Virus record (IMG/VR): IMGVR_UViG_3300025168_011805
Span: 6,558 to 70,557 of that record
DNA length: 64,000 nt
DNA from: a virus
Reading direction: 5' to 3' (one strand)
A program made the position numbers and the translations under genes. The notes beneath the pieces were generated by a model. The model searched no databases. It was not told where the DNA came from and saw only the letters and a program-made list of their open reading frames with translations. Shown piece after piece: positions 1-64,000 of the stretch. How positions within the stretch are numbered: position 1 is the first letter of the stretch; every line of letters starts with the position of its first letter.

Positions 1-591
1 GGACACTTTGAATTGACTGGGTACGAAGTTATGCGAGGAGTTAAATTTCATGGTGGCATGGATGACAATTTCCTAAAAAGATTCGAGATGGTTTTAAGTG
101 GACATTTTCATAGCAAAAGCAGTAAAAATAATGTTCATTACTTGGGGACTCCTTACCAAATGACATTCAGTGATTTGAATGATAAAAAGGGATTTCATAT
201 CTTAGACACAGAAACAAGAGAAATTGAATTCATTGAAAACCCAGAGAGAATGTTTTTCAGTTTCGAGTATGATGATACAAAAGAAAATAATGAAGTTTTA
301 GATATTGACTTGGAAGAATTTTCTAATAAATACATTAAGTTGTTCGTGAATAAAAAAGAAAATTCTGTTGAATTTGATTCATTTTTAGATACCCTAATGG
401 ATGTTGATAACTTAGATTTGACTGTTATTGAAGATATGGGTGATGTTGAATTTGATGAAGATATGATTGATATGGGACAAGATACGATCAGTATAATTTC
501 TAATGAAATAGATTTGAATACTGATTTAGATAATAAAGATTCTTTAAAACAATTAGCAAAAATGCTTTATATGGAGAGCTTATCACTATGA
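1..591 (+). CDS. gp47: T4 gp47-like recombination endonuclease subunit (Mre11/SbcD family), 5'-truncated by window edge
   Basis: Frame open from base 1 (GHFELTGYEV); SGHFH metallophosphoesterase motif, YLGTPYQMTFSD; upstream of gp46. Confidence 0.93.
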   Translation, partial: GHFELTGYEVMRGVKFHGGMDDNFLKRFEMVLSGHFHSKSSKNNVHYLGTPYQMTFSDLNDKKGFHILDTETREIEFIENPERMFFSFEYDDTKENNEVLDIDLEEFSNKYIKLFVNKKENSVEFDSFLDTLMDVDNLDLTVIEDMGDVEFDEDMIDMGQDTISIISNEIDLNTDLDNKDSLKQLAKMLYMESLSL

Positions 592-1301
592 GTGAAGACA
601 CACAAAGAAGACAAATGGTTTGGAAAAGACATATCAGCGGCGCTGAATTCTTTACTAAGGAAAATGGTAGACCGCATAAGAATGCGTTCGAAACTCCTGA
701 TTGTAAAATTAAATTCAGTGATGAAAAGCAGAGCTATGGTGTCTATGCAGAAAGAAATTACGAAGCCGGTGAAGTTATCGAAGAAGTTCCAGCACTTGTT
801 CTTCATACTACAGTTGAATCATTCGGCAAAAACTTTAATGATTTGATGGCTGCATCATTTCTCTATAAGTTTAGTTCCAACAATCCTATTGTGGATGAGC
901 TTGGACACCCCTTTGTCATTCCTATGGGAAATGGATTGGCTTATTCTAGATCAGAAGTTCCTAACGTTCACTGGAGTTTTGATAATACTTTCTCCACTAT
1001 TGTATATCGAGCATCTAGAAATATTGAAGATGGTCAGGAACTTACTATACTAACAATTCCGGGACAGCTCGGTCCTTCTGGAATTGAAGTTGCTTCTTTG
1101 AAGAAGAGTTCAGGTGGTTGTTCTAGCTGTGCAGAACGAGCAAAGCAAAAGAAAGAAGCAAAGCTCAAGAAGCAAGAAAAGTTTAAGTCCATGGAAAGTG
1201 ATGAGGTTTTAGAAACTGTAGTAGTTGAAGACGCATCAACTGAAGTTGTTGATACCAAAGAAAAAGAAACAATCACAGAGGCAACTGAAGAAACTAAGTA
1301 G
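588..1301 (+). CDS. SET-domain-like protein with degenerate motifs, CxxC and Lys/Glu-rich tail
   Basis: YGVYAERNYEAGEVIEE resembles the SET N-motif GxGVFAxxxIxxGExI; YSRSEVPN resembles NHSxxPN; RASRNIEDGQELT resembles AxRxIxxGEELT. Confidence 0.7.
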   Translation: MSEDTQRRQMVWKRHISGAEFFTKENGRPHKNAFETPDCKIKFSDEKQSYGVYAERNYEAGEVIEEVPALVLHTTVESFGKNFNDLMAASFLYKFSSNNPIVDELGHPFVIPMGNGLAYSRSEVPNVHWSFDNTFSTIVYRASRNIEDGQELTILTIPGQLGPSGIEVASLKKSSGGCSSCAERAKQKKEAKLKKQEKFKSMESDEVLETVVVEDASTEVVDTKEKETITEATEETK

Positions 1302-1313
1302 TCGGTTTAATTT

Positions 1314-3029
1314 ATGATCACATTTAATAATGTTCGATTTAAAAATTTTGGATCATTCGGAAATTATTTTACTGAAATAAACTTGGGTGGGAAGACAACC
1401 ACTCTTGTCACCGGAGCAAATGGTCATGGTAAGTCTTACGCTTTGTTGGACTCCATTACCTTTGCTTTGTTTGGCAAACCATTCCGTAGAATAAACATTC
1501 CACAATTAATTAATAGTATCAACAATAAAGATTGTTTAGTTGAACTTTCCTTTTCTGTTGGGACACACGAGTATAAGATAATACGAGGATTGAATCCCAA
1601 GATATTTGAAATCTATAAAGATGGAAAGTTATTGGATCAAAATGCAAAAGCTAAAGATTATCAACGAATGCTCGAAGAACAAGTTGTAAGAATGAACTAT
1701 AAAACATTCACTCAAATAGTTACTCTTGGTAGCTCCTCTTTTATTCCGTTCATGCAGTTGAGTGCCTCCGAAAGAAGATCTGTCATTGAAGATATTTTGG
1801 ACTTGAATGTTTTTAGTTTGATGAATGATGTGTTAAAAGAAAAAAGATCTTTACTTAGAGAAAAAATAAACAAAATTGATTCTGCTGTTTCCACGGTTAA
1901 AGAAAAAATTAATCTTCAGAAGAATCATATAGAGAGTCTAAAAGAAAAAGGTAAAGAAACCTTAGAAAATAATCAAAGTAAGATTGAAGAGTCTCAAAGT
2001 AAAATCGAAGAGTTTCAAAACAAAATTACTAGTTCAGAAAATAAAATAAAAGATCTAGAAGTTAACATAGAAGATAGATCATCAATTGAAAATTCTTTGA
2101 GTAAACTTGAGGAATTGGAATCGCAGATGAAAAGAAACATGAAGTCAATAAAGAAAGAAATTTCATTCTTTAATACCAACACTTCATGCCCTACTTGTGA
2201 TCAACCAATTGATTCTTCCTTCTGTGATGAAAAAACAAGTAATCTAGAAAAAAACATAACCGATTTACATCTTGGTTTGGAAAAAATTGACGATTCTATT
2301 GTAGAGAAAAAAGAAACATTATTTTCTTATCAAGATTTTATTAACAAGATCAAGGTTATTCAGGGTGAGATAACCAACTACAATTCTTCTGTTTCTGCAA
2401 TCTTTAAGTACATAAAAAAGATACAGGATGAAAACAACGAATTGCAATTGAGTGATTATGATGTCTCTGCCGAAGTTTCTCAGTTAGAAGATTTTAATTC
2501 TGAGTTAGAATCATTTCTTGACGAAAAGGAAAGTGTTCTGTCTACAAGAAGTGAATATCAATTTATGACAACTCTACTGAAAGACTCTGGGATTAAGGCA
2601 AAAATTATAAAACATTATTTGCCTATCATGAATAAACTGATCAATAAAAACTTAACTGAAATGGATTTCTTTGTTCAGTTTACTTTAGATGAAGAGTTCA
2701 ATGAAACAATCAAGAGTAGATTCAGAGATAATTTTACATATATGAGTTTTAGCGAAGGCGAAAAAATGAGAATAGACTTGGCTTTATTGTTAGCTTGGAG
2801 AGAAGTCGCCAAACTAAAAAATAGTGCAAGTTGCAATCTTTTGATTCTTGATGAAATTTTTGATTCTTCTCTGGACTCTGTTGGTACTGATGACTTAATG
2901 AAAATTTTAGATGGTCTCAGCCAAAAAAATAATATTTTTGTAATAAGTCATAAGGCAGATCAACTTGTAGATAAATTCAAAAATCATATTAAGTTTAAAA
3001 AGGTGAATAATTTTAGTAGGATGAAGTAA
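1314..3029 (+). CDS. gp46: T4 gp46-like recombination ATPase (Rad50/SbcC family)
   Basis: Walker A GANGHGKS, zinc hook CPTC, signature FSEGEK, Walker B LILDE, coiled coil. Confidence 0.97.
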   Translation: MITFNNVRFKNFGSFGNYFTEINLGGKTTTLVTGANGHGKSYALLDSITFALFGKPFRRINIPQLINSINNKDCLVELSFSVGTHEYKIIRGLNPKIFEIYKDGKLLDQNAKAKDYQRMLEEQVVRMNYKTFTQIVTLGSSSFIPFMQLSASERRSVIEDILDLNVFSLMNDVLKEKRSLLREKINKIDSAVSTVKEKINLQKNHIESLKEKGKETLENNQSKIEESQSKIEEFQNKITSSENKIKDLEVNIEDRSSIENSLSKLEELESQMKRNMKSIKKEISFFNTNTSCPTCDQPIDSSFCDEKTSNLEKNITDLHLGLEKIDDSIVEKKETLFSYQDFINKIKVIQGEITNYNSSVSAIFKYIKKIQDENNELQLSDYDVSAEVSQLEDFNSELESFLDEKESVLSTRSEYQFMTTLLKDSGIKAKIIKHYLPIMNKLINKNLTEMDFFVQFTLDEEFNETIKSRFRDNFTYMSFSEGEKMRIDLALLLAWREVAKLKNSASCNLLILDEIFDSSLDSVGTDDLMKILDGLSQKNNIFVISHKADQLVDKFKNHIKFKKVNNFSRMK

Positions 3030-3032
3030 TTT

Positions 3033-3788
3033 ATGCCAAGTCTATTCGATGATGATTGTGATATTGGTGATTGGATAGATCCAAATCCCGCCCCAGTGAT
3101 AGAAGAACACGAAGGATTTTCTATTGTTCGAGATGATCTTCTCGGAGGCGGATCTAAAGTTAGATTTGCAGATTATTTAATACAAAGTCAACCGGAGATA
3201 GAAGAATGGGTATATGGGAGTTCTCCCGCAACTGGGTACGCACAGATTTCTCTTTCGTACTTATGCCGCAAATATGGTAAAAAGGCAATTGTCTTTATGG
3301 CTGAACGTTCGATGGATAAACTACATGATTATCAGTTGCGGGCCATTGAAGAAGGTGCTATAATGAACTGGGTTCCAAATGGGATGCTGTCGGTGACAGA
3401 GAAAAGAGCAAGAGATTATGTGCAAGAAAGTCCTATCAATCGTAGATTACTTCCTATTGGGTTTGACCATCCTAGTGTTATTGCTTCCGTTACTAGGGTT
3501 GCTTTACGGTGCGATGTTCGACCAAACGAAGTATGGACAGTCGGTTCATCCGGAACCCTCACTAGAGGATTACAGCAAGCATGGCCAGATGCATCGTTCC
3601 ATTGTGTTGCTGTTGGACACAAAGGAGACTACGGAAGAGCAAAAGTCTATCACTGTGAAATCCCCTTCAACAAAGAAACAAAAGTGAAACCACCCTTTCC
3701 TTCTGCACCAACATACGATGCAAAGGCATGGGAATTTATGAAAAGGTATGCAAGTCCGGGTGCTTTATTTTGGAATGTAGGATCATGA
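3033..3788 (+). CDS. PLP-dependent enzyme (fold-type II, ACC deaminase/D-cysteine desulfhydrase-like), possibly DNA-base modification
   Basis: RDDLLGGGSKVR PLP-lysine motif, GSSGT phosphate-binding loop, YDAK, LFWNVG. Confidence 0.75.
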   Translation: MPSLFDDDCDIGDWIDPNPAPVIEEHEGFSIVRDDLLGGGSKVRFADYLIQSQPEIEEWVYGSSPATGYAQISLSYLCRKYGKKAIVFMAERSMDKLHDYQLRAIEEGAIMNWVPNGMLSVTEKRARDYVQESPINRRLLPIGFDHPSVIASVTRVALRCDVRPNEVWTVGSSGTLTRGLQQAWPDASFHCVAVGHKGDYGRAKVYHCEIPFNKETKVKPPFPSAPTYDAKAWEFMKRYASPGALFWNVGS

Positions 3789-5374
3789 AACAATTTTATG
3801 AACGAAATGATTATGTCATAAATTCAAAGGTGAATTGTAAGTTTGAAGATCTTCTTGCAATGACACCAGATGAATTTAAAGACTGGGTTATTGAATTGAG
3901 AAAAGTTTTGACTTACTCATGGGACAATTATGGTTGTCCTCCTCGCACTGGGAAGTCTGAAACTGATATCATCAAAGCATTCAATAAGCTTGCGGAATAT
4001 CCAGTTCATACATTTACAAACACTGATGAATTATCAGATATAGATGATGATGTGATCATAAACAAATCAAGACTGGGAGTGGAAGTCGATCAGTTTTTTG
4101 ATAATATGTTTAAGACTAGAATAAATTATTCCGACAAAGACAATGGACACTCCATCTATGACTTGATTGCAAATGATGATTATTTGGATCGAGTTGTAAA
4201 AGGTGCGTCTAGGCATTTCAGAAGAGATTCATTTTACTCACATGCTCTTTCTACTATAAAAAATAGTAAGAAGTATTCCGTTGTTGATGTTGACTCTGGT
4301 GAGGAATGGATTGATATATTTTTTACAAACCAAAGTCTGTTTGATGGATATGATTTCTTCTTAGAAGAAGTAAAAATCAGAGAGGGTTTGAATACTAGTT
4401 ATTTTCAGATTGAACAGTCAGAGATTCTGCAACTAACAAAAGATGAAGTTCAAAAGTATAAAGATTGTGGTTGGTTGCAATATAAACACTACTCTACATT
4501 TGATATTGAAAATATGGCTGACGATAAGGTTTATTCTATTAGACTCTATAAAAAAGATAAACCAATGTTCCCCGGAGGCTTCAAAGCTTTTCGTATAGGT
4601 TATATCCAACCAGCGGTAAACTTTCCTCCCACTACAGCTAAATATTTGTATGAGAGATATACTGAACAAATTAAACAACAAGAACAAATCAGAATTTACG
4701 ATCCAAGTTCAGGCTGGGGTGGTAGAATTTTGGGTGCTATGTGTGCTCGTGATGATAGGAATATTCTTTATATTGGCACTGATCCCAATCCTGACAATTT
4801 CTTTCCTGATAACACTTCTAAATATAGTCTGGTTGCCGATTTCTATAATACTAAAACGTACCGTGGAAATCCTTTCTTTAGCTCTACAAACAATTACGAA
4901 CTATATCAACTTGGCTCCGAAGTAATTCATGAAGATCCGGGGTTCCAGAAACACAAAGGAAAACTTGATTTAATATTCACTTCACCTCCCTACTTCAATA
5001 GAGAGGCATATAGTGAAGATGAGAATCAATCATTTAAGAAGTTTGGTTCTTCGTATGAATCATGGAGAGATGGATTTCTTGAACCCACACTAAAGACTTG
5101 TGTTGAATATTTAAAAAATGATAGATATCTCCTGTGGAATGTCGCAGACATTTTAGTCAAAGGTGAGTATCTGCCTATAGAGAAAGATTCTATTGAAATT
5201 CTTGAATCTTATGGTATGATATTCAAGTACAAGTTAAAAATGGGATTGGAATCCATGCCAGGTCAAAACCGAGTGGACGAAAACGGAATCCCAAAGTGTA
5301 AGAATTATTGTCAAGTCAAAGGAAAATATCTAAAGTATGAACCAGTGTTTGTATTTTGGAAGCCAGGAGATTAA
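3785..5374 (+). CDS. Amino-type (N6-A/N4-C) DNA methyltransferase with long N-terminal region
   Basis: SAM-binding DPSSGWGGR and catalytic FTSPPYF; ATG at 3785 overlaps the upstream TGA (ATGA). Confidence 0.85.
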   Translation: MKQFYERNDYVINSKVNCKFEDLLAMTPDEFKDWVIELRKVLTYSWDNYGCPPRTGKSETDIIKAFNKLAEYPVHTFTNTDELSDIDDDVIINKSRLGVEVDQFFDNMFKTRINYSDKDNGHSIYDLIANDDYLDRVVKGASRHFRRDSFYSHALSTIKNSKKYSVVDVDSGEEWIDIFFTNQSLFDGYDFFLEEVKIREGLNTSYFQIEQSEILQLTKDEVQKYKDCGWLQYKHYSTFDIENMADDKVYSIRLYKKDKPMFPGGFKAFRIGYIQPAVNFPPTTAKYLYERYTEQIKQQEQIRIYDPSSGWGGRILGAMCARDDRNILYIGTDPNPDNFFPDNTSKYSLVADFYNTKTYRGNPFFSSTNNYELYQLGSEVIHEDPGFQKHKGKLDLIFTSPPYFNREAYSEDENQSFKKFGSSYESWRDGFLEPTLKTCVEYLKNDRYLLWNVADILVKGEYLPIEKDSIEILESYGMIFKYKLKMGLESMPGQNRVDENGIPKCKNYCQVKGKYLKYEPVFVFWKPGD

Positions 5375-5376
5375 AA

Positions 5377-6075
5377 ATGAACGGTGACACGCCGGGTGCT
5401 ATAGTCGAAACATGGATTGATGAATATATCGCCTCCCTACAAAACAATACAACTCTTCGTAAGAGAAGCGCAAAAGGTTTGTGCAGCGCATACAAAATGC
5501 CAAAAAAAGAAGCTAGATTCATTGCAGAAAGATTTAGAACTTTTGAAAATGAATTGGAGTGTAGTATAAATGAAACTGATCCTGATTTAGTAGAGGGTTG
5601 GTCTTATTTGTCAAAAACAAAACAAAAGAAACTTCTTCTTTATGTCACTTCTATTGCAGATGAATTCGAATCGAGGAGTAAGATTGTAAGAAAGAAGAAA
5701 AAGATAACTCCAGAAAAGATGGTTAAGAATGTAAAGTACCAAGAGTCTTGGGACGAGCACTCAGTTGAATCGGTAGATTCAACAAAAGTAGTTGGTGCTA
5801 ATGGTTTGATCGCATTCAATACTAAACAGAATAAAATATTCTATTACGAATGTTCGGAAAAAGAAGGATTTGTTTTTAAGGGAACAACCATACAAAACTA
5901 CAACCCTGAGTTGTCTTTTTGTAAATCTGCCGGAAGAAATATAAAAACTCTTCTGGGGAGTTGTTGTTCAGGAGGAAAGAATTTTTCTTTAAATACATTA
6001 GACAAGATAAATACTAAAAAGCTTCCTGTCACTGGAAGAATAAATGACAAGACTCTTTTGTTGAGGTGCTTTTAA
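5377..6075 (+). CDS. Hypothetical T4-like phage protein
   Basis: Long ORF in operon context; FNTK..GF..KGTTI C-terminal pattern recalled from T4-like phages. Confidence 0.7.
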   Translation: MNGDTPGAIVETWIDEYIASLQNNTTLRKRSAKGLCSAYKMPKKEARFIAERFRTFENELECSINETDPDLVEGWSYLSKTKQKKLLLYVTSIADEFESRSKIVRKKKKITPEKMVKNVKYQESWDEHSVESVDSTKVVGANGLIAFNTKQNKIFYYECSEKEGFVFKGTTIQNYNPELSFCKSAGRNIKTLLGSCCSGGKNFSLNTLDKINTKKLPVTGRINDKTLLLRCF

Positions 6076-6392
6076 TGGTACAATTTGACTCTTTTAATTT
6101 TATAGGCAACTACAAATTTTCAAATGAAAATGGAGTTCCTATCACATATGAATATGGCGATCTTGTAATAAAAAATTCTAGATTGTATGCCGCGTCAAAA
6201 ACAATAACTGGTGTATCTCCCGAAGTGGGAGAACGAGAAGGTTGGATTATGATGGGCAAATCACAAAACTTTTTCAATGACAATACAGTTCCCTTTTCCG
6301 CAAAGGTTGGTGACGAGTGGATAGATTCTGCCACAGGTAGGGTTTATAAGTACATCAAAGATGACAATGGAAAACACTGGGTTGAGACTTGA
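6075..6392 (+). CDS. Small hypothetical protein with fibre-type GDEWIDxxTGRVY module
   Basis: TAATG coupling with upstream gene; C-terminal module resembles the end of the collagen-like protein. Confidence 0.65.
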   Translation: MVQFDSFNFIGNYKFSNENGVPITYEYGDLVIKNSRLYAASKTITGVSPEVGEREGWIMMGKSQNFFNDNTVPFSAKVGDEWIDSATGRVYKYIKDDNGKHWVET

Positions 6393-6416
6393 TTTTTAAT
6401 TAAATTATGATAGAAT
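6389..6416 (+). promoter_or_regulatory. Sigma70-type promoter TTGATT-16-TAGAAT with extended TGn, probably giving leaderless rnh mRNA
   Basis: Hexamers read from sequence; ATG 7 nt after the -10 box. Confidence 0.55.
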
Positions 6417-6423
6417 GTATAAC

Positions 6424-7263
6424 ATGATACTAATAGACAACAACCAAATTATCTTATCGAATATTTTCCAATCTATAAAATACAATAATGAAATGGATAT
6501 CGATTTTATTCGTCATCTAGTTCTGAACACTTACAGATCTTATAGAAAAAAGTTCTCTGCTGAATATGGTGAAATTATTATTTGTCACGACTCTCCTGAT
6601 TGCTGGAGAAAAAATGTATTTTCATATTACAAAGCACAGAGAAGAAAAAAGCAAAAAGACTCTGATGTTGATTGGAATAAAATTTTCGAATACTTACATA
6701 TCATTAGAAATGAAGTAGAAGAAAATCTACCCTACAAAAATATCTCAGCACAAAATACAGAAGCTGATGATGTCATTGCAGTTATAGCAAAACGATTCTA
6801 CAAACAGGAAAAGATTCTTATCATCTCTAGTGATAAAGACTTCCAACAACTTCAAAGATATGGAAATATAAAACAATACAGTCCAAGTAAAAAAGACTTT
6901 GTTGTGTGTGAAGATCCGGAAACATATCTTCTGGAACATGTGTTGAGGGGAGATTCGTCTGATGGAATCCCAAATGTTCTTTCGGACGATGATTGTTTCA
7001 TAGAGGAAACTAAAAAGCAACGTCCTCTAACAAAGAAGAAGCTCGCACAATATAAAGAAACCACAATAGGTGAAGATGATCCAATGTTTAAGAATTGGAA
7101 TAGAAATAAAGTCTTGGTTGATTTCGAAGAAATACCCAATGATATTCAGGATAGGATACATCTCAACTTTGATGATTCAACCTATGGTGATCGTTCGAAA
7201 ATTTTAAATTACTTTATAACCAAGAAATTAGTAAAGCTTGTTAATTATTTGGAGGATTTTTAA
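6424..7263 (+). CDS. rnh: T4 RNase H (5'-3' exonuclease, FEN family)
   Basis: MILIDNNQ, YKAQR, EADDVIA, SSDKDFQQL, GDSSDGIPN. Confidence 0.95.
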   Translation: MILIDNNQIILSNIFQSIKYNNEMDIDFIRHLVLNTYRSYRKKFSAEYGEIIICHDSPDCWRKNVFSYYKAQRRKKQKDSDVDWNKIFEYLHIIRNEVEENLPYKNISAQNTEADDVIAVIAKRFYKQEKILIISSDKDFQQLQRYGNIKQYSPSKKDFVVCEDPETYLLEHVLRGDSSDGIPNVLSDDDCFIEETKKQRPLTKKKLAQYKETTIGEDDPMFKNWNRNKVLVDFEEIPNDIQDRIHLNFDDSTYGDRSKILNYFITKKLVKLVNYLEDF

Positions 7264-7461
7264 TTGAAAAACAAATCCACCCGTGGTAAGATCAAGTCTA
7301 CCTCAAGTGAGGAAGATTATTCTTTTGGAAAAAAAGGTAGTCAAAGAAGAAAATCAAGCAGACATCAAGCAAAAAAATTGCTTAGAGATGTTAAACAAGG
7401 AAATATAGATGACAGTGATTATGAAGAAAACATGGAAAATTTTGATCAGTGGAGTGATTAA
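7264..7461 (+). CDS. Small charged hypothetical protein
   Basis: Fills gap between rnh and gp45; GGAGG upstream of TTG start. Confidence 0.55.
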   Translation: MKNKSTRGKIKSTSSEEDYSFGKKGSQRRKSSRHQAKKLLRDVKQGNIDDSDYEENMENFDQWSD

Positions 7462-8141
7462 TGAAATTAAGTAAAAACACATTTTCGATTCTAAAAAACT
7501 TTTCTAGTCTAAACTCAAATATTCTAGTTAAAGAAGGAAATGTTTTGAAGACCCTTACCCCCGCCAAGAATGTAATGGCAGAAGCTACTGTTGAAGAAGA
7601 CTTCGCAACACAATTTGGAATCTGGGATCTTGGTAAATTCTTAGGAACAATTTCTCTTTTCTCAGATCCTGATTTTGAATTTGAAGAAGGGTATGTTTCT
7701 ATCAAGGGATCTAATAATTCTTTGATTAAGTATTTTTATTCAGAACCAAGTCTGCTTACAGTACCCACCAAAGAAATTGATATGCCTGATACTGTTGTTA
7801 GTTTCGGTTGGAAGCAAGATATATTCAATGACTTGCAAAGAGCTGCGGCTGTTCTTCAGCTCCCCGATCTTTGTATCCACAATACTGATGATGGTGTCTT
7901 CGCTGAAGTTCTGGATAAAGCTGATCGAACTACTAACTCGTACTCGGTTGAGTTGGGAGATGCTGTATATGATGAGTCTGCTGCCTTTAAATATTACTTC
8001 AAGGTAGAGAACCTGAAAATGCTTCAGGGAGATTATACAGTGAATATTACAGAAAAGGTTGTTAGTGAATTTTGTAATGCTAGTGGACTTGATCTAAAGT
8101 ATTGGGTTGCTCTTGAATCTGACTCTGTTTACTCTGTTTGA
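7461..8141 (+). CDS. gp45: Sliding clamp
   Basis: MKLSKNTFSILKNFSSLN, FGIWDL, YWVALE; synteny with gp44. Confidence 0.95.
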   Translation: MKLSKNTFSILKNFSSLNSNILVKEGNVLKTLTPAKNVMAEATVEEDFATQFGIWDLGKFLGTISLFSDPDFEFEEGYVSIKGSNNSLIKYFYSEPSLLTVPTKEIDMPDTVVSFGWKQDIFNDLQRAAAVLQLPDLCIHNTDDGVFAEVLDKADRTTNSYSVELGDAVYDESAAFKYYFKVENLKMLQGDYTVNITEKVVSEFCNASGLDLKYWVALESDSVYSV

Positions 8142-8156
8142 TTAAAAAATTATAAT
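8128..8156 (+). promoter_or_regulatory. Putative sigma70 promoter TTTACT-17-TATAAT for gp44
   Basis: Hexamers and spacing read from sequence; GAGG RBS follows. Confidence 0.45.
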
Positions 8157-8167
8157 GAGGAATCATA

Positions 8168-9118
8168 ATGACCATCGTGGAAACTCAACACTACTTGTGG
8201 GTTGAAAAATATAGACCATCTAAAATTGAAGAGTGTGTCTTACCAGAAGACATAAAAAAGATTTTCTCTGACATTGTAGCAAGTGGAGAATCTCAAAACC
8301 TTCTTCTATGTGGAGGACCTGGTTGCGGAAAAACTACTGTTGCAAAGGCTCTTTGTAAAGAACTGGGTACAGACTACCTAATGATCAACTGTTCGGAGGA
8401 TGGAAACATCGATACTCTCCGAACAAAGATTAGAAATTTTGCCAGCACGGTTTCTTTGACAAACCAAAAGAAGGTTGTAATTCTTGATGAGTTTGATTAT
8501 TCAAATGCACAGTCAACTCAACCTGCACTCAGAGGATTCATAGAAGAGTTCTCTAAAAACTGTAGGTTTATCTTGACTTGCAATTTCAAGAATCGAATCA
8601 TCGAACCAATTCATTCTAGATGTACCGTTGTAAACTTCAACATAGCATCGAAAGAGAAACCAAAACTCGCCATACAAATTCTAGATAGGATCAAAACAAT
8701 CCTTGACAATGAAGGCGTTCCTTATGAAGAAAAGGTTTTGGTTGGATTGGTAATGAAATATTTTCCTGATTTCAGGAGAATCATAAATGAATTGCAAAAG
8801 TATTCTGTCTCTGGTACAATTGATGTTGGTATATTGTCAGATGTTTCTGAAATTAAAATCAAAGAATTGGCTTCTTCAATGAAGAAGAAAGATTTTACTT
8901 CAGTTAGGAAGTGGGTTATTGAAAACTTAGATAACGATCAAACCCACATATTCAGAAAGATCTACGATGGAATGAATACATATGTTATTGCATCTTCAGT
9001 TCCACAGTCTATTTTGATTTTGGCTGATTATCAATACAAATCTGCGTTTGTTGCAGATCACGAAATTAACTTAACCGCATGTTTAGTAGAACTAATGATG
9101 GAGTGTGAATTCAAATGA
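8168..9118 (+). CDS. gp44: Clamp loader large subunit (AAA+)
   Basis: LWVEKYRP, GGPGCGKTT, LDEFD, SRC motif. Confidence 0.97.
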   Translation: MTIVETQHYLWVEKYRPSKIEECVLPEDIKKIFSDIVASGESQNLLLCGGPGCGKTTVAKALCKELGTDYLMINCSEDGNIDTLRTKIRNFASTVSLTNQKKVVILDEFDYSNAQSTQPALRGFIEEFSKNCRFILTCNFKNRIIEPIHSRCTVVNFNIASKEKPKLAIQILDRIKTILDNEGVPYEEKVLVGLVMKYFPDFRRIINELQKYSVSGTIDVGILSDVSEIKIKELASSMKKKDFTSVRKWVIENLDNDQTHIFRKIYDGMNTYVIASSVPQSILILADYQYKSAFVADHEINLTACLVELMMECEFK

Positions 9119-9414
9119 AATATTCTGCACAGGGTGACTATATCCTAGTACAAAAAATCGATTACAACGAAGAACAAAAAACTGATTCTGGTATTATTTT
9201 CAAGACAAGTCAGGTACTGAGTACATCTTTTGCTCAAGCCACTGTTATTACCATGGGACCCGGAACTCCAGGTCTCGATGGAAAGGTAGCTAAAGTGGAT
9301 TATAAAGTGGGGGACATTGTTCTCTACGAAGTAAGTAAGAGAATTGGTATTCATGATAAATTTGACCTACTCAAAAGAGAAGATATTGTGGCGGTAGTTG
9401 ATGAATCTGAGTGA
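9115..9414 (+). CDS. groES: GroES/Cpn10 co-chaperonin
   Basis: GDYILVQ..EQKTDSGII mobile loop, VITMGPG, KVGDIVLY, EDIVAVV. Confidence 0.85.
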   Translation: MKYSAQGDYILVQKIDYNEEQKTDSGIIFKTSQVLSTSFAQATVITMGPGTPGLDGKVAKVDYKVGDIVLYEVSKRIGIHDKFDLLKREDIVAVVDESE

Positions 9415-9793
9415 ATATCTTAATTCAATTAATTTTTCGAAGTCTCCACTGATGGACGGAGATCCCACTGGTTTGTATGAAAAGGAATATGTTCCCTTTG
9501 TCATCAACAAGTGTTTGTCTTATTTTCCAGACAGCATTCTGTATGCAAATCAATGTAATCAAATGTCTCATCTCGGCAGTAAAATGCAATTCGACTATCT
9601 TAGATTGTCTCTCAGAAAGAGAAAGCGATTTAGTAAGTGGTTGAAAAGAGAGGACGATGATAAATTGGCTCTCATAAAAAAGCATTATAACTATTCAAAT
9701 CACAGAGCAAGGGAAGTTTTATCTCTGTTGTCAGATGAACAGCTCAGAAATATAGAAGCGTTATATGACACTGGCGGTGTTAAAAAGGGATAA
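9401..9793 (+). CDS. gp62: Clamp loader small subunit
   Basis: YLNSINFSK, YVPFVINKCLS, RKRKRFSKW, C-terminal GG; synteny. Confidence 0.93.
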   Translation: MNLSEYLNSINFSKSPLMDGDPTGLYEKEYVPFVINKCLSYFPDSILYANQCNQMSHLGSKMQFDYLRLSLRKRKRFSKWLKREDDDKLALIKKHYNYSNHRAREVLSLLSDEQLRNIEALYDTGGVKKG

Positions 9794-9848
9794 GATCTAT
9801 ATATTATGCCATATTATATTGAAGCGAATATGTATTGGAGATAATATT

Positions 9849-10265
9849 ATGGATAGTGAAGAAGAAAATGATATTTTTGAGGGCTTGGGCGTAGAGATAG
9901 AACTTCCAGAAGAAGATTCTTTTTTGAAAGTGAGAGAAACTCTCACACGTATAGGTGTCTCATCAAGAAAAGAAAACAAATTATATCAGTCTTGCCATAT
10001 TCTACACAAAAGAGGTAGATATGCCATACTGCACTTTAAAGAATTATTCTTGCTAGATGGATTGTCTAGCGATGTTTCTGACAATGATCTAGGAAGAAGA
10101 AATACTATTGTTAAACTTTTAAAAGAATGGGGTTTAGTTGTTCCAATCGAAGGAGAGGAATATGATGAACCACAATCAGGTTTGGCACAAATTAAAATTA
10201 TCCCACACAGAGAAAAAACTGACTGGGAACTAATACCAAAATACCATATAGGAAAAAATAGGTAA
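9849..10265 (+). CDS. regA: Translational repressor RegA
   Basis: FLKVRETLTRIGV, LYQSCHILHKRGRYAILHFKELF, RRNTI, LIPKY; GGAG RBS before ATG 9849. Confidence 0.97.
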   Translation: MDSEEENDIFEGLGVEIELPEEDSFLKVRETLTRIGVSSRKENKLYQSCHILHKRGRYAILHFKELFLLDGLSSDVSDNDLGRRNTIVKLLKEWGLVVPIEGEEYDEPQSGLAQIKIIPHREKTDWELIPKYHIGKNR

Positions 10266-10271
10266 TTGATA

Positions 10272-10964
10272 ATGAAACTAGTGATAAAATTTCCTTCTCG
10301 TAATCGTCCTGAAAAATTCAAACAAATTTTAACCAAATATATTTCTTTACTTTCTGGTAAACATGAAGTATCATTTATCATAACTTTAGATGAAGATGAT
10401 TCGACAATGAATACACCAAAAATGAGAATGTGGTTAGATGAGTTAGCACAGGCTAATGATATACAATATTTCTACGGTAACTCAAAATCTAAAGTAGAAG
10501 CTTGTAACGCAAATATGGACGGTGCGGAGGGTGATGTTCTTTTACTGATTTCAGATGATATGTTCCCCGTCCAAGAAGATTATGATGATATCATCTATAG
10601 GACATATCAAAACACCTTCCCTGATTATGATGGGGCAATAAAGTTTAATGATGGAATAAGAAAAGATCCATTGATGACATTGCCTTGTTTGGGATGGAAG
10701 CTCTATGAGAGATTTGGATATATCTACCACCCAGATTATACTTCTGTGTTTTGTGATAACGAGCAAACTTCGGCGTGTATGCTAATGGGTAAGTTTGCAG
10801 TTAGTGATATTTGTATTGCAAAACATCTTTGGATTCCCGGAAACCACGATCAAGCTGATGAGTTACATCAAAGAAATGACAGTGGTGAAATGTATGAAAA
10901 AGATGGAAAGGTATTTGAAGAAAGAAAAAATAATAACTTCGGGGTTCTTAGAGAAGTTAGTTAG
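10272..10964 (+). CDS. GT-A fold glycosyltransferase (GT2-like)
   Basis: FPSRNRP, LDEDD, ISDDM DxD-like motif, FCDNE. Confidence 0.8.
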   Translation: MKLVIKFPSRNRPEKFKQILTKYISLLSGKHEVSFIITLDEDDSTMNTPKMRMWLDELAQANDIQYFYGNSKSKVEACNANMDGAEGDVLLLISDDMFPVQEDYDDIIYRTYQNTFPDYDGAIKFNDGIRKDPLMTLPCLGWKLYERFGYIYHPDYTSVFCDNEQTSACMLMGKFAVSDICIAKHLWIPGNHDQADELHQRNDSGEMYEKDGKVFEERKNNNFGVLREVS

Positions 10965-10973
10965 GAAAATATA

Positions 10974-11651
10974 ATGAAAACATATACGTTCTACTCCGAC
11001 TCACACAAACAAATATTAGATGATTATTACCTCAAGTCGTTTCCTTATGAAAAAGATCTTGAGCTTGTTATTAGAAACATCCCACAGGACTGTCCTTCGG
11101 CATCATTTATGCACGCCGGATGGATGTCTGCGATGAGAAAAAAGATGGAATATGTTGTAGATTCTATCTTAGAAACAAAAGGTCGAGATGAATTTTTTGT
11201 ACATTCTGATTGTGATATAATTTTCTTCGATAAGTTCAAAGATAATATCATCGAAGAAATTGGTGACAATGATATAGCTTGTATAGATGATGTAAATATG
11301 CTTTGTGCTGGTTTCTTTATTGCTAGATCAAACGATAAAATTCTCAATCTATTCGAAAACGTCCTGAAAAACATGGATAACTTTAGTCAAAGTGGTAGTG
11401 GTGATCAAATAGCAATGAATTACTATATCAAAGATATGGGAATAAAAGCAAAACCACTGGGTAAACGATACCACAACGTTTTTCATTCTTTAGAAAAAGA
11501 ATGGACGCGAGATATTGCATGGAATTTTGATGTACCAAAAGACATCATTATGCATCATGCTAACTTTACTAGAGGCATTGAAACTAAGATGTCTCTCATG
11601 GATATAATGGTAGGTAAATGTGATTATACTAAAACCCCGGCAGGGACATAA
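10974..11651 (+). CDS. Nucleotide-diphospho-sugar transferase (GT77/PF03407-like)
   Basis: SDCDIIF, CAGFF, DQIAMN, HHANF..K. Confidence 0.8.
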   Translation: MKTYTFYSDSHKQILDDYYLKSFPYEKDLELVIRNIPQDCPSASFMHAGWMSAMRKKMEYVVDSILETKGRDEFFVHSDCDIIFFDKFKDNIIEEIGDNDIACIDDVNMLCAGFFIARSNDKILNLFENVLKNMDNFSQSGSGDQIAMNYYIKDMGIKAKPLGKRYHNVFHSLEKEWTRDIAWNFDVPKDIIMHHANFTRGIETKMSLMDIMVGKCDYTKTPAGT

Positions 11652-12420
11652 GGGCGATTCTTTTAGAGAGTTGCTAGATATTTGGGAATCTGAAGGGTTG
11701 TGTAAACTTGGAGACAGCCCAGATGGATTTTGTTGGGTAGATAAGCCTGGCAAAATTTTATTATACGATCATCCAAGAGTTGATGATCGACCAGTCTCTC
11801 CTTTTGAATATGGATTATTTGGTAATACGATTCCTAACTGTGCAGACGACAGATGCAAGCCTTGGATTTTTTGGGGAAGAAAACCAAAGCTAATAGAAAA
11901 ATATAAAAAAGAATTTAGACGTTCTTACCAAGACAGAAAAATCGAAAGTATTTTCTTGGGTAAGATAGAAAATCAAGTACAATTAGATAAAAGATCATCA
12001 CATGATTGGTCTGATTGTATAGAACTGTTTAGTATGCCCGTTATGATGGGGGACACCAACAGGTGGCCTTACACACAAGAAGAGTATTTGGAAAAACTTT
12101 CCTATTCTAAATTTGGATTATGTCTGCCAGGCTACGGTCCAAAATGTAATAGAGAAATAGAGTACATGGCTTTTGGTGTGGTTCCAATCGTAACACCCGG
12201 TGTGGATACTACCTACTATAATAAACTGGTAGAAAATACACACTTTATAAAAATCTCTTCTCCAGAAGAGATAGATAAACTAAGAGAAGTCAAAGAGGAA
12301 GAGTGGAAAACTCTTTCTGATAATTGCATATCTTGGTACGAGGAAAACTGTTCCTCATATGGATCCTTTTCAACTACATGTAAAATTTTAAATGAGGTAT
12401 TTCAGTATGAATGCGAATGA
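11620..12420 (+). CDS. Exostosin/GT47-like glycosyltransferase
   Basis: Y..LSYSKFGLCLPGYG...R.IE.MAFGVVPI C-terminal motif. Confidence 0.65.
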   Translation: MIILKPRQGHKGDSFRELLDIWESEGLCKLGDSPDGFCWVDKPGKILLYDHPRVDDRPVSPFEYGLFGNTIPNCADDRCKPWIFWGRKPKLIEKYKKEFRRSYQDRKIESIFLGKIENQVQLDKRSSHDWSDCIELFSMPVMMGDTNRWPYTQEEYLEKLSYSKFGLCLPGYGPKCNREIEYMAFGVVPIVTPGVDTTYYNKLVENTHFIKISSPEEIDKLREVKEEEWKTLSDNCISWYEENCSSYGSFSTTCKILNEVFQYECE

Positions 12421-13231
12421 AGGTAATGAGAAATTAAAGCAAATGGTTTTATCAGGTGAAGCTTTTTGTGCAGGAAAGATTGGAAATTCTGAGCAGTTGG
12501 CTCTTATTCAAAATCTAATGGAAGCACCCACTTGGAACCAGCAGGTGATTTATTTTATCACTGTTATTGCTGGAGTTTTTCCCGAAGATCAGGATACACT
12601 AAACGAGTTTGCTGAAGTATTTTATGAGTGTTTAGATCAAGTTGATCTCTCTCCAAAGTGGTTAGATCATGATGAAGAAATTCTCACCGCGAGAAATCCA
12701 GAAGTTCTCTTGACTGAACTTAGAGGTCTTGAACCATACTACCACGATAACCCTTGGACAGAAGCTCTTGCTGGTAAAAAGGTTTTGGTTATGTCACCAT
12801 TTGCCAAAACAATTAAAGAGCAGTATGATAACAACAGGGAGTCGCTCTGGGAAGATGGAAGAGTTCTTCCTGAGTTTGATTTAGAAGTTGTAGAAACACC
12901 ACAGTCACATTACTTAACCGAATCCCCTTACGAGAATTGGTTTGAGGGACTGGATGATCTCAAGTCGAAGATCGAAGACTCTGACGCTGACGTTGTTCTC
13001 ACTGGTTGTGGAGCTTGGTCACTTCCTCTTGCTGTACATGCGAAGAGATTCAACAAGCAGGGTATTCACATAGGTGGTCCAACACAGATTCTCTTTGGTG
13101 TTAAGGGTGGTAGATGGGATACTCACCCAATCATTTCAGAGTTCTATAATGAAAACTGGAAAAGGCCATCGGCAGAAGAAACTCCTGAAAAAGAAAAAAC
13201 AGAACTCGTAGAAAACAGTTGTTACTGGTGA
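12407..13231 (+). CDS. Conserved polysaccharide-locus protein (probable glycosyltransferase)
   Basis: LEPYY..PWTEALAGKKVLV.SPF, DVVLTGCGAWSLPL, IHIGG..QILFG pattern typical of capsule/LPS loci. Confidence 0.6.
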   Translation: MNANEGNEKLKQMVLSGEAFCAGKIGNSEQLALIQNLMEAPTWNQQVIYFITVIAGVFPEDQDTLNEFAEVFYECLDQVDLSPKWLDHDEEILTARNPEVLLTELRGLEPYYHDNPWTEALAGKKVLVMSPFAKTIKEQYDNNRESLWEDGRVLPEFDLEVVETPQSHYLTESPYENWFEGLDDLKSKIEDSDADVVLTGCGAWSLPLAVHAKRFNKQGIHIGGPTQILFGVKGGRWDTHPIISEFYNENWKRPSAEETPEKEKTELVENSCYW

Positions 13232-13239
13232 GGTGAACT

Positions 13240-14082
13240 ATGAAGATATGGGATTGCTTTAATTTTTATAATGAGTTAGACTTACTAGAGCTTAGACTTG
13301 AAGAGTTATATGATGTCGTAGATCATTTTGTTCTATGTGAAAATACCGTCACTCACATGGGTGATGATAAACCTCTTTACTTCGAAGAAAACAAAGAGAG
13401 ATATTCTAAGTACCTCGATAAGATCGTTCATGTTGTGGTTGATGACATGAAAGGTAAAGGAAGAGCATACATTGACATAGAACAAAAGAATAGATGTATA
13501 GACGGTTTGAGTAACTGTACTCGTGATGATCTTATTCTTTATTCTGATTTAGATGAGATACCAATCAGAAGTAAACTAAAAGAAGTAATAGAGGAATATA
13601 AAGTAACTAAACAACCCTTTTGTCTACAGGGTAACTTCCATTGCTATTTCTTGAATGGTATTAGATCTAGTGAAGGCGAATTCCAAAAGTGGAATGGACC
13701 TACCGGGATATCACACGCCACTCTGGAAACTTCAGGTTTAACACTAAACCAGTTGCGTGACTTGAGAGATAAACATCCTCAGATAAAAATCTTTAAGGAA
13801 ACGGCGTGTCACCTTACATACATTGGAACTCCTGAGCAGATAGAAATTAAGTTGAGGAACTGGGGACATGCAGTTGATCTGGGTAAGAATTTCATGGAGG
13901 GTGTTGATGATGTGCCTGCAAAAATACAATCTTTCATAGACGAAGGTAAGTTTTTGTTCAATGAACATCGAGTTAGATATGTTGATCCAGATGAAATACC
14001 AATGTTAGAATCTTACACAGAGAACAAAGAAAAGTATTACCATCTTATTTCATCTTACAATCCGTCTCTAAAGGAGACTTGA
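13240..14082 (+). CDS. GT17 (MGAT3-like) beta-1,4-GlcNAc transferase
   Basis: DCFNFYNELDLLELRLEEL..VDHFV..E..TH.G..KPL, SDLDEIP. Confidence 0.85.
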   Translation: MKIWDCFNFYNELDLLELRLEELYDVVDHFVLCENTVTHMGDDKPLYFEENKERYSKYLDKIVHVVVDDMKGKGRAYIDIEQKNRCIDGLSNCTRDDLILYSDLDEIPIRSKLKEVIEEYKVTKQPFCLQGNFHCYFLNGIRSSEGEFQKWNGPTGISHATLETSGLTLNQLRDLRDKHPQIKIFKETACHLTYIGTPEQIEIKLRNWGHAVDLGKNFMEGVDDVPAKIQSFIDEGKFLFNEHRVRYVDPDEIPMLESYTENKEKYYHLISSYNPSLKET

Positions 14083-14083
14083 T

Positions 14084-14701
14084 ATGACACATGGGCAACT
14101 TAAACAGTATGGATCCGGTACATGTGCATGGGTGGTGGATCCGGAATTAATAAACCCCCACTCTGTTGTTTATTCGTTTGGGGTTGGCGAAGATATTTCT
14201 TTTGATGACGATCTTTATAAGAATCACGGTTGCACTGTTTATTTGTTTGATCCCACTCCTCGCTCAGTCAAGTACTATTCCGATCAGGACACACCTTCTT
14301 CTTTTGTTTTTGAAACAATAGGTCTTTCAGATCATGACGGAGATCTTTTGATGGAACAACCAGATCGGGCTGAGTGGGTTTCCTACAGAGAAGTGATTGG
14401 TGAATCTAACACTACCATACGGTGTGAAGTAAAGAAGTTAAAAACTATAATGGAATCGAAAGGTCATAGCCATATCGATCTTCTTAAGATGGACATAGAG
14501 GGATCTGAATTTTCTGTTGTTGAGGATATGATTAAGGATGAAATATTCCCAACACAACTACTAGTAGAATATCACGAAAGATTTGATGATTATTCAGTTG
14601 AAGATAAAGAAAAATCTGTTAAACTATTAGTTGATAATGGTTATGACATTGTATGGACAAACATGCAAGAGTTTACATTCGTCAGAGGAGAACCAACTTG
14701 A
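14084..14701 (+). CDS. FkbM-family methyltransferase
   Basis: VYSFGVGEDISFD, FDPTP, LKMDIEGSE, VEYH. Confidence 0.88.
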   Translation: MTHGQLKQYGSGTCAWVVDPELINPHSVVYSFGVGEDISFDDDLYKNHGCTVYLFDPTPRSVKYYSDQDTPSSFVFETIGLSDHDGDLLMEQPDRAEWVSYREVIGESNTTIRCEVKKLKTIMESKGHSHIDLLKMDIEGSEFSVVEDMIKDEIFPTQLLVEYHERFDDYSVEDKEKSVKLLVDNGYDIVWTNMQEFTFVRGEPT

Positions 14702-15414
14702 GTAGCCTTACAGTAATATTGACAGTTTGGAAAAGAAATTATCTTGAAGATCAGCTTCAATCAATTTATAATCAGTCAATCCAGGCAGATGAAATTATAG
14801 TTTATCAAAATGATTCTCACATTGATATCTCGGATCTTCGGGAAAGGTATGGATTTACTCACATACACAATGTGAATAGAAACTTCAAATTCCACGGCAG
14901 ATTTACTCTTCCACTTATTTTAGACACAGACTACGTTGCAATTTTCGATGACGATACTATTCCTAATCCCGGATGGTTGGAGTACGCGGTAAATAAATCA
15001 AAACAACTTAACTCCATTATAGGTGCAAACGGAAGATACTCTCATATTAAGGTTGGTGGCATTGATTTTGGTGCATTCAATACTGAAGATGTCGAGGTTG
15101 ACTTCGTTGGACACTGTTGGGTTTTCAAAAGGGACTGGGTGAAAAACTTCTGGAGAGAGGATCAAGTTACTCTCGATAACGCAGAGGACATTCAGTTTTG
15201 TGCATCACTCAAGGTAAATGGTGACATAAGAAGTTTTGTCCCTGCACAACCAAAAGATAACCCTGCTATTTGGTCTGATCCCCACAACTGTGTTTTAGGT
15301 GATGATGATTTGGCTTCATATAAACAACAAGGTCATTCTGATCTTAGAGAAAATGTAATGGGTTACTGGAAAGATAGAGGCTGGAAACCTGTTGCTCTGG
15401 AGAAGTCAAAATGA
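14698..15414 (+). CDS. GT2-family glycosyltransferase
   Basis: TVILTVWKR..Q, FDDDTIP, ED motif; TTG start after GAGGAG. Confidence 0.8.
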   Translation: MSSLTVILTVWKRNYLEDQLQSIYNQSIQADEIIVYQNDSHIDISDLRERYGFTHIHNVNRNFKFHGRFTLPLILDTDYVAIFDDDTIPNPGWLEYAVNKSKQLNSIIGANGRYSHIKVGGIDFGAFNTEDVEVDFVGHCWVFKRDWVKNFWREDQVTLDNAEDIQFCASLKVNGDIRSFVPAQPKDNPAIWSDPHNCVLGDDDLASYKQQGHSDLRENVMGYWKDRGWKPVALEKSK

Positions 15415-16130
15415 TAATCATACCAGATTTTACGCCCTGTGGTTTTGGGAATAAAGTTCTCTACTACAATAACATGAGACAGTTAGCAGCGAAACAAGGT
15501 GTTGGTTATGCATGTCCCCCTTGGGAAGGACTAAGTGTCTTTGATTTACCTCTGGAAAATATTACACAAACAGAACCACAATATCTACCGTTCTGTTTGG
15601 GTGAAAAGTATTTTGACTGGAAAACAATATCAACTAGAGATATTTTCAAGTTCGCAGTAGAAGAACCACCATTAATTAAAAATTCATGTGCTGTTCATTT
15701 CAGAGGAACTGATAAGTTCAGAGTGGACAAAGATGCAATTTACGTTGGACAAAAGACTCAATACTATTTGGATGCAATTGATAGACTCAAAGAAGAAGTA
15801 AACCATTTTTATATTTTCACTGATGATTTAGAAATGGATCAATTCAAAGCAGTGGTAGAGAGACTAAAGGAACTTAAGTTAGGCTATTCCTTTGGTGATA
15901 ATACTTGGGATAGAGAATATTTTGCTGAAGACTTTGTTAGGATGTCGCACTGTGATTATATGATATCAAGTCCATCTACTTTTAATATTGTCGCTGGTAT
16001 GGTAGGAAAAAATAAAAAGATAATTCATTCAAAAGAATGGCTAGATAACAGGAAAAACAAAAATGATCGGTTCTGGGTTGAGTTGTTAGAAAATCAAGAT
16101 GAAGATTATTCAGTATGGGAACTTATATAA
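15411..16130 (+). CDS. GT11-like alpha-1,2-fucosyltransferase
   Basis: GFGN, HFRGTD, YY..AI, FTDD, DF..MS.CD...SSPSTF. Confidence 0.8.
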   Translation: MIIIPDFTPCGFGNKVLYYNNMRQLAAKQGVGYACPPWEGLSVFDLPLENITQTEPQYLPFCLGEKYFDWKTISTRDIFKFAVEEPPLIKNSCAVHFRGTDKFRVDKDAIYVGQKTQYYLDAIDRLKEEVNHFYIFTDDLEMDQFKAVVERLKELKLGYSFGDNTWDREYFAEDFVRMSHCDYMISSPSTFNIVAGMVGKNKKIIHSKEWLDNRKNKNDRFWVELLENQDEDYSVWELI

Positions 16131-16783
16131 TGTTAAAAAGAACTGATAGAGATCATGTAATGCAAACACTCTCAGACAATCCACAATGGAACGTGGTTGA
16201 TTTGGGGTGTGGTGCGAAGAGCGGATGTGAGTATGCGGATGTGTTGGTTGATCACGATGATCACACAGACAATTATCCAAATAAGAAGTTTGTCAAACAC
16301 GAATTGAATTCATATCCATATCCATTTAAAGATAAAGAATTTGATTATTGTTTTGCTAGTCATATATTAGAACATATTCATGAACCAGTTAAATTTCTCA
16401 ATGAGATTGTGAGAATATCAAAGAGGGGTTATATTGAAGTACCATCCCCCTTGTTTGATAACTTAGTTTCATCTTTTGATCCAAGAGAAGAGTTTGGACA
16501 TAAGTGGTGGATATCTTTCAGTGATGCTAAGTTCACACTTCAGTTTAGACATAGGCAAAATATTTTACACAACACAATCGATATACCAGAATGTAATAAG
16601 TTATATCCTTTCTTCAGAAAGAGTATGGTTGTTGAGTTGTATTGGGAAGATCGTATATCTGCTGAATTATGCGATGATACGTATTCATACGAAGAAAAGA
16701 CATACGATCTGAGTTCTGAAAGTGTGACACCATGGGTTATAGGTCAGAATATTTTGAGTAAACTTGGAATCAAATTTAACTAG
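16130..16783 (+). CDS. Class I SAM-dependent methyltransferase
   Basis: VDLGCG, PFKDKEFDY..ASHILEH, GYIEVP. Confidence 0.85.
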   Translation: MLKRTDRDHVMQTLSDNPQWNVVDLGCGAKSGCEYADVLVDHDDHTDNYPNKKFVKHELNSYPYPFKDKEFDYCFASHILEHIHEPVKFLNEIVRISKRGYIEVPSPLFDNLVSSFDPREEFGHKWWISFSDAKFTLQFRHRQNILHNTIDIPECNKLYPFFRKSMVVELYWEDRISAELCDDTYSYEEKTYDLSSESVTPWVIGQNILSKLGIKFN

Positions 16784-16791
16784 GAGCGATT

Positions 16792-17706
16792 ATGCGATAT
16801 CTTGTAACTGGCGGCGCCGGTTTTATTGGAAGTAATTTAGTAAATAGATTGATTGACGAAGGTCATGAAGTTGTTGTAATAGACAATGAATCATCTGACT
16901 GTCATGATAATTTTTACTGGAACGAAGAAGCAGAAAATTACAAGTATGACATTTGTGAATATGATAAAATTTTTCCTCTGTTCGAGGATGTCGATACTGT
17001 CTTTCATATTGCAGCACAAGCTAGAATTCAAATCTGTATAAACAATCCAACCACCGCTGCTAAAACAAATGTATATGGAACAAGTTGTGTTCTGCAAGCA
17101 GCAAAGGAAAACGGAGTAAGACGATTAGTTTATTCTTCTACATCATCTGCATACGGTTTGTCAAACACCCCTCCTTTGGTAGAGACAATGCCAAAAGATT
17201 GTCTGAATCCATACTCAGTGACCAAAGTTTGTGGTGAAGAGTTGTGTGAGATGTATACTAAGTTATTTGGTTTCGAGACAGTGATCTTCAGATACTTTAA
17301 TGTATATGGAGAGAATCAGCCATTGAAGGGGCAGTACGCACCTGTGGTTGGTATCTTCCAGCGCCAAGTTGATGCTGGTATTCCAATGACAGTCGTTGGC
17401 GATGGACTTCAAACTAGAGACTATACTCATGTATCTGATGTGGTAGAAGCTAATATTCTTGCTTCTAGAACATATAATGGTGCTGCTTTGGGTCAAATTT
17501 TTAATATTGGTTATGGAGAGAATTTGAGTGTCATGGATCTTGTTAAGATGATTGGTAAGGGTGATTCTCCGAAAGAGTTTGAAGATTATGTCTACATTGG
17601 ACGAAGACCGGGAGAAGCTCGTGATACTCTTTCTGATTGCTCTAAAGCAGAACAAATTCTTAATTGGAAAGCTAAGATAAGATTGGAAGATTGGTTAGGA
17701 AAATGA
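16792..17706 (+). CDS. NAD-dependent nucleotide-sugar epimerase/dehydratase
   Basis: TGGAGFIGS, YSVTK (YxxxK), RYFNVYG, RDYTHVSD. Confidence 0.93.
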   Translation: MRYLVTGGAGFIGSNLVNRLIDEGHEVVVIDNESSDCHDNFYWNEEAENYKYDICEYDKIFPLFEDVDTVFHIAAQARIQICINNPTTAAKTNVYGTSCVLQAAKENGVRRLVYSSTSSAYGLSNTPPLVETMPKDCLNPYSVTKVCGEELCEMYTKLFGFETVIFRYFNVYGENQPLKGQYAPVVGIFQRQVDAGIPMTVVGDGLQTRDYTHVSDVVEANILASRTYNGAALGQIFNIGYGENLSVMDLVKMIGKGDSPKEFEDYVYIGRRPGEARDTLSDCSKAEQILNWKAKIRLEDWLGK

Positions 17707-18482
17707 TCTACTTAAAGACTTATTTCTATAGACCTCACGAAATGAGATTTCTTCAGATGAATTTGATCGAGTCATATGATCATATTGATCGCTTTGTGAT
17801 ATGCGAGTGCAACAGAACACACACGGGTATGCCAAATGAATTGTTGTGGGAAAAGGAAAATCTAATTGAACATTTTCCGAAGAATCTTCGCGACAAGATT
17901 CTATATCTTCCATGTGATGTATCTGAAACTACAGTGGAAGCTTATGAAAATGAAGATGATATTCATAGAATAAATGAACCTGCCATGAGAAGTCACTTCA
18001 TGAAAATGATTAATTTCGAAGACGATGATATTATTATTTCAATAGACGCGGATGAAATAATTTACGAGCAGGCATATGAACATATAATAAATGAAACTGC
18101 TATACATGATCTGGTTCGTTTAAATTTGAATCAATTTTTTTGGAAGATGAATTATCTTTGGGAAAATAAAGATTTTACATCTGCAATATCAGCTAAGTAT
18201 AAAGTATTTAAAAACAACTACCCATGCAATTGGAGAGATGTCGGTCCTATTTTACCAATGAAAGCAGGTTGTCATTTCTCTTGGTGTATGCATCCAGAGG
18301 ACATGGTATATAAATTGCATACCTACAGTCACCCTCAGTATAGAAAATTTGCAGACGCTGATCTATTGGAAAAGGTTATAGAAAACAAAGAGTATCCGTT
18401 TGATCCCAATATAGAATTTAATATAAGAGAGTTAGATTGGCATGACGAAATACTACCAAAATCAATTCACACTGCCTGGTAA
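17703..18482 (+). CDS. Second GT17-like glycosyltransferase
   Basis: FVICECNRTHTG, IDADEI, GCHFSW, K...YSH. Confidence 0.75.
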   Translation: MIYLKTYFYRPHEMRFLQMNLIESYDHIDRFVICECNRTHTGMPNELLWEKENLIEHFPKNLRDKILYLPCDVSETTVEAYENEDDIHRINEPAMRSHFMKMINFEDDDIIISIDADEIIYEQAYEHIINETAIHDLVRLNLNQFFWKMNYLWENKDFTSAISAKYKVFKNNYPCNWRDVGPILPMKAGCHFSWCMHPEDMVYKLHTYSHPQYRKFADADLLEKVIENKEYPFDPNIEFNIRELDWHDEILPKSIHTAW

Positions 18483-19107
18483 AATCTCAGTAGTACTTTT
18501 TGATTTAGATGGAGTTCTTGTTGATGCCTGTGATTGGCACTTTGTTGCTTTAAATAAAGCACTCAGAGATACAGTCGATATAGAAATTAGTAGACATGAT
18601 CACGAAAAGAAGTATAATGGATTACCGACAAAAGTTAAATTGGAAATGTTGGGTATAGATAATGAGACTTCCAATAAGATTTGGAAAACAAAACAGGACT
18701 TGACTCTGGGGATAATAAAGAAAAATTCTTGTCCTGCGTATGATAAAATTTATTTGCATGATGTTCTAAAAGAAAATTCAATTAAAATTGGTTGTGTTAC
18801 AAATTCAATAAGAGAAACATCAGAAGCGATGTTAAAGTCAACTTCACAGTATGATTTCATAGACTTGTTGATAACAAATGAAGATGTAAAAAACAATAAA
18901 CCATCTCCTGATTGTTATGATCTGGCAGTAGAAAAATTTGGGGTTGATCCAAAGAATGTTTTGATTGTAGAGGATTCTGATAAAGGATTTGAAGCAGCTA
19001 CTACCTCCGTTGTGCCAAACATATGGAAGGTAGACAATTGTAAAGAAGTTAATTATAAAAATTTCAAGGAGTTTCTCGATGAAAATTTTAATACCAATGG
19101 CGGGTGA
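18442..19107 (+). CDS. HAD-superfamily phosphatase
   Basis: FDLDGVLVD, TNS, KPSPD, VEDS..G. Confidence 0.9.
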   Translation: MTKYYQNQFTLPGKISVVLFDLDGVLVDACDWHFVALNKALRDTVDIEISRHDHEKKYNGLPTKVKLEMLGIDNETSNKIWKTKQDLTLGIIKKNSCPAYDKIYLHDVLKENSIKIGCVTNSIRETSEAMLKSTSQYDFIDLLITNEDVKNNKPSPDCYDLAVEKFGVDPKNVLIVEDSDKGFEAATTSVVPNIWKVDNCKEVNYKNFKEFLDENFNTNGG

Positions 19108-19795
19108 AGGAAGTCGTTTTGCTAAAGAAGGATATACTTTCCCAAAACCACTGATTGATGTTGATGGTAAATCGATGATTCAAACTGTTGTTGAAAACTT
19201 AGACTTCGATGCAGATTATATTTTCCTTGTGAGAAAACAACACCTAGAAGAATACTCTGGTCTCAAGGAAACCCTTTATGAAATTACAAATGGTAGAACA
19301 ACAATTGTTGAGGTTGATGGTTTAACCGAGGGAGCTGCATGTACAGCTCTCTTAGCAAAAGAATTTATTGATAATGATGATGATTTGTTGATTGCAAATT
19401 CAGATCAGTTCATTGAATATCAAAATCAAAACTTCAATCTTATAAAAAATATGACTGACGTTGACTCTATGGTTTTCACCTTTACATCTGTTCACCCAAA
19501 ATGGTCTTTTGTTAAAACAAATTCTAGAGGATTTGTTACAGAGGTCGCTGAAAAGAAACCTATATCTAATATAGCAACGTGTGGTATTTATTGGTACAGA
19601 AACGGTTCTGACTTTGTGAAGTATGCAGAAGATATGATCTCTAAAAACATCAGAGTGAATAATGAATTCTACATTGCTCCTGTATATAATGAACTGATTC
19701 AAGATAAAAAAACATTAGTGCCTTTCTTTGTTCATGCGATGCATGGACTGGGAACTCCAGAAGATCTTAGAACATATTTGGGTAAAATTAAATGA
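19079..19795 (+). CDS. Sugar-phosphate nucleotidyltransferase
   Basis: IPMAGEGSRF...PKPLI, NSDQ, EK, GTPEDL. Confidence 0.9.
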   Translation: MKILIPMAGEGSRFAKEGYTFPKPLIDVDGKSMIQTVVENLDFDADYIFLVRKQHLEEYSGLKETLYEITNGRTTIVEVDGLTEGAACTALLAKEFIDNDDDLLIANSDQFIEYQNQNFNLIKNMTDVDSMVFTFTSVHPKWSFVKTNSRGFVTEVAEKKPISNIATCGIYWYRNGSDFVKYAEDMISKNIRVNNEFYIAPVYNELIQDKKTLVPFFVHAMHGLGTPEDLRTYLGKIK

Positions 19796-20478
19796 AATCG
19801 ATTGTTGTAATAGGTAAAGGTCCAAGTGTCAGGAGATCATCAAAAGAATTTATAGACTCTTTTGATGAAGTCGCCATATGTAATCATCCGCCTTATAGTG
19901 GACATGAACACTTAATTTCAAACAGAGCAAATTATCATTTTTTGAACGCTGGTGATCCCCACCCATACGAAAGACATATTCTAGATGGCTTAGGAATAAC
20001 TCATATCTTTAATACTTCCCGATGGGAGAAACCTCCTGTCAAAGAGATATGTCCATCACAAGGTGTGGAATATTATCATGACTTTGGTGTCAAGACTATC
20101 GAGGATTTTAAAAAATATGGTTTTGATGAATGGGGTCCTTCTAGTGGCATACAAGCATTTTCTTTGTTTGTTGATAACGAAGAATATAATAAGATAGCTT
20201 TGGTTGGGTTTGACTTTTTTCAGAAAGGTAAAAAAAATTACTATTTCGAAAAAGAAGAAGCGAACCCGAGTCTACACTATCTTTGGAATAATGGCACATA
20301 CTCACCGGATGGAACCGTCATGAAAAGTACACATGGCGGTCCGGAGAAAACTATAGACTACATTTTAAATAAAATGACTAGTCTCCCAGACAAAGAATTT
20401 TTATTGATGACCGATTATGACTTTGAAAATAGCCCCTATGAACTAGGGGATAAGCTACAAAACTTAAAACTACTGTGA
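19792..20478 (+). CDS. GT29-like sialyltransferase
   Basis: Sialylmotif-L-like VVIGKGPS..IDSFDEVAICN; motif-S-like PSSG...LVGFDFF; late His. Confidence 0.65.
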   Translation: MKSIVVIGKGPSVRRSSKEFIDSFDEVAICNHPPYSGHEHLISNRANYHFLNAGDPHPYERHILDGLGITHIFNTSRWEKPPVKEICPSQGVEYYHDFGVKTIEDFKKYGFDEWGPSSGIQAFSLFVDNEEYNKIALVGFDFFQKGKKNYYFEKEEANPSLHYLWNNGTYSPDGTVMKSTHGGPEKTIDYILNKMTSLPDKEFLLMTDYDFENSPYELGDKLQNLKLL

Positions 20479-20484
20479 GGAAAT

Positions 20485-21309
20485 ATGGATTTTACATTTG
20501 GTATAATAACCGCAGCTCAAGAAAATGAGAGCAGTCTTGGTTGGCGAGATAACATGCTTTGTATTTTTGATTCTATACGAAAATTAAAAATACCCAATTA
20601 TGAAATTGTAGTTGTTGGTGGACCGTTCCCAGAAGATGGCAGAAATCACTTACACTTACACAAGAGACCAGATGTTGTTCATGTTCCCTTTGATGATAAT
20701 GTTGTATTAGATATTCTTCAGAAAGAAGGTAATCCTTTTTTAGAATCTAGAACATTGATTGATAAAAATGGACAGAAGCATACAACCAAAATCCCAACCA
20801 AAGACGGAGTTAGAATGCCCGGTGTGTTGTCTGGTTGGATCACCAAGAAGAAGAACTTGATAACACAAAATGCAAAATATGAAAACGTAGTTTTTATGCA
20901 TGACTACCACATGTTTGATCAAGACTGGTATAGTAACTTTTTGAGATTTGGAAACGATTGGGACGTTTGCATGAACAGAATAGAAAATTTCTGGGGTGAA
21001 CGTTTCCGGGACTGGGTTTCTTGGGATCATCCAGAATATGGAACAAGAAAAACAATGCCTTACGAAGATATACATGCAGGCAAATGGGCGTATATTTCAG
21101 GTTCTTATTGGGTTGCAAAGAAAAAGTTTATGGAACAAAATCCTCTAGACGAAGGATTCCTGTGGGGACAAGGTGAAGATTTGGAGTGGTCATTTAGAGT
21201 TAGAGATAAGTGTAACTACGTTGCAAATCCCATGTCAATAGTCCGACACACTCGTCCTAAATACACAGGTGATGAGCATTATGCGCCCTCATTTGCAGGG
21301 AGAAAGTGA
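20485..21309 (+). CDS. GT-A fold glycosyltransferase
   Basis: FTFGII, YEIVVVG, KKN..AKYENVVFMHDY, GEDLEWS. Confidence 0.75.
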   Translation: MDFTFGIITAAQENESSLGWRDNMLCIFDSIRKLKIPNYEIVVVGGPFPEDGRNHLHLHKRPDVVHVPFDDNVVLDILQKEGNPFLESRTLIDKNGQKHTTKIPTKDGVRMPGVLSGWITKKKNLITQNAKYENVVFMHDYHMFDQDWYSNFLRFGNDWDVCMNRIENFWGERFRDWVSWDHPEYGTRKTMPYEDIHAGKWAYISGSYWVAKKKFMEQNPLDEGFLWGQGEDLEWSFRVRDKCNYVANPMSIVRHTRPKYTGDEHYAPSFAGRK

Positions 21310-21315
21310 TTTATT

Positions 21316-21984
21316 ATGAAGAATATTCAACCAGTATTGATTGAAAACATATGGAGTGAGTACTTAGTAGAAACCTATCCTAGTAACTACTTTGATTTCT
21401 TCATAGACATCGGCGCTCGTGGGACAAAACATCCTTGGCATGTTCACAACATTGCAAAAAATAATCCGCAAACTAAAATCATAGCTTTGGAACCTGACCT
21501 TCCTTATTATAACGAGATAGTGAAAAAGAAAGATGAGCTTGGATTGGAAAATCTAACCATTATTCCTTATGGTCTTGGTGCCGGAGAAAGTATACAGATC
21601 CCAGACGGAAAGACGGAAACAATTTCTCTTCCTGATATTTTAGAAAAATATGACTTGGATATCTCTAAAACATGGGCTTTCAAAATTGACTGTGAGGGTT
21701 GCGAAAGACATGTAATGAACGAAGAGTGTGTTGACATACTGAAGCAGTGCGATCATTTCGGTGTAGAGTTTCATGGCACAAACTGTGGTGCTAACTATTT
21801 TACTGACAAGTATGAATTGTTTGACAATATGTCTGAAGCTGAGTCTTGGTTGACTGATAACTTTGACTCATCACATGAGATGTTTGTGACGGATATGGTT
21901 TCTGGTTTAGCTAGTTATGTTGTTGTAAATAGAGAGATTCTTAATTCAGAAAATCGTCCAGAGTTTTGGGACTCTATCACATGA
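21316..21984 (+). CDS. FkbM-family methyltransferase
   Basis: IDIGA, ALEP, KIDCEGCE, VEFH. Confidence 0.8.
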   Translation: MKNIQPVLIENIWSEYLVETYPSNYFDFFIDIGARGTKHPWHVHNIAKNNPQTKIIALEPDLPYYNEIVKKKDELGLENLTIIPYGLGAGESIQIPDGKTETISLPDILEKYDLDISKTWAFKIDCEGCERHVMNEECVDILKQCDHFGVEFHGTNCGANYFTDKYELFDNMSEAESWLTDNFDSSHEMFVTDMVSGLASYVVVNREILNSENRPEFWDSIT

Positions 21985-22754
21985 AAAATAAAGTTGTTGC
22001 GTGTATACCATCCAAAGATTCTGCTTGGATACTAAAACAAACACTTCCTCACCTCAGTAAGTTTTGCTATAAGATTATAGTGAGTGATGACGGAAGTATG
22101 GATAACACACAAGAAGTTTGTTCGGAACATACATCAGTTGAGTATTATAGAAGATCAGAAAGAGATTATGCCGATCGTCAGGGTGGTCTTCAAAGACAAG
22201 AATTATTGGAGAGAGCATACAAGCACGATCCAGATTACTTTTTCTTTTTGGATGCAGACGAAATGCCATCTCCTGATATTATCGATTGGATAAATTCGCT
22301 TGGATCTAGACACGAAGAACAAAATAATCTATGGACGTTTCCTTGGGTTCACCTGTGGACTGATGAAGATCATTATAGAGTAGATTCATATAACGCTGGA
22401 GCTTCTAGGATAGAATGGGATCCATTCAGCACTAAGTATAGAAAAGGTTTTTTTGTTCGAAACATACCTGACTATACTTTAAAGTATGACTCAAATCAAA
22501 ATAGAGTTAGACCATCAAATCAACCAGTCAATGTTCCCGGATCGCCGGTTGATGTAATGAATAATCCAGTTATAATTCACTATGGAAAAATAAGCGAGTA
22601 CTTTACTAGTGAACAAAATTGGAAAGATAGGGCGGAGTGGGATAAGAAACAAAAAAAATCTGATTACAATTCTACGATAAACCATCATAGATCAGCTAAC
22701 TCAGAAAACACATTGAAATTAGAAAGGACAGATCCATCATGGAAGTGGGATTAA
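21981..22754 (+). CDS. GT2-family glycosyltransferase
   Basis: DDGSMDNT, LDADE, IIHYG. Confidence 0.85.
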   Translation: MKNKVVACIPSKDSAWILKQTLPHLSKFCYKIIVSDDGSMDNTQEVCSEHTSVEYYRRSERDYADRQGGLQRQELLERAYKHDPDYFFFLDADEMPSPDIIDWINSLGSRHEEQNNLWTFPWVHLWTDEDHYRVDSYNAGASRIEWDPFSTKYRKGFFVRNIPDYTLKYDSNQNRVRPSNQPVNVPGSPVDVMNNPVIIHYGKISEYFTSEQNWKDRAEWDKKQKKSDYNSTINHHRSANSENTLKLERTDPSWKWD

Positions 22755-23374
22755 AAACAAAAGATGAAATCTTAGATGAGCTAAACGAATATGGTTTTTC
22801 TATTATAGAAAATTACTGGGACAGAGAAACTTGCGAGTCAGCTATTGACGAACTAAATTCTCTACCTCCACACTTATTTGAAACTGGACAGGGCGGAGAT
22901 CTTAGGTGTTCCAGATCTAATGATCATTCCCCGACTGCATCTTCATTTAAGGAAGATACATTTATAATGGAAATCGCTGATAACTACAGCTCTTGTAACG
23001 ATCCAGACAGAACAGTCGCGGGTATTGTGAAATTTGATACAAAGAAAAAGGTAGACTCTGGTGGTGGTTGGCATGTAGACAGTGAAGACGATCAGCAGTT
23101 CAAGAGTTTCATGTATCTTACTGATGTGGGTTCTGATAATGGACCTTTCACTATCGCTCAAAAGTCGAGGGATATTGTCAAGGGTCTTCCTAAATTTTCC
23201 AATCTAAGAATATCAGAAGAGATAGTAAAAGAAAATATTTCTGATGATGATATTATAGAAATAACAGGTGAAGCAGGAACTTGTATTTTAGTAGACTCCA
23301 CATATCTTCATCGGGGAAAAGAAATTGAAAGTGGCAATCGATATACTCTTACAACATATTTTTATGACAGGTGA
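22739..23374 (+). CDS. 2OG-Fe(II) dioxygenase (PhyH-like)
   Basis: GWHVD, YLTDV...GPF, G.AGT...D...HRG, R. Confidence 0.85.
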   Translation: MEVGLKTKDEILDELNEYGFSIIENYWDRETCESAIDELNSLPPHLFETGQGGDLRCSRSNDHSPTASSFKEDTFIMEIADNYSSCNDPDRTVAGIVKFDTKKKVDSGGGWHVDSEDDQQFKSFMYLTDVGSDNGPFTIAQKSRDIVKGLPKFSNLRISEEIVKENISDDDIIEITGEAGTCILVDSTYLHRGKEIESGNRYTLTTYFYDR

Positions 23375-23377
23375 TTT

Positions 23378-24214
23378 ATGCTATCGATAGACGTACAAAC
23401 TAGAGGAAGATTTGGTAATAAAATTTTCCACTTTAACAATCTGATGCAGTTGTCTAACTTACTAAATCAGTCTCCTTCTTGTGACAACTGGGATGGTTAT
23501 GGTCACTTGAAAAAGATTTGTCCTACAACTAAGACTGGTTTTACAAGTAATTATTCTGAAATTCCTTTTGATGATTTGTGTGATTTATCGACAGATAGAT
23601 TAAGAGAAAAATATTCTAAGGGTGATTGGAAACTTCACACATTGTCTCTACACGGCCCTTTTCACAGACTAACTGCCGTGGATCCTCGTCACTTTTTTAT
23701 ATTCAATCAAGAAAATAATATAGATCCCAGAGTTTTTGCTGTTGGTATCCATATACGAGGTGGAGATACCAGAGGCGCTGATGGAATGAATGGTAGGGAG
23801 ATTCATGGACCAGAATATTATATACAGGCTATAGAGTTTATTTTGTCCGAATATAAGGATAAGAATATTGTATTTTTTGTATGCACTGATGATCCGGATG
23901 AAAACTATCCAAGCTATCAAAAGACAATGGACTATCTTAAATACAATAACTTACATGTATACCATAAAGCAGCTTCACACATCGAAGATTTTTGTATTCT
24001 TTCTGAGTGTGATGTTTTAATTTCTGGATCTAGTACCTTTGTTCTAGCTGCCGGTTTTGTCGGTAAACATAAAAAGATTATTCATAGTGAAAAATTTGTC
24101 AACCAATTCAAAGACTCAGAGGAAAAGTGGTATTCAAGTTTTAGGAATGGATTGTTCTTCAAAGATCTTCTAAATCAACCCAATCAATATTATCCAATTT
24201 TGAAATTGATATGA
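23378..24214 (+). CDS. Second GT11-like fucosyltransferase
   Basis: GRFGN, HIRGGD, YY..AI, TDD, DF..LSECD...GSSTF. Confidence 0.8.
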   Translation: MLSIDVQTRGRFGNKIFHFNNLMQLSNLLNQSPSCDNWDGYGHLKKICPTTKTGFTSNYSEIPFDDLCDLSTDRLREKYSKGDWKLHTLSLHGPFHRLTAVDPRHFFIFNQENNIDPRVFAVGIHIRGGDTRGADGMNGREIHGPEYYIQAIEFILSEYKDKNIVFFVCTDDPDENYPSYQKTMDYLKYNNLHVYHKAASHIEDFCILSECDVLISGSSTFVLAAGFVGKHKKIIHSEKFVNQFKDSEEKWYSSFRNGLFFKDLLNQPNQYYPILKLI

Positions 24215-25215
24215 AAGAATTAGTTTTTAAAAACAAAAAAACTTGTTTCTCTTTATCTTCTCCCGAAGATTCTGTTAAGCATCACGTTGGTGAATACTTT
24301 CAGGTAGTGGAACATTGGACAAACCAATACTCTTTGTATTACAAGGGAGTGGAGAATAATAAAGATGTTGTCAAACTAGCGATGGCAGGAGCTGACTTTG
24401 AATTTGTCTCGCCTGGTGTTGCGGATGCTCCTAAAGTTGTTGTGACAGATTGTCCGGGTGGATCATTTTCTATCATCAAAAAAGATGATTGTCTCTACAT
24501 GTTGTGTGGTAGTAATATATCAACAGGAGAAGATAGGGATGCCGATATTCCAGATTTGGTTTGGAATGAAACCAAAAAAAGAAGTTATCCAGATCATCAC
24601 AGAAAAGATAGAAAAAATGGTTTGTATTTACTTAAGTCTAAGAATGGAATGAACTGGGAAGAGGTTCATTCACTGCCAGTCCTTCATTGTTTTCTGCATG
24701 GTAATGGTGTTCCTTTTGGTTCAGTTGGTTATGATACAAGACCCAGCACAATCAAGATAAGCGATCAGTACTTTTTTTATTCCAGACTAAATCCATCTTT
24801 AGATGAAAGAGCAGTTTTCTTTACAACTTCTACTGATTTATTTGGTTGGAGTTCTCCGACTCGGATACATATTACAAATGAACCAGTAGTAGATGGAAAG
24901 AATAATTATTATAATTTAGTCGTATTTCCTTTTGGGGATAAAATTTGTGCTTTTGCGCCTTACTTTGAGGCATGTGGAACCGAACAAAGACAAACTAAAA
25001 ACGGAAAGACTTTATTTCTTGTATCTGATAATGGTTTCGATTGGGAAATTAAAGGATATGCTTTCCCCCATAACGGGAGGTATGACAAAAGGGTGAACTC
25101 AGTGATAGAAAAAGATGACAAATTTTTAGTGTTTTTTAGAGAAAACTTGTTAGAATGTGGTAGTTCAATTTCGTCTTATGAATTAGAGAAAGAAGACATC
25201 AGGGAGATTCTATAA
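24211..25215 (+). CDS. Putative beta-propeller glycoside hydrolase/sialidase-like protein
   Basis: Three Asp-box-like repeats: SKNGMNW, STDLFGW, SDNGFDW. Confidence 0.5.
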   Translation: MKELVFKNKKTCFSLSSPEDSVKHHVGEYFQVVEHWTNQYSLYYKGVENNKDVVKLAMAGADFEFVSPGVADAPKVVVTDCPGGSFSIIKKDDCLYMLCGSNISTGEDRDADIPDLVWNETKKRSYPDHHRKDRKNGLYLLKSKNGMNWEEVHSLPVLHCFLHGNGVPFGSVGYDTRPSTIKISDQYFFYSRLNPSLDERAVFFTTSTDLFGWSSPTRIHITNEPVVDGKNNYYNLVVFPFGDKICAFAPYFEACGTEQRQTKNGKTLFLVSDNGFDWEIKGYAFPHNGRYDKRVNSVIEKDDKFLVFFRENLLECGSSISSYELEKEDIREIL

Positions 25216-25925
25216 TGAAAATTGTAAAGTACGATACTAAAAAGTATCCATTCAGAGATTTAGTTTCTAGTCTATACGAAAAAGATCTTTCTCTCTTGGA
25301 CAACGACGATACTAAAGATAATCTAACTCTTGGTAATGATACCAAGACACAATTCCACAGAACATTCTATGATAGATTAGATGTAGAGGGTGGATGGCCG
25401 GAGTTTGAGAAAACATACGAATCATTTCTTCGTGAAGTTATCCATCCCATGTTCGAGGATGATGAATTAATCTACCAGAAATATCCGGGTATTCGTTTTT
25501 GTAGACCTGGTGCGAAGGCTGTTTATAAATGGCATTCTGATGGTGATAAAGATCATAAACATCCCCTTGGTGAGGTAAACATATTTTTACCTATGACTAA
25601 GTGTTTTGGAAACAATGCAATGTGGAATGAAAGTATTCCGGGTATGGGTGACTGGAAACCTCTGGAGCTTGGGTATGGTGAGTTTCTTATTGGATATCTA
25701 AATCAGTGTAGACATGGAAATAAAACCAATGACACAGATCACACTAGAGTCAGTTTTGATTTCAGAGTTGTTCCGGGGTTTGCTTATGATGAAGATTGTC
25801 CATTACAAAGTTGCACAACTAAGCAGAGATTTTTAATCGGTGGGTATTACAACAAGATGAACAGAAAAGATACCCCTTCGATGTATGATCCTATTGAAAA
25901 TGCAAAACTTGGAGCAGCATGTTAG
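25215..25925 (+). CDS. StrG-like 2OG-Fe(II) oxygenase
   Basis: YQKYPGIRF, HSD, HP.GEVN..LP.T, HGN..N....RVSFDFRV. Confidence 0.7.
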   Translation: MKIVKYDTKKYPFRDLVSSLYEKDLSLLDNDDTKDNLTLGNDTKTQFHRTFYDRLDVEGGWPEFEKTYESFLREVIHPMFEDDELIYQKYPGIRFCRPGAKAVYKWHSDGDKDHKHPLGEVNIFLPMTKCFGNNAMWNESIPGMGDWKPLELGYGEFLIGYLNQCRHGNKTNDTDHTRVSFDFRVVPGFAYDEDCPLQSCTTKQRFLIGGYYNKMNRKDTPSMYDPIENAKLGAAC

Positions 25926-26593
25926 TAGATCCACTTAAATATGATGAACAACTTTTAGATTTTGTTATGAAAAAATATAACTGCTCGGATCCTTGGGGTG
26001 TGGTAGATGTATTTGAAAAAACAATTGCAGAGTATGCTGGAAGCAAATATGCCGTCGCGGTAGACAGTTGTACCGACGCAATGTTTTTGTGTTTGAAATA
26101 TCTTAAAGCAGATGGTGAAGTTACACTACCACGAAGAACATATGTTTCTGTTCCATGCACTGTTATACATGCCGGATGTACAGTCAAGTTTGATGAAATT
26201 GAATGGAGTGGTGCATATCCACTAAAACCATATCCAGTTTATGATTCAGCCACCAGAATGACAAAGGACATGTACGTTCCCGGATCTTATTATTGCCTTT
26301 CCTTTCATCGCAGAAAGCATGTACCCATAGGGAAAGGTGGAATGATTCTGACTGACGACAAGGAAGCTTATGAGTGGTTAAAGGTAGTTCGTTATGAAGG
26401 AAGACACATGGATCGTTTATATAAAGATGATTCATTTGATACAATCGGTTGGAATATGTATATGCCCCCAGAGCAAGCTGCAAGGGGTTTGGTTCTCTTT
26501 GATAATATAAATGAAGTGAATGTAGATCTTGAGTCTTCTGGAATCCACAAGGATTTATCTGCCTATAAACTATATGAGGAATCTAACAGATGA
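25919..26593 (+). CDS. Short DegT/DnrJ/StrS-family sugar aminotransferase
   Basis: FE..IAEY.G.KYAVAVDSCT, DSA, SF...K....GGMILTDD. Confidence 0.85.
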   Translation: MLVDPLKYDEQLLDFVMKKYNCSDPWGVVDVFEKTIAEYAGSKYAVAVDSCTDAMFLCLKYLKADGEVTLPRRTYVSVPCTVIHAGCTVKFDEIEWSGAYPLKPYPVYDSATRMTKDMYVPGSYYCLSFHRRKHVPIGKGGMILTDDKEAYEWLKVVRYEGRHMDRLYKDDSFDTIGWNMYMPPEQAARGLVLFDNINEVNVDLESSGIHKDLSAYKLYEESNR

Positions 26594-27450
26594 AAAATAA
26601 AACTATTGGTGTTATCGGAAATGGATTTGTTGGCGGCGCTGTTGCTAATGGATTTAAAAATTACAACCCAGTTAGAGTTTATGACAAGACGCTTTCTAGA
26701 CGAACACATACAATTGATGAAACTATGAGTTCTGATTTTATTTTTGTTTGTCTGCCAACTCCGATGAAAGATGAAAACGGCGGTGATGTGGATCTAAAGT
26801 ATATCATTGATTTCTTTAAGAACACTGTAATAAAGATGAGAGCTTTCGATCCAATCTATATCATCAAGTCAACAGTCCCTGTTGGAACAACTGAGTCAAT
26901 CAGAAAGATACATGACGATATTAAAGTAGTTCATAATCCTGAGTTCTTAACAGCAGCAAATGCTGATGAAGACTTCCTTAACGCAGAACGAACTGTGGTG
27001 GGTGGAGAAACAGAACCTGCATCGGAAGTTGCAAAACTTTACATGACACATTGGCCAAAAACTCCAGTCATTGTAGTCTCGTCTGACGCATCTGAGATGA
27101 TCAAGTATACGGCTAATAGTTTTCTTGCACTTAAGGTATCTTACTTTAATATGATTTATGATTACTGTATGGCTAAGAATATTAACTTTGCGGATGTTTT
27201 AAGTGGAGTTTACACCGACTCCCGAATCGGAGAATCCCACACACATGTTCCAGGTCCTGATGGTGATAGAGGATATGGTGGAACTTGTTTTCCCAAAGAT
27301 ATAAATGCAATGAGAGAAATGTTCTTGGAACAAGGACTAAATCATGATATACTGACTGCATCATGGATCTATAACAAGTCAGTCAGAGAGAATTGGGATT
27401 GGGCTACTAATCCAGCTTCTGTAAGTAAGAACTCATATGATAAGGAATGA
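26590..27450 (+). CDS. ugd: UDP-glucose/UDP-hexose 6-dehydrogenase (short form)
   Basis: GNGFVG, CLPTP, KSTVPVGT, NPEFL, GYGGTCFPKD. Confidence 0.9.
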   Translation: MKNKTIGVIGNGFVGGAVANGFKNYNPVRVYDKTLSRRTHTIDETMSSDFIFVCLPTPMKDENGGDVDLKYIIDFFKNTVIKMRAFDPIYIIKSTVPVGTTESIRKIHDDIKVVHNPEFLTAANADEDFLNAERTVVGGETEPASEVAKLYMTHWPKTPVIVVSSDASEMIKYTANSFLALKVSYFNMIYDYCMAKNINFADVLSGVYTDSRIGESHTHVPGPDGDRGYGGTCFPKDINAMREMFLEQGLNHDILTASWIYNKSVRENWDWATNPASVSKNSYDKE

Positions 27451-28271
27451 TAATGAAAACTAATATTATAGGTGAGATTGGTATAAACCATAACGGGGAT
27501 GTTGAAATTGCAAAGCAATTGATTGACGTTGCTTGTGTTTCTGGTTGTGATTATGTCAAGTTTCAAAAAAGAAATCCAGATGTATGTGTTCCAGAAGATC
27601 AAAAAAATAAACCCAAGAGCACACCTTGGGGTGATATGACATACTTAGAGTATAAGTATAAAACTGAATTTGGTGAGGATGAGTATAAAGAGATTGATTC
27701 TTATTGTAAACAGAAGGGCATACAGTGGTTTGCTTCTGTTTGGGACAAAGACTCTGTTGACTTCATGAGTAAGTTTTCTAACACAATGAAGATTCCATCT
27801 GCCCTAATAACAGATTTAGATCTTGTTAAGTATACCAGAGAACATTGTGAAACTCTTTTGGTTTCTACTGGGATGAGTGATGAGGAAGAAGTTGAGGCTG
27901 TTGTTGAGATTGGTAAACCAGATATAATTTTCCATACACATTCGGCATACCCATCGCCAACTAACGAGCTTAATCTAAACTACATCAAATGGCTTTCTAA
28001 TAAATACCCAGCAAAACAAATTGGTTACAGTGGACATGAGTATGGTTTAGTAACAACTTTTGCTGCTGTCGCAATGGGTGCAACTTGGGTAGAGAGACAT
28101 ATTACACTAGATCGAACAATGTGGGGTTCTGATCATTTGGCTTCAGTTGAACCAATTGGTCTGATGAAACTGGTAAAAGGTATCCGAGATATAGATTCTG
28201 CTATTGGTGTTCCGACTGCTCGGAGAGTACATCCTTCTGAATTAGACAAAAGAAAAAGTCTTAGGAAATGA
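27447..28271 (+). CDS. neuB: NeuB-family nonulosonic acid synthase lacking the C-terminal AFL domain
   Basis: EIGINHNGD, VKFQKR, KIPS, STGM, GYSGHE, ERHITLD..MWGSD. Confidence 0.93.
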   Translation: MIMKTNIIGEIGINHNGDVEIAKQLIDVACVSGCDYVKFQKRNPDVCVPEDQKNKPKSTPWGDMTYLEYKYKTEFGEDEYKEIDSYCKQKGIQWFASVWDKDSVDFMSKFSNTMKIPSALITDLDLVKYTREHCETLLVSTGMSDEEEVEAVVEIGKPDIIFHTHSAYPSPTNELNLNYIKWLSNKYPAKQIGYSGHEYGLVTTFAAVAMGATWVERHITLDRTMWGSDHLASVEPIGLMKLVKGIRDIDSAIGVPTARRVHPSELDKRKSLRK

Positions 28272-28921
28272 ATGATAAAACTGTTGCTGTGATTTTGGCT
28301 AGGGGTGGAAGTAAAGGCATCCCTAATAAAAATATAATGACAATAAAGAATAGACCTTTACTGTTCTATACAATTCAAACCGCAATAAGGTCTGGTGTTG
28401 ATGAGGTATGGGTTAGCACAGATTGTTCTAATATAAAATGGGTTGCTGAACAATCAGGAGCTAGAGTTTTAGATAGACCTGAAAAATATGCAAAAGATGT
28501 TTCTTCTAGTGAAGAAGCTTTATTGCACTTTGCAGAGAATGTTGACTTTGATGTTTTGGTTTTTATACAACCCACATCACCTCTCCTAAAATCTACTGAT
28601 CTATCGGCTGCTTTGGAGTTGATGGATACGAATGATTATGATTCTATATTTTCAGTTTACAGAGAACACTGGGTTCCAAGGTGGAGTTTAGATAACAAAC
28701 CAATTCTATGGGATACAGACAGAAGACCAAGAAGACAAGACATGACTGATATGTTTGTCGAGAATGGGGCCTTTTATATAACAAAGAGAGATGATTTGTT
28801 GAAGAGTGGTCTTAGATATAGTGGAAAAATTGGGACGTATGAAATGCCCCAATCAAGAAGTTTTCAGATTGATACGATGGATGATGTTTACATAATAGAG
28901 AAACTTTTAGGAGATTGTTAA
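28268..28921 (+). CDS. neuA: CMP-nonulosonate synthetase (acylneuraminate cytidylyltransferase)
   Basis: ILARGGSKGIPNKN, QPTSPL, RRQD, ENGAFY, IDT.DD. Confidence 0.95.
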   Translation: MNDKTVAVILARGGSKGIPNKNIMTIKNRPLLFYTIQTAIRSGVDEVWVSTDCSNIKWVAEQSGARVLDRPEKYAKDVSSSEEALLHFAENVDFDVLVFIQPTSPLLKSTDLSAALELMDTNDYDSIFSVYREHWVPRWSLDNKPILWDTDRRPRRQDMTDMFVENGAFYITKRDDLLKSGLRYSGKIGTYEMPQSRSFQIDTMDDVYIIEKLLGDC

Positions 28922-29887
28922 ATGATTGATGTTATTATTCCCTCCCATGAAAAAGATAAAGAAACTATAGATCTCTGTATACAGGGAGTAAAAGAAAATA
29001 TTCAGGATGTACGAAGAATAATTGTAGTTTCAAAGAATAAAATGACTGATAATGCTGAATGGATTTCCGAAGAAACTTTTCCTTTCACAATAAAGGATGT
29101 CGGTAACACCATAGGTTTTCATAGAAAAACTTTCAACTATTTTGGTGGACTGATTCAAACAACGTCTGCACTGGTTATTCCTGACTTGTGTGACAATGTT
29201 TTAGTTTTGGATTCAGATACAATTTTCTTAACACCAAAACAATTTGTTGATGAGGACAATAAAGTTTCTTTTGATGTTAGCTATGATGTTGCCGCCGGTG
29301 TTAGTGATCACCCTTACTACGAACACATGGAAAAACTTATACCGGGACTGAAAAAACAAACAAATTACTCTGGTATCGTACACCACATGTTGATTCAAAA
29401 AGATATACTGCGGGACATGTTCAATAGAGTAGAAGAATATCATAAGAAACCATTTTGGCAAGCCAACTTAGATGTAACACTGGAAGACTATAGGACTTGG
29501 CCAAATAAAGGTTCACATGCCGATGCACCTCTTCTCCTAACCACATATGAGTTATACTTTAATTATGCTCTTAAATATTTCCCAGAGAGAGTAAAGATAG
29601 AACCAAGAAATAGTATACTTGCATATAAAGGAAGAATGGGAGTTGACGGCGAGAATATAGAACGAGTGGGATCAAGAACAAATCTCAAGGGTAATGTAAA
29701 AATCCTCTCTGTACAAGAAGAGAGTCAATTTAAATTTGATTCGTTTGGTGACTCGTGTAATTATATTTCTAAAAGGTGTAAGGAACGTGGGTATGATACA
29801 GTTACATTCCAAAATCATACCAGAATAGGTAGTTCCAATCACAAAGATAGGTGTGAGGCAGAAATTCATGAGATATCACAATCTTAG
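28922..29887 (+). CDS. GT-A fold putative glycosyltransferase
   Basis: IDVIIPSHEKD, LDSDTIFL, IVHHM, YELYFNY. Confidence 0.7.
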   Translation: MIDVIIPSHEKDKETIDLCIQGVKENIQDVRRIIVVSKNKMTDNAEWISEETFPFTIKDVGNTIGFHRKTFNYFGGLIQTTSALVIPDLCDNVLVLDSDTIFLTPKQFVDEDNKVSFDVSYDVAAGVSDHPYYEHMEKLIPGLKKQTNYSGIVHHMLIQKDILRDMFNRVEEYHKKPFWQANLDVTLEDYRTWPNKGSHADAPLLLTTYELYFNYALKYFPERVKIEPRNSILAYKGRMGVDGENIERVGSRTNLKGNVKILSVQEESQFKFDSFGDSCNYISKRCKERGYDTVTFQNHTRIGSSNHKDRCEAEIHEISQS

Positions 29888-30275
29888 TTCATCCGAAAAA
29901 AGTAAAAGTCTTTTAACAGATTTCTTAAACGACTCTGGAGATTCATTATCTAATTTTAGATATTATGAAACCAGAAGTTTAGACGTTGTTAAAAATCATG
30001 TCATGTCCTTTCTATTGTATGATTGCAATATATGTGTTGGGTATGGTCATCTAGATAGAGAAGAAGATAATATCTGGTTAGGTATTTGTGTGAAAGAAAA
30101 TTATATTGGTATGGGGTATGGTAATATTATCATGAATCAATTGACAAATTCCCATGTCGGTAGTATTCTATTAAGTGTAGATAAGGTAAACAAATCTGCT
30201 ATTAATTTATACAAAAAATATAATTTTGTGGTAAAATCTGAGACAGAAGATACTTATATTATGGAAAGAAAATGA
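29868..30275 (+). CDS. GNAT N-acetyltransferase
   Basis: LGICV...Y.G.GYG motif A; N.SAI.LYKK.NF motif B. Confidence 0.88.
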   Translation: MRYHNLSSSEKSKSLLTDFLNDSGDSLSNFRYYETRSLDVVKNHVMSFLLYDCNICVGYGHLDREEDNIWLGICVKENYIGMGYGNIIMNQLTNSHVGSILLSVDKVNKSAINLYKKYNFVVKSETEDTYIMERK

Positions 30276-31360
30276 TACCAATATATCAACCATATCTACC
30301 AAAGAAAAGTGTAGAATATGCAAATGAAGCAATTCAATCAAATTGGATTTCTTCTCTTGGTAAGTATACTTTTATTGCAGCAGAAAAATTAGCTGAAGTT
30401 ACAGAGACAAAGTATTGTGTTCTTACAAACAATGGAACATCCGCAACACATTTGGTAACCAAAAGTCTAAAGAAAAAGTACCCAAATGTTAAGAAAATTT
30501 ATGTCCCGTCTTCTTGCTTCGTTGCTGCTTACAATTGTTTACTGTATGATAATATTGGTTGGGAAATAGAAGCTGTAGATCTATGCAACGAAACATGGAA
30601 TGCAGATTATAGTTCTATAGAACCAGAAAAAAATTCTGCTATAATGGTTGTTCATAACTTAGGTAACATTGTTGATGTCCTAAAACTAAAAGAAAAATTT
30701 GAAGTCCCTATCATAGAAGACAACTGCGAGGGGTTTTTTGGTAAATACAGAGGACACCAGTCCGGATCCAAATCTCTTGCATCATCACTTTCATTTTTTG
30801 GTAACAAAAACATAACCACTGGTGAGGGTGGGGCATTTCTTACTAACGACGAAGCACTATATGACTATGCTAATAAGATAAGAGGACAAGGACAAACTGT
30901 AAAACGATACATCCATGATGATTTGGGATATAATTATAGAATGACAAATGTACACGCAGCTATTTTGCTTGGACAATTAGAGTCGATGGATTCTGTTTAT
31001 GATGAAAAGATGAGAGTCTTTGAAAGATACAAAAATAATTTAAAGAGTAAAGATGGAATAGAGTTGCAGTCCACCGAAGATAATACAGAACACTCGATGT
31101 GGATGAACGGTGTTAAGTTTAACGGTTTAGAGTGTTATGAAGATGCTGATAAATACTTTACATCAAAAGGAATTGAAACTAGACCTATGTTTTATCCTTT
31201 CGATGAACAATCACATTTAAGAACTATACAAGGACCTAGTGAGAACGCAAGAAACCTAAGTGATAGAATAGTAATTTTTCCCTCTTATCCAGAGTTAAAA
31301 AATACTGAAATAGATTATATTTGTTCTTGTATTCTTAAGTTCAGAGAAGAGTTAGAATAA
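30272..31360 (+). CDS. DegT/perosamine-synthase-like sugar aminotransferase
   Basis: WISS.G, NGT.A, IEDNCE, SFFGNKNITTGEGG, GYNYRMTN. Confidence 0.92.
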   Translation: MIPIYQPYLPKKSVEYANEAIQSNWISSLGKYTFIAAEKLAEVTETKYCVLTNNGTSATHLVTKSLKKKYPNVKKIYVPSSCFVAAYNCLLYDNIGWEIEAVDLCNETWNADYSSIEPEKNSAIMVVHNLGNIVDVLKLKEKFEVPIIEDNCEGFFGKYRGHQSGSKSLASSLSFFGNKNITTGEGGAFLTNDEALYDYANKIRGQGQTVKRYIHDDLGYNYRMTNVHAAILLGQLESMDSVYDEKMRVFERYKNNLKSKDGIELQSTEDNTEHSMWMNGVKFNGLECYEDADKYFTSKGIETRPMFYPFDEQSHLRTIQGPSENARNLSDRIVIFPSYPELKNTEIDYICSCILKFREELE

Positions 31361-32361
31361 TGATACTAATTTGTTACGGAACCCGTCCAGAATATTTAAA
31401 GATAAAACCTCTTATGGAAAAACTCAAAGGAGTTGTACCATTCAAGTCAGTGTATGTGCAACAACACAACTCTCTTTTGGATGGAATTGAATCTGATGAG
31501 GTGTTGCATATAAATTGCAACAATGAAAACAGACTGAATTGTTTGATTGCAGAAATTTCAAAAAATTTAACTGTAGAACCATACAGTCATGTTTTAGTTC
31601 AGGGTGATACAGCAACTGCTTTTGCAGTTGCCCTTGCAGCTTTTAATAATAAGAAAAAAGTAATACACTTGGAAGCTGGTCTTAGAACAAAAAACATAGA
31701 CAATCCTTTTCCAGAAGAAGCTTATCGGCAGATGATTAGCAGAATAACTTCTTTGCATCTTTGTCCCACGGAACTCGCAAAAACAAATTTACTTGTAGAG
31801 TGTTGTGCTGGTGAAGTAGAAGTTGTTGGTAATACTGTCTTAGATAATATTGAAAATCCGGATGATATAACACACGAAGATTGTGTTCTTGTGACTCTCC
31901 ATAGAAGAGAAAATCATGAAGTCATAGAAGATTATTTTACTATAATTGATTCTTTGGCAGAAAAATATTCAGACATAGAATTTATTCTTCCTATACACCC
32001 GAACCCAGAAGTTATTAAACATGCAAGTTTGTTTAAGAACATTACACCAGTAGATCCAATGAACCATAAAGATTTGATTTCAGTCTTAAGAAAAGTCAAG
32101 TTGATCATAACAGACAGCGGTGGTATACAAGAGGAGGCTTCTTTCTTGAGGAAAAAGGCCATAGTCTGTAGGAAGTCTACAGAAAGAAAAGAAAGTGTGG
32201 GACAGACTAGTTTTATTTGCTCATCCCCGAGTGAACTGTCTGTTCTTTTTGATGAGTTGATAAATGATTTTAAAGTTTCGCCTGATTATGTTTGTCCGTA
32301 TGGCTCTGGCGATTCATCTGAGAAGTGTGTTGATATTTTGGCAGAGTGGATAAACAAATGA
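31360..32361 (+). CDS. wecB: UDP-GlcNAc 2-epimerase (WecB-like, probably non-hydrolysing)
   Basis: GTRPE, QGDT, HLEAGLR, PFPEE, TLHRREN, TDSGGIQEEA. Confidence 0.92.
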   Translation: MILICYGTRPEYLKIKPLMEKLKGVVPFKSVYVQQHNSLLDGIESDEVLHINCNNENRLNCLIAEISKNLTVEPYSHVLVQGDTATAFAVALAAFNNKKKVIHLEAGLRTKNIDNPFPEEAYRQMISRITSLHLCPTELAKTNLLVECCAGEVEVVGNTVLDNIENPDDITHEDCVLVTLHRRENHEVIEDYFTIIDSLAEKYSDIEFILPIHPNPEVIKHASLFKNITPVDPMNHKDLISVLRKVKLIITDSGGIQEEASFLRKKAIVCRKSTERKESVGQTSFICSSPSELSVLFDELINDFKVSPDYVCPYGSGDSSEKCVDILAEWINK

Positions 32362-32657
32362 TTTATTGTTTCGATCTTGATGGAACTCTGTGTACACAGA
32401 GAGATGGTGATTATTCTAAAGCAGAACCCTATGTGAATAGAATCGAGAAAGTTAATTCTTTATATGATTCTGGACACACGATATACATAGAAACTGCAAG
32501 GGGAACCGAGACTGGTATAGATTGGAATGAAGCGACTAAAAATCAACTCAGGACATGGGGTGTTAAGTATCACCAATTAAGAGCTGGTATTAAGTTTGCT
32601 GCAACTTACTACATAGATGATAGAGCTGTTCATGTTGATGACTTTTTTAAAGAATAG
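32358..32657 (+). CDS. Small HAD capsule-biosynthesis phosphatase
   Basis: FDLDGTLC, TARG, YIDDRA. Confidence 0.85.
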   Translation: MIYCFDLDGTLCTQRDGDYSKAEPYVNRIEKVNSLYDSGHTIYIETARGTETGIDWNEATKNQLRTWGVKYHQLRAGIKFAATYYIDDRAVHVDDFFKE

Positions 32658-32670
32658 AATTTAGGAGTGT

Positions 32671-33930
32671 ATGATGAGTAAAAGACCTAATGGAGTGAGT
32701 GTGACTCTTTGTATGATTGTGAAGAACGAGACACACATCATAGAAGAGTGTCTTCGTTCAATGGCAAAGTATGTTGATCGTTATGATATTACCGACACTG
32801 GTTCTGATGATGGAACCCCCGAGCTTATCAAAAAGGTAATGGACGAAGAGGGTGTCCCCGGAACTGTCCATCTTTCTGATTGGAAAGGCTTCGGTGATCA
32901 TGGTGGTAAGATGGGATCAAGAAGTGAAGCAATCAACAATGCAAAAGCAAGTGGTTCCAAGTATGCGTGGATGATTGACGCAGATGACTTCATCGACGGT
33001 GAATTTGAATATCCAAAAAACATGACAGCAGACGGTTATACTTTAAAGATCGGTAGAGGTGATTTTGTTTGGTGGAGAAACCAAATTTTTAATCTCGATA
33101 CTGATTGGAGATACGTTGGTGTTTTACATGAGTATGCAGAGTGTAGAGGTAAACCAAATGCACACATTGAAAAAATTGTAGGGAAGTATTTAATCAATGC
33201 CCGCACGGAAGGTAACAGAAATGTTGGCATCACTCCTATTGAAAAATATTCTCGTGACGCAGATGTGTTGAAAGAAGCTCTGGAAGAAGAACCAGAAAAT
33301 CACCGCTATTGGTTCTATCTTGGACAGAGTTATTTTGATTCTCAGCAGTGGGAAAAATCAAGAGATGCTTATAACAAGAGAGCAACTCTAGGTGGATGGA
33401 ATGAAGAAGTCTACTATTCTCTTCTTCGAGTTGCAATGCTTCATGGGATCTTAGAAGATTCCTTTGAGAATATTGCTGCTAAGTTCTTAGAAGCATATCA
33501 TTGCAGACCTATTCGTGCAGAACCTCTATATCTTCTTTCTAGGATGTACAGACAGAAGGATATGCCTGCGATAGCATATCTCTATGCAAAGATGGGACTT
33601 GAAATTAATTATCCCGAACATGATATTTTGTTTATTCAAGATGACATCTATAAGTATGGGTTGTTGGATGAGATTGGGGCTACTGCATATTATGCAGGAA
33701 AACCACATGTTGGGTATCATGCATGTAAGAAACTCCTAGATTCTAATTTGATTCCTTCTGGTGAGAGAGAACGTGTTATGCAAAATATTAATTCTTATGA
33801 AAAGATTTTATCTGAACATCACCAACAAACCGCACAGGTATCACTGCAAGATAAACTCAAAGAGAAAGAAAAGAAAGCTTCAATTAAACCAAAGACATAC
33901 AAAAAGAAAAAGAGAAATTCTAGTAGATAA
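32671..33930 (+). CDS. GT2 glycosyltransferase fused to TPR repeats
   Basis: CMIVKNE, DTGSDDGT, DADD, GVLHE, then helical repeats (RYWFYLGQSY, EVYYSL, RAEPLY). Confidence 0.9.
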   Translation: MMSKRPNGVSVTLCMIVKNETHIIEECLRSMAKYVDRYDITDTGSDDGTPELIKKVMDEEGVPGTVHLSDWKGFGDHGGKMGSRSEAINNAKASGSKYAWMIDADDFIDGEFEYPKNMTADGYTLKIGRGDFVWWRNQIFNLDTDWRYVGVLHEYAECRGKPNAHIEKIVGKYLINARTEGNRNVGITPIEKYSRDADVLKEALEEEPENHRYWFYLGQSYFDSQQWEKSRDAYNKRATLGGWNEEVYYSLLRVAMLHGILEDSFENIAAKFLEAYHCRPIRAEPLYLLSRMYRQKDMPAIAYLYAKMGLEINYPEHDILFIQDDIYKYGLLDEIGATAYYAGKPHVGYHACKKLLDSNLIPSGERERVMQNINSYEKILSEHHQQTAQVSLQDKLKEKEKKASIKPKTYKKKKRNSSR

Positions 33931-33933
33931 TTG

Positions 33934-35358
33934 ATGTTTAAGCTTAAGGAAAAATATTTAATTGTTTCGACTTTCAATGAGCTACTGCCAGGCGGTTTGA
34001 TTGTAGAAACAACCGACGAGGAATGTGGTGAGCAATTCTCTCTCGGTGGTTTTTCTGTCAACACATTTAAAGTAAAAACTGAACAGGGTGATGTTTTTTG
34101 TTTTGATGGGTCACCTAGCAAATTAAAAGAAATCTTCTTACATGTTGATGATGATTTTGTTGAATCTTTAAACGTTGAATTTAGACTAACAAAGAATTTA
34201 TCTGAAGAATTAATTGAGAATCAAAGATTTAAATTATATCCTTTAGAAAAAGAAGATTATGTCGTTTCTCTAGATGAAGGAACTGATGAAATAAAATTTG
34301 TTGATTCAGAGGGAGTTGTTTTCTTATTCAAGGGATCTACTGAATTTATAGAAAGTTTGTTTACTCCAGTTATTGAAATGACTCCAGATGAAATAATTTC
34401 TGAATTGGCAGGTTCTGATGGATCTGTTGGGGAAACTGGATCAGAGGGACAACAAGGTGAAATTGGAGAACGTGGTCCAATTGGACGAGAAGGAAAACGA
34501 GGTCAACGCGGCGCTAAGGGCAATCCCGGAGAGCGTGGTGAACAGGGTGTACAAGGTGAGCAGGGTGTACAAGGTGAGCAGGGTGGACAAGGTGAGCAAG
34601 GTGAACGCGGAGAGCAGGGAGAGCGTGGAGAGCAGGGTGAGCAGGGTGAAAAGGGAGATCTCGGTGATAGAGGAAGCGATGGCAAAGACGGCATCGATGG
34701 TTTGGAAGGTCCACAAGGAAAAGGTGGGCGAGCAGGTAAAGACGGTAAAGACGGAAACGATGGAGTTGATGGGAAAGATGGAGTTGATGGGAAAGATGGA
34801 CGAGATGGATCAAAAGGAATCGCCGGAAAAAATGGATCTCCCGGAAAACCAGGTCCAGTAGGTCCCAAAGGACAACGAGGACTAAATGGTGAACAGGGCG
34901 ATCAAGGCGAAAAGGGTGATCAGGGTGATGTAGGTGATGTGGGTTTTGTCAACGCAAAGTATCCACTTACATATGACGCAGAGAAAAAAACAATATCCCT
35001 TGATCAAAAATCATTCGAACAACTTTTGTCTTTGCCGGGAACAGATCCCATGCTGGCTAGTAATTTAATAAACGCCATGTATGGAGGCGGGGGTGGCTTA
35101 GGTGCTCTCAAAGATGGCAAAAGATTACGAAAAGATATAACGGATCTTGACTTTACCGGAAAGCAAATCAACGCGGATGTGCAGCGAGAGGGAACTAGAG
35201 TAGAAGTTAGTTTGAATAAAGTCTCCAGAACCTTTTATAACACCCAAAGTGAAATAGAGGCACTTTCTGTGTCTGAATTTGTTGATGGGGATTTTCATGT
35301 CAATACCGATACAGGCTCCGTCTATGTTAGAAGTGGTGGATCATGGATAGAAATATGA
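33934..35358 (+). CDS. Collagen-like virion fibre protein
   Basis: About 60 uninterrupted Gly-X-Y triplets, GGGGG linker, C-terminal GDF..TDTGSVY..W module. Confidence 0.85.
34411..34950 (+). repeat. Collagen Gly-X-Y coding repeats (9- and 18-nt units such as ggtgagcag and gatggagttgatgggaaa)
   Basis: Direct reading of sequence and translation. Confidence 0.95.
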
Positions 35359-35364
35359 TAAATA
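35357..35364 (+). promoter_or_regulatory. T4-type late promoter variant GATAAATA
   Basis: 7/8 match to TATAAATA, 18 nt before the fibre gene, GGAG RBS. Confidence 0.55.
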
Positions 35365-35382
35365 GTATAAAGTGGAGTAGTC

Positions 35383-36936
35383 ATGCCAAGTTTAACTAGT
35401 TTTCCCGGAACACCAAGTATAGGACAAAAGTACGCCATTGGAAATGTACAATGGAAGTACAATGGTTATGCTTGGGATAAAGAATTTCACGGACATACAG
35501 GTGAGCAGCTCATTGGCTCTATTGGTGGGACTACGGGCGATATTGATTTATGTTATCCCGGTTTAACTATCTCTGGTCAAACACTTTGTATTGATAACAC
35601 TGCACATATTCATGTTGCAGGAATTTCCTCTGATGGTGGTGCAACTTTTGGTGGCGGCGTGAAGATCACTTCCGGTGACCTCGATCTTTCCAACAATCTC
35701 ATCTTCGGAAGTGCTAATGGTATTCAAGTTGGTGGGGATGAGCCAACAATTAAATTTGAATCTGATAATAAAATATCAATAGGTGACCCCGAAGACGGAG
35801 GCAACTCAACTTTTCTTGTGGTTGATGATCCTCAAGGGGAGATTGTCTTCAATGCCGGCTTAGCTAAAAGACTAGAAATAAACTCTACTGGTGTTTCCGC
35901 AGGAGTAACTCTATCTGTAGGTAAAGATATTGTCGTCGCAAGTGGACAAGATATCATCCTCGCTGGATCTGCTGGTATTTCTGCTTCTAATATTCGTGGT
36001 GTTAATAATCTGGCATTTGGGGATGGCACAACACAGGATACGGCCTCCAGAGGACCAGGTGGTCTTAAGTATATCGTAACCTCAACTACATTCGGTGCTG
36101 CGCCTACCGCTCAGGGTCAAGCTACAATCGTGAGTAATCTTGGTGGTGCAATTGATAGTGTTAATATCTTTGATACAGATCTAAACGGAAATGATGTCGC
36201 TACAATCATGGAGCTTATGGCAGCCAATGGTGGTGTAATTCAGTTCCAGAATGATGCAGGAACCGAATTCATGTTTGCTGGTGTTGCTTTTAGTGACATC
36301 ACCGCATACAACCTCGCTTTTAGTAGCAATGTTCTTACCCTTACCAATATGACTGGATTTCAAGTTGATACGTCACCATCACTTGGTGATACAATGTACA
36401 TCACAATAATTCCCAACCTTTCACAAGCTGTTACTGGTCTTGGTGGAACTAATTTATGGAATAAAAATCTTATCATTGTCCCTGCGAACGGTGGAATCAC
36501 CGTCGAGAATCAAACCAATGTAGGTCAACTTCGTTTACAAGATAATATTGGGAAGGGTGTTACTTTCGAAAAGGGGATTATAGTCGGAGCAAGTGGAGTT
36601 ACTTTTAGTGACGGCACCTCTACATCGACTTCATTGAGAACAGATTCATATACTGGTCAGATAGAAACAGCAGCAGACAAAACATATACCATAGATCCAC
36701 TGGTTTCAACTGCAAGAACTATTACTGGATATTTTATTAAATCTGGTTCTGGTACGGTGACAGCAACTCTGAAAAATGCAGCCGCCACAATTAAAGCTGC
36801 TAGTGTTAGTACCACTAGTGGTGATCAGAGTTCATTGGGGAATACTTCAGTGGCTGCGGGGGCAACCTTGAGTATCATTACATCCAGTAACTCATCTGCA
36901 ACGGATGTCATCTTTAATGTGGAATATACTTCATGA
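35383..36936 (+). CDS. Tail/capsid fibre-like structural protein
   Basis: N-terminal FP.TP..GQ....WKYNG..W module; G/S/T-rich beta-type composition; repeated TFxDGT. Confidence 0.7.
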   Translation: MPSLTSFPGTPSIGQKYAIGNVQWKYNGYAWDKEFHGHTGEQLIGSIGGTTGDIDLCYPGLTISGQTLCIDNTAHIHVAGISSDGGATFGGGVKITSGDLDLSNNLIFGSANGIQVGGDEPTIKFESDNKISIGDPEDGGNSTFLVVDDPQGEIVFNAGLAKRLEINSTGVSAGVTLSVGKDIVVASGQDIILAGSAGISASNIRGVNNLAFGDGTTQDTASRGPGGLKYIVTSTTFGAAPTAQGQATIVSNLGGAIDSVNIFDTDLNGNDVATIMELMAANGGVIQFQNDAGTEFMFAGVAFSDITAYNLAFSSNVLTLTNMTGFQVDTSPSLGDTMYITIIPNLSQAVTGLGGTNLWNKNLIIVPANGGITVENQTNVGQLRLQDNIGKGVTFEKGIIVGASGVTFSDGTSTSTSLRTDSYTGQIETAADKTYTIDPLVSTARTITGYFIKSGSGTVTATLKNAAATIKAASVSTTSGDQSSLGNTSVAAGATLSIITSSNSSATDVIFNVEYTS

Positions 36937-37400
36937 CTCCTCCACGCTGGTTATTTTTTCCTACACAGTCAACGGATCCGCAGTACATATATGTCGTCGC
37001 GACGAGTCGCACGGTCTCCAAAGGCTCCGCCAGCCCCGAGAACAGAAATCAGGACAGCACAGGAACAGAAAGCGGAGATCTTGCCGATCAGTTCGCTCCG
37101 TTTGACACAAGTGCCCAATTCCAATTAGCCAACTCAAATCTGATCAGATTCAAAATGAACAACTCGGACACTACGTCAGATTTATACGGATCAAAAACAG
37201 CAATTGGTAATAATATTACTTCTGCTACATTGACTGTTGGATCTAATACGTATACCGCAGAATCTATTAGTATAGGTGGTCAAGATGCAAGACCTAGAAT
37301 TGATATGGCAACATCCAGCAACGCTGCTCAAACTTTTTGGGAAGCAAATGGTCTAGACGACACTGATAATATCACCATTACCGTTACATTAACTTTCTGA
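36933..37400 (+). CDS. Putative structural protein (S/T/N-rich)
   Basis: ATGA coupling to fibre gene; composition. Confidence 0.6.
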   Translation: MTPPRWLFFPTQSTDPQYIYVVATSRTVSKGSASPENRNQDSTGTESGDLADQFAPFDTSAQFQLANSNLIRFKMNNSDTTSDLYGSKTAIGNNITSATLTVGSNTYTAESISIGGQDARPRIDMATSSNAAQTFWEANGLDDTDNITITVTLTF

Positions 37401-37413
37401 TAAGGAATATCCA

Positions 37414-37632
37414 ATGATTAATATCCAACACTACGCCGCTCTTATTGCAGATGTCAATAAGATGCAATCGAGGCTTGAAGCCATCGCATACAACTTTAAA
37501 GAAGAAGCACCTAAAACTGATCTAGACACTCAGTTGATCGACGCTTTGGTAGCTACTGCGACTGGTCTGTTGGCAAATGCAGAAACCATCAAAACTATTG
37601 CTTACGATCCAACCCCAGTCGATGAAGGTTAG
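37414..37632 (+). CDS. Small hypothetical protein
   Basis: AAGGA RBS; ORF fills gap. Confidence 0.6.
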   Translation: MINIQHYAALIADVNKMQSRLEAIAYNFKEEAPKTDLDTQLIDALVATATGLLANAETIKTIAYDPTPVDEG

Positions 37633-37644
37633 TAGCAAAATAAC

Positions 37645-37673
37645 TTGACAACATAACTTTTTTACCGTATAAT
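37645..37673 (+). promoter_or_regulatory. Consensus sigma70 promoter TTGACA-17-TATAAT for the dut-gp43 operon
   Basis: Perfect consensus read from sequence. Confidence 0.9.
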
Positions 37674-37703
37674 TCATATAAACCATGTGGAGATTCTATA
37701 CTT

Positions 37704-38273
37704 ATGTCAGAGACTATGAAAATATACAAATTGTATTCGAATGTGATACAAGTAAAAAAGGGCAGTGAAGGTGCTGCTTGTTTTGATGTTCATGCACACA
37801 TGCGTGGACCTGTTCTTGCTGAAGATATCCCCCCAACAATCCGATCAATAAATTGGTTTGATTCTTATAATCAACCACATGAAACAATCCCCGAAGTTAC
37901 ATTCATGAGTGATGATCCTGTAACCACTTTCCAACTCGGACCCAAATGTCGTGCGTTGATTCCAACTGGTATGGTATTGGATATTCCCGCTGGTTTCTCT
38001 GGTAGAATCCACCCTCGATCAGGTAACGCATGGAAAAATGGTGTTACTTTGATAAATGCAGAAGGTGTTATTGATTCAGACTATTGCAATGAATTGCTTG
38101 TCCCCTTATACAACACCACAAACATTCCATTTGTCATTACACATGGTGATAGGATTGCACAACTTGAAATTACAAAACCATATAATGAAATAAGTCTTAT
38201 AACTTACACAGAAGCAAAACCAAAAAATCAAAAAACCAACCGGAAGGGTGGGTTTGGATCTACAGGAGTATGA
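37704..38273 (+). CDS. dut: Trimeric dUTPase
   Basis: AACFD, RSG, GVIDSDY, GDRIAQ, RKGGFGSTG. Confidence 0.95.
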   Translation: MSETMKIYKLYSNVIQVKKGSEGAACFDVHAHMRGPVLAEDIPPTIRSINWFDSYNQPHETIPEVTFMSDDPVTTFQLGPKCRALIPTGMVLDIPAGFSGRIHPRSGNAWKNGVTLINAEGVIDSDYCNELLVPLYNTTNIPFVITHGDRIAQLEITKPYNEISLITYTEAKPKNQKTNRKGGFGSTGV

Positions 38274-38596
38274 ATATGAATCGTGACGAATTACTAAAAT
38301 TTCATGAAGAAATTTGTGGAACTGCTAGAGATCTGATGAATCTTAAAAATAGAGATTATGCAGGCAATGATGGAACCGAACCATTTGCAAATTTTACCCG
38401 ATGTGAATCTATGGGTATATGTGAAACTGAACAAGGTTTTATGGTTAGAGTTACCGACAAGATGAGTAGGTTGAGTTCTTTCCTCAAATCAGGAAAAATG
38501 CATGTTGAAGATGAGAGTTTTTCTGATACAATAGTTGATGTAATAAATTACATGGTTCTTTTGGCTGCTTACGTTAAGGATAAAGATAGTGAATGA
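38270..38596 (+). CDS. All-alpha nucleotide pyrophosphatase-like protein (DUF1599/nucleotide-modification-associated type)
   Basis: KNRDYAG..PFANF, R..DK.SRL, ES..DT..D..NY. Confidence 0.7.
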   Translation: MNMNRDELLKFHEEICGTARDLMNLKNRDYAGNDGTEPFANFTRCESMGICETEQGFMVRVTDKMSRLSSFLKSGKMHVEDESFSDTIVDVINYMVLLAAYVKDKDSE

Positions 38597-41135
38597 AACT
38601 TTCTATACAAATGTTTCTTTAGTTGGTGATGGAATTTTATACAGAGGAATTAAAAATGGTGTCCCTGTAAAAAAAGTTGACAAGTATAGACCAACTCTGT
38701 TTGTTCCATCTCTCGAAAACAAGACAGAATACAAAACACTAGCAGGTGAATATGTAGAACCTTTCCAGCCTGGCTATGTTACCGACTGTAGAAGATTTGT
38801 AGAACAATACAAGGGTGTTGGTAATTTTAAAATTTATGGAAACACTGATTATGTTTATCAATTCATAGGAGATAGTTTTCCTAATGAAGTTCCTTATGAT
38901 TTTTCAAAAATTCCTATTGCTTATATTGATATTGAAACAACATGTGAAGATGGTTTCCCCGACATAGACGATCCAAATGAAGAAGTCATAGCGATAACAT
39001 TTACAGTAAATGAAAAGACATTTGTTTTTGGATCTAAACATTACGAACTACCAGATGAAGAAAATTTAGAAGTCTTCGTCTCTGATAATGAAACTGAATT
39101 ATTGAATTCGTTTATATCTGTGTGGGAGAAAAATTGTCCACATGCTATAACCGGGTGGAACATAAAGTTTTTCGACATCCCCTATCTCGTTCAAAGAATA
39201 CAGAGAGTTTTGGGTCCTGTGGAATCTTCTAGGCTTTCACCTTGGAAAAAGATACGAGAGAAGCAAATCGAAAGACAAGGTAAGAAGCACACAACTTTTC
39301 AGATACTGGGTGTTTCCATTCTAGATTACCTTGATTTGTACAAGACGTTTACCTATGTAAATCAAGAATCATATCGTCTCGATCATATTGCTTTTGTGGA
39401 ACTGGGAGAGAGAAAGCTTTCATATTCTGAATTCGATTCCATCAAAGATTTCTATAAAAAAGATTTCCAAAAATTTGTTGAGTATAATGTCAAAGATGTT
39501 CGTCTAGTTCAAAGACTAGAGGAGAAGTTGAAGCTAATTGAACTTGCGATGGCACTCGCATACTCTGCGAAGGTAAATTACGAAGATGTATTTTCTCAAG
39601 TTAGAACTTGGGATCAAATCATATATCATTATCTTCGTAGTCACAATGTAATTATTCCTCCGAAAAAGGAGGGCAATAAAGATGATCAGTATGTTGGTGC
39701 ATATGTTAAGGATCCCATTGTCGGACAGCATGAATGGATCGTTTCTTTGGACTTGAACAGTCTGTATCCTCACCTTATCATGCAATATAATATCAGTACA
39801 GAAACCAAAGTCTATCCGGGTGAAGATACTTTTGGCATAAGTGTGGATAATATTTTGAAGACATCACCAGAAACTTATCATCACGGTTGTCATAAAAAAC
39901 TAGAAAAGTTTAAGTCTATGGGATATTCTGTTGCTGCTAATGGTACATGTTACACAAAACAGCATCAAGGATTCTTGCCTGCGCTCATGGAGAAAATGTA
40001 CAAAGAACGTAAGCACTACAAGAAATTGATGATCGAAGCACAGAAAAAGAAACAAAAAAATCCCGATGATCAAAGTATTGACTTCGAGATTGCCAAGTAT
40101 CACAACTTCCAACTGGTTAGAAAAATTCAACTTAACTCAGCTTATGGTGCGATTGGTAACCAATACTTTCGTTATTATGATGTTCAAATGGCAGAAGCAA
40201 TTACAACATCCGGACAACTTAGTATTCGATGGATAGCAAACAAACTAAATGAATTTTTGAACAAAACAATTGGTACGGAGAATTACGATTATGTGGTTGC
40301 AAGTGATACCGATTCTGTATATCTTCGCCTTTGCAATCTTGTTGACAAGGTGTGTGGTGGGAAAACCAAGTCAGAGATCGTGGAATTTCTCGACAAAGCA
40401 TCACAAGAAATAATTCTTCCATTCATCGAGAAACAGTACGATGAACTTGCAAAGTTAATGAATGCTTATGATAACAAGATGATCATGGAACGAGAGTGTA
40501 TTGCAGACAAGGGAATCTGGACTGCAAAGAAAAGGTACATGCTTAATGTCTTAGATAATGAGGGGATTCGATACACAGAGCCTAAACTTAAAATCATGGG
40601 TATAGAAACCACACGTTCTTCTACACCAGCAATAGTCCGCGAGAAACTCAAGAAAGCAATATCACTGATCATGTTGACTGATGAGACTACTGTTCAATCT
40701 TTCATAGCTAAATTTAGAAAGGAATTCAATGGATTGGATCCGGAGGAGGTTTCATTTCCTCGTGGTGTTTCTAACTTAGAAAAGTATAGAAGTTCTTCAG
40801 AGATTTATTCCAAAGGAACTCCGATTGCAGTGAAGGGAGCACTTTTGTATAATCATTACATCAAGAGTAAAAAATTAGATAGAAAGTACAATCTCATTGT
40901 GGAGGGTGAGAAGGTTAAGTTTACTTACCTGAAAGAACCAAATCCTATCTCTGGTCCTAAAGGTGATAAGGTTATTTCTTTTGTAAATTCTCTACCGAAA
41001 GAGCTTGATCTTCACAGATTTGTCGATTATAATAAGCAGTTCGAAGTTGCTTTTCTTGATCCAATTATGAAGATTTTGACTGTCATTAATTGGGACTTTG
41101 AGAAGAAATCTACATTGGAAAGTTTATTTTGTTGA
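38589..41135 (+). CDS. gp43: Family B DNA polymerase
   Basis: DIET, DLNSLYP, KIQLNSAYG, SDTDS, KKRY, C-terminal clamp-binding TLESLF. Confidence 0.98.
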   Translation: MNETFYTNVSLVGDGILYRGIKNGVPVKKVDKYRPTLFVPSLENKTEYKTLAGEYVEPFQPGYVTDCRRFVEQYKGVGNFKIYGNTDYVYQFIGDSFPNEVPYDFSKIPIAYIDIETTCEDGFPDIDDPNEEVIAITFTVNEKTFVFGSKHYELPDEENLEVFVSDNETELLNSFISVWEKNCPHAITGWNIKFFDIPYLVQRIQRVLGPVESSRLSPWKKIREKQIERQGKKHTTFQILGVSILDYLDLYKTFTYVNQESYRLDHIAFVELGERKLSYSEFDSIKDFYKKDFQKFVEYNVKDVRLVQRLEEKLKLIELAMALAYSAKVNYEDVFSQVRTWDQIIYHYLRSHNVIIPPKKEGNKDDQYVGAYVKDPIVGQHEWIVSLDLNSLYPHLIMQYNISTETKVYPGEDTFGISVDNILKTSPETYHHGCHKKLEKFKSMGYSVAANGTCYTKQHQGFLPALMEKMYKERKHYKKLMIEAQKKKQKNPDDQSIDFEIAKYHNFQLVRKIQLNSAYGAIGNQYFRYYDVQMAEAITTSGQLSIRWIANKLNEFLNKTIGTENYDYVVASDTDSVYLRLCNLVDKVCGGKTKSEIVEFLDKASQEIILPFIEKQYDELAKLMNAYDNKMIMERECIADKGIWTAKKRYMLNVLDNEGIRYTEPKLKIMGIETTRSSTPAIVREKLKKAISLIMLTDETTVQSFIAKFRKEFNGLDPEEVSFPRGVSNLEKYRSSSEIYSKGTPIAVKGALLYNHYIKSKKLDRKYNLIVEGEKVKFTYLKEPNPISGPKGDKVISFVNSLPKELDLHRFVDYNKQFEVAFLDPIMKILTVINWDFEKKSTLESLFC

Positions 41136-41144
41136 AAGGATATT

Positions 41145-41327
41145 ATGGCACTAACAAAAGAACAAAGTTCATTTTTGGCAGATTTTTTGAGTGACATAAC
41201 TGATAAGAAAAAAAAGTTTATTAAGAGTAAAATGTTAGATGAGACATCCAATTTACAATCAATAGAAGTTGAGTTGGATGTTTCTAAAAAATTGAATGAA
41301 ATCATCTTGGAATTAAAGTCTACTTGA
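41145..41327 (+). CDS. Small hypothetical protein
   Basis: AAGGA RBS; fills the gp43-uvsX gap. Confidence 0.6.
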   Translation: MALTKEQSSFLADFLSDITDKKKKFIKSKMLDETSNLQSIEVELDVSKKLNEIILELKST

Positions 41328-41336
41328 GGAGACAGT

Positions 41337-42392
41337 ATGTCAGAATTTTTGAATAATTTAGTGAAAGAGTCGGGTAATGAATATGCAACTATTGCAAGCA
41401 AAGGGATAGAGGGATCTGATGTACGAGGATTTTGTGATACTGGTAGCTTTTCTTTTAATAGTCTCGTTAGTGGATCTCTATACGGAGGTATTCCAGACAA
41501 TAAAATCACGGCTCTCGCAGGTGAGTCCTCGACTGGAAAAACTTATTTTGCTCTTGGTATTGTTTCTAAGTTTCTTAACAGCAATCCTGATAGTGTCGTA
41601 CTTTATTTTGATAGTGAGCAGGCCGTTACAAGTAACATGTTTGCTGAACGAGGAATCGATCCGAATAGGGTTGCTGTTTTTCCAGTAGCGACTGTAGAAA
41701 GATTTAGACATCAGGCAATATCAATCGCAGATAATTACATAGAGAACAAAGAAAAGAAACCTGTTATGATTGTTCTCGATTCCCTTGGTATGCTTTCTAC
41801 CGAGAAAGAAATGACTGACACGGCAGAAGGAAAAGGAACTCGTGATATGACACGAGCACAACTTGTCAAATCTACATTTAGAGTTTTAACTTTGAAGCTG
41901 GGTAAAGCAGGAATTCCGATGATCATGACAAACCATACGTATGATGTGGTGGGTTCTATGTTCCCCACAAAAACTATGGGTGGTGGTTCTGGTCTCAAGT
42001 ATGCCGCTTCTACCATTGTATATCTTTCAAAGAAGAAGGTGAAAGAAGGAACAGACGTAATCGGAAACATCATTCACTGTAAGTTATTCAAGAGTAGATT
42101 CACAAAAGAAAATTCTATGATTGACGTAATGCTTAATTATGAAACTGGACTACATCCTTACTATGGATTGGTTGACATTGCTATAAAACATGGTATACTG
42201 AAGAAGGTTTCTACTAGGATAGAATTTCCTGATGGAAGGAAAGCTTATGAGAAAGCAATCTATAAAGATCCTGAAAAGTATTTCACTCCAGACATCATGG
42301 AAAAACTAGAAGTCGCAGTCGGCAAAGAATTTTGTTATGGAAATAGTAAAGATGTTGAGGACTCCACAGAGGAAATAAATGAAAACGATTGA
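41337..42392 (+). CDS. uvsX: RecA-like recombinase
   Basis: GESSTGKT, DSE, DSLG, RDMTRA, MGGGSG. Confidence 0.96.
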   Translation: MSEFLNNLVKESGNEYATIASKGIEGSDVRGFCDTGSFSFNSLVSGSLYGGIPDNKITALAGESSTGKTYFALGIVSKFLNSNPDSVVLYFDSEQAVTSNMFAERGIDPNRVAVFPVATVERFRHQAISIADNYIENKEKKPVMIVLDSLGMLSTEKEMTDTAEGKGTRDMTRAQLVKSTFRVLTLKLGKAGIPMIMTNHTYDVVGSMFPTKTMGGGSGLKYAASTIVYLSKKKVKEGTDVIGNIIHCKLFKSRFTKENSMIDVMLNYETGLHPYYGLVDIAIKHGILKKVSTRIEFPDGRKAYEKAIYKDPEKYFTPDIMEKLEVAVGKEFCYGNSKDVEDSTEEINEND

Positions 42393-43791
42393 AGAATTAA
42401 TTTTATCGAATTTAGTTTACAATGAAGCGTATTCTCGAAAAGTTATACCTTTCATCAGTGAAGAATATTTTCATGATCATGACCACAAAACGGTTTTCAA
42501 AATTATTCAAAAGTTTATTTTAGATTATGGTAATATTCCGACAACAGAAGTTATCTTAATTCAAGCAGATAAAGAAAAGAATATAAACGAAGAGAAATTT
42601 AAAACCATAACTGGTATTGTGTCTAACCTGAGTATTGATGAGGACACCGATAATGAGTGGTTAGCTAAAGAAACCGAGTCTTTTTGTAAAGACAAGGCGG
42701 TTTATAATGCGATCATGCAATCAATTCATATCATTGATGGGAAGAGTCAAACACAAACAGAAAATGCGATTCCAGAGATTCTCTCTGACGCACTTTCGGT
42801 CTCTTTCGATGTTCACATCGGACATGATTACCTCGAAGATGCAAACGAAAGATTTGAATTCTACCATAAAGTAGAAAAGAGAATTCCGTTTGATTTGGAA
42901 TTTTTCAATACCATAACAAACGGAGGTACACCCCAAAAGACTTTGAATATAGTCATGGCAGGAACTGGTGTGGGTAAATCTCTCTTCCTCTGTCACCACG
43001 CAGCTAATTGTTTATCACAAAATCAAAATGTTTTGTATATTACATGTGAGATGGCAGAAGAAAGAATCGCAGAGAGAATTGATGCAAATTTGTTTGACAT
43101 TACAATTGATGAGGTTAGAGATCTACCGAAACAGATCTACCAGTCAAAACTAAACAAGCTTTCTGGTGATATTAAGGGAAAACTCATAGTCAAAGAGTAT
43201 CCTACAGCAACAGCAAATTCAAATCATTTTAGATCTTTGCTGGATGAACTTTGGATAAAGAAGAAGTTTAAACCAGATATTGTTTTTATTGACTACTTAA
43301 ATATTTGTGCATCAGCAAGATTAAAGAATACTGGTAATGTAAACTCCTATACTTACATAAAAGCAATTGCAGAGGAACTCAGAGGTCTTGCAGTAGAAAG
43401 ATCTGTTCCTATATTCTCTGCAACACAGGTGAACCGTAGTGGTTTCAATAGTACTGATATTGGACTAGAGGACACATCGGAGTCTTTTGGTTTGCCAGCG
43501 ACAGCAGATTTCATGTTTGCTCTTATATCAACAGAAGAGTTAGAAGAATCAAATCAGATTTTGATTAAGCAATTGAAAAACAGATACAATGATGTATTTT
43601 CTAACAAGAAATTTATCGTTGGAATAAACAGAGGTAAGATGAAGCTATATGACATCGAGAAAAATGAACAAGATGGTTTGTTGATGTCAAATCAGACAGA
43701 GGAACAAACTTTGGGTTCTGGTTTTGATGGTAAGAATTTTGAAGATAAGTTCTCACAAAGAAAAGAAAAATTCAGTCAGTGGAAGATATGA
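42379..43791 (+). CDS. gp41: Replicative helicase
   Basis: AGTGVGKS, EMAEERIAERID, DYLNIC, SESFGLPATAD. Confidence 0.97.
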   Translation: MKTIEELILSNLVYNEAYSRKVIPFISEEYFHDHDHKTVFKIIQKFILDYGNIPTTEVILIQADKEKNINEEKFKTITGIVSNLSIDEDTDNEWLAKETESFCKDKAVYNAIMQSIHIIDGKSQTQTENAIPEILSDALSVSFDVHIGHDYLEDANERFEFYHKVEKRIPFDLEFFNTITNGGTPQKTLNIVMAGTGVGKSLFLCHHAANCLSQNQNVLYITCEMAEERIAERIDANLFDITIDEVRDLPKQIYQSKLNKLSGDIKGKLIVKEYPTATANSNHFRSLLDELWIKKKFKPDIVFIDYLNICASARLKNTGNVNSYTYIKAIAEELRGLAVERSVPIFSATQVNRSGFNSTDIGLEDTSESFGLPATADFMFALISTEELEESNQILIKQLKNRYNDVFSNKKFIVGINRGKMKLYDIEKNEQDGLLMSNQTEEQTLGSGFDGKNFEDKFSQRKEKFSQWKI

Positions 43792-44847
43792 ATGTCTAGT
43801 TACATCGATAAAAAATTTATAAATATATTGTCAGGAACTTTGGATAAGTTTTCTTGGAAACGCGAGAATTTGGCAAACTGTAGATGTCCAATTTGTGGTG
43901 ACTCCCAGAAACACAAAACAAAGACCAGATTGTATTTTTATCAAAAAGAAAATGCTTTCTTAATAAAGTGTCATAATTGTAGTTACTCTTCAAATTTATA
44001 TAACTTCATCAAGGAGGTTAGTCCGTCTTTGATTAAAGAGTATGCGGTAGAGACATGGAAAGAAAAAAATGTATCGAAGACAAATAAGTCGGATAAAATA
44101 AGAGAAAACGAAATGATATCTTTGCTCAAGAAAAATAAATTCAAACCCAAACAAAAGTTACTAAAAGATTTGACTAGAGTATGTGACTTGGACAAAGATC
44201 ATGTGGGTTATAAATTTATTTCGATGAGAAAAATTCCAAAGAAGTTTTATGATATTTTATATTACACTTCTGATTTTGGTTCATGGATGAGAAAAGTTGA
44301 TCCAGATTGTGCGCCAGTTGGCAAAGAAGAAAGACTCATAATACCTTTCTTCAACAAAAATGGTGATCTTGTAGCAGCACAGGGAAGAGCATTAAACTTC
44401 AAAGACGAAGCTAAAGCAAGAACCACCGCTAGGTATATAACTGTTAAGGCAGATAAAAGTATCGATCGTCTTTGGTATGGCATGTGGAGAGCGGATCCAA
44501 AGAAAAAGGTTTATGTTGTAGAAGGTCCTCTTGATAGTCTTTTCTTGGACAACTGTATAGCTATGGTGGGAGCCGGTGCGATAGAGAATGTTCATCCTAG
44601 ATTTGAGAACAGTGAAATTGTATATGCACTTGACAACGAACCAAGAAATAAACAAATTTGCAATTACATAAGCAGGTTAATAGAAAAGGGTTGTAGCGTT
44701 TGTATCTGGCCAGATAAGATCAAAGAAAAAGATATAAACGATATGATATATAATAGAAAACCATCAAAGATTAAAAAGATAATTGATGAAAATACTTTCA
44801 GTGGACTAGAAGCAACTTTGAGGTTTAGACAATGGAAAAAAGTTTAG
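43792..44847 (+). CDS. gp61: DNA primase
   Basis: RCPICGDS...CHNC zinc finger, EGPLDS, DNEPRN, KDIND. Confidence 0.96.
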   Translation: MSSYIDKKFINILSGTLDKFSWKRENLANCRCPICGDSQKHKTKTRLYFYQKENAFLIKCHNCSYSSNLYNFIKEVSPSLIKEYAVETWKEKNVSKTNKSDKIRENEMISLLKKNKFKPKQKLLKDLTRVCDLDKDHVGYKFISMRKIPKKFYDILYYTSDFGSWMRKVDPDCAPVGKEERLIIPFFNKNGDLVAAQGRALNFKDEAKARTTARYITVKADKSIDRLWYGMWRADPKKKVYVVEGPLDSLFLDNCIAMVGAGAIENVHPRFENSEIVYALDNEPRNKQICNYISRLIEKGCSVCIWPDKIKEKDINDMIYNRKPSKIKKIIDENTFSGLEATLRFRQWKKV

Positions 44848-45623
44848 ATGATTTTCTTGATATTCTCACACCCGTAACTTCTTTACCAGAAAATCACAAT
44901 ATAACAACGTATCTAAGTAAAAGAAAAATCCCAACTGATCGTTGGGTTGATATTTTTTACACGGAAGATTTTTTTGAAATTCTTAGAAGAGTTTCGATAG
45001 ATACGTATAATATTCTTCTGGAACAACTCATGTTTCCTGAAGGAAGTTTGTTACCAAAAGAAAAACGAATCATAATGGTAACAAGAAAACGAAATGGAAC
45101 ACTGCATTGTTTTGTGGGAAGAGCATTAGGACACAACCATATTCATAATAAGTACAGAAGTGTCTCTACTGACACTAAACAAGCCTTATTCTATAACATA
45201 GAGAGAATAGATCCTCAAAAAACAGTTTATATCTGTGAGGGTGTGTTCGATGCTATGCAATTGGATAATGCTGTTGCACAGTGTACCATAGCAGCACCAG
45301 AAACAATGATATCTGGTGGTACTTACATGCAGTCTCTCAAAAACTGCAAATCATCACCATATCTTGATTTGCCTTTTGATGATATTGTTTTTGTGTTTGA
45401 TAACCAATTATCATTCACACCAGTAAACTATGCCTATAGTAAGTTCGTTGAGTGGGGACATAAAGTATTTATTTGGCCCAAGGGACTCAAAAAGTATAAA
45501 GATATAAATGACTTAATTTTTGGTTACACCAAAGAACAAATACATGATATAATTACTGAAAATACTTTCAGTGGTGATGCAGCTATGAAGATAATAAGGA
45601 GTTATGATGTCCAAAGTTCTTAA
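44832..45623 (+). CDS. Primase paralog (TOPRIM part only, no zinc finger)
   Basis: RKIP, YTEDF, GRAL, EGVFDAM, FDN, IWP, KDIND and ENTFSG each align with the preceding gp61. Confidence 0.8.
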   Translation: MEKSLDDFLDILTPVTSLPENHNITTYLSKRKIPTDRWVDIFYTEDFFEILRRVSIDTYNILLEQLMFPEGSLLPKEKRIIMVTRKRNGTLHCFVGRALGHNHIHNKYRSVSTDTKQALFYNIERIDPQKTVYICEGVFDAMQLDNAVAQCTIAAPETMISGGTYMQSLKNCKSSPYLDLPFDDIVFVFDNQLSFTPVNYAYSKFVEWGHKVFIWPKGLKKYKDINDLIFGYTKEQIHDIITENTFSGDAAMKIIRSYDVQSS

Positions 45624-46329
45624 TAAGGGTTATGTAGATTTAGTTGATCACATGGGTAGTGATCTGACTGTCTGTAACGCAGCAAGAGTTTCTTTCAATA
45701 AGGAAACTGATTGGGGAATTGATGAGGATGCTAAGACTAGATTGGAAAAATCTGGTTCAAATTACCACCAAAAAGATTTACAAAAACTCAAAGGATCTGA
45801 TAAGAAGTTGCTCCACTATCTTGCTAAACACAATCATTGGACACCATTCGCCCACCCACAGATTACATTAAGGATAAAGGCACCGATCTCGATCCGCACT
45901 CAGTTCTTCAAGCATAAGCAGGGATTCGTCGAGAATGAAATTAGTCGTCGTTATGTTTCATTTAAACCTGACTTCTATATACCACAATGGAGAGGAAAGC
46001 CCAAGGGCAGTGCAAAGCAGGGTAGTGATGAGTTTATTGCGATAAAGGGTGACAATGTTCGCTCTTATGGGAACGCTTTAGAATTGTGTCTGTACACATA
46101 CGATCAATTGATCGAAGAAGGTGTTGCACCAGAACAAGCACGGTTTGTTTTGCCACAGGCAATGTACACAGAATGGTACTGGACTGGTTCTCTTGCAGCA
46201 TATGCCAGATTTTATGCCCAAAGAATTGATGAACATGCACAATGGGAAATCAGGGAATATGCAAGAGTTATAGGTGAACTTATCCAACCTCTATATCCTG
46301 AGTGTTGGAAGTGTCTTATAAATAAATAG
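45604..46329 (+). CDS. thyX: Flavin-dependent thymidylate synthase
   Basis: MGSDLTVCNAARVSF, HWTPF, NEISRRY, PEQARFVLPQ, AQWEI. Confidence 0.95.
   Translation: MMSKVLNKGYVDLVDHMGSDLTVCNAARVSFNKETDWGIDEDAKTRLEKSGSNYHQKDLQKLKGSDKKLLHYLAKHNHWTPFAHPQITLRIKAPISIRTQFFKHKQGFVENEISRRYVSFKPDFYIPQWRGKPKGSAKQGSDEFIAIKGDNVRSYGNALELCLYTYDQLIEEGVAPEQARFVLPQAMYTEWYWTGSLAAYARFYAQRIDEHAQWEIREYARVIGELIQPLYPECWKCLINK
46317..46324 (+). promoter_or_regulatory. T4-type late promoter TATAAATA
   Basis: Exact consensus upstream of a four-gene structural cluster. Confidence 0.75.
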
Positions 46330-46349
46330 TACAGAAGCTGGAGCAACAA

Positions 46350-46772
46350 ATGGCGTCTAATTACGACATAGAAATGTTTAGAGGAGATGATCTATCTCTA
46401 TTTTTAGTATACCAAATAGACGGAAGTAACTTTGATTTTAGTGGATACTCTGCCGATATGGATATCCGCAGAAGCACCCACTCTGATAATAAAGTTGCAG
46501 AGTTATCTACTGCTGGTGGAGTTACTGGGGCTGGAATATCAGGAGAATATTTTTCAGGTGGTATTCAGGCATCAACCGGGGGTATTGTTCTTAACGTAGA
46601 TCCATCTCTTGTCGATTATACTGGTGGTGTTCTAATAAAAGTTCCAAACGAAACAACCAAGCATTTCCCAGCAGGACTAAATTTCTATACTCTTAGGATT
46701 CAGTCTCCAACAGGAACAAAGGAAACCTTATTCTCTGGGAGAATAAAGGTAAATAGATCGGTAACTGATTAA
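46350..46772 (+). CDS. Putative virion protein (BppU-N-like Ig module)
   Basis: YDI...GD...DFSGY.A.M.IR ... Y.L......GRIKV...VT; late promoter. Confidence 0.6.
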   Translation: MASNYDIEMFRGDDLSLFLVYQIDGSNFDFSGYSADMDIRRSTHSDNKVAELSTAGGVTGAGISGEYFSGGIQASTGGIVLNVDPSLVDYTGGVLIKVPNETTKHFPAGLNFYTLRIQSPTGTKETLFSGRIKVNRSVTD

Positions 46773-47746
46773 TGTCAAAAATACCGGGAAGAATAGATGT
46801 TAGAGGAGTCACTGGTCCTGATGGACCGATAAAAGGAACTTTTATCACAGGTGATTCTTTGTTATCTAGTTACTCTAGTAGTGACTATAAAATTTTGCCT
46901 TCAGGTATAACGATTGATTATGTCAATAAAAAAGTCATAGTGCATGATAAAGTTATTTTTGCGAAAAATGCGGATATAAAATTATCACAGTCAGGACAAA
47001 CTTTAGAAAACTTTAGTCTGTCTAGTGGTTTTATAAATTATCGTCTCAATCACTATTATTTTCCAATGAATCTTATTGACTTTAATAAGTGTTTTTCTTG
47101 GATCCCACCACACCCTTTCATAACACCGGCCGGAGAACCTCCAGCACCCGAGCTTACTGCAAGAACAGATAGAGCTTATTATCTTCCATTTGAAATAAAA
47201 AGGGCGATGACATTTTCTGCTGGTGTTATAGCAGAAAATTATCAAAACTATGGACTTAGAACTCACAGAGGAAATGGATTAACTGCCTCTTGCCAGGTGA
47301 GAATGGCATTATACTCAAACAATGATAAACATTTTCTTCCTGCTAAAAGAATTGCACAAGCTCTCAATGGTATTACTTTTGGTGCCACCGCTGGTGATTT
47401 CGGTAGACCCGTTGATGTTCTACAGAACAAGATAGCATTCAAGCCAGGTGTTTATTGGATAGGTGTGGAAGTAAATCAAGACGTTCCTCAAAGTCTAGGT
47501 AAAGTCAATTTTAAAATGATGGACTCCAGACATGTCAAACCAATTCTGGGACAAAATGAATCCATAGATTTTTTACCAAAGGCTTGTGTTTGTTTGACAG
47601 GGTGTTATCCAGCTTCATTCCCATTCTTTATTAGTGATGACAGAGGAATTACGGGTAGTGTTACCGAACTTAGTGGAACTGACACGGCAGCAGCACCATT
47701 AATTTACATCAAACCAACCAGTTTCAGTGCGATAGCGGAGACTTGA
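46772..47746 (+). CDS. Putative virion structural protein
   Basis: Late operon; G[VI]TG motifs; YYLPF...ALY...GVYWIGV module. Confidence 0.6.
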   Translation: MSKIPGRIDVRGVTGPDGPIKGTFITGDSLLSSYSSSDYKILPSGITIDYVNKKVIVHDKVIFAKNADIKLSQSGQTLENFSLSSGFINYRLNHYYFPMNLIDFNKCFSWIPPHPFITPAGEPPAPELTARTDRAYYLPFEIKRAMTFSAGVIAENYQNYGLRTHRGNGLTASCQVRMALYSNNDKHFLPAKRIAQALNGITFGATAGDFGRPVDVLQNKIAFKPGVYWIGVEVNQDVPQSLGKVNFKMMDSRHVKPILGQNESIDFLPKACVCLTGCYPASFPFFISDDRGITGSVTELSGTDTAAAPLIYIKPTSFSAIAET

Positions 47747-47749
47747 GCA

Positions 47750-49825
47750 ATGGCAATCAATAAGCTAACTTTTGATACTGATAAAAAAACTATAATTCTT
47801 GGCGGAATCACTCCTGTCTTTAATTCTTTTATTGGTTTTACTGGTGCAAGTATATCTGGAGCACCGTCTGGCAATCCAATACTAGGTTCAAGTTTTGCTA
47901 AATTTTCTCAAGCTGGTTCTATTCTTATGAGTGCATCCGGCGGTACTGGGATTACAGCATTAAATGAAGTCAGATACAATGAGTCCACCAATTCCCTTAT
48001 TTTTGAAGGTTATTCTTTGGAGATAACAGGAGAAGCGGGTGCGAGTGCGTACATCGGTGGGCATACATTTTCTCTCCCGACTAGATATCGCTCAGACAAT
48101 AGCAATGATTATAGTGAAGCAACTAGTCCAGTAAATCCATATGGAAATCATGACTGTGGACAACCCATCCAGTTAAGACCTGGAAAATTTCAGCATCTGA
48201 ATACTTATAGAGGTATTGGATGTCAGACAAGCGCATTTATTTTGCAGAGTGCCATCTCTAGCTTCAGTCCTCTTCCAGATTCTATACCAAGTGGGTTTGG
48301 TAGATGGTGGAATGCTGGATATTTTCCTGGCAAGAGCAGAAGTTTTACACAGACAAATTATCCAACAAGAATCGGACTGAACTACATTTCGGTTTTGAGT
48401 CTTATTTTTCTGCCCAGTGGGGTGCCAACAATTTTCTTTGGGGGAACAGCAGAACTTGCTTTAGGTTGCAACAGTAATATTACTGGAGGATTTTCTCCAG
48501 CCGCACCATTACAAACGCAACGATTTACTATAACAGAACCAATTCAGGGACTGCCGTCCCAGCCCACATCCTTTAACTATTCTGGAACTGGAGAGGGTTC
48601 GTTTGGATTCGCTGCTAGTGGAGGTTCTGGTGGAACCGCAGGCAGAACTGGCGAAGGTTACTCTGGTGGTTCTCTGTTTGCCGGCTTTTCTGGATCTTCG
48701 TTTAATGCAGCACTGCCCATACAATCTAAAACCTCTGTAACCACAAAACCAGGCAAAAGAAATACTTATGGTCCGGGAGATTATAAAGATTCGTTGATGA
48801 TGCAAGGTATGGAATCATCTCCGTTTGATGATGATCATCTTGGTGATCAACAGTACCTTGTATCTGATGCTTGGACAGATCACCAACCTTACGAAACTGG
48901 TTTTAGTGTGTATGGGTTTCATTCTACTACGGGTGGTGTTGGGTTCACTGGTCCATCAACTGGACCTGGTGGTTTAATTCCATCAGGAGTCAGTGGTACA
49001 TCAGCAGATGGATTCCTAGTGGGACAAAATTATACCGGACTGATGCAGGGGACTTTAAGAAGTTCTATCGGACATGGGTCTATACCAAAAGATTTTGATT
49101 TTAATGATATTAATGGAATGGCATTCGGAGGTGAATCTCTCGGAATATCAGGTTCTAATGATTTCCAATCTAGTATTAATAATATTCTGCCCACTGTAGC
49201 TAGTATGTTTACAAACAGAGATGTTAAAAATTACTGCAAAAATGGTGGTTATTTGTGGACCTGGTTTGATTTTCAATCACACGCTTACTTTGTTGATGTG
49301 GATGGTCAAAAATGTCCTGCATTCTCTATGCTTTATTTACCGGCTCATTCCTTTACGAATACCGATGAGCTTCTTTTTGGTGGAGTTGCAGATAAAAGAG
49401 CTTTCTCAGGAAGTCAAAATAAACTTTTTGGTAACACACGGTTTGTTGTTACCACTTTTCCCGGAGTTATGGCATCATTCAATAACGAAAATGCCCCCAC
49501 CATGTATTCATGGCACTATGAAATGACTAAAATGGTTGACTATAGTAAAGGTTATACCGCTGACTTAGACACAGAGAAAAGATATAGAGATGGAACTCTT
49601 CTAGCAGAAGGATTGGGCGGCGAGGGATTGACAGCCATTGGACCTTATGATGTTCTTAGTACACAGCACCATAGAGCTAGTCATGGTGCTCGTTTACCTG
49701 ATCGATCAGGCTATGGAAATTCCTTTAGTAATGGGTTCCCTTGGATTTCTGAGGATCTGGGTGGAGCAATTCAAGAGGCAACTCCAGTATTTCTTGTTCG
49801 ATACGACAATGAGGATGAAACATGA
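47750..49825 (+). CDS. Gly/Ser-rich putative virion structural protein
   Basis: 691-aa ORF in late operon with many GxTG/GxSG motifs. Confidence 0.6.
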   Translation: MAINKLTFDTDKKTIILGGITPVFNSFIGFTGASISGAPSGNPILGSSFAKFSQAGSILMSASGGTGITALNEVRYNESTNSLIFEGYSLEITGEAGASAYIGGHTFSLPTRYRSDNSNDYSEATSPVNPYGNHDCGQPIQLRPGKFQHLNTYRGIGCQTSAFILQSAISSFSPLPDSIPSGFGRWWNAGYFPGKSRSFTQTNYPTRIGLNYISVLSLIFLPSGVPTIFFGGTAELALGCNSNITGGFSPAAPLQTQRFTITEPIQGLPSQPTSFNYSGTGEGSFGFAASGGSGGTAGRTGEGYSGGSLFAGFSGSSFNAALPIQSKTSVTTKPGKRNTYGPGDYKDSLMMQGMESSPFDDDHLGDQQYLVSDAWTDHQPYETGFSVYGFHSTTGGVGFTGPSTGPGGLIPSGVSGTSADGFLVGQNYTGLMQGTLRSSIGHGSIPKDFDFNDINGMAFGGESLGISGSNDFQSSINNILPTVASMFTNRDVKNYCKNGGYLWTWFDFQSHAYFVDVDGQKCPAFSMLYLPAHSFTNTDELLFGGVADKRAFSGSQNKLFGNTRFVVTTFPGVMASFNNENAPTMYSWHYEMTKMVDYSKGYTADLDTEKRYRDGTLLAEGLGGEGLTAIGPYDVLSTQHHRASHGARLPDRSGYGNSFSNGFPWISEDLGGAIQEATPVFLVRYDNEDET

Positions 49826-51954
49826 TTAGGAAAAATGTAAATAAAACTGTAACTGTTTTCCCGAATACCGAAGTCTTCAAAAAAGAGTTCACACAAAGCA
49901 TAACGATTACTGGTGGAACTGGCGGAGAAGTTTTTCGTGGAGAATCAGTAAATAATATTTTATATAAATCTGATTTATACGGTAATGAAGTATCTGGTTT
50001 GAGTGTTGGAACAGTAGGAGAACTTAGTCTTGATACACCAATAGAAGTTGAAAGTATCAATATTCAGGGAGTCTCCTTTACACACAGACCAAAAGAAATG
50101 ATGGCAGGTAAAGACTCGGGTGGCCGCAGCGGGGCTTTTCCTATAGGACCCGGACATTATTTGGGTGGTATGGATGACAGTGTTGGTTTGTATTTTTGGC
50201 TTAAGATGACGACAAGTCCATCATCTTATCAACCATATTTTTCAGAGAATCCTGAGATAGGTCTTACTTTTTGTGGAGTGGATCCCACGGTCCATACCAA
50301 TTTTAGGATAAATGGTAGCAATGCAAGTCCGTGGGCCTGTAATGGTCAGAACGGGAACACAAACGAAGTGTGGAAGAGTTTTTATGAGGTATTATATCAT
50401 CCTCCATACAACAAAATAATTTATGTACCTCTTTTCATAGAACAAAGAACAAGAATATCTGATCTGGTATTTAATTACCCACAAGGTCTAATACACCTTG
50501 GGTGGCAATTTAGATATCCGGGTATCTATGTTGCTGGCGCTAGTGGAAATGTGGTTCTTTCCACATCCGCACTCGAAAGATGTAATGAGGTACTTGCAGG
50601 AACCAGACATCCGGGACCAACTAGCGGGTGTCCGTGGTGTATTTGCACAAGAGAATCTTGGGCTTCTGTAGACGCCACTGGGGGATATGTAAGAGCCGAT
50701 CATCCAGCTTTTGTTAACGAGCCACCATACAGTAAGACTAAAGAACTTAGATTTAGCTCTGCTATCTACAATATGGATTATGAAAATGTCAGACCCACTA
50801 CAAAAATTTCAGATCTTTGTGCAACTGACACTTTGTATCCAGTCAAGCATGGATTAGAGGCACCAGAGGCAGAGTTTTTATGGCTTCAAGGTTTGACTGG
50901 AGAAAAAACTAGAATCTTGAACCTACTCGGCTCCTCATATTCAACTTATCGACAAGCACAGAGAATACCGCATCCCACTCAGGGTAGATTAAACCATAGA
51001 GTTTCTTGGCCAACACCAGAAATAGATTTGGATAGAGGATGGTATTGGGTAGCTTTCCTCCATGGAGCAACTGGCGGACCCACTTATGGTGACCCCCTCA
51101 CTGCTGCAACCGCATCCTTCGGTGTACACAAGGGTGTATTTGGTGATCAATTCGATCCACAAGGTTGGGGTGGATATTATAATAACTCCTCAACTGATCC
51201 CAACATACTCGGTATGGATTACAAAGCTTTCACACAAAAGAGAAGGTTTGATCTAAATAAAGACAATTTCTCTTTTGGTAAAAACGCTGGTTATACTAAT
51301 GATTATGAATTTTTCTATGGTGTTTCAGTTTTAGCTCTGGGTGCTACTTATGAGTTTAGCGAAACACTACCAGATAACGCCGGTGTGTCTTTCTCTAACG
51401 AGTACAGATACCCTGAATTTGAGCTTCATGCTTCTCAAGGAACTGATGGAACTAAACGGATATCAAATACTGAAAAAACTGAAAATTACTTATCTAATAT
51501 TAACAGACAGAGCACCTTGGCTTTTGACGTTGCAAATGCAGGATTGACACAGTTTGGACATTTCCCACAAAACCTAACAGAGAGTGTATATGGGTTTGCT
51601 TCGGATCTCTTCTCTCCTAGCTCTTCTTTGCTCCGTGATGTTCCTTTGTTGCCATCACAGAGAGCAGAACTTGAGAAACACATCGGATCTGAATTTTCTC
51701 ATCCACTTGGTGTAACAAACATGATTGCATCCACTGTCGCACACAAAGCAATATACAGAGGCCTTACATTCGAATCAGGTTTGGCTGGAACCCCGCCCGG
51801 TGGGGATATTCTTGGCAGAAATTTGAACGACATGCGAAGGGGACACTCAGCCGAAACTTGGCCTTTCTATCTACCGAATTACTATGATGGAACTGCATCT
51901 AATTACTTGTTCAAGCGTGATCTTGAGGCGCAAGGACTAACTCTTTCTGGTTGA
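49822..51954 (+). CDS. Putative virion structural protein
   Basis: 710-aa ORF; YVPL...AIY...GWYWVAF module as in 46772 ORF. Confidence 0.6.
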   Translation: MIRKNVNKTVTVFPNTEVFKKEFTQSITITGGTGGEVFRGESVNNILYKSDLYGNEVSGLSVGTVGELSLDTPIEVESINIQGVSFTHRPKEMMAGKDSGGRSGAFPIGPGHYLGGMDDSVGLYFWLKMTTSPSSYQPYFSENPEIGLTFCGVDPTVHTNFRINGSNASPWACNGQNGNTNEVWKSFYEVLYHPPYNKIIYVPLFIEQRTRISDLVFNYPQGLIHLGWQFRYPGIYVAGASGNVVLSTSALERCNEVLAGTRHPGPTSGCPWCICTRESWASVDATGGYVRADHPAFVNEPPYSKTKELRFSSAIYNMDYENVRPTTKISDLCATDTLYPVKHGLEAPEAEFLWLQGLTGEKTRILNLLGSSYSTYRQAQRIPHPTQGRLNHRVSWPTPEIDLDRGWYWVAFLHGATGGPTYGDPLTAATASFGVHKGVFGDQFDPQGWGGYYNNSSTDPNILGMDYKAFTQKRRFDLNKDNFSFGKNAGYTNDYEFFYGVSVLALGATYEFSETLPDNAGVSFSNEYRYPEFELHASQGTDGTKRISNTEKTENYLSNINRQSTLAFDVANAGLTQFGHFPQNLTESVYGFASDLFSPSSSLLRDVPLLPSQRAELEKHIGSEFSHPLGVTNMIASTVAHKAIYRGLTFESGLAGTPPGGDILGRNLNDMRRGHSAETWPFYLPNYYDGTASNYLFKRDLEAQGLTLSG

Positions 51955-51960
51955 TTTTAC

Positions 51961-51988
51961 TTGACTTACCTAATCGATGCTATATAAT
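51961..51988 (+). promoter_or_regulatory. Sigma70 promoter TTGACT-16-TATAAT for nrdJ
   Basis: Hexamers read from sequence. Confidence 0.75.
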
Positions 51989-52017
51989 ACTACAATAAAT
52001 GTGCTTTGGAGTTATGA

Positions 52018-53976
52018 ATGTTTGAATTACCGTCTTTATATCAATCTTTTATTCACCTTTCCCGATACTCTCGTTGGCTTCCAGAAGAAGGAAGACGAGA
52101 AACTTGGGAAGAGACAGTAAAAAGATACTTTGATTTTTTTGAAAGTCACCTCAAGGAAAATAATAATTACAAAGTTTCTTCTAAGGAAAGAAAAGAATTA
52201 GAAGAAGCTGTTTTGAATTTGGAAATTATGCCTTCAATGCGAGCATTGATGACGGCAGGCGAAGCATTGAAGCGTGACAATGTAGCTGGATACAATTGTG
52301 CTTATGTTAGTTCAGGTAGAGTTCGATCCTTTGATGAAATTTTATATGTGCTCATGTGTGGCACAGGGGTTGGGTTTAGTGTTGAACGTGATTTCCTAAA
52401 GAAGCTACCAACAATTGCAGAGGAGTTTGAGGACAGTGACACGACCATTGTTGTTCAAGATAGTAAGATGGGTTGGGCGAAAGCATACAAAGAACTCACC
52501 TCGCTTCTTATTGGAGGTCAGGTTCCGAAATGGGACGTATCAAAGGTTCGACCTGCCGGAGAAAGACTCAAGACTTTCGGTGGTAGAGCTTCGGGTCCGC
52601 AACCACTGGACGATTTATTCAAATTCACAGTGGAAACCTATAAGAGAGCTTCTGGAAGAAAACTCACATCCATCGAATGTCACGATATCATCTGCAAGAT
52701 TGCTGAAATTGTCGTGGTGGGGGGAGTACGAAGAAGTGCGCTTATCTCATTGTCTTCACTTACCGATGAGCGGATGCGTGATGCGAAGCACGGACAGTGG
52801 TGGATTTCCGACTCGCAAAGAGCATTATCGAATAACTCGGTAGCATACAAAGAGAAACCAGAAATTGGTACATTCATGGAAGAGTGGGTTTCACTATACA
52901 AGAGTAAGTCTGGTGAGCGTGGTATCTTCAACCGAGACGCTGCAAAGAAACAGACTGATAAATCAAACGAATTCAGAAGTTCATTGGGTGATTCATATAG
53001 ACATAGAGATCTCAATTACGATTTTGGTACAAATCCTTGTAGTGAAATTATTCTTCGTGATAAGCAGTTTTGTAATCTTACGGAAATCGTTGTCAGAGGA
53101 AATGATACGAAGGAATCTCTTGAGAGAAAAGTTAAACTTGCAACTATTCTCGGGACATGGCAGTCCACTCTCACAAACTTCAAATACCTTTCGAGTGACT
53201 GGGAAAAGAACTGTGAAGATGAACGTCTTCTTGGTGTGTCTATGACTGGTATCATGGACTGTAAGCTAACAAATGGAAAGACAAAGGGACTAGATGATCT
53301 ACTAAAAGATCTTAAGACTTGTGCAATTAAACAGAACAAGTCTAGTGCAAAAAGCATTGGTATTAATGAATCAGTTGCAATTACCTGTGTCAAACCATCT
53401 GGAACTGTCTCGCAGCTTGTAGACGCTGCGTCAGGGATCCACGCAAGACACAGTGAGCACTACATCAGAACTGTCAGAGCTGATACCAAAGATTCTCTTT
53501 GTGTCTTTATGCAGAAGGAAGGATTCCCCTGTGAACCTGATGTAATGAAGCCAGATCACACCATGGTGTTTTCTTTCCCAATAAAAACACCAAAGAATGC
53601 AGTTTTTAGAACTGATATGACTGCTATTGAACAACTAGAATTGTGGTTAGAATATCAAAGGAATTGGTGTGAGCATAAGCCTTCCGTTACTGTTTCAGTG
53701 AAAGAAGATGAGTGGTTACAGGTAGGATCTTGGGTATATGACCACTTTGATGAAGTATCTGGGGTGTCTTTCTTACCTTTCTCGGATCATACATATAAGC
53801 AAGCTCCATATCAGGAGTGTTCCGAAGAAGAATATAAGATGCTTTTGAAAAAGATGCCAAATAATGTTGACTGGAGTGAATTGGGAAAATATGAAGAAGA
53901 AGATAATACAGCAGGGAGTCAGTCTTTTGCCTGTTCAGGCAATTCCTGTGAATTAGTAGACTTGACAAACAACTAA
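52018..53976 (+). CDS. nrdJ: Class II (adenosylcobalamin-dependent) ribonucleotide reductase
   Basis: PSMRAL, YNC, GVGF, RRSA, TNPCSEI, VKPSGTVS, C-terminal CSGNSC; no beta subunit adjacent. Confidence 0.92.
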   Translation: MFELPSLYQSFIHLSRYSRWLPEEGRRETWEETVKRYFDFFESHLKENNNYKVSSKERKELEEAVLNLEIMPSMRALMTAGEALKRDNVAGYNCAYVSSGRVRSFDEILYVLMCGTGVGFSVERDFLKKLPTIAEEFEDSDTTIVVQDSKMGWAKAYKELTSLLIGGQVPKWDVSKVRPAGERLKTFGGRASGPQPLDDLFKFTVETYKRASGRKLTSIECHDIICKIAEIVVVGGVRRSALISLSSLTDERMRDAKHGQWWISDSQRALSNNSVAYKEKPEIGTFMEEWVSLYKSKSGERGIFNRDAAKKQTDKSNEFRSSLGDSYRHRDLNYDFGTNPCSEIILRDKQFCNLTEIVVRGNDTKESLERKVKLATILGTWQSTLTNFKYLSSDWEKNCEDERLLGVSMTGIMDCKLTNGKTKGLDDLLKDLKTCAIKQNKSSAKSIGINESVAITCVKPSGTVSQLVDAASGIHARHSEHYIRTVRADTKDSLCVFMQKEGFPCEPDVMKPDHTMVFSFPIKTPKNAVFRTDMTAIEQLELWLEYQRNWCEHKPSVTVSVKEDEWLQVGSWVYDHFDEVSGVSFLPFSDHTYKQAPYQECSEEEYKMLLKKMPNNVDWSELGKYEEEDNTAGSQSFACSGNSCELVDLTNN

Positions 53977-53990
53977 ATTTAAAGTATAAT
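53962..53990 (+). promoter_or_regulatory. Consensus sigma70 promoter TTGACA-17-TATAAT for the small membrane protein and porin
   Basis: Perfect consensus; inverted repeat atccaca-tt-tgtggat just downstream. Confidence 0.9.
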
Positions 53991-54050
53991 AGAACTAATT
54001 AGTGAATCCACATTTGTGGATCATGTACCTCTAACAAAAGGAGAAATGCT

Positions 54051-54251
54051 ATGAGTGCAAACACTAAAGATTGCCCGGTTTCGGGTTGTGGTAATGATGT
54101 AGTAGGTAAGTTTTTTGGAAAATTTGGAGTAACCCGATCAACTCTGGTTAGTCTTGCTCTTGTTCCCTTCGCGTGGGACGGAGTTCTTTGGTTCCGAGAT
54201 GCCATTTCGGCTGTCTGGACCGCAGTCACTGCTTGGAACATTGGCGGTTGA
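54051..54251 (+). CDS. Small membrane protein with CPxxxC
   Basis: AAGGAG RBS; hydrophobic/aromatic C-terminal half. Confidence 0.7.
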   Translation: MSANTKDCPVSGCGNDVVGKFFGKFGVTRSTLVSLALVPFAWDGVLWFRDAISAVWTAVTAWNIGG

Positions 54252-54274
54252 TAAACCATAACAGGAGAATACTT

Positions 54275-55432
54275 ATGAGTATTATTAAAATTGGCGCGAC
54301 ATGTCTCGCCCTATGCACTTGCGGAGTTGCAAGTGCAGATGATTCAGACATGATGGGTGACAACAATGTCACCCCCGAGATGATGCAGCAGCGAATGAAT
54401 CGTATGGTTGATCAAGGTATGATCACACCCGATATGATGCAGCAGCGAATGGATCGTATGGAGATGGGTGAAGCAGTTCGTTCGGATGCTTCCACTCGAA
54501 TTAGTCTTAGTCCTTCGACTGAAGGCTTTTCGTTGGATCTGGGTGGATTTATCCAGACAGGATACAGCTACAATGGCGGTGCAGATCTCGATGCTGAGTA
54601 TGGATTCTCAGTTGATCGTGCTCGTCTAATTCTATCTGGTGACTTTGGTAAGGATGCAAGTTACCTCCTGAGTGGACAGTGGAGTGATGTAACTTCCACG
54701 TTTGATCTTCTCGACGCTCGTGTTGATTTTAGAGCGTTTGGTGTTACCAATGTTCGAGTTGGTCAGTTCGTTCCTGCTTTCTATAGTGGTTTCGTCACTG
54801 ATCCTCGTTCTCTTATCACCAACAACTATAGCGTTTCTGCCCTTACATACGGACAGGGACGAGGTCAGGGTGTAGAACTTTCGGACTTCATTGTATCTGA
54901 TGTTGTTGAACTTTCTGCATTTTACACCAATGGTTTTGGTGACACTAATGGTGTTGACGCAGATAATGATTATGCAGTTGGTGCTCGCGCATCTGTCGGA
55001 CTCGGTGGTGGATTTTCCATCGGTGCTGGTTATGCATACAACAATAATAATGTAACGGATTACAGCAGTTATACTGTTGATCTCGAATACACTAGTGGTA
55101 AGCTCGATTTCAACGCTGCATGGATTGCAAACAACGAAACTGAGGATTGGGATAATTATTCCATCGTTGGTACTCTTGCATATCAGTGTCTGGACAACCT
55201 TCAGGGTTTTGTTCAGTATGAGTATGGTGCTCTTGGTGGTGTCAGCGACAAGCTGAATATTGCAACTATTGGTTGTAACTACACCATCCACGAGAATATC
55301 GTATGGACCAACACTGTTGGATATGCTTTCGAAGGTATTGACTCTGGTTTCAACACAGATAACACAGGTTGGCGTTCCAGTGCCGACGACGGACAGTATG
55401 TCGTTCGTAGTGTTATTCAGGTCAGTTTCTGA
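54275..55432 (+). CDS. Outer-membrane porin (phosphate-porin O/P-like beta-barrel)
   Basis: Signal peptide ending ASA, GF.V.RARL..SG, LLDA, RVGQF, amphipathic strands, C-terminal QVSF beta-signal; AGGAG RBS before ATG 54275. Confidence 0.85.
   Translation: MSIIKIGATCLALCTCGVASADDSDMMGDNNVTPEMMQQRMNRMVDQGMITPDMMQQRMDRMEMGEAVRSDASTRISLSPSTEGFSLDLGGFIQTGYSYNGGADLDAEYGFSVDRARLILSGDFGKDASYLLSGQWSDVTSTFDLLDARVDFRAFGVTNVRVGQFVPAFYSGFVTDPRSLITNNYSVSALTYGQGRGQGVELSDFIVSDVVELSAFYTNGFGDTNGVDADNDYAVGARASVGLGGGFSIGAGYAYNNNNVTDYSSYTVDLEYTSGKLDFNAAWIANNETEDWDNYSIVGTLAYQCLDNLQGFVQYEYGALGGVSDKLNIATIGCNYTIHENIVWTNTVGYAFEGIDSGFNTDNTGWRSSADDGQYVVRSVIQVSF
54369..54461 (+). repeat. Two ~39-nt direct repeats (54-nt period) encoding TP[ED]MMQQRM[ND]RM
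   Basis: tcacccccgagatgatgcagcagcgaatgaatcgtatgg / tcacacccgatatgatgcagcagcgaatggatcgtatgg. Confidence 0.9.
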
Positions 55433-55440
55433 AAAAAAAT

Positions 55441-55458
55441 ATCTTATAAATATAAGAT
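55441..55458 (+). promoter_or_regulatory. Late promoter TATAAATA (55445-55452) inside the palindrome ATCTTATA-AA-TATAAGAT
   Basis: Direct reading. Confidence 0.7.
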
Positions 55459-55459
55459 A

Positions 55460-55545
55460 ACTAAATCGCGGAGTGCAAAAGAGCTGGATCACCCTTTTCC
55501 CGCGAATAAGAGAACCCTTTACCTTTATTGGTGAGGGGTTTTCTC
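55460..55545 (+). ncRNA. Candidate small RNA A: hairpin displaying GCUGGAUCACC in its loop, followed by a second hairpin
   Basis: Stems tcgcgg/ccgcga and aaaag/ctttt; late promoter upstream; no ORF on + strand. Confidence 0.55.
55509..55544 (+). terminator. 15-bp hairpin (putative terminator of RNA A or the porin operon), followed by CATAAATA late promoter
   Basis: agagaaccctttacc-tttatt-ggtgaggggttttct with G-U pairs. Confidence 0.5.
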
Positions 55546-55568
55546 ATAAATAGTACCGGAGACTTATT

Positions 55569-56129
55569 ATGATAATAGCCGGTATTGACTACAGTTTAAA
55601 TGGTCCAGCAATTTGTGTTTTTAATTCAGATGAAGGTTTTACTTTCAATAATTGTTCTTTTTATTATCTGACAGATACAAAGAACCTAGCAAAAACATTT
55701 TTGTCTAGAATTCATGGGAAATTATTTGAGACATACAATCATGATTGTGAAAGGTATGATACCATATCAGAGTGGGCAGTTGAAATGTGTCAGGGGTGTG
55801 AACAAGTTGCTATTGAGGGCTATGCATATGCCGCAAAGGGTAGGGTTTTCAATATAGCAGAGAATACAGGGTTACTTAAGTATAAGTTTTTTCAACAGTC
55901 TGTGCCAATTGATGTGATTGCTCCGTCTGTGGTTAAAAAACTAGCTACCGGAAAGGGAAATGCTGATAAGACAGCGATGCATGACGCTTTTGTCAAGGAA
56001 ACAAAACACAATTTATTCAACCTGATAACTCCAAATAGAAAAGGTATAGGAAACCCTATATCAGACATAGTTGATTCATATTATGTTTGTAAAGGTCTTT
56101 ACTATGACATAATTTCACAGAATTCATAA
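55569..56129 (+). CDS. ruvC: RuvC-like Holliday junction resolvase
   Basis: GIDYS, AIEGY, AENTG, P..VKK.ATGKGNADK, DIVDSY. Confidence 0.88.
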   Translation: MIIAGIDYSLNGPAICVFNSDEGFTFNNCSFYYLTDTKNLAKTFLSRIHGKLFETYNHDCERYDTISEWAVEMCQGCEQVAIEGYAYAAKGRVFNIAENTGLLKYKFFQQSVPIDVIAPSVVKKLATGKGNADKTAMHDAFVKETKHNLFNLITPNRKGIGNPISDIVDSYYVCKGLYYDIISQNS

Positions 56130-56132
56130 ATA
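56125..56132 (+). promoter_or_regulatory. Late promoter variant CATAAATA
   Basis: 7/8 match; upstream of the 56159 ORF. Confidence 0.55.
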
Positions 56133-56158
56133 GTAATGTATCTTTAAGGAGCACAACA

Positions 56159-56509
56159 ATGAGATTAAACGAAGTCAACGATTCAATCACCAGAACTTAT
56201 GCACTTTGCAACGATGAAAAAGTGGGTAAAAAGTACAGAGGTAGATTTGAACGTGAATATGGCGGAACTTTTTTTAATTATAGAGGTAAGTGGATATGGG
56301 ACAAAAGAAGTTTAAACGAAACTGAGCTTTCTTTTATCGAAAAAGAAGGTGATCTGCCACTAATCAATGATTTAGCTAGTTCAGAGAAAACGAAGGAAAA
56401 GCCAGCGAAAAAAAGAAAGAAAAAAAGCACGTTTGGCTTCAAAAAGGACATATATAATAGTGACGTTTCAAAAGCTTTTGAAAATAAAAGCCTAGACGAA
56501 AAGGAGTGA
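56159..56509 (+). CDS. Hypothetical protein
   Basis: AAGGAG RBS; basic patch KKRKKK. Confidence 0.65.
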   Translation: MRLNEVNDSITRTYALCNDEKVGKKYRGRFEREYGGTFFNYRGKWIWDKRSLNETELSFIEKEGDLPLINDLASSEKTKEKPAKKRKKKSTFGFKKDIYNSDVSKAFENKSLDEKE

Positions 56510-56512
56510 ATT

Positions 56513-56644
56513 ATGTCACCAGAGCCATTTAGCGGAATTTTAGGAACTGTGTTTTATAGCGTATTATTATTCGCCGCCGGAGCTTGGATAGGACCTTCTT
56601 TTTGGACATGGGTGAAGGGTTACCTTCCTTGGACTAAACCGTAA
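56513..56644 (+). CDS. 43-aa single-pass membrane peptide (not in the ORF track)
   Basis: AAGGAG RBS; MSPEPFSGILGTVFYSVLLFAAGAWIGPSFWTWVKGYLPWTKP. Confidence 0.75.
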   Translation: MSPEPFSGILGTVFYSVLLFAAGAWIGPSFWTWVKGYLPWTKP

Positions 56645-56653
56645 ACGATAAAT

Positions 56654-56733
56654 CTGGCTTTACTGCCAAGTATCTTTTGCACACAGTCAGGAGGTGATCC
56701 AGCACTTTCCCCTATTTACTCGCATAAAGCCAG
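56654..56733 (+). ncRNA. Candidate structured RNA B with orphan 15-nt 16S-complementary sequence AGGAGGTGATCCAGC
   Basis: Outer stem ctggcttta/taaagccag plus tgc/gca and agta/tact; loop holds the extended SD with no start codon at RBS spacing. Confidence 0.6.
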
Positions 56734-56737
56734 TGTT

Positions 56738-56770
56738 TGGGCCCCGTTTACGGGGCCCATTCTTTTTTTT
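56738..56770 (+). terminator. Strong intrinsic terminator
   Basis: tgggccccg-ttta-cggggccca followed by a T-tract. Confidence 0.92.
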
Positions 56771-56777
56771 ATAAATA
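56770..56777 (+). promoter_or_regulatory. Late promoter TATAAATA
   Basis: Exact consensus upstream of the 727-aa ORF. Confidence 0.75.
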
Positions 56778-56799
56778 GAAGTAGTCTTTGGAGTAAAGA

Positions 56800-58983
56800 A
56801 TGTCTGATTATTCAACAAAAAAACCCATATTTGAAGCAGATTGGTTTGATCCGATGGAATTTTTAGAATTTTTGCAGTTAGACGAAGCGAACCCAATATC
56901 GAAATCATTTGCTGATAAAGAAGCTCTAGATAAAGAAAAAGCAAAAGAAGATGCTAGAGCTGTTGGTGGTGACAAAAAAGACGTTGATAGCGCCAGAAAG
57001 CGTGTAGAGAGAAAAGCATCAGAGCAACAAGAAAAGACAAACCCTTGGAAGGGGGTTATTGTTGTAAAAACTTTGGATGACAACAAAACTAGATTGATTC
57101 CAAAAACTGATTACGAACCAAATAAACATGAACTCCTATATGGACGAGTCCCTGGTCAGAGAAACAAACCAGAAGTAACTCCAAACGCAGCAAGAGAAAT
57201 TTCCAGAAGACCTGATTTCGAAGCAACAAAAACATCCAACAGACTTCTGGGTAATGTAGAGAAAACAGAAGATCCATCAGCTCCCGAAGTCGCCACACAA
57301 GAAGGCGAAGTTGCTGATGACATTATGGATTCTCAGGAACAAAAAAGAATTCCATCAAACGGAAAAGAAATAACATCAGCAGGATCAGTTTATCCTGATT
57401 GGGATCATGAATCAGAAGACATGGCTTCAAGCATAGCGAGCACATTCAACTCTGTGAACGGAGGCAAGATAGGTGATGGGATGTCTCCATCTCTTAAGAA
57501 CAACATGGAAGAGAGCGAAACATTAGAACCATCTGCTATTCGAGTTGTTCAGCAAATACAGGATGATTTAAGAGGAAGTTGGGTGGCTAAGCCAGTCAAC
57601 AAAGAAACAGGATCAATCTCTCCAGAGTGGGCATCATTGGGTGGTGATGATCCTTCATCCAAGTCTCAGATAGTATTCGAGGGTGATTCACAAGAGGAAG
57701 TTGTCCGGGCCTCGGTAAGGATTGGAGAAACTCCAATCTTACTGGAAAAAGAAGGCGAAGCCTTAGCCTTGTTTTCTTCCACTGCATTGAAACTAAAAGA
57801 AAATATCTTATTGAACCCTGCTACCAAAAAACAGACAAAAGCTGTATCAGAAAAAATGAGAGATTATGTTATAAACACTAAGCCTGAAGTGAGATTCAAT
57901 AACCAAATCCAAATTGATAAAAATAGGTTCTCTAAGGAAAATGTAGAGAATTTACACACAGAACTAAAGTCCCATCTCGAAGATATATTTGCAACTAACG
58001 AGGAGTTCAAGAAAGCTTTAGTTTACGAAGAATTAACTGGACAAGACAAATTTGGTTTTGACAATCCTTCTTCGGTTACTCATATATTATCGGCAAATAA
58101 AGATGGAACAAGCGCACATTTATCAAAATTAAACGAAACTTATATTAACAAAATCATCAATGATGTAAAGGTAAACATAAGATTTGGTATTGACGATGAC
58201 ATACGAGAATCTAGAACACCCGGAAGTTTCTGGGCTGCTATGAGTGTATCTGATGATATGAAAGAAGACATATGTCATCACTTTACTGATTTACTGGCAG
58301 AGAGTGACTCAGACACAGAAACTTATTTCAACCAAGCGACATCTGATATCTCTGATGATCCATTCCGAATGTTTGAATTTTTAGGTTTGACCGTAAATGA
58401 AATAAGTTCCAATCAACTTAACTTAGCTAATTATAACACAAATGAGTCTGGTGAGTATACGAAAGTTCAAACTAGAGATAGAGTATTTTATGTTCCTGTA
58501 GAGAAGGACACACAATACTATGAAGCAGAGAATGATGAAATCCCTCAGCTCACTACTAACGAAGAGTATGAGAGAGATTACAGAAAAGAATATGATAGAC
58601 ATCATAGCAGCAAAAAAGCAATTCAAGCTAGAGGCAAACGAACAACAAATAGAAGAAGAGCTATTCGTAAGGGTGTAGTGAGTAAAGGTGATGGGGTTGA
58701 TATTGATCACAAGGATGGAAATCCCATGAACAATTCATCTACCAACTTAAGAAAAAGAAGTGCCGCATCAAACAGATCTGACAACAAACATAAACCAGGC
58801 GAAACTCAAGATCATAGCAAAAGACTCAAAGAAGAGGGTGGTGCCGGAGACATCGGAACCTACGATCTTCTAAAAAAATACATAGAAGACACTCCTTTTA
58901 TGGAAGTTGACGCGGAATTGAATAAACTTTTTAAAAAAAATTACGATAGAGTAAAATCTATAAAAAAAGAATCTCCGAAGTGA
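56800..58983 (+). CDS. Large late protein with C-terminal HNH domain (possible internal virion protein)
   Basis: RDYRKEY..H..R..R..R...GDG.DIDHKDGNPMNN...NL......NR HNH motif; late promoter; acidic LxE sites. Confidence 0.75.
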   Translation: MSDYSTKKPIFEADWFDPMEFLEFLQLDEANPISKSFADKEALDKEKAKEDARAVGGDKKDVDSARKRVERKASEQQEKTNPWKGVIVVKTLDDNKTRLIPKTDYEPNKHELLYGRVPGQRNKPEVTPNAAREISRRPDFEATKTSNRLLGNVEKTEDPSAPEVATQEGEVADDIMDSQEQKRIPSNGKEITSAGSVYPDWDHESEDMASSIASTFNSVNGGKIGDGMSPSLKNNMEESETLEPSAIRVVQQIQDDLRGSWVAKPVNKETGSISPEWASLGGDDPSSKSQIVFEGDSQEEVVRASVRIGETPILLEKEGEALALFSSTALKLKENILLNPATKKQTKAVSEKMRDYVINTKPEVRFNNQIQIDKNRFSKENVENLHTELKSHLEDIFATNEEFKKALVYEELTGQDKFGFDNPSSVTHILSANKDGTSAHLSKLNETYINKIINDVKVNIRFGIDDDIRESRTPGSFWAAMSVSDDMKEDICHHFTDLLAESDSDTETYFNQATSDISDDPFRMFEFLGLTVNEISSNQLNLANYNTNESGEYTKVQTRDRVFYVPVEKDTQYYEAENDEIPQLTTNEEYERDYRKEYDRHHSSKKAIQARGKRTTNRRRAIRKGVVSKGDGVDIDHKDGNPMNNSSTNLRKRSAASNRSDNKHKPGETQDHSKRLKEEGGAGDIGTYDLLKKYIEDTPFMEVDAELNKLFKKNYDRVKSIKKESPK

Positions 58984-59003
58984 TTCGGATCTGGAGTTAA
59001 TGT

Positions 59004-59285
59004 ATGTCTCAAGACGATGCTAGAAGAATAAGTTTAAATGGCTGGGGCGTTATTTTTGGTTGGGTTTCAACCCTTGCTATACTAGTATGGACAATAGGTG
59101 CAAAAGATGCAACCTACGATTATAGATTAACTGCGATAGAACAAGAAATTATTAACCTAGACGAAAGAATAGACGCAAGTGAGGCTTTCAGAATATCAAT
59201 ATCAACTGATCTTGCTGAAATAAAAACAGATTTATTATGGATTCGTTATCAGCTCGAAAATGCTATAAAAACAGGAAGTGAATGA
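59004..59285 (+). CDS. Membrane-anchored coiled-coil protein
   Basis: One TM segment (GWGVIFGWVSTLAILVWTIG) then heptads; GGAG RBS. Confidence 0.65.
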   Translation: MSQDDARRISLNGWGVIFGWVSTLAILVWTIGAKDATYDYRLTAIEQEIINLDERIDASEAFRISISTDLAEIKTDLLWIRYQLENAIKTGSE

Positions 59286-59517
59286 TATGAAAATAGAAAA
59301 AACTCCATTTGTTATTCAATCAAAGAATAATTTAGACGAAGTAAAATTAAATGATGAACAAAAAAGTAAAAGAGATGCAGTAGCATCTCAGATCCTATCA
59401 AATAAAAAGTTTAGAGATAAAATGCCGTCTAGACCTGGAAAAAACTCTACCCCAGAAGAAGTCGCAATGGCCATAGCGACATTAATCGCAACCGGACGAT
59501 CACCAAAAAGGCGATGA
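59278..59517 (+). CDS. Hypothetical protein (possible internal head protein)
   Basis: LDE site; ends with an AIAT..A motif. Confidence 0.55.
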   Translation: MNDMKIEKTPFVIQSKNNLDEVKLNDEQKSKRDAVASQILSNKKFRDKMPSRPGKNSTPEEVAMAIATLIATGRSPKRR

Positions 59518-59547
59518 GTCGTATACATAGTACAACGGAGAATTTAA

Positions 59548-60033
59548 ATGAAAAGTTTTAAAACCTTACTACAACAGATAAATGAAAGCGGAGAATTATC
59601 AGTTGGTGGTCTAGCAGCTAGACAACCACACACTGGCGCTCGTTCCGCAGTTAAAGATCACGGAAAAGGCTTGTTTGATTTGGACTCTGAAGGCAATATC
59701 AGAAGAATCAATGCTTTTCTTGAATCGTATTTTTCCAAGGAATGTCTTGATCTACCACAATCAATTACAATGCTTAGAGCAAAGTTAAACATTATTGGTT
59801 TCGATTTCCAGTATGATGGAAAAGAACAAGTTTCTGAATCTGCATTTAGTTTCAGACTCTTTAGATATGGTGGGACTTTTGGAAAAACTCCAACCACACC
59901 AATCGAAGAATTTGAAACCACTGATGGATTTGAAGATGGTATCAAATATATGATCAACTTCAATGTCGAAGAGGGTAGGGGTTTATATAGAGTACGCTCC
60001 GAGGTTGTAAAAGAAGCCGACAGCGAAGGATGA
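59548..60033 (+). CDS. Hypothetical late protein with MKSFK...NE N-terminus
   Basis: MKSFKT resembles T4 capsid-targeting N-termini; TATACATA upstream. Confidence 0.6.
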   Translation: MKSFKTLLQQINESGELSVGGLAARQPHTGARSAVKDHGKGLFDLDSEGNIRRINAFLESYFSKECLDLPQSITMLRAKLNIIGFDFQYDGKEQVSESAFSFRLFRYGGTFGKTPTTPIEEFETTDGFEDGIKYMINFNVEEGRGLYRVRSEVVKEADSEG

Positions 60034-60419
60034 TAATGGGAATTGATATACTTGATGAAAGTAATTTTTTAGATTATGCATTGTCTTATTATGAAAATCC
60101 AAACTGTGTAGACTTTGACGAGTTTCATGAGGATTTGAATAGAATCAAGTATATCAAAAGATTATTCAATAGATTTGATCAAAAGAACAATCTAAAAGAA
60201 AGATTAATCTTAAATCACATAATCATACTGAACAACGTGTTTGGTGCCGAGGCTTGTAGCAGAATATTATTTTTTAGAATAGAAGAAAGATACCACTCGT
60301 ATCTAAAATCTTTTTTGAAATATTTACAACTTTTGCCTATAGAATTACCCGAAGTCGATTTAATTAACATACCAACAAATCATGTCATAGACAGTATTTT
60401 AGGAAAATTATTGGAATGA
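60030..60419 (+). CDS. Conserved T4-like phage hypothetical protein
   Basis: YA..YENP.C....EF.EDL.R.KYIKRL...ERLILNHII.L.NVFG pattern recalled from T4-like phages. Confidence 0.8.
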   Translation: MIMGIDILDESNFLDYALSYYENPNCVDFDEFHEDLNRIKYIKRLFNRFDQKNNLKERLILNHIIILNNVFGAEACSRILFFRIEERYHSYLKSFLKYLQLLPIELPEVDLINIPTNHVIDSILGKLLE

Positions 60420-60997
60420 GTTTCGATCTAACAAACAGAACTATATCCGCATTTACTCTCTATAAATTCATCAAAGAGATCAGTAAGTCATTCGTTTCAA
60501 TGAAGGCATATAAGATGGGTTTGATAGACGGTAATGGATATTTCTTAAAAAGAATGGAAGATCTTTCTGCAAGAGAAAGATCTGTTCTCAATACATTTGA
60601 AATGTTTGTTATTTACATCAAAAGATTATTTAATCAAATTCCGAACCCATCAACAAAAGCTAAACTCGCAAGCACTACAGCAGCTCTCAATTTGTTCCGA
60701 GAGGAGCTAGAGACTGTTGGTGGTGATTGGGATTACTTTGTAGAGGGATTTCTTGATTTCATGCAGAGTTCTGATATAATAGATGAGTCAATGAAAGAAG
60801 AGATAGCAAATGTTGCTTCTTCTGGACAAGTTGGAGGTATGGGATATAATCTCCACATGGGTGCCAACGCACCACATCCAGCACCACCGGATGATTTAGC
60901 AATAAACCAAAGAAAAGCTTTGAAGTCTCTGAAAGGTAAAAAGAAAAAAGAAAAATTCTTACCCTTCAGTATGTTTAGAAGAGACACTAAAAAATGA
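60416..60997 (+). CDS. Conserved T4-like phage hypothetical protein
   Basis: YKFIK....F....AYKMGLIDGNG motif; EEIAN site. Confidence 0.7.
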   Translation: MSFDLTNRTISAFTLYKFIKEISKSFVSMKAYKMGLIDGNGYFLKRMEDLSARERSVLNTFEMFVIYIKRLFNQIPNPSTKAKLASTTAALNLFREELETVGGDWDYFVEGFLDFMQSSDIIDESMKEEIANVASSGQVGGMGYNLHMGANAPHPAPPDDLAINQRKALKSLKGKKKKEKFLPFSMFRRDTKK

Positions 60998-61446
60998 TAG
61001 AAACCCTACTCACAACTGAATTCTTATCTCTGGTTGGTGGTAGTCTCACCGGATTTATTTTTAAATCTATAGCAGAGAAAAGACAGAATGAACAGGAAAG
61101 ATTTAATAGATTGTTGGATGCAAATAAGGTATCGAATGAATCATACAATCAAGCAATAGAACGAGTGGGCAGTGATGCTGGCAAATGGGTTCGAAGATTT
61201 ATTGTTCTTTGTATATTGTTTGGAACAATAATCGCCCCGTTTGTATTGCCATTCTTTGAGGTGCCGACGGTTGTCGAGATAGTCGAGAAAAGAAATGCAC
61301 CACTAGATTTCTTTGGTTTGTTTGGAACTAATGAAGTGATCTCGTTTGAGACTGTTCGTGGCTATTTGTTTACTACAGAGAACAGACAGATCCTTGTGAC
61401 AATTGTAGGATTTTACTTTGGATCAGCAGTAGGTAGATCACGATGA
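60994..61446 (+). CDS. Membrane protein (holin-like candidate)
   Basis: Hydrophobic segments, WVRR.IV, IVGFYFG C-terminus. Confidence 0.6.
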   Translation: MIETLLTTEFLSLVGGSLTGFIFKSIAEKRQNEQERFNRLLDANKVSNESYNQAIERVGSDAGKWVRRFIVLCILFGTIIAPFVLPFFEVPTVVEIVEKRNAPLDFFGLFGTNEVISFETVRGYLFTTENRQILVTIVGFYFGSAVGRSR

Positions 61447-61691
61447 ATAAATTACTAATCACATTACTAGTTTTCTTGGCAGGGTGTTCAGCCGGACAAA
61501 CAATATTGGATCCCACCTACAGTTCTACTCCATCTGCGTGGGACAAAAAAACAATAGCAGAAGTGACAACCGAACCCACATTTTTCAGTGGGTGGTTGTT
61601 CTGGTATTTACTTCTTCTTATTGTTGTGATTGCTATTACTATAAAAGTATGGAAAGGGACTTCTACTCCATTGAAGAGTAGTAATCCTTGA
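61443..61691 (+). CDS. Lipoprotein with C-terminal transmembrane helix (u-spanin-like topology)
   Basis: Lipobox LAGC at residues 12-15; WLFWYLLLLIVVIAITI TM segment. Confidence 0.65.
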   Translation: MNKLLITLLVFLAGCSAGQTILDPTYSSTPSAWDKKTIAEVTTEPTFFSGWLFWYLLLLIVVIAITIKVWKGTSTPLKSSNP

Positions 61692-62325
61692 TCTCATTGT
61701 ATAGTTTAGGAACCCATTTCAACACTTTACCCCTGAATACCTGAGAAGTTCCATCCTCACATGCTATGAGGATTGCAAAGTCGTTTATCTTTTCCCCGGT
61801 TCTTATTTGCCACATAAGAGCGTATGCTGTTGCTTGCATCATATAGTTTCCAATATCCTCTTCTCTTTTTCTACGAGATGAGGCTTTGAAATCTATGATA
61901 CATGGAACTCCATCGTAATCTGCAACACAATCGACTCTACCAGCCAACCCAATACGCTCACTCCAAAGAGGAGCCTCTTGTGCTCTGATGTTGTCGATCT
62001 TGTCGAGTTCATCCTTCAGAACTACAAATAGATCAATCATATCTGGTTGTTGATCTTTTGTCTCTACTTCAGGATTGAAGTCGTTGTTGATGTAATCCTC
62101 AATCAAAGAATGGAAGCGTGAACCCCGTCTGGTAACTCTCTTGGATTCCTTCGGGTTCTTCTTTCTCCACTCAGCGAAGAAACGACTCTTCTTTCTTCCT
62201 GTGACAGTGGTTACACTAGGCAAACGAATGCCACTCGGAGCAATATAAAAACGACCTGCTTCGGATGTTTCCGAAGCTAGGTCGTCTTTAATATCCGTCT
62301 GGACATGTGTGAAAACTTTATTCAT
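61663..62325 (-). CDS. PD-(D/E)xK exonuclease (lambda-exo/Cas4-like fold)
   Basis: PSVTTV, RG..FH..IE, E..L....AGRVD....IIDFK, Q..AYA. Confidence 0.88.
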   Translation of the reverse strand: MNKVFTHVQTDIKDDLASETSEAGRFYIAPSGIRLPSVTTVTGRKKSRFFAEWRKKNPKESKRVTRRGSRFHSLIEDYINNDFNPEVETKDQQPDMIDLFVVLKDELDKIDNIRAQEAPLWSERIGLAGRVDCVADYDGVPCIIDFKASSRRKREEDIGNYMMQATAYALMWQIRTGEKINDFAILIACEDGTSQVFRGKVLKWVPKLYNEIKDYYSSME

Positions 62326-62331
62326 AATCAT

Positions 62332-62360
62332 AATATACACTACCTTTCACTAAATGTCAA
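62332..62360 (-). promoter_or_regulatory. Sigma70 promoter TTGACA-17-TATATT (minus strand), probably giving a leaderless exonuclease mRNA
   Basis: Hexamers read from the reverse complement; ATG 6 nt after the -10 box. Confidence 0.7.
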
Positions 62361-62363
62361 GAA

Positions 62364-62693
62364 TTATTTTGCGGATTCGATCTCTTCTTCGGTTTCAAGA
62401 AGAGAAATTGCATGATCTAGGGTATAGTCAAGCTCTTCCTCTGATAATTCTCTGTTTAACTGTGATTCGACATCGTTTACGATACCATCAAGCCACTCTG
62501 TTAGATCGGCAATTGCCTGCTCTTCAGTGATCTCTTGAGTATCGTCTGCGATTGATTCGGCAAGTTCCATTGGTTCTGCCGAGTCTACACCCTCTACTTT
62601 GGGACGGTGAGTTCTGTGAATTTCCATTGCGGTTTGGGCGAGAATTTTGTTTAGGTCGCCGACGCCGGTTTTATTGCTGTTATTAATTGACAT
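62364..62693 (-). CDS. Acidic hypothetical protein
   Basis: AGGA RBS; ITEE/LSEE sites. Confidence 0.65.
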   Translation of the reverse strand: MSINNSNKTGVGDLNKILAQTAMEIHRTHRPKVEGVDSAEPMELAESIADDTQEITEEQAIADLTEWLDGIVNDVESQLNRELSEEELDYTLDHAISLLETEEEIESAK

Positions 62694-62732
62694 GGTTTTC
62701 TCCTAGTGAGTTATATAGAATATGCGGTGACC

Positions 62733-63119
62733 TTAGTTTTTACCGCTAATTGTTGATTTGGCTTTTGCTGCAATTTTATCTGTCTTTGCAGTTTTCGATG
62801 CAGCTTTCGCAAGCTGTGTTCCAGTCTTGGCAAGTTTGGCAACACCAGAAACATTACCTACGACTGGTATTGCATTAACTACATTCATTGCAGCATCTCC
62901 GAGTCTACCAGACGCCACAGAGTGTGCTGCCGCTCCAAGATCTGCTGCGATCCCTGCAACGGGGATTTGACCAGCAGCAGAGAGTGCTGCTTGTGTTCCC
63001 TGATAACCTACTTCGCCACCGGGGTGGTATTTTCCAACCATATCTTTCGAAGCATTTTTTGCTTTTTCTGATATCATTGTTTTAGAGTGGGCCCAGCTAT
63101 GAAAATCTTTAATGTTCAT
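62733..63119 (-). CDS. Protein with pre-toxin TG-like segment
   Basis: LSAAGQIPVAGIAADL.AA......G..GDAA......IPVVG; GGAG RBS. Confidence 0.6.
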   Translation of the reverse strand: MNIKDFHSWAHSKTMISEKAKNASKDMVGKYHPGGEVGYQGTQAALSAAGQIPVAGIAADLGAAAHSVASGRLGDAAMNVVNAIPVVGNVSGVAKLAKTGTQLAKAASKTAKTDKIAAKAKSTISGKN

Positions 63120-63128
63120 TAGTTTCTC

Positions 63129-63920
63129 CTACCCTCTATTTATACCTGTGATTGCGTCAATAACGCTGTGTTCTACTTTATTCTTTTTCGCTGGTGGTTG
63201 TTCACCACTCATCATTTTTTCTCTCTCGATTTTACCAGATTCAACAGCTTCTACCAAGCTATTTTTCCAGTTATTCATAGTTCCTTCTTTTCTGGTTTTA
63301 GAGGAACTTATTGATGATCTGTCTACTATGACCAAATCATCTTTCTTGTCTTTCCCACTCATTGCAGAACGGAGAGAATCGTATGCAGCGTCTGATGCAC
63401 TCTGTGCAACTTTTTGTCCTACGGGTTCGCCTGACATGTTGGTGTTCATTCTCTGTCTAGCTCTTCTACCTTTTTCTTGTGCGTAGTCAGCCACCGAGGT
63501 GCCTGCTTTTCTTGCTATACCCTTAGCTACGTCCACACCCACAGTTTTTGCTTTTGCTACCATTTGTTGCTTTTTTCTTCCCCTAGCAACTCTGTCTAAT
63601 CTTGTCTGTCTAGTATCACCGGCAGCTCTGTTAGTAGTTGATGATGTTGATGTAAAGGCACCTCTGTTCAACGCGCCTTGCGATCTCTGATCACCAGCTT
63701 TTGCTTTTGTTATTGTTGAATCTTGTGCTTTCTTGAATGTACTGGTTTTCATGGGTGTTCCAACTTTTCGTGCTGTTGTCCCCTGACCTACCGATCTTTG
63801 TCTTGCTGTTTGAAAATTTCTTTTCATCATAGGAGATGGACTTGCGTACTCCAAGATAGCATCAATTTTATTCTTTGTGATAATTCTTTCAACAATATTA
63901 GACTGCATAGTAGACTCCAT
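63129..63920 (-). CDS. Basic, low-complexity putative internal virion protein
   Basis: K/R/A-rich; ILE/LVE sites; CATAAATA late promoter upstream. Confidence 0.6.
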   Translation of the reverse strand: MESTMQSNIVERIITKNKIDAILEYASPSPMMKRNFQTARQRSVGQGTTARKVGTPMKTSTFKKAQDSTITKAKAGDQRSQGALNRGAFTSTSSTTNRAAGDTRQTRLDRVARGRKKQQMVAKAKTVGVDVAKGIARKAGTSVADYAQEKGRRARQRMNTNMSGEPVGQKVAQSASDAAYDSLRSAMSGKDKKDDLVIVDRSSISSSKTRKEGTMNNWKNSLVEAVESGKIEREKMMSGEQPPAKKNKVEHSVIDAITGINRG

Positions 63921-63930
63921 TTAGTATATC

Positions 63931-63952
63931 TATTTATGTATTTTCATAAATA
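63931..63952. promoter_or_regulatory. Back-to-back late promoters (CATAAATA on minus at 63931-63938 and on plus at 63945-63952)
   Basis: Direct reading; divergent ORFs on both sides. Confidence 0.6.
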
Positions 63953-63977
63953 AGGTGTAATCTCAAGGAGATAATGA

Positions 63978-64000
63978 ATGAGTAACTACAAAAGATCTAA
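63978..64000 (+). CDS. Start of a CDS truncated by the window end (MSNYKRS...)
   Basis: AAGGAG RBS 7 nt upstream; late promoter. Confidence 0.45.

What the first reader, a model, noticed from the sequence alone, without database searches (positions are those of the whole stretch)
55441..56777. Candidate RNA-RNA system: an orphan super-Shine-Dalgarno RNA and a 16S-mimic partner RNA with two-site, permuted complementarity
Seen: element A (55466-55505), behind a late promoter, reads GTGCAAAAGA|GCTGGATCACC (55473-55493), with GCTGGATCACC in a hairpin loop. Element B (56654-56733) is a long stem whose loop begins TCTTTTGCAC (56673-56682) and contains GGTGATCCAGC (56693-56703). Each block of A is the exact reverse complement of a block of B, but the blocks are in the same 5'-3' order. 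Pairing therefore cannot form one simple duplex; it needs a pseudoknot-like geometry, or A would splint the ends of a 31-nt piece of B. B can also fold an inner hairpin with loop ATCCAG, complementary to CTGGAT in A's loop (a kissing start). Known: GCUGGAUCACCUCCU is the usual bacterial 16S 3' end. Inference: B may be a 30S-binding decoy or effector RNA and A its late-expressed antidote or regulator, like an RNA-only toxin/antitoxin pair. Alternatively, A may control the 43-aa peptide mRNA whose 3' UTR is B. I do not know of a described phage system with this layout.
Basis: partly seen in the sequence, partly recalled or inferred. Interest (0 to 1): 0.9.

Follow-up and report, generated by a model that had tools for sequence, protein, structure and literature searches.

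The report
Phage RNA pair mimicking ribosome docking
An uncultured marine T4-like phage keeps two non-coding mRNA tails, one showing a perfect ribosome-docking sequence with no gene behind it and the other a look-alike of the ribosomal RNA tail that base-pairs with it, which points to an undescribed RNA-against-RNA control of ribosome binding.

Summary
In detail: both complementary blocks are exact, at the stated coordinates. The title swaps the labels. B (56654-56733) holds the super-Shine-Dalgarno AGGAGGTGATCCAGC. A (55466-55505) resembles the 16S tail.

A lies in the 3' UTR of a porin-like gene. B lies in the 3' UTR of a conserved 43-aa membrane-peptide gene. I found both elements together in 7 lineages (8 records), on the same or opposite DNA strands.

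- Complementarity between the two RNAs is always kept, over 11-28 contiguous pairs.
- Several positions changed on both sides and still pair. Inside the helices there are 13 G.U pairs against 3 mismatches.
- Cognate pairs outrank all but 8 of 5040 re-pairings.
- B always keeps -26 to -32 kcal/mol pairing to a real 16S tail. Covariation supports its closing stem.

The permuted second block is specific to the window lineage. Elsewhere the duplex is colinear.

In sister lineages the same super-SD is the working RBS of the next gene, so B is probably a former RBS put to a new use.

Best reading: B docks 30S subunits and A masks that site. Function is untested, and no A transcript was seen.

I found no published description. 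This scan noted the same kind of pair on other DNA (e1-5836493).

The parts
53962..53990 (+). Perfect sigma-70-type promoter (TTGACA, 17 nt, TATAAT) in front of the 66-aa ORF and porin-like operon whose 3' UTR is element A
   Evidence: 12 of 12 consensus positions; sequence read
54275..55432 (+). Porin-like outer-membrane beta-barrel gene; its stop codon is followed by element A
   Evidence: Porin_O_P 22.6 bits against a cutoff of 20.9; Porin_4 23.4 bits against a cutoff of 27, i.e. below it; start ATG and RBS read; 99 relatives confirmed in viral contigs, 80 kept
55440..55459 (+).
   Evidence: (I19); similar hairpins just after the stop codon occur in other lineages
55466..55505 (+). Element A: 6-bp stem (UCGCGG/CCGCGA) with a 28-nt loop that shows GTGCAAAAGA (55473-55482) and the 16S-tail-like GCTGGATCACC (55483-55493)
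   Evidence: homologues in porin 3' UTRs in 15 of 80 porin loci
55509..55544 (+). Intrinsic-terminator-like hairpin (15-bp stem, then UUUUCU) that ends the porin/A transcript
   Evidence: not called by the simple scan
56513..56644 (+). 43-aa single-helix membrane peptide gene, widely conserved in marine T4-like phage contigs; B is its 3' UTR
   Evidence: 236 relatives confirmed by tblastn in viral contigs; covered by contigs of 4 RNA libraries
56654..56733 (+). Element B: structured RNA closed by stem P1 (56654-56662 with 56725-56733). It shows TCTTTTGCAC (56673-56682) and the orphan super-SD AGGAGGTGATCCAGC (56689-56703; the A-binding block is 56693-56703)
   Evidence: a covariance model built from relatives finds exactly 56654-56733 (E 0.0036); P1 has changes on both sides in 10 of 11 pairs
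56738..56769 (+). Strong intrinsic terminator (9-bp stem with 8 GC pairs, then a T run) that ends the peptide/B transcript
56770..56777 (+). TATAAATA late-promoter motif for the next gene. Most of the B loci printed show TATAAATA or TATACATA right after the terminator

Best explanation
A and B are a conserved pair of non-coding RNA elements that act on each other in trans. They occur in a clade of uncultured marine T4-like phages.

B is the folded 3' UTR of a small membrane-peptide mRNA. It displays an orphan, extended Shine-Dalgarno sequence of 12-16 nt complementary to the free 3' tail of 16S rRNA. This is probably the former ribosome-binding site of the next gene, cut off from that gene by an inserted terminator and late promoter. 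B can dock a 30S subunit without starting a protein.

A is the 3' UTR of the early porin-like mRNA. In this window it may also be made as a separate ~85-nt RNA. It displays a look-alike of the 16S tail that pairs with the same nucleotides of B. A therefore competes with the ribosome for B, masking the docking site and probably creating a double-stranded RNase target. This ties the fate of the peptide/B transcript to the level of the porin/A transcript.

Shown here: the anatomy, conservation, co-variation, cognate specificity and 16S complementarity, and the presence of the peptide+B stretch in RNA libraries.

Inferred: transcription of A, 30S binding, competition, and any effect on mRNA stability, ribosomes or timing.
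For: 1. A and B occur in the same record in 7 lineages (8 records): the window, G002/G003, L281, G011, G017, G014 and G015. A always lies between the porin stop codon and a terminator. B always lies between the peptide stop codon and a terminator.
2. The two genes are on the same DNA strand in the window and on opposite strands in G002, G011 and L281. The two RNAs stay complementary in every case.
3. Duplex energies between the porin 3' UTR and the peptide 3' UTR beat nearly all of 300 shuffles. The counts of shuffles at least as good are 9, 0, 0, 0, 0, 1 and 0.
4. Contiguous cognate pairing runs are 11, 18, 17, 27, 28, 12 and 14 pairs (mean 18.1). Non-cognate pairings average 13.1. Only 8 of 5040 re-pairings reach the cognate total.
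5. Both sides changed and pairing was kept at columns -5, -4, -3 and +8. Inside the helices there are 13 G.U pairs against 3 mismatches.
6. In G011 and G017 the complementarity runs 12 nt beyond anything 16S-like, so A matches B itself and not merely the ribosome.
7. Pairing of B with a real 16S tail (taken from L344; Rfam SSU match) is -26.1 to -32.5 kcal/mol in all 7 lineages, although the flanks differ.
8. B is a structured element. P1 has changes on both sides in 10 of 11 pairs. 87.9% of cells are paired, against at most 57.3% when the partners are slid, and 0 of 500 shuffles reach the covariation score.
9. In sister lineages the same super-SD stands 1-13 nt before the ATG of the next gene, which is cytidylyltransferase-like: L523, L549, L542, L531/L538, and the L006 family.
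10. Contigs from RNA libraries X15, X17 and X18 (three studies) cover 56472-56733, 56485-56729 and 56472-56712 with no differences.
11. An RNA with a 17-nt SD binds 30S subunits strongly and is poorly translated (rreB, PMC5711450, abstract read).
Against: - No RNA contig covers A. A's own promoter is not supported statistically.
- The RNA-library contigs have depth 2-3 and could come from contaminating DNA. They cannot show transcript ends.
- B-like orphan SD elements exist without an A-like partner. G023 (157 kb, 87% complete) has none within 3 mismatches of 15 outside B itself. Three records with both genes (L436/L524, L444/L501, L452/L489) show no significant pairing: 232, 47 and 297 of 300 shuffles do as well. 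B must therefore have a role that does not need A.
- In the window the colinear run is only 11 pairs (16 with one mismatch). A of the window matches B of G011 better, with 15 pairs.
- In a fold of the putative 299-nt transcript, B's sites are mostly paired with the end of the peptide ORF. Opening costs are 7-13 kcal/mol, though such long folds are unreliable.
- 30S binding, A-B binding and any phenotype are untested. The host is unknown.
- Co-variation could in part reflect copying between the two DNA sites.
Confidence: 0.45

Rival explanations
1. Control like a type I toxin-antitoxin system. The 43-aa membrane peptide is harmful or controls timing (lysis, exclusion). A is an antisense RNA that pairs with the 3' UTR of the peptide mRNA to trigger its decay or refold it. 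The resemblance to 16S is inherited from the former RBS and is irrelevant.
For: The peptide is small, has one hydrophobic helix and is widely conserved. Its mRNA has a long structured 3' UTR that the A RNA can pair with. From my own knowledge, Bacillus type I systems (bsrG/SR4, txpA/RatA) act through pairing at the 3' end, and Fst/par uses separate pairing sites.
Against: A is not adjacent to or overlapping the peptide gene. It lies 1.2 kb away in the window and about 5-9 kb away in G002 and G011, inside another gene's 3' UTR.

A does not pair consistently with the peptide's RBS. The counts of shuffles at least as good are 12, 79, 34, 56 and 0 of 300.

The peptide gene occurs in many lineages with no B and no A, which would be odd for a toxin that needs an antidote.

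This reading does not explain why B keeps 12-16 nt of 16S complementarity in every lineage.
Confidence: 0.2
2. Two independent cis elements. B is a ribosome-docking stabiliser or leftover RBS acting only on its own mRNA. A is an anti-SD-like 3' UTR motif acting on its own or other mRNAs, as in icaR. The A-B complementarity is a by-product of both matching the ribosome's SD/anti-SD code.
For: B-like orphans exist without A. In G014 and G015 the A-B match lies entirely inside the 16S-like core, and B of G014 matches 16S over more positions (16) than it matches A (12). Many other porin 3' UTRs carry a hairpin at the stop codon plus CACUUC, with no partner found. Orphan super-SD elements were noted in unrelated phages by earlier notes of this scan (e1-5732549, e1-5732558, e1-5353884; not tested here).
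Against: In G011 and G017 complementarity extends 12 nt beyond the 16S-like part. In G002 and L281 it extends 3-5 nt on the other side, where A agrees with B and not with the 16S tail of L344. Cognate pairing exceeds non-cognate pairing (8 of 5040). The anti-SD core CCUCC is degraded in A of the window (CCCUUUU) and of G002 (CUUUC), while the part that pairs with B is kept. The porin RBS is an ordinary AGGAG, not an extended SD.
Confidence: 0.15
3. A DNA-level repeat with no RNA function. A is a partial, rearranged copy of the B region, spread by recombination or gene conversion and kept similar by copying.
For: A of G011 is a near-copy of the reverse complement of B over 27 nt. The window's A aligns better to a tandem-doubled G011 A (score 33 against 26), which fits a duplication/deletion history through the GAGGG(G)ACT repeat. 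Concerted evolution would mimic co-variation.
Against: Differences between the copies are almost all of the kind that keeps RNA pairing: 13 G.U against 3 mismatches. The orientation relative to the transcripts is constant while the DNA orientation varies. Both copies lie in predicted loops or single strands between a stop codon and a terminator. The A architecture has diversified into three types while keeping the pairing nucleotides.
Confidence: 0.1

Closest known systems
rreB / rreR small mRNAs of alpha-proteobacteria (Hahn et al. 2016/17, PMC5711450; abstract read)
   Same: An RNA with an unusually long SD (17 nt there, 12-16 nt here) complementary to the 16S 3' end. In rreB the paper shows strong 30S binding and shows that the long SD impedes translation.
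   Different: rreB has a start codon and a 14-aa ORF behind the SD, is a host gene, and has no antisense partner. B has no start codon, lies in a 3' UTR of a phage mRNA, and has a conserved complementary RNA. I did not test sequence homology.
STAB-SD of the Bacillus thuringiensis cryIIIA 5' UTR (recalled from my own knowledge; the term appears in the papers listed, which I did not read)
   Same: An SD-like sequence not used for initiation, thought to bind a 30S subunit and so change the fate of the mRNA.
   Different: STAB-SD lies in a 5' UTR and blocks 5'-3' decay of the downstream message. B lies at the 3' end, after the ORF, and has a competitor RNA.
icaR mRNA of Staphylococcus aureus: a 3' UTR anti-SD motif pairs with an SD (PMC3868564; title and start of abstract seen)
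   Same: An anti-SD-like motif in a 3' UTR that pairs with an SD sequence. This is the closest analogue for A.
   Different: icaR acts in cis on the working RBS of its own mRNA. A pairs in trans with an orphan SD in the 3' UTR of another mRNA. The porin gene's own RBS is ordinary.
3' UTR-derived base-pairing small RNAs of enterobacteria (CpxQ, SroC, DapZ, MicL; recalled)
   Same: The regulator shares the 3' end and terminator of an mRNA and pairs with a different transcript.
   Different: Those RNAs target 5' regions or other sRNAs with Hfq. Here the target is a 3' UTR ribosome-docking site, and no chaperone or processing is known.
Type I toxin-antitoxin systems with 3'-end or multi-site pairing (bsrG/SR4, txpA/RatA, Fst/par; recalled)
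   Same: A small hydrophobic peptide whose mRNA is targeted by an antisense RNA away from the start codon. Loop-loop contacts are possible.
   Different: The antitoxin genes overlap or adjoin the toxin gene. Here A lies 1.2 to about 9 kb away in another gene's 3' UTR. Toxicity is unknown, and the peptide often occurs without A or B.

Membership tests
Any Rfam family | Match to a curated covariance model at or near its gathering score | tested here: not met
   5 matches at E up to 10 in 54000-58000. All score 13-19 bits against gathering scores of 50-101, and none is on A or the core of B.
tRNA / tmRNA | ARAGORN-detectable cloverleaf or tmRNA | tested here: not met
   0 genes in the 64-kb window
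Type I toxin-antitoxin | Toxin is a small hydrophobic peptide (under about 60 aa) | tested here: met
   43 aa with one hydrophobic stretch. Toxicity itself was not tested.
Type I toxin-antitoxin | Antitoxin RNA gene overlaps or adjoins the toxin gene | tested here: not met
   A is 1.0 kb upstream of the peptide gene in the window, with two genes between. It is about 5.6-9 kb away, on the other strand, in G002 and G011.
Type I toxin-antitoxin | Antitoxin pairs with the toxin mRNA | tested here: met
   Complementarity to the 3' UTR in 7 lineages. Pairing with the RBS is not consistent.
Type I toxin-antitoxin | The peptide kills or arrests cells when the RNA is absent | not testable with these tools
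   Needs expression experiments.
STAB-SD-type ribosome-docking stabiliser | SD-like sequence complementary to the 16S 3' end, with no start codon at working distance | tested here: met
   15 of 15 nt. -31.7 kcal/mol with a real 16S tail. No AUG/GUG/UUG 5-13 nt downstream (read).
STAB-SD-type ribosome-docking stabiliser | Located in the 5' UTR, upstream of the message it protects | tested here: not met
   B lies after the ORF, 45 nt past the stop codon and 35 nt before the terminator.
rreB/rreR small mRNA | Extended SD of at least 16 nt followed by a small ORF with a start codon | tested here: not met
   The SD is 15 nt in the window and 12-16 nt in relatives. No start codon follows in any of the 15 B sequences printed.
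icaR-type 3' UTR anti-SD | A 3' UTR motif pairs with the SD of its own mRNA in cis | tested here: not met
   The porin RBS is ACAGGAGAA, with no extended match to the A loop. The only exact partner in the 70.5-kb record is B.
3' UTR-derived trans-acting sRNA | Lies between the stop codon and the mRNA's own terminator, and has a conserved seed complementary to another transcript | tested here: met
3' UTR-derived trans-acting sRNA | Accumulates as a discrete small RNA (own promoter or processing) | tested here: inconclusive
   No RNA contig lies on A (contigs cannot show small RNAs). The TATAAATA before A occurs at chance frequency.

The most novel reading that the evidence does not exclude
An all-RNA, three-party ribosome switch. 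The phage RNA B captures host 30S subunits through a super-Shine-Dalgarno that never starts a protein, acting as a ribosome decoy or holding site. A mimic of the 16S tail, carried on an early mRNA, titrates B. The balance of two phage transcripts would then set how many small subunits are held or released as infection proceeds. In the window lineage, the permuted two-site match would let A bridge or splint B molecules into higher-order complexes.
Probability: 0.15. Interest if true: 0.9.

Novelty: new variant of a known kind. Interest (0 to 1): 0.65.

Why it matters
Antisense RNAs, 3' UTR-derived regulators and orphan ribosome-docking sequences are each known. I found no description of a conserved pair in which one phage RNA copies the 16S tail and the other copies its mRNA partner.

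If B really holds 30S subunits and A releases or blocks them, this would be a protein-free way for a virus to tune ribosome use. It would also be a natural example of an anti-SD mimic.

The system also shows a ribosome-binding site being cut off from its gene and kept for another use. The clade has no cultured member: searches found no match among 50,697 isolate phage records. The elements are nevertheless short enough for direct in-vitro tests.

Tried and rejected
- **Known RNA families and tRNAs:** nothing found.
- **Isolate phages:** no DNA match to 55300-56900. No tblastn match for the porin or the peptide.
- **Pattern scans are mostly noise.** Of 53 stretches with the A pattern, 2 are true A elements.
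- **A as a blocker of the peptide's own RBS:** not consistent across lineages. The window alone shows CACCCUUUUC against GAAAAGGAGUG, with 12 of 300 shuffles as good.
- **CACUUC-type porin 3' UTRs as degenerate A elements:** no significant pairing with their B-like partners (three records).
- **A partner for the working-RBS form:** none seen in five fragmentary records that are 3-21% complete. This shows nothing either way.
- **A consensus fold of B from a plain MAFFT alignment failed** (3 pairs) because the 3' arms were misaligned. I replaced it with a covariance-model alignment. That alignment leans towards the model's structure. The inner helix P3 has no change on both sides and remains unproven.
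- **Accessibility in a 299-nt putative transcript** predicts that B's sites are largely paired with the end of the ORF. I give this little weight: the MFE frequency is 0.0001, and translation would open that region.
- **RNA libraries:**
  - No contig lies on A (55382-55609).
  - No joints were found, so nothing supports a circular or spliced form.
  - X15 and X18 both start at 56472. This is only a weak hint of a 5' end.
- **Sequencing-run shares below 0.2** are not used for habitat.
- **Peptide function:** the Atlas gave only 'hypothetical protein'.
- **Wider record searches:** The genome search could not reach three metagenome records. It does not draw relatives for a virus record.
- **Supplementary files of papers** were not opened and do not bear on any claim here.
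Full report
**1. The observation**

Element A is a hairpin at 55466-55505. Its 28-nt loop holds GTGCAAAAGA (55473-55482) directly followed by GCTGGATCACC (55483-55493). Element B (56654-56733) is closed by a 9-bp stem and holds TCTTTTGCAC (56673-56682) and GGTGATCCAGC (56693-56703).

The repeat finder lists both inverted pairs. It also shows that the second pair extends to 16 nt with one mismatch.

The full 15-mer AGGAGGTGATCCAGC (56689-56703) is the exact complement of the bacterial 16S 3' tail. I confirmed this against a real 16S gene fetched by chance (L344; Rfam SSU match; tail used). The 15-mer occurs once in the window against 0.05 expected. Within the 70.5-kb record, GGTGATCCAG occurs exactly only at A and B.

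So on the + strand B is the super-Shine-Dalgarno and A is the 16S-tail look-alike. The finding's title has them the wrong way round. No start codon follows the SD in B (read). Rfam and ARAGORN find nothing.

**2. Context**

All genes here are on the + strand. The order is as follows:
- a perfect sigma-70-type promoter (53962-53990);
- a 66-aa membrane ORF;
- a porin-like beta-barrel gene (54275-55432);
- an AU-rich hairpin just after the stop codon, then A, then a terminator hairpin;
- a RuvC-like gene and a 116-aa gene;
- a 43-aa membrane-peptide gene (56513-56644);
- B, then a strong terminator (56738-56759 plus T run);
- TATAAATA and the next gene.

The phage is an uncultured marine T4-like virus. 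Its DNA polymerase is at most 54% identical to those of cyanomyophages. The porin and the peptide have no match in 50,697 isolate phage records.

The TATAAATA before A is exact. However, it lies inside the hairpin, occurs at chance frequency in the window (5 against 4.64), and I saw it before A only in the near-identical relative L387. A is therefore first of all the 3' UTR of the porin mRNA. A separate late RNA is possible but not shown.

**3. Relatives of A**

RuvC and porin relatives gave A homologues after the porin stop codon in L001/L420 and L003/L387. A porin alignment gave 80 loci. Of these, 15 carry a 16S-tail-like motif in the 3' UTR (a 16th flag, L414, lies in a coding region).

The motif-bearing 3' UTRs fall into three architectures:
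- a long hairpin with a large loop holding AAGAG...CUG(C)UGGAUCAC (window, L420, L425, L281);
- a small hairpin GAGGG-ACUGGAUCA-CCCUC followed by UAUCCGUGUGC (L426, L427, L429-432);
- a hairpin that includes the stop codon and GGAUCA, followed by single-stranded CCUCCU (L428, L433, L438-440, L458).

The other porin 3' UTRs have a hairpin at the stop codon plus ACACUUC, or are followed by a small Cys-rich ORF.

**4. Relatives of B**

B homologues always follow the conserved 41-48-aa peptide (alignments A1 and A3). They precede a terminator and TATAAATA or TATACATA.

A covariance model built from three relatives finds the window's B at exactly 56654-56733. On the resulting 11-sequence alignment:
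- the closing stem P1 has changes on both sides in 10 of 11 pairs;
- 87.9% of cells pair, against at most 57.3% when partners are slid;
- 0 of 500 shuffles reach the covariation score.

This alignment was fitted to the model, and the inner helix P3 does not covary.

A wider peptide search (236 confirmed loci, 80 kept, 56 distinct 3' regions) shows where the SD came from. In L523, L549, L542 and L531/L538, and in the L006 family, the same extended SD stands just before the ATG of the next gene. That gene is weakly cytidylyltransferase-like. In the B lineages a terminator, a late promoter and a new RBS separate the SD from that gene.

The orphan SD therefore looks like a former RBS. Yet it stays at 12-16 nt of perfect or wobble complementarity to 16S in every lineage, at -26 to -32.5 kcal/mol. 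That argues that it is still used.

**5. A and B together**

Both elements lie in the same record in 7 lineages (8 records): the window, G002/G003, L281, G011, G017, G014 and G015.

Porin and peptide genes are on the same strand in the window and on opposite strands in G002, G011 and L281. Each RNA, read in the sense of its own gene, stays complementary to the other. The numbers are these:
- Duplex energies beat nearly all shuffles.
- Contiguous cognate runs are 11, 18, 17, 27, 28, 12 and 14 pairs. The non-cognate mean is 13.1, and only 8 of 5040 re-pairings reach the cognate sum.
- G002/L281 and G011/G017 are related pairs of lineages, so the number of independent lineages is smaller than 7.
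- Pairs changed on both sides and were kept at four columns next to the invariant core.
- Inside the helices the departures from Watson-Crick pairing are 13 G.U against 3 mismatches. This is what selection on RNA pairing predicts and what mere DNA copying does not.
- In G011 and G017 the match runs 12 nt beyond anything 16S-like (UAUCCGUGUGC with GCACACGGAUA). A is therefore matched to B itself.

**6. The permuted second block**

In G011 and G017 the GUGUGC block lies 3' of CUGGAUCACC and pairs colinearly with B. In the window it lies 5' of that block.

The window's A aligns better to a tandem-doubled G011 A than to the linear one (33 against 26). G011's A contains a direct repeat GAGGG(G)ACU at the two ends of the unit. 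I infer that the window-type A arose by duplication and truncation, that is, by circular permutation.

In G002 and L281 only AAGAG/CUCUU remains of the second site, and it does not covary. In B of these lineages, CUC is part of a small hairpin. The two-site layout is thus real in the window (chance is about 1e-4 by my own arithmetic) but specific to this lineage.

On geometry, which is my inference: with A continuous across both helices, B's 10-nt linker would have to span about 21 stacked pairs. Full simultaneous pairing of one A with one B would be strained. Partial pairing, alternative pairing, or bridging of two B molecules is more likely.

**7. Expression**

Contigs of three RNA libraries from three studies cover 56472-56733, 56485-56729 and 56472-56712 without differences. 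A fourth library covers the peptide ORF.

Depth is 2-3. DNA carry-over cannot be excluded, and contigs cannot show ends or small RNAs. Nothing lies on A, and no joints were seen.

**8. What argues against the model**

- B-like orphan SD elements occur without A. G023 (87% complete) has no A-like sequence. Three records with both genes show no pairing.
- Two records where the SD is a working RBS have no A in the porin 3' UTR.
- B therefore has a role of its own, and A is an added partner in part of the clade.
- A does not consistently match the peptide RBS.

**9. Reading**

The best-supported model has two parts. B docks 30S subunits, by analogy with rreB, whose 17-nt SD binds 30S and impedes translation (PMC5711450, abstract). 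A, a 16S-tail mimic on the early porin transcript, competes for the same nucleotides and may create an RNase III substrate.

The rivals, each given with evidence for and against in its own section, are:
- control of the peptide like a type I toxin-antitoxin system;
- two independent cis elements;
- a functionless DNA repeat.

**10. Novelty**

Five literature searches found no such pair. This scan's earlier notes describe the same kind of pair in another marine T4-like genome (e1-5836493). They also describe orphan super-SD elements in other phages. I used those notes as leads only.

Noticed in passing
L523, L549, L542, L531/L538; L006, L054, L087, L092, L095: In sister lineages the same 13-15-nt super-SD (GGAGGTGATCCAGC) is the working ribosome-binding site of the cytidylyltransferase-like gene that directly follows the peptide gene. 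This is an unusually long SD for a real gene.
   Followed up: partly
L009, L012, L013, L017, L019, L020, L026, L028, L042, L051, L070, L072, L076, L090, L093, L121, L122: Many high-GC viral contigs share AGGAGGTGATCCAGCATCT followed by a GC-rich hairpin, although the flanks differ. It may be coding (..GGDPAS..) or another orphan super-SD family. No Rfam match at the gathering threshold in L009.
   Followed up: partly
L286, L296, L312, L313, L322, L324, L326, L328-L330, L345, L351, L368, L374: A conserved family in metagenome contigs (their habitat was not checked): CACGGAGAGGAGGTGATCCAGATAGACGCATCGAGTAGTAGTCGCGGGTATCTTCTGGGAGAGGTGGCTCTGACCTAGG. This is a super-SD inside what looks like a structured element. 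No Rfam match at the gathering threshold in L286 or L312.
   Followed up: partly
L436, L437, L444, L446, L447, L454, L460 and others: Other porin 3' UTRs share a different layout: a small hairpin right after the stop codon, a conserved (G)ACACUUC(G)C stretch, then the terminator. No partner was found for it.
   Followed up: partly
L491-L496, L502-L504, L513-L515, L522, L530, L551, L553: Another conserved structured element after the peptide gene, in a further lineage: GATCCGTATTTCTACGGAGGTCGCTCTT..AAGAGTGCAATATAAAGAAGTACGGATC. It carries a shorter SD-like GGAGGT, followed by a terminator and TATACATA.
   Followed up: no
window 56451-56472: Contigs of two RNA libraries from different studies both begin at 56472, 13 nt after TATATAATA (56451-56459), inside the end of the 116-aa gene. 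This may be a promoter for a short peptide+B transcript.
   Followed up: partly
window 53962-54251: A perfect sigma-70 consensus promoter (12 of 12) precedes a 66-aa Cys-containing membrane ORF and the porin-like gene. In other lineages a similar small Cys-rich ORF follows the porin gene instead.
   Followed up: partly
L089 4678-4830: Three tandem 51-nt repeats, each containing AGGAGGTGATCCAGC, inside what looks like a repetitive coding region (..GGDPATWGPPQTNNQN..).
   Followed up: no
L217/L388: The closest non-identical porin relative (78% identity) has no A. Its stop codon is followed directly by a terminator and a different downstream gene. A can therefore be lost, or was gained after this split.
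   Followed up: no

Follow-up and report, generated by a model that had tools for sequence, protein, structure and literature searches.

A start-less, extended Shine–Dalgarno element in a marine T4-like phage, apparently descended from a ribosome-binding site, and its candidate partner hairpin

The STAB-SD of Bacillus thuringiensis cry3A is a Shine–Dalgarno (SD)-like element without a start codon that is thought to bind the 30S subunit and to affect the fate of its RNA; it lies near the 5′ end of the transcript and protects the RNA downstream, in a Gram-positive host. The T4 genes e, soc, 25 and 38 provide cases of translational control of late transcripts and of split ribosome-binding sites (RBSs), and hok/sok and CopA/CopT are natural antisense RNA pairs that start pairing by loop–loop kissing. 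To our knowledge, rreB/rreR is the one cellular family known to have extended SD sequences that bind ribosomes but do not serve efficient translation. These are small mRNAs of alpha-proteobacteria, of which rreB is reported to carry a 17-nt SD and was found experimentally to co-sediment with the 30S subunit; translation of the rre RNAs is described as weak and their function as not known (Hahn et al. 2016; PMC5711450). Finally, terminator–promoter cassettes termed PeSLs are described as shuffling the genomes of T4-like phages (Comeau et al. 2014; PMC4122927).

The element presented here lies in a 64,000-nt stretch of a 70.5-kb virus record, referred to as the window. Among the genes of the window are a T4-type replication set (DNA polymerase, UvsX-like recombinase, DnaB-like helicase, primase, clamp loader and SbcC-like nuclease) and those for ribonucleotide reductase, a RuvC-like resolvase and a porin-like beta-barrel; the source of the window is an uncultured marine T4-like phage. 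The nearest cultured relatives of its RuvC, at approximately 40% identity, are found in T4-like phages of Stenotrophomonas, Pelagibacter, Caulobacter and Pseudomonas, and related contigs originate from marine samples. Several phage genes are preceded by TATAAATA, which we take to be the T4-type late-promoter consensus. BLAST of positions 55500–58000 against cultured phages, in near and distant modes, gave no match, nor did tblastn of the small open reading frame (ORF) described below against the same phages. The exact sequence GGAGGTGATCC is missing from Syn9, DLP6, Mosig and Cr30.

The core of the element, which we call E2, is the 15-mer AGGAGGTGATCCAGC (56689–56703, + strand). We take it to be the complement of the 3′ end of 16S rRNA, judging by the familiar 16S sequence and a common reverse primer, either of which may differ from the sequence of the host. 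It contains AGGAGG and, under the same assumption, has the purine-rich complementarity to the 16S tail of an SD site. The 15-mer is present as a single exact copy across the virus record, and is the sole match in the window when up to two mismatches are allowed (shuffle expectation 0.05). It is exceptional in this phage because the phage's own genes use SD matches of 3–7 nt, which precede 67 of the 69 ORF starts scanned, the other two having none. As an SD, E2 is as strong as can be, and the others in this phage are weak.

The 15-mer is contained in a 155-nt spacer between an ORF of 43 residues (56513–56644, + strand), which encodes a small membrane protein belonging to no Pfam or PHROG family, and an ORF of 727 residues (56800–58983). 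A terminator-like hairpin (56738–56759) begins 35 nt past the 15-mer and forms, with the T-run that follows it, an intrinsic terminator (56738–56770, + strand). The end of the T-run overlaps a TATAAATA motif (56770–56777, + strand), and a short RBS (GGAG) then introduces the 727-residue gene (56790–58983 with its RBS, + strand). No ATG, GTG or TTG lies 5–10 nt 3′ of the 15-mer, and the start codon expected approximately 4–12 nt downstream of a gene's SD site is absent in the window, near-cognates included. Likewise, no ORF of 20 or more residues starts behind the 15-mer, even when CTG, ATT, ATC and ATA are added (seven codon types in all). The preliminary description of this DNA, which had reported a 15-mer with no gene to serve, in a stem-loop of a 3′ untranslated region (3′UTR) or intergenic region before a terminator, with no canonical start at 5–10 nt and in the company of genes that use short RBSs, is borne out in each of these respects. 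Rfam searches of the window returned no match at gathering thresholds and, when relaxed, gave AniS as the top match (19.8 bits, where 50 are needed), covering the terminator only; ARAGORN found no tRNA or tmRNA.

Parts of 55400–56900 are present in 17 marine metatranscriptome runs from 14 studies, and contigs of four of these runs were placed. Contigs of two studies, spanning 56472–56733 and 56485–56729, comprise the small ORF and E2 and end at the foot of the terminator, and a further RNA contig (55478–55728) covers the 3′ half of a second hairpin, E1, described below; these contigs have a depth of 2–4, carry no strand or end information and may reflect DNA carry-over, and stretches of 55400–56900 outside the contigs carry no weight either way. 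E2 is present in RNA libraries, and the contigs give a weak hint that it forms the 3′UTR of the small-ORF mRNA.

A scan of viral contigs for the 15-mer gave at least 117 stretches, among which L091 was the first homologue. In L091, a small ORF homologous to that of the window precedes the same motif, and the spacer has otherwise diverged. The small protein was used as the anchor for collecting loci, since anchoring on it does not presuppose the motif. The pooled set, made up of 10 small-protein loci, 80 kept of 121 confirmed metagenome stretches and 80 kept of 189 viral-contig stretches, came with the window to 169 loci with 110 distinct downstream sequences. The motif GG[AG]GGTG[AG]T lies within 110 nt past the small-ORF stop in 31 of the 110 distinct loci; 75 have none and 4 are too short. 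The motif is therefore dispensable for the gene pair, 75 of 110 homologous loci being without it.

The 31 motif-bearing loci are of two types. In the 11 loci of the RBS type, the ATG of the next gene follows 10–19 nt after GGAGG (L257 and L405 are counted here, having been mis-typed by the script at a contig end). In L366 and L387, the match is 14/15, the first base differing, and is followed by c and then ATG; the L087 family, which came from the plain 15-mer scan, has the exact 15-mer, then c, then ATG. The distance from GGAGG to ATG is 12 nt in L382 and 15–19 nt in clade B, L277/L281 and L247. In the 20 loci of the orphan type, which include the window, no start follows the motif; instead, a terminator leads into TATAAATA or TATACATA, a new short RBS and the gene. 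Each orphan-type locus has a terminator, different in sequence from all the others. The exact 15-mer is found in all near relatives, in which the loop flanks are only about half identical, and degenerate forms of the motif also exist, such as TGAAGGTAATCC in L275, L287 and L289.

The next gene is orthologous across loci of both types. The 727-residue protein of the window, which has an HNH-like C terminus and no cytidylyltransferase-like N-terminal domain, is orthologous to the C-terminal portion of the gene for which, in sister lineages, the element is the RBS. In L216, the next gene consists of an N-terminal domain with a weak cytidylyltransferase-like match (E 0.0034, below the Pfam cutoff) and a long C-terminal part, and the window protein aligns only to the latter (34% identity, E 2e-39). 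A search for relatives with the 727-residue protein returned mostly HNH domains, and no relatives were found for an ORF of 116 residues. Since sister lineages use the same element as an RBS, the orphan is a former RBS cut off by a terminator/late-promoter cassette, and E2 is homologous to a genuine RBS. The succession of stem-loop, promoter, SD and start codon at 56738–56802 is the layout of a PeSL, and this resemblance to the cassettes described in T4-like genomes offers a plausible route by which an old RBS could lose its gene (PMC4122927).

These loci also bear on how the 15-mer is to be weighed. One specific 15-mer is indeed rare, as the preliminary description had calculated, but a scan of approximately 250,000 windows is expected to give some chance cases, so that the weight of the match rests on its conservation. 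The preliminary description had held that a translated ORF starting behind the motif, or absence of the motif from homologous loci, would speak against its proposal. The motif proved to be conserved, being present in 31 of the 110 distinct loci; in this lineage it is followed by no ORF start, whereas in 11 of the 31 sister loci one follows directly.

Conservation of the 15-mer is uneven along its length. In an unbiased best-match scan, loci matching at 12 or more of the 15 positions differ within positions 2–12 only by A4-to-G (the L218 lineage) and A9-to-G (the L364/L367/L383/L406 group), and the edges (positions 1 and 13–15) vary freely. Both substitutions retain a G·U pair with the unchanging partner, so that conservation of the core is exact or wobble-compatible. 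A9-to-G is also carried by L211 and L213, which match at fewer than 12 positions. A non-wobble change is found at position 11 of L273. With only two to three independent events, the wobble-preserving substitutions are suggestive, not decisive.

In every orphan-type lineage, a long-range stem is predicted to close off the loop that contains the motif, with stem sequences that bear no relation from one lineage to another. In the minimum-free-energy fold of the window (RNAfold), the 5′ arm is 56654–56666 (CTGGCTTTA.CTG) and the 3′ arm is 56722–56733 (GCA.TAAAGCCAG), both on the + strand, so that CTGGCTTTA faces TAAAGCCAG; the corresponding arms are GTGTCGAGT and ACTCGACAC in L204, CCCCACTGGCG and CGCTAGTGGG in L211, AACCCCACCGATTTTCAT and ATGAAAATCGGTGGGGTT in L364, and ATGATCCGTGTTTC and GAAACACGGATCAT in L236. 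Unconstrained RNAfold recovered the closing stem in 16 of the 18 loci folded. We relied on a per-locus duplex test, because the MAFFT/RNAalifold alignment misplaces the stem of the window. The flank–flank duplex was stronger than the shuffle mean in all 20 orphan-type loci (300 shuffles each) and, in 18 of them, at most 6 of the 300 shuffles reached the observed energy; the two weakest were the window (17/300) and L216 (23/300). The 141-nt spacer of the window has a folding z of −3.9.

Two further blocks are conserved around the motif, CTTTTGCACACAG upstream (56674–56686, + strand, clade A only) and the pyrimidine block CCCCTATTT downstream (56709–56717, + strand). Weak pairing of the latter, together with 56703–56709, to the SD core is possible and would leave AUCCAG as the loop. 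The distance from stop to motif in the relatives is 44, 48, 50, 51 or 52 nt, and a conserved CCCTATTT block is offset from the motif by a 1-nt indel; as these spacings and the indel are not multiples of three, no reading frame is conserved. Taken together, the comparison of loci indicates that the 15-mer is not a chance match. E2 is, on the same grounds, evidently a structured 3′UTR RNA derived from an extended SD site and kept under selection, a former RBS preserved intact in a co-varying fold.

A search of the window for other long matches revealed GGTGATCCAGC on the minus strand at 55483–55493. Read on the + strand, this segment is GCTGGATCACC, which is complementary to 56693–56703 and which we take to be identical to the 3′ region of 16S rRNA. 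It is held in the loop of a hairpin, E1 (55466–55505, + strand; CGCGG.../...CCGCG, with inner AAAAG/CUUUU), located approximately 1.2 kb upstream of E2 in the 3′UTR of the porin-like beta-barrel gene (54173–55432, + strand). E1 is followed by a terminator-like hairpin (55509–55544, + strand) and preceded by a TATAAATA motif (55445–55452, + strand), which could start a short late E1 transcript. The spacer containing E1, between the porin-like gene and RuvC, has a folding z of −4.2. A search with the porin-like protein alone gave one close relative, and downstream synteny was not found among the RuvC relatives.

E1 is also conserved in L084 and L215, and an unbiased scan with the porin-like C terminus gave 30 loci, 14 of which (9 distinct sequences) have the E1 hairpin and terminator directly after the porin-like stop, the other 16 being without it. 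All 14 carry GGATCAC within or beside the loop, with a pyrimidine-rich 3′ side; the variants are GCTGGATCACCCTT, ...CCTCT, ACTGGATCACCCTCT, GTTGGATCACCCTCT, GCTGGATCACTTTC, GGGATCACCTCCAG and TTTGGATCACCTCTTC. Such a phage-encoded element, a rival pairing partner for E2, had not been foreseen in the preliminary description.

The complementary sequences of the two elements are predicted to be exposed in loops (AGCUGGAUCACC in E1 and the local loop AUCCAG in E2). The E1:E2 complementarity of the window (G000) is 16 nt long with a single mismatch; in the other records it extends over 13 nt (17 with wobbles) in G001 and G019, 27 of 28 nt in G002 and approximately 25 nt including wobbles in G016; in the last two, the block CTTTTGCACACAG is part of it. 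A second E1/E2 complement of 9 nt, GTGCAAAAG (55474–55482) with CTTTTGCAC (56674–56682), is not collinear with the first. The flanks of the E1 and E2 cores vary between records and match within each; thus, in G002 a C15-to-T change in E2 is met by a G-to-A change in E1. Such co-variation is seen in four records (G000, G001/G019, G002 and G016), which make about three independent cases, as G002 and G016 are related. The energies of the E1:E2 duplexes lie approximately 3, 4 and 10 standard deviations below those of shuffled E1, and the match in the window taken by itself is within chance (blast E 0.48; 165 inverted pairs).

In the window, the porin-like gene and the small ORF share a strand, whereas they lie on opposite strands in G001, G002 and G016; the 16S-like sense of E1 is nevertheless always on the porin-gene transcript and the SD sense of E2 always on the small-ORF transcript. 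Because transcript sense is kept while DNA orientation differs, RNA–RNA pairing is favoured over a DNA repeat of fixed orientation, and it is to RNA–RNA pairing that the pattern points. The porin-like gene and E2 also occur in three records (G006, 87% complete, G007 and G012) whose hairpin at the place of E1 is a different one; no complement of E2 was found elsewhere in these records. E2 does not depend on E1, since these genomes keep the one without the other. In one clade, then, E1 is complementary to E2 and co-varies with it.

Of the general explanations of E2, pairing with the 16S tail is still the best. The specific form of it that we put forward, tentatively and with slightly more doubt than belief, is a start-less 30S-docking element (E2) antagonized in the clade of the window by a mimic of the 16S tail (E1). 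E2, conserved and folded, would lie at the 3′ end of the early transcript of the 43-residue membrane-protein gene. In this lineage the next gene is set apart from E2 by a terminator, a late promoter and a new short RBS, yet E2 has been kept intact, presented in a large loop under a stem that co-varies between lineages. There it would still pair with the single-stranded 16S 3′ tail and dock 30S subunits or ribosomes without starting translation. Docking may stabilize the RNA or control it in some other way; capture of ribosomes after termination on the small ORF, or an effect on timing, may also be considered. The E1 loop, in copying the 16S tail, would compete with the ribosome for E2 by loop–loop pairing. 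Binding of the 30S subunit, E1:E2 pairing in vivo and all downstream effects are what we infer.

The docking reading draws on conservation without a start codon, the closing stem, the homology to an RBS, the wobble-compatible changes and the occurrence of E2 without E1. The recurrence and co-variation of E1, the RNA contigs and the precedent of rreB are also in its favour. Several points weigh against it. Positions 12–15 of the 15-mer would invade helix 45 of the mature 30S subunit; these positions, which count against docking, may instead serve the pairing with E1. There is no obvious gain from ribosomes docked in a 3′UTR just before a terminator, a local hairpin can partly mask the SD core in the window, 75 of the 110 distinct loci are without the motif, and the change at position 11 of L273 is not a wobble. 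Simple titration of ribosomes is argued against by the report that overexpression of rreB has no growth effect (PMC5711450). A role as antisense to 16S affecting its maturation, raised in the preliminary description, found no specific support.

The co-variation of E1 and E2 also allows a serious if unlikely alternative, in which the antisense pair is itself the selected function in this clade, the SD likeness of E2 being inherited and the 16S likeness of E1 a consequence of complementing E2. Possible effects would include mutual control of the two 3′UTRs, RNase III processing or the timing of early and late transcripts. The complementary loops, the 13–28 nt of pairing with co-varying flanks, the duplex energies below those of shuffled E1, the orientation that tracks transcripts and not DNA, and the extra clade A block GCACAC(A/G)G, which is paired in G002 and G016, would all be expected of such a pair. 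However, G006 and G007 keep an orphan E2 with 12–14 nt of 16S complementarity without E1, and in the window the AGGAGG core is perfect although the local E1 pairs poorly with it. Moreover, gene conversion between DNA repeats could also yield matching changes in E1 and E2, and the window-only match is, as given above, within chance. A bolder variant of the docking reading, which we consider rather unlikely, is a two-RNA module aimed at the docking tail of 16S rRNA: E2 would act as a decoy that captures 30S subunits and E1 as a mimic that releases or blocks them, together forming a switch, timed by the phage, of SD-dependent translation or of the fate of early mRNA.

It is improbable that E2 is simply a relic, an RBS that once served the next gene, was stranded by a terminator–promoter cassette and is now without function. 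Its homology to a working RBS, the cassette shuffling described for T4-like phages (PMC4122927), the 75 of 110 distinct loci that lost or never had the motif and degenerate forms such as TGAAGGTAATCC all fit decay. Yet orphans of several small-ORF clades keep 10–14 nt of complementarity (from position 2) in surroundings that are beyond alignment, and a co-varying closing stem is not expected around a dead site. A role at the level of DNA, with E1 and E2 as repeats for recombination or PeSL-like modular shuffling or as sites for protein binding, is very improbable. Both elements adjoin terminator/promoter modules, both contain GATC, and the two form inverted repeats in the window, but genomes differ in how the two are oriented on the DNA, with no change in transcript sense, RNA stems co-vary in each element, and the variation preserves wobble pairs, which are relevant to RNA only. 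Lastly, a hidden RBS for a micro-ORF or non-canonical start, or read-through of the small-ORF stop, is scarcely credible: a frame is open past the TAA (ATA start, 72 codons, 56648–56866) and extended SDs are described as preceding tiny ORFs in rreB/rreR (PMC5711450), but none of the seven start-codon types lies behind the motif, the stop-to-motif distances (44/48/50/51/52 nt) and 1-nt indel leave no conserved frame, and the would-be peptides are unrelated.

Other local possibilities were examined and set aside. Masking of the next gene's RBS by the loop, through TTTACTC (56715–56721) and GAGTAAA (56791–56797), has a 6+2 counterpart in L216 and none in L364 and L401, and was treated as chance. 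No complement to the 5′ arm of the terminator was seen that would make an antiterminator switch, the SD is 34–45 nt away from the terminator that a docked 30S subunit would have to occlude directly, and an attP-like core or primer contamination found no support.

No phage element of the E2 kind, and no 16S-tail mimic like E1, was found described in open-access papers and bioRxiv. In T4 e, soc, 25 and 38, as here, RNA structure around the SD and the choice of early or late promoter decide translation; there, however, the SD serves the adjacent gene, whereas here the early transcript retains a strong SD, with late transcripts beginning downstream of it. E1 and E2 resemble hok/sok and CopA/CopT in being hairpins with complementary loops and co-varying partners, both beside terminators, and differ from them in that the loci are separate, 1.2 to approximately 10 kb apart, and that the paired sequence is that of the SD and the 16S tail. 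E1 gives E2 a concrete candidate partner. If it competes with ribosomes for the SD, the two would amount to a new viral way of tuning translation or RNA decay and to a ready-made orthogonal SD/anti-SD regulator pair; a virus-encoded, trans-acting mimic of the 16S tail would, if true, be a new kind of regulator. The comparison with STAB-SD drawn in the preliminary description holds for the missing start codon and not for the position: STAB-SD stabilizes from the 5′UTR, whereas E2 lies after the small-ORF stop, in the 3′UTR of the upstream gene, and is linked with the small ORF in RNA contigs; it is at the 3′ end of the transcript, 35 nt before the terminator, and its phage has a porin-like outer-membrane gene.

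With PeSLs, the module downstream of E2 shares its layout; those described have early promoters of the sigma-70 type, whereas the module here has the late-type TATAAATA, and as described they include no 16S-complementary element (PMC4122927). The closest likeness is to rreB/rreR, which also have an extended perfect complementarity to the 16S 3′ end downstream of AGGAGG (16–17 nt in the rre RNAs), partly buried in a conserved hairpin (PMC5711450). As reported, the rre RNAs are stand-alone cellular transcripts, in which the complementary region ends on the G of the GTG that starts a conserved ORF of 14–18 codons (PMC5711450). Here, where that family has at least 16 nt ending in such a GTG, there are 15 nt, no GTG and no conserved frame. 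The same principle is now found in abundant uncultured marine phages and in two states, as a working RBS and as an orphan, a natural experiment which suggests that the sequence is selected for something besides the start of translation. Unlike the rre RNAs, E2 is phage-borne, 15 nt long, start-less, located in a 3′UTR, placed inside a closing stem and accompanied by a phage-encoded complementary hairpin.

The scan of viral contigs for the 15-mer (the extended Shine–Dalgarno (SD) sequence at 56689–56703, + strand) listed 119 matches. Among these, the same 15-mer serves as a working ribosome-binding site (RBS) in further phage groups, with GTG or c+ATG directly behind it. The first group comprises L102, L114, L118, L124, L150, L159, L172, L175, L195 and L200; the second (L087, L135, L168, L173 and L176) is the RBS-type relative of the window's element and precedes the cytidylyltransferase-like gene.

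About 18 of the 119 listed matches are high-GC phage loci that have AGGAGGTGATCCAGCATCT in common and flanks that have diverged (L090, L093, L094, L098, L100, L101, L107, L109, L123, L132, L151, L153, L157, L171, L174, L190, L202 and L203). Here, AGGAGGTGATCCAGCATCT is an SD-like 19-mer located within apparent coding sequence, where it reads ..GGDPAS.., and it is conserved at the nucleotide level within the gene. Such conservation may point to an internal start or to a stimulator of frameshifting.

In most of the lineages examined, the window's excepted, the terminator that follows the orphan element (the form with no start codon behind the 15-mer) has a 5′ arm that is rich in purines and SD-like (GGAGAG, AGGAGGGG), and a 3′ arm that resembles CUCUCC or CCCUCC. 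These arms were compared by eye in L216, L218, L220, L346, L367, L383, L401 and the loci of clade D; they may be meaningful or may simply reflect a local terminator style. Within the window, a second complement is seen between E1, the hairpin after the porin-like gene, and E2, the folded 3′ UTR element around the 15-mer: the 9 nt of GTGCAAAAG in E1 (55474–55482) are complementary to CTTTTGCAC in E2 (56674–56682). The second complement and the main one, of 11 nt, are not collinear; we estimate the probability that the second arose by chance at about 1 in 100.

At 9765–29887 the window also contains about 25 ORFs of 200–330 aa in one long run, all on the same strand and with stops that overlap starts. 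One of these ORFs has a match to a nucleotide-sugar epimerase, and others close by have matches to an aminotransferase and a glycosyltransferase; the run may be a large sugar-modification block. A collagen-like tail-fibre protein is encoded at 33931–35358, with 20 copies of a 9-nt periodic repeat (34501–34946). The gene at 54173–55432 encodes a porin-like β-barrel ending in ..SF, with weak matches to Pfam Porin_4 and Porin_O_P; it contains a 39-nt direct repeat (54369–54407 and 54423–54461) and is kept in related marine T4-like contigs.

The 727-aa protein encoded at 56800–58983 has an HNH-like motif near its C terminus (residues 588–675) and is the ortholog of a cytidylyltransferase-fusion protein, but itself lacks the transferase domain. 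Compared with that protein, it looks like a case of domain loss, with possible gain of an endonuclease module.
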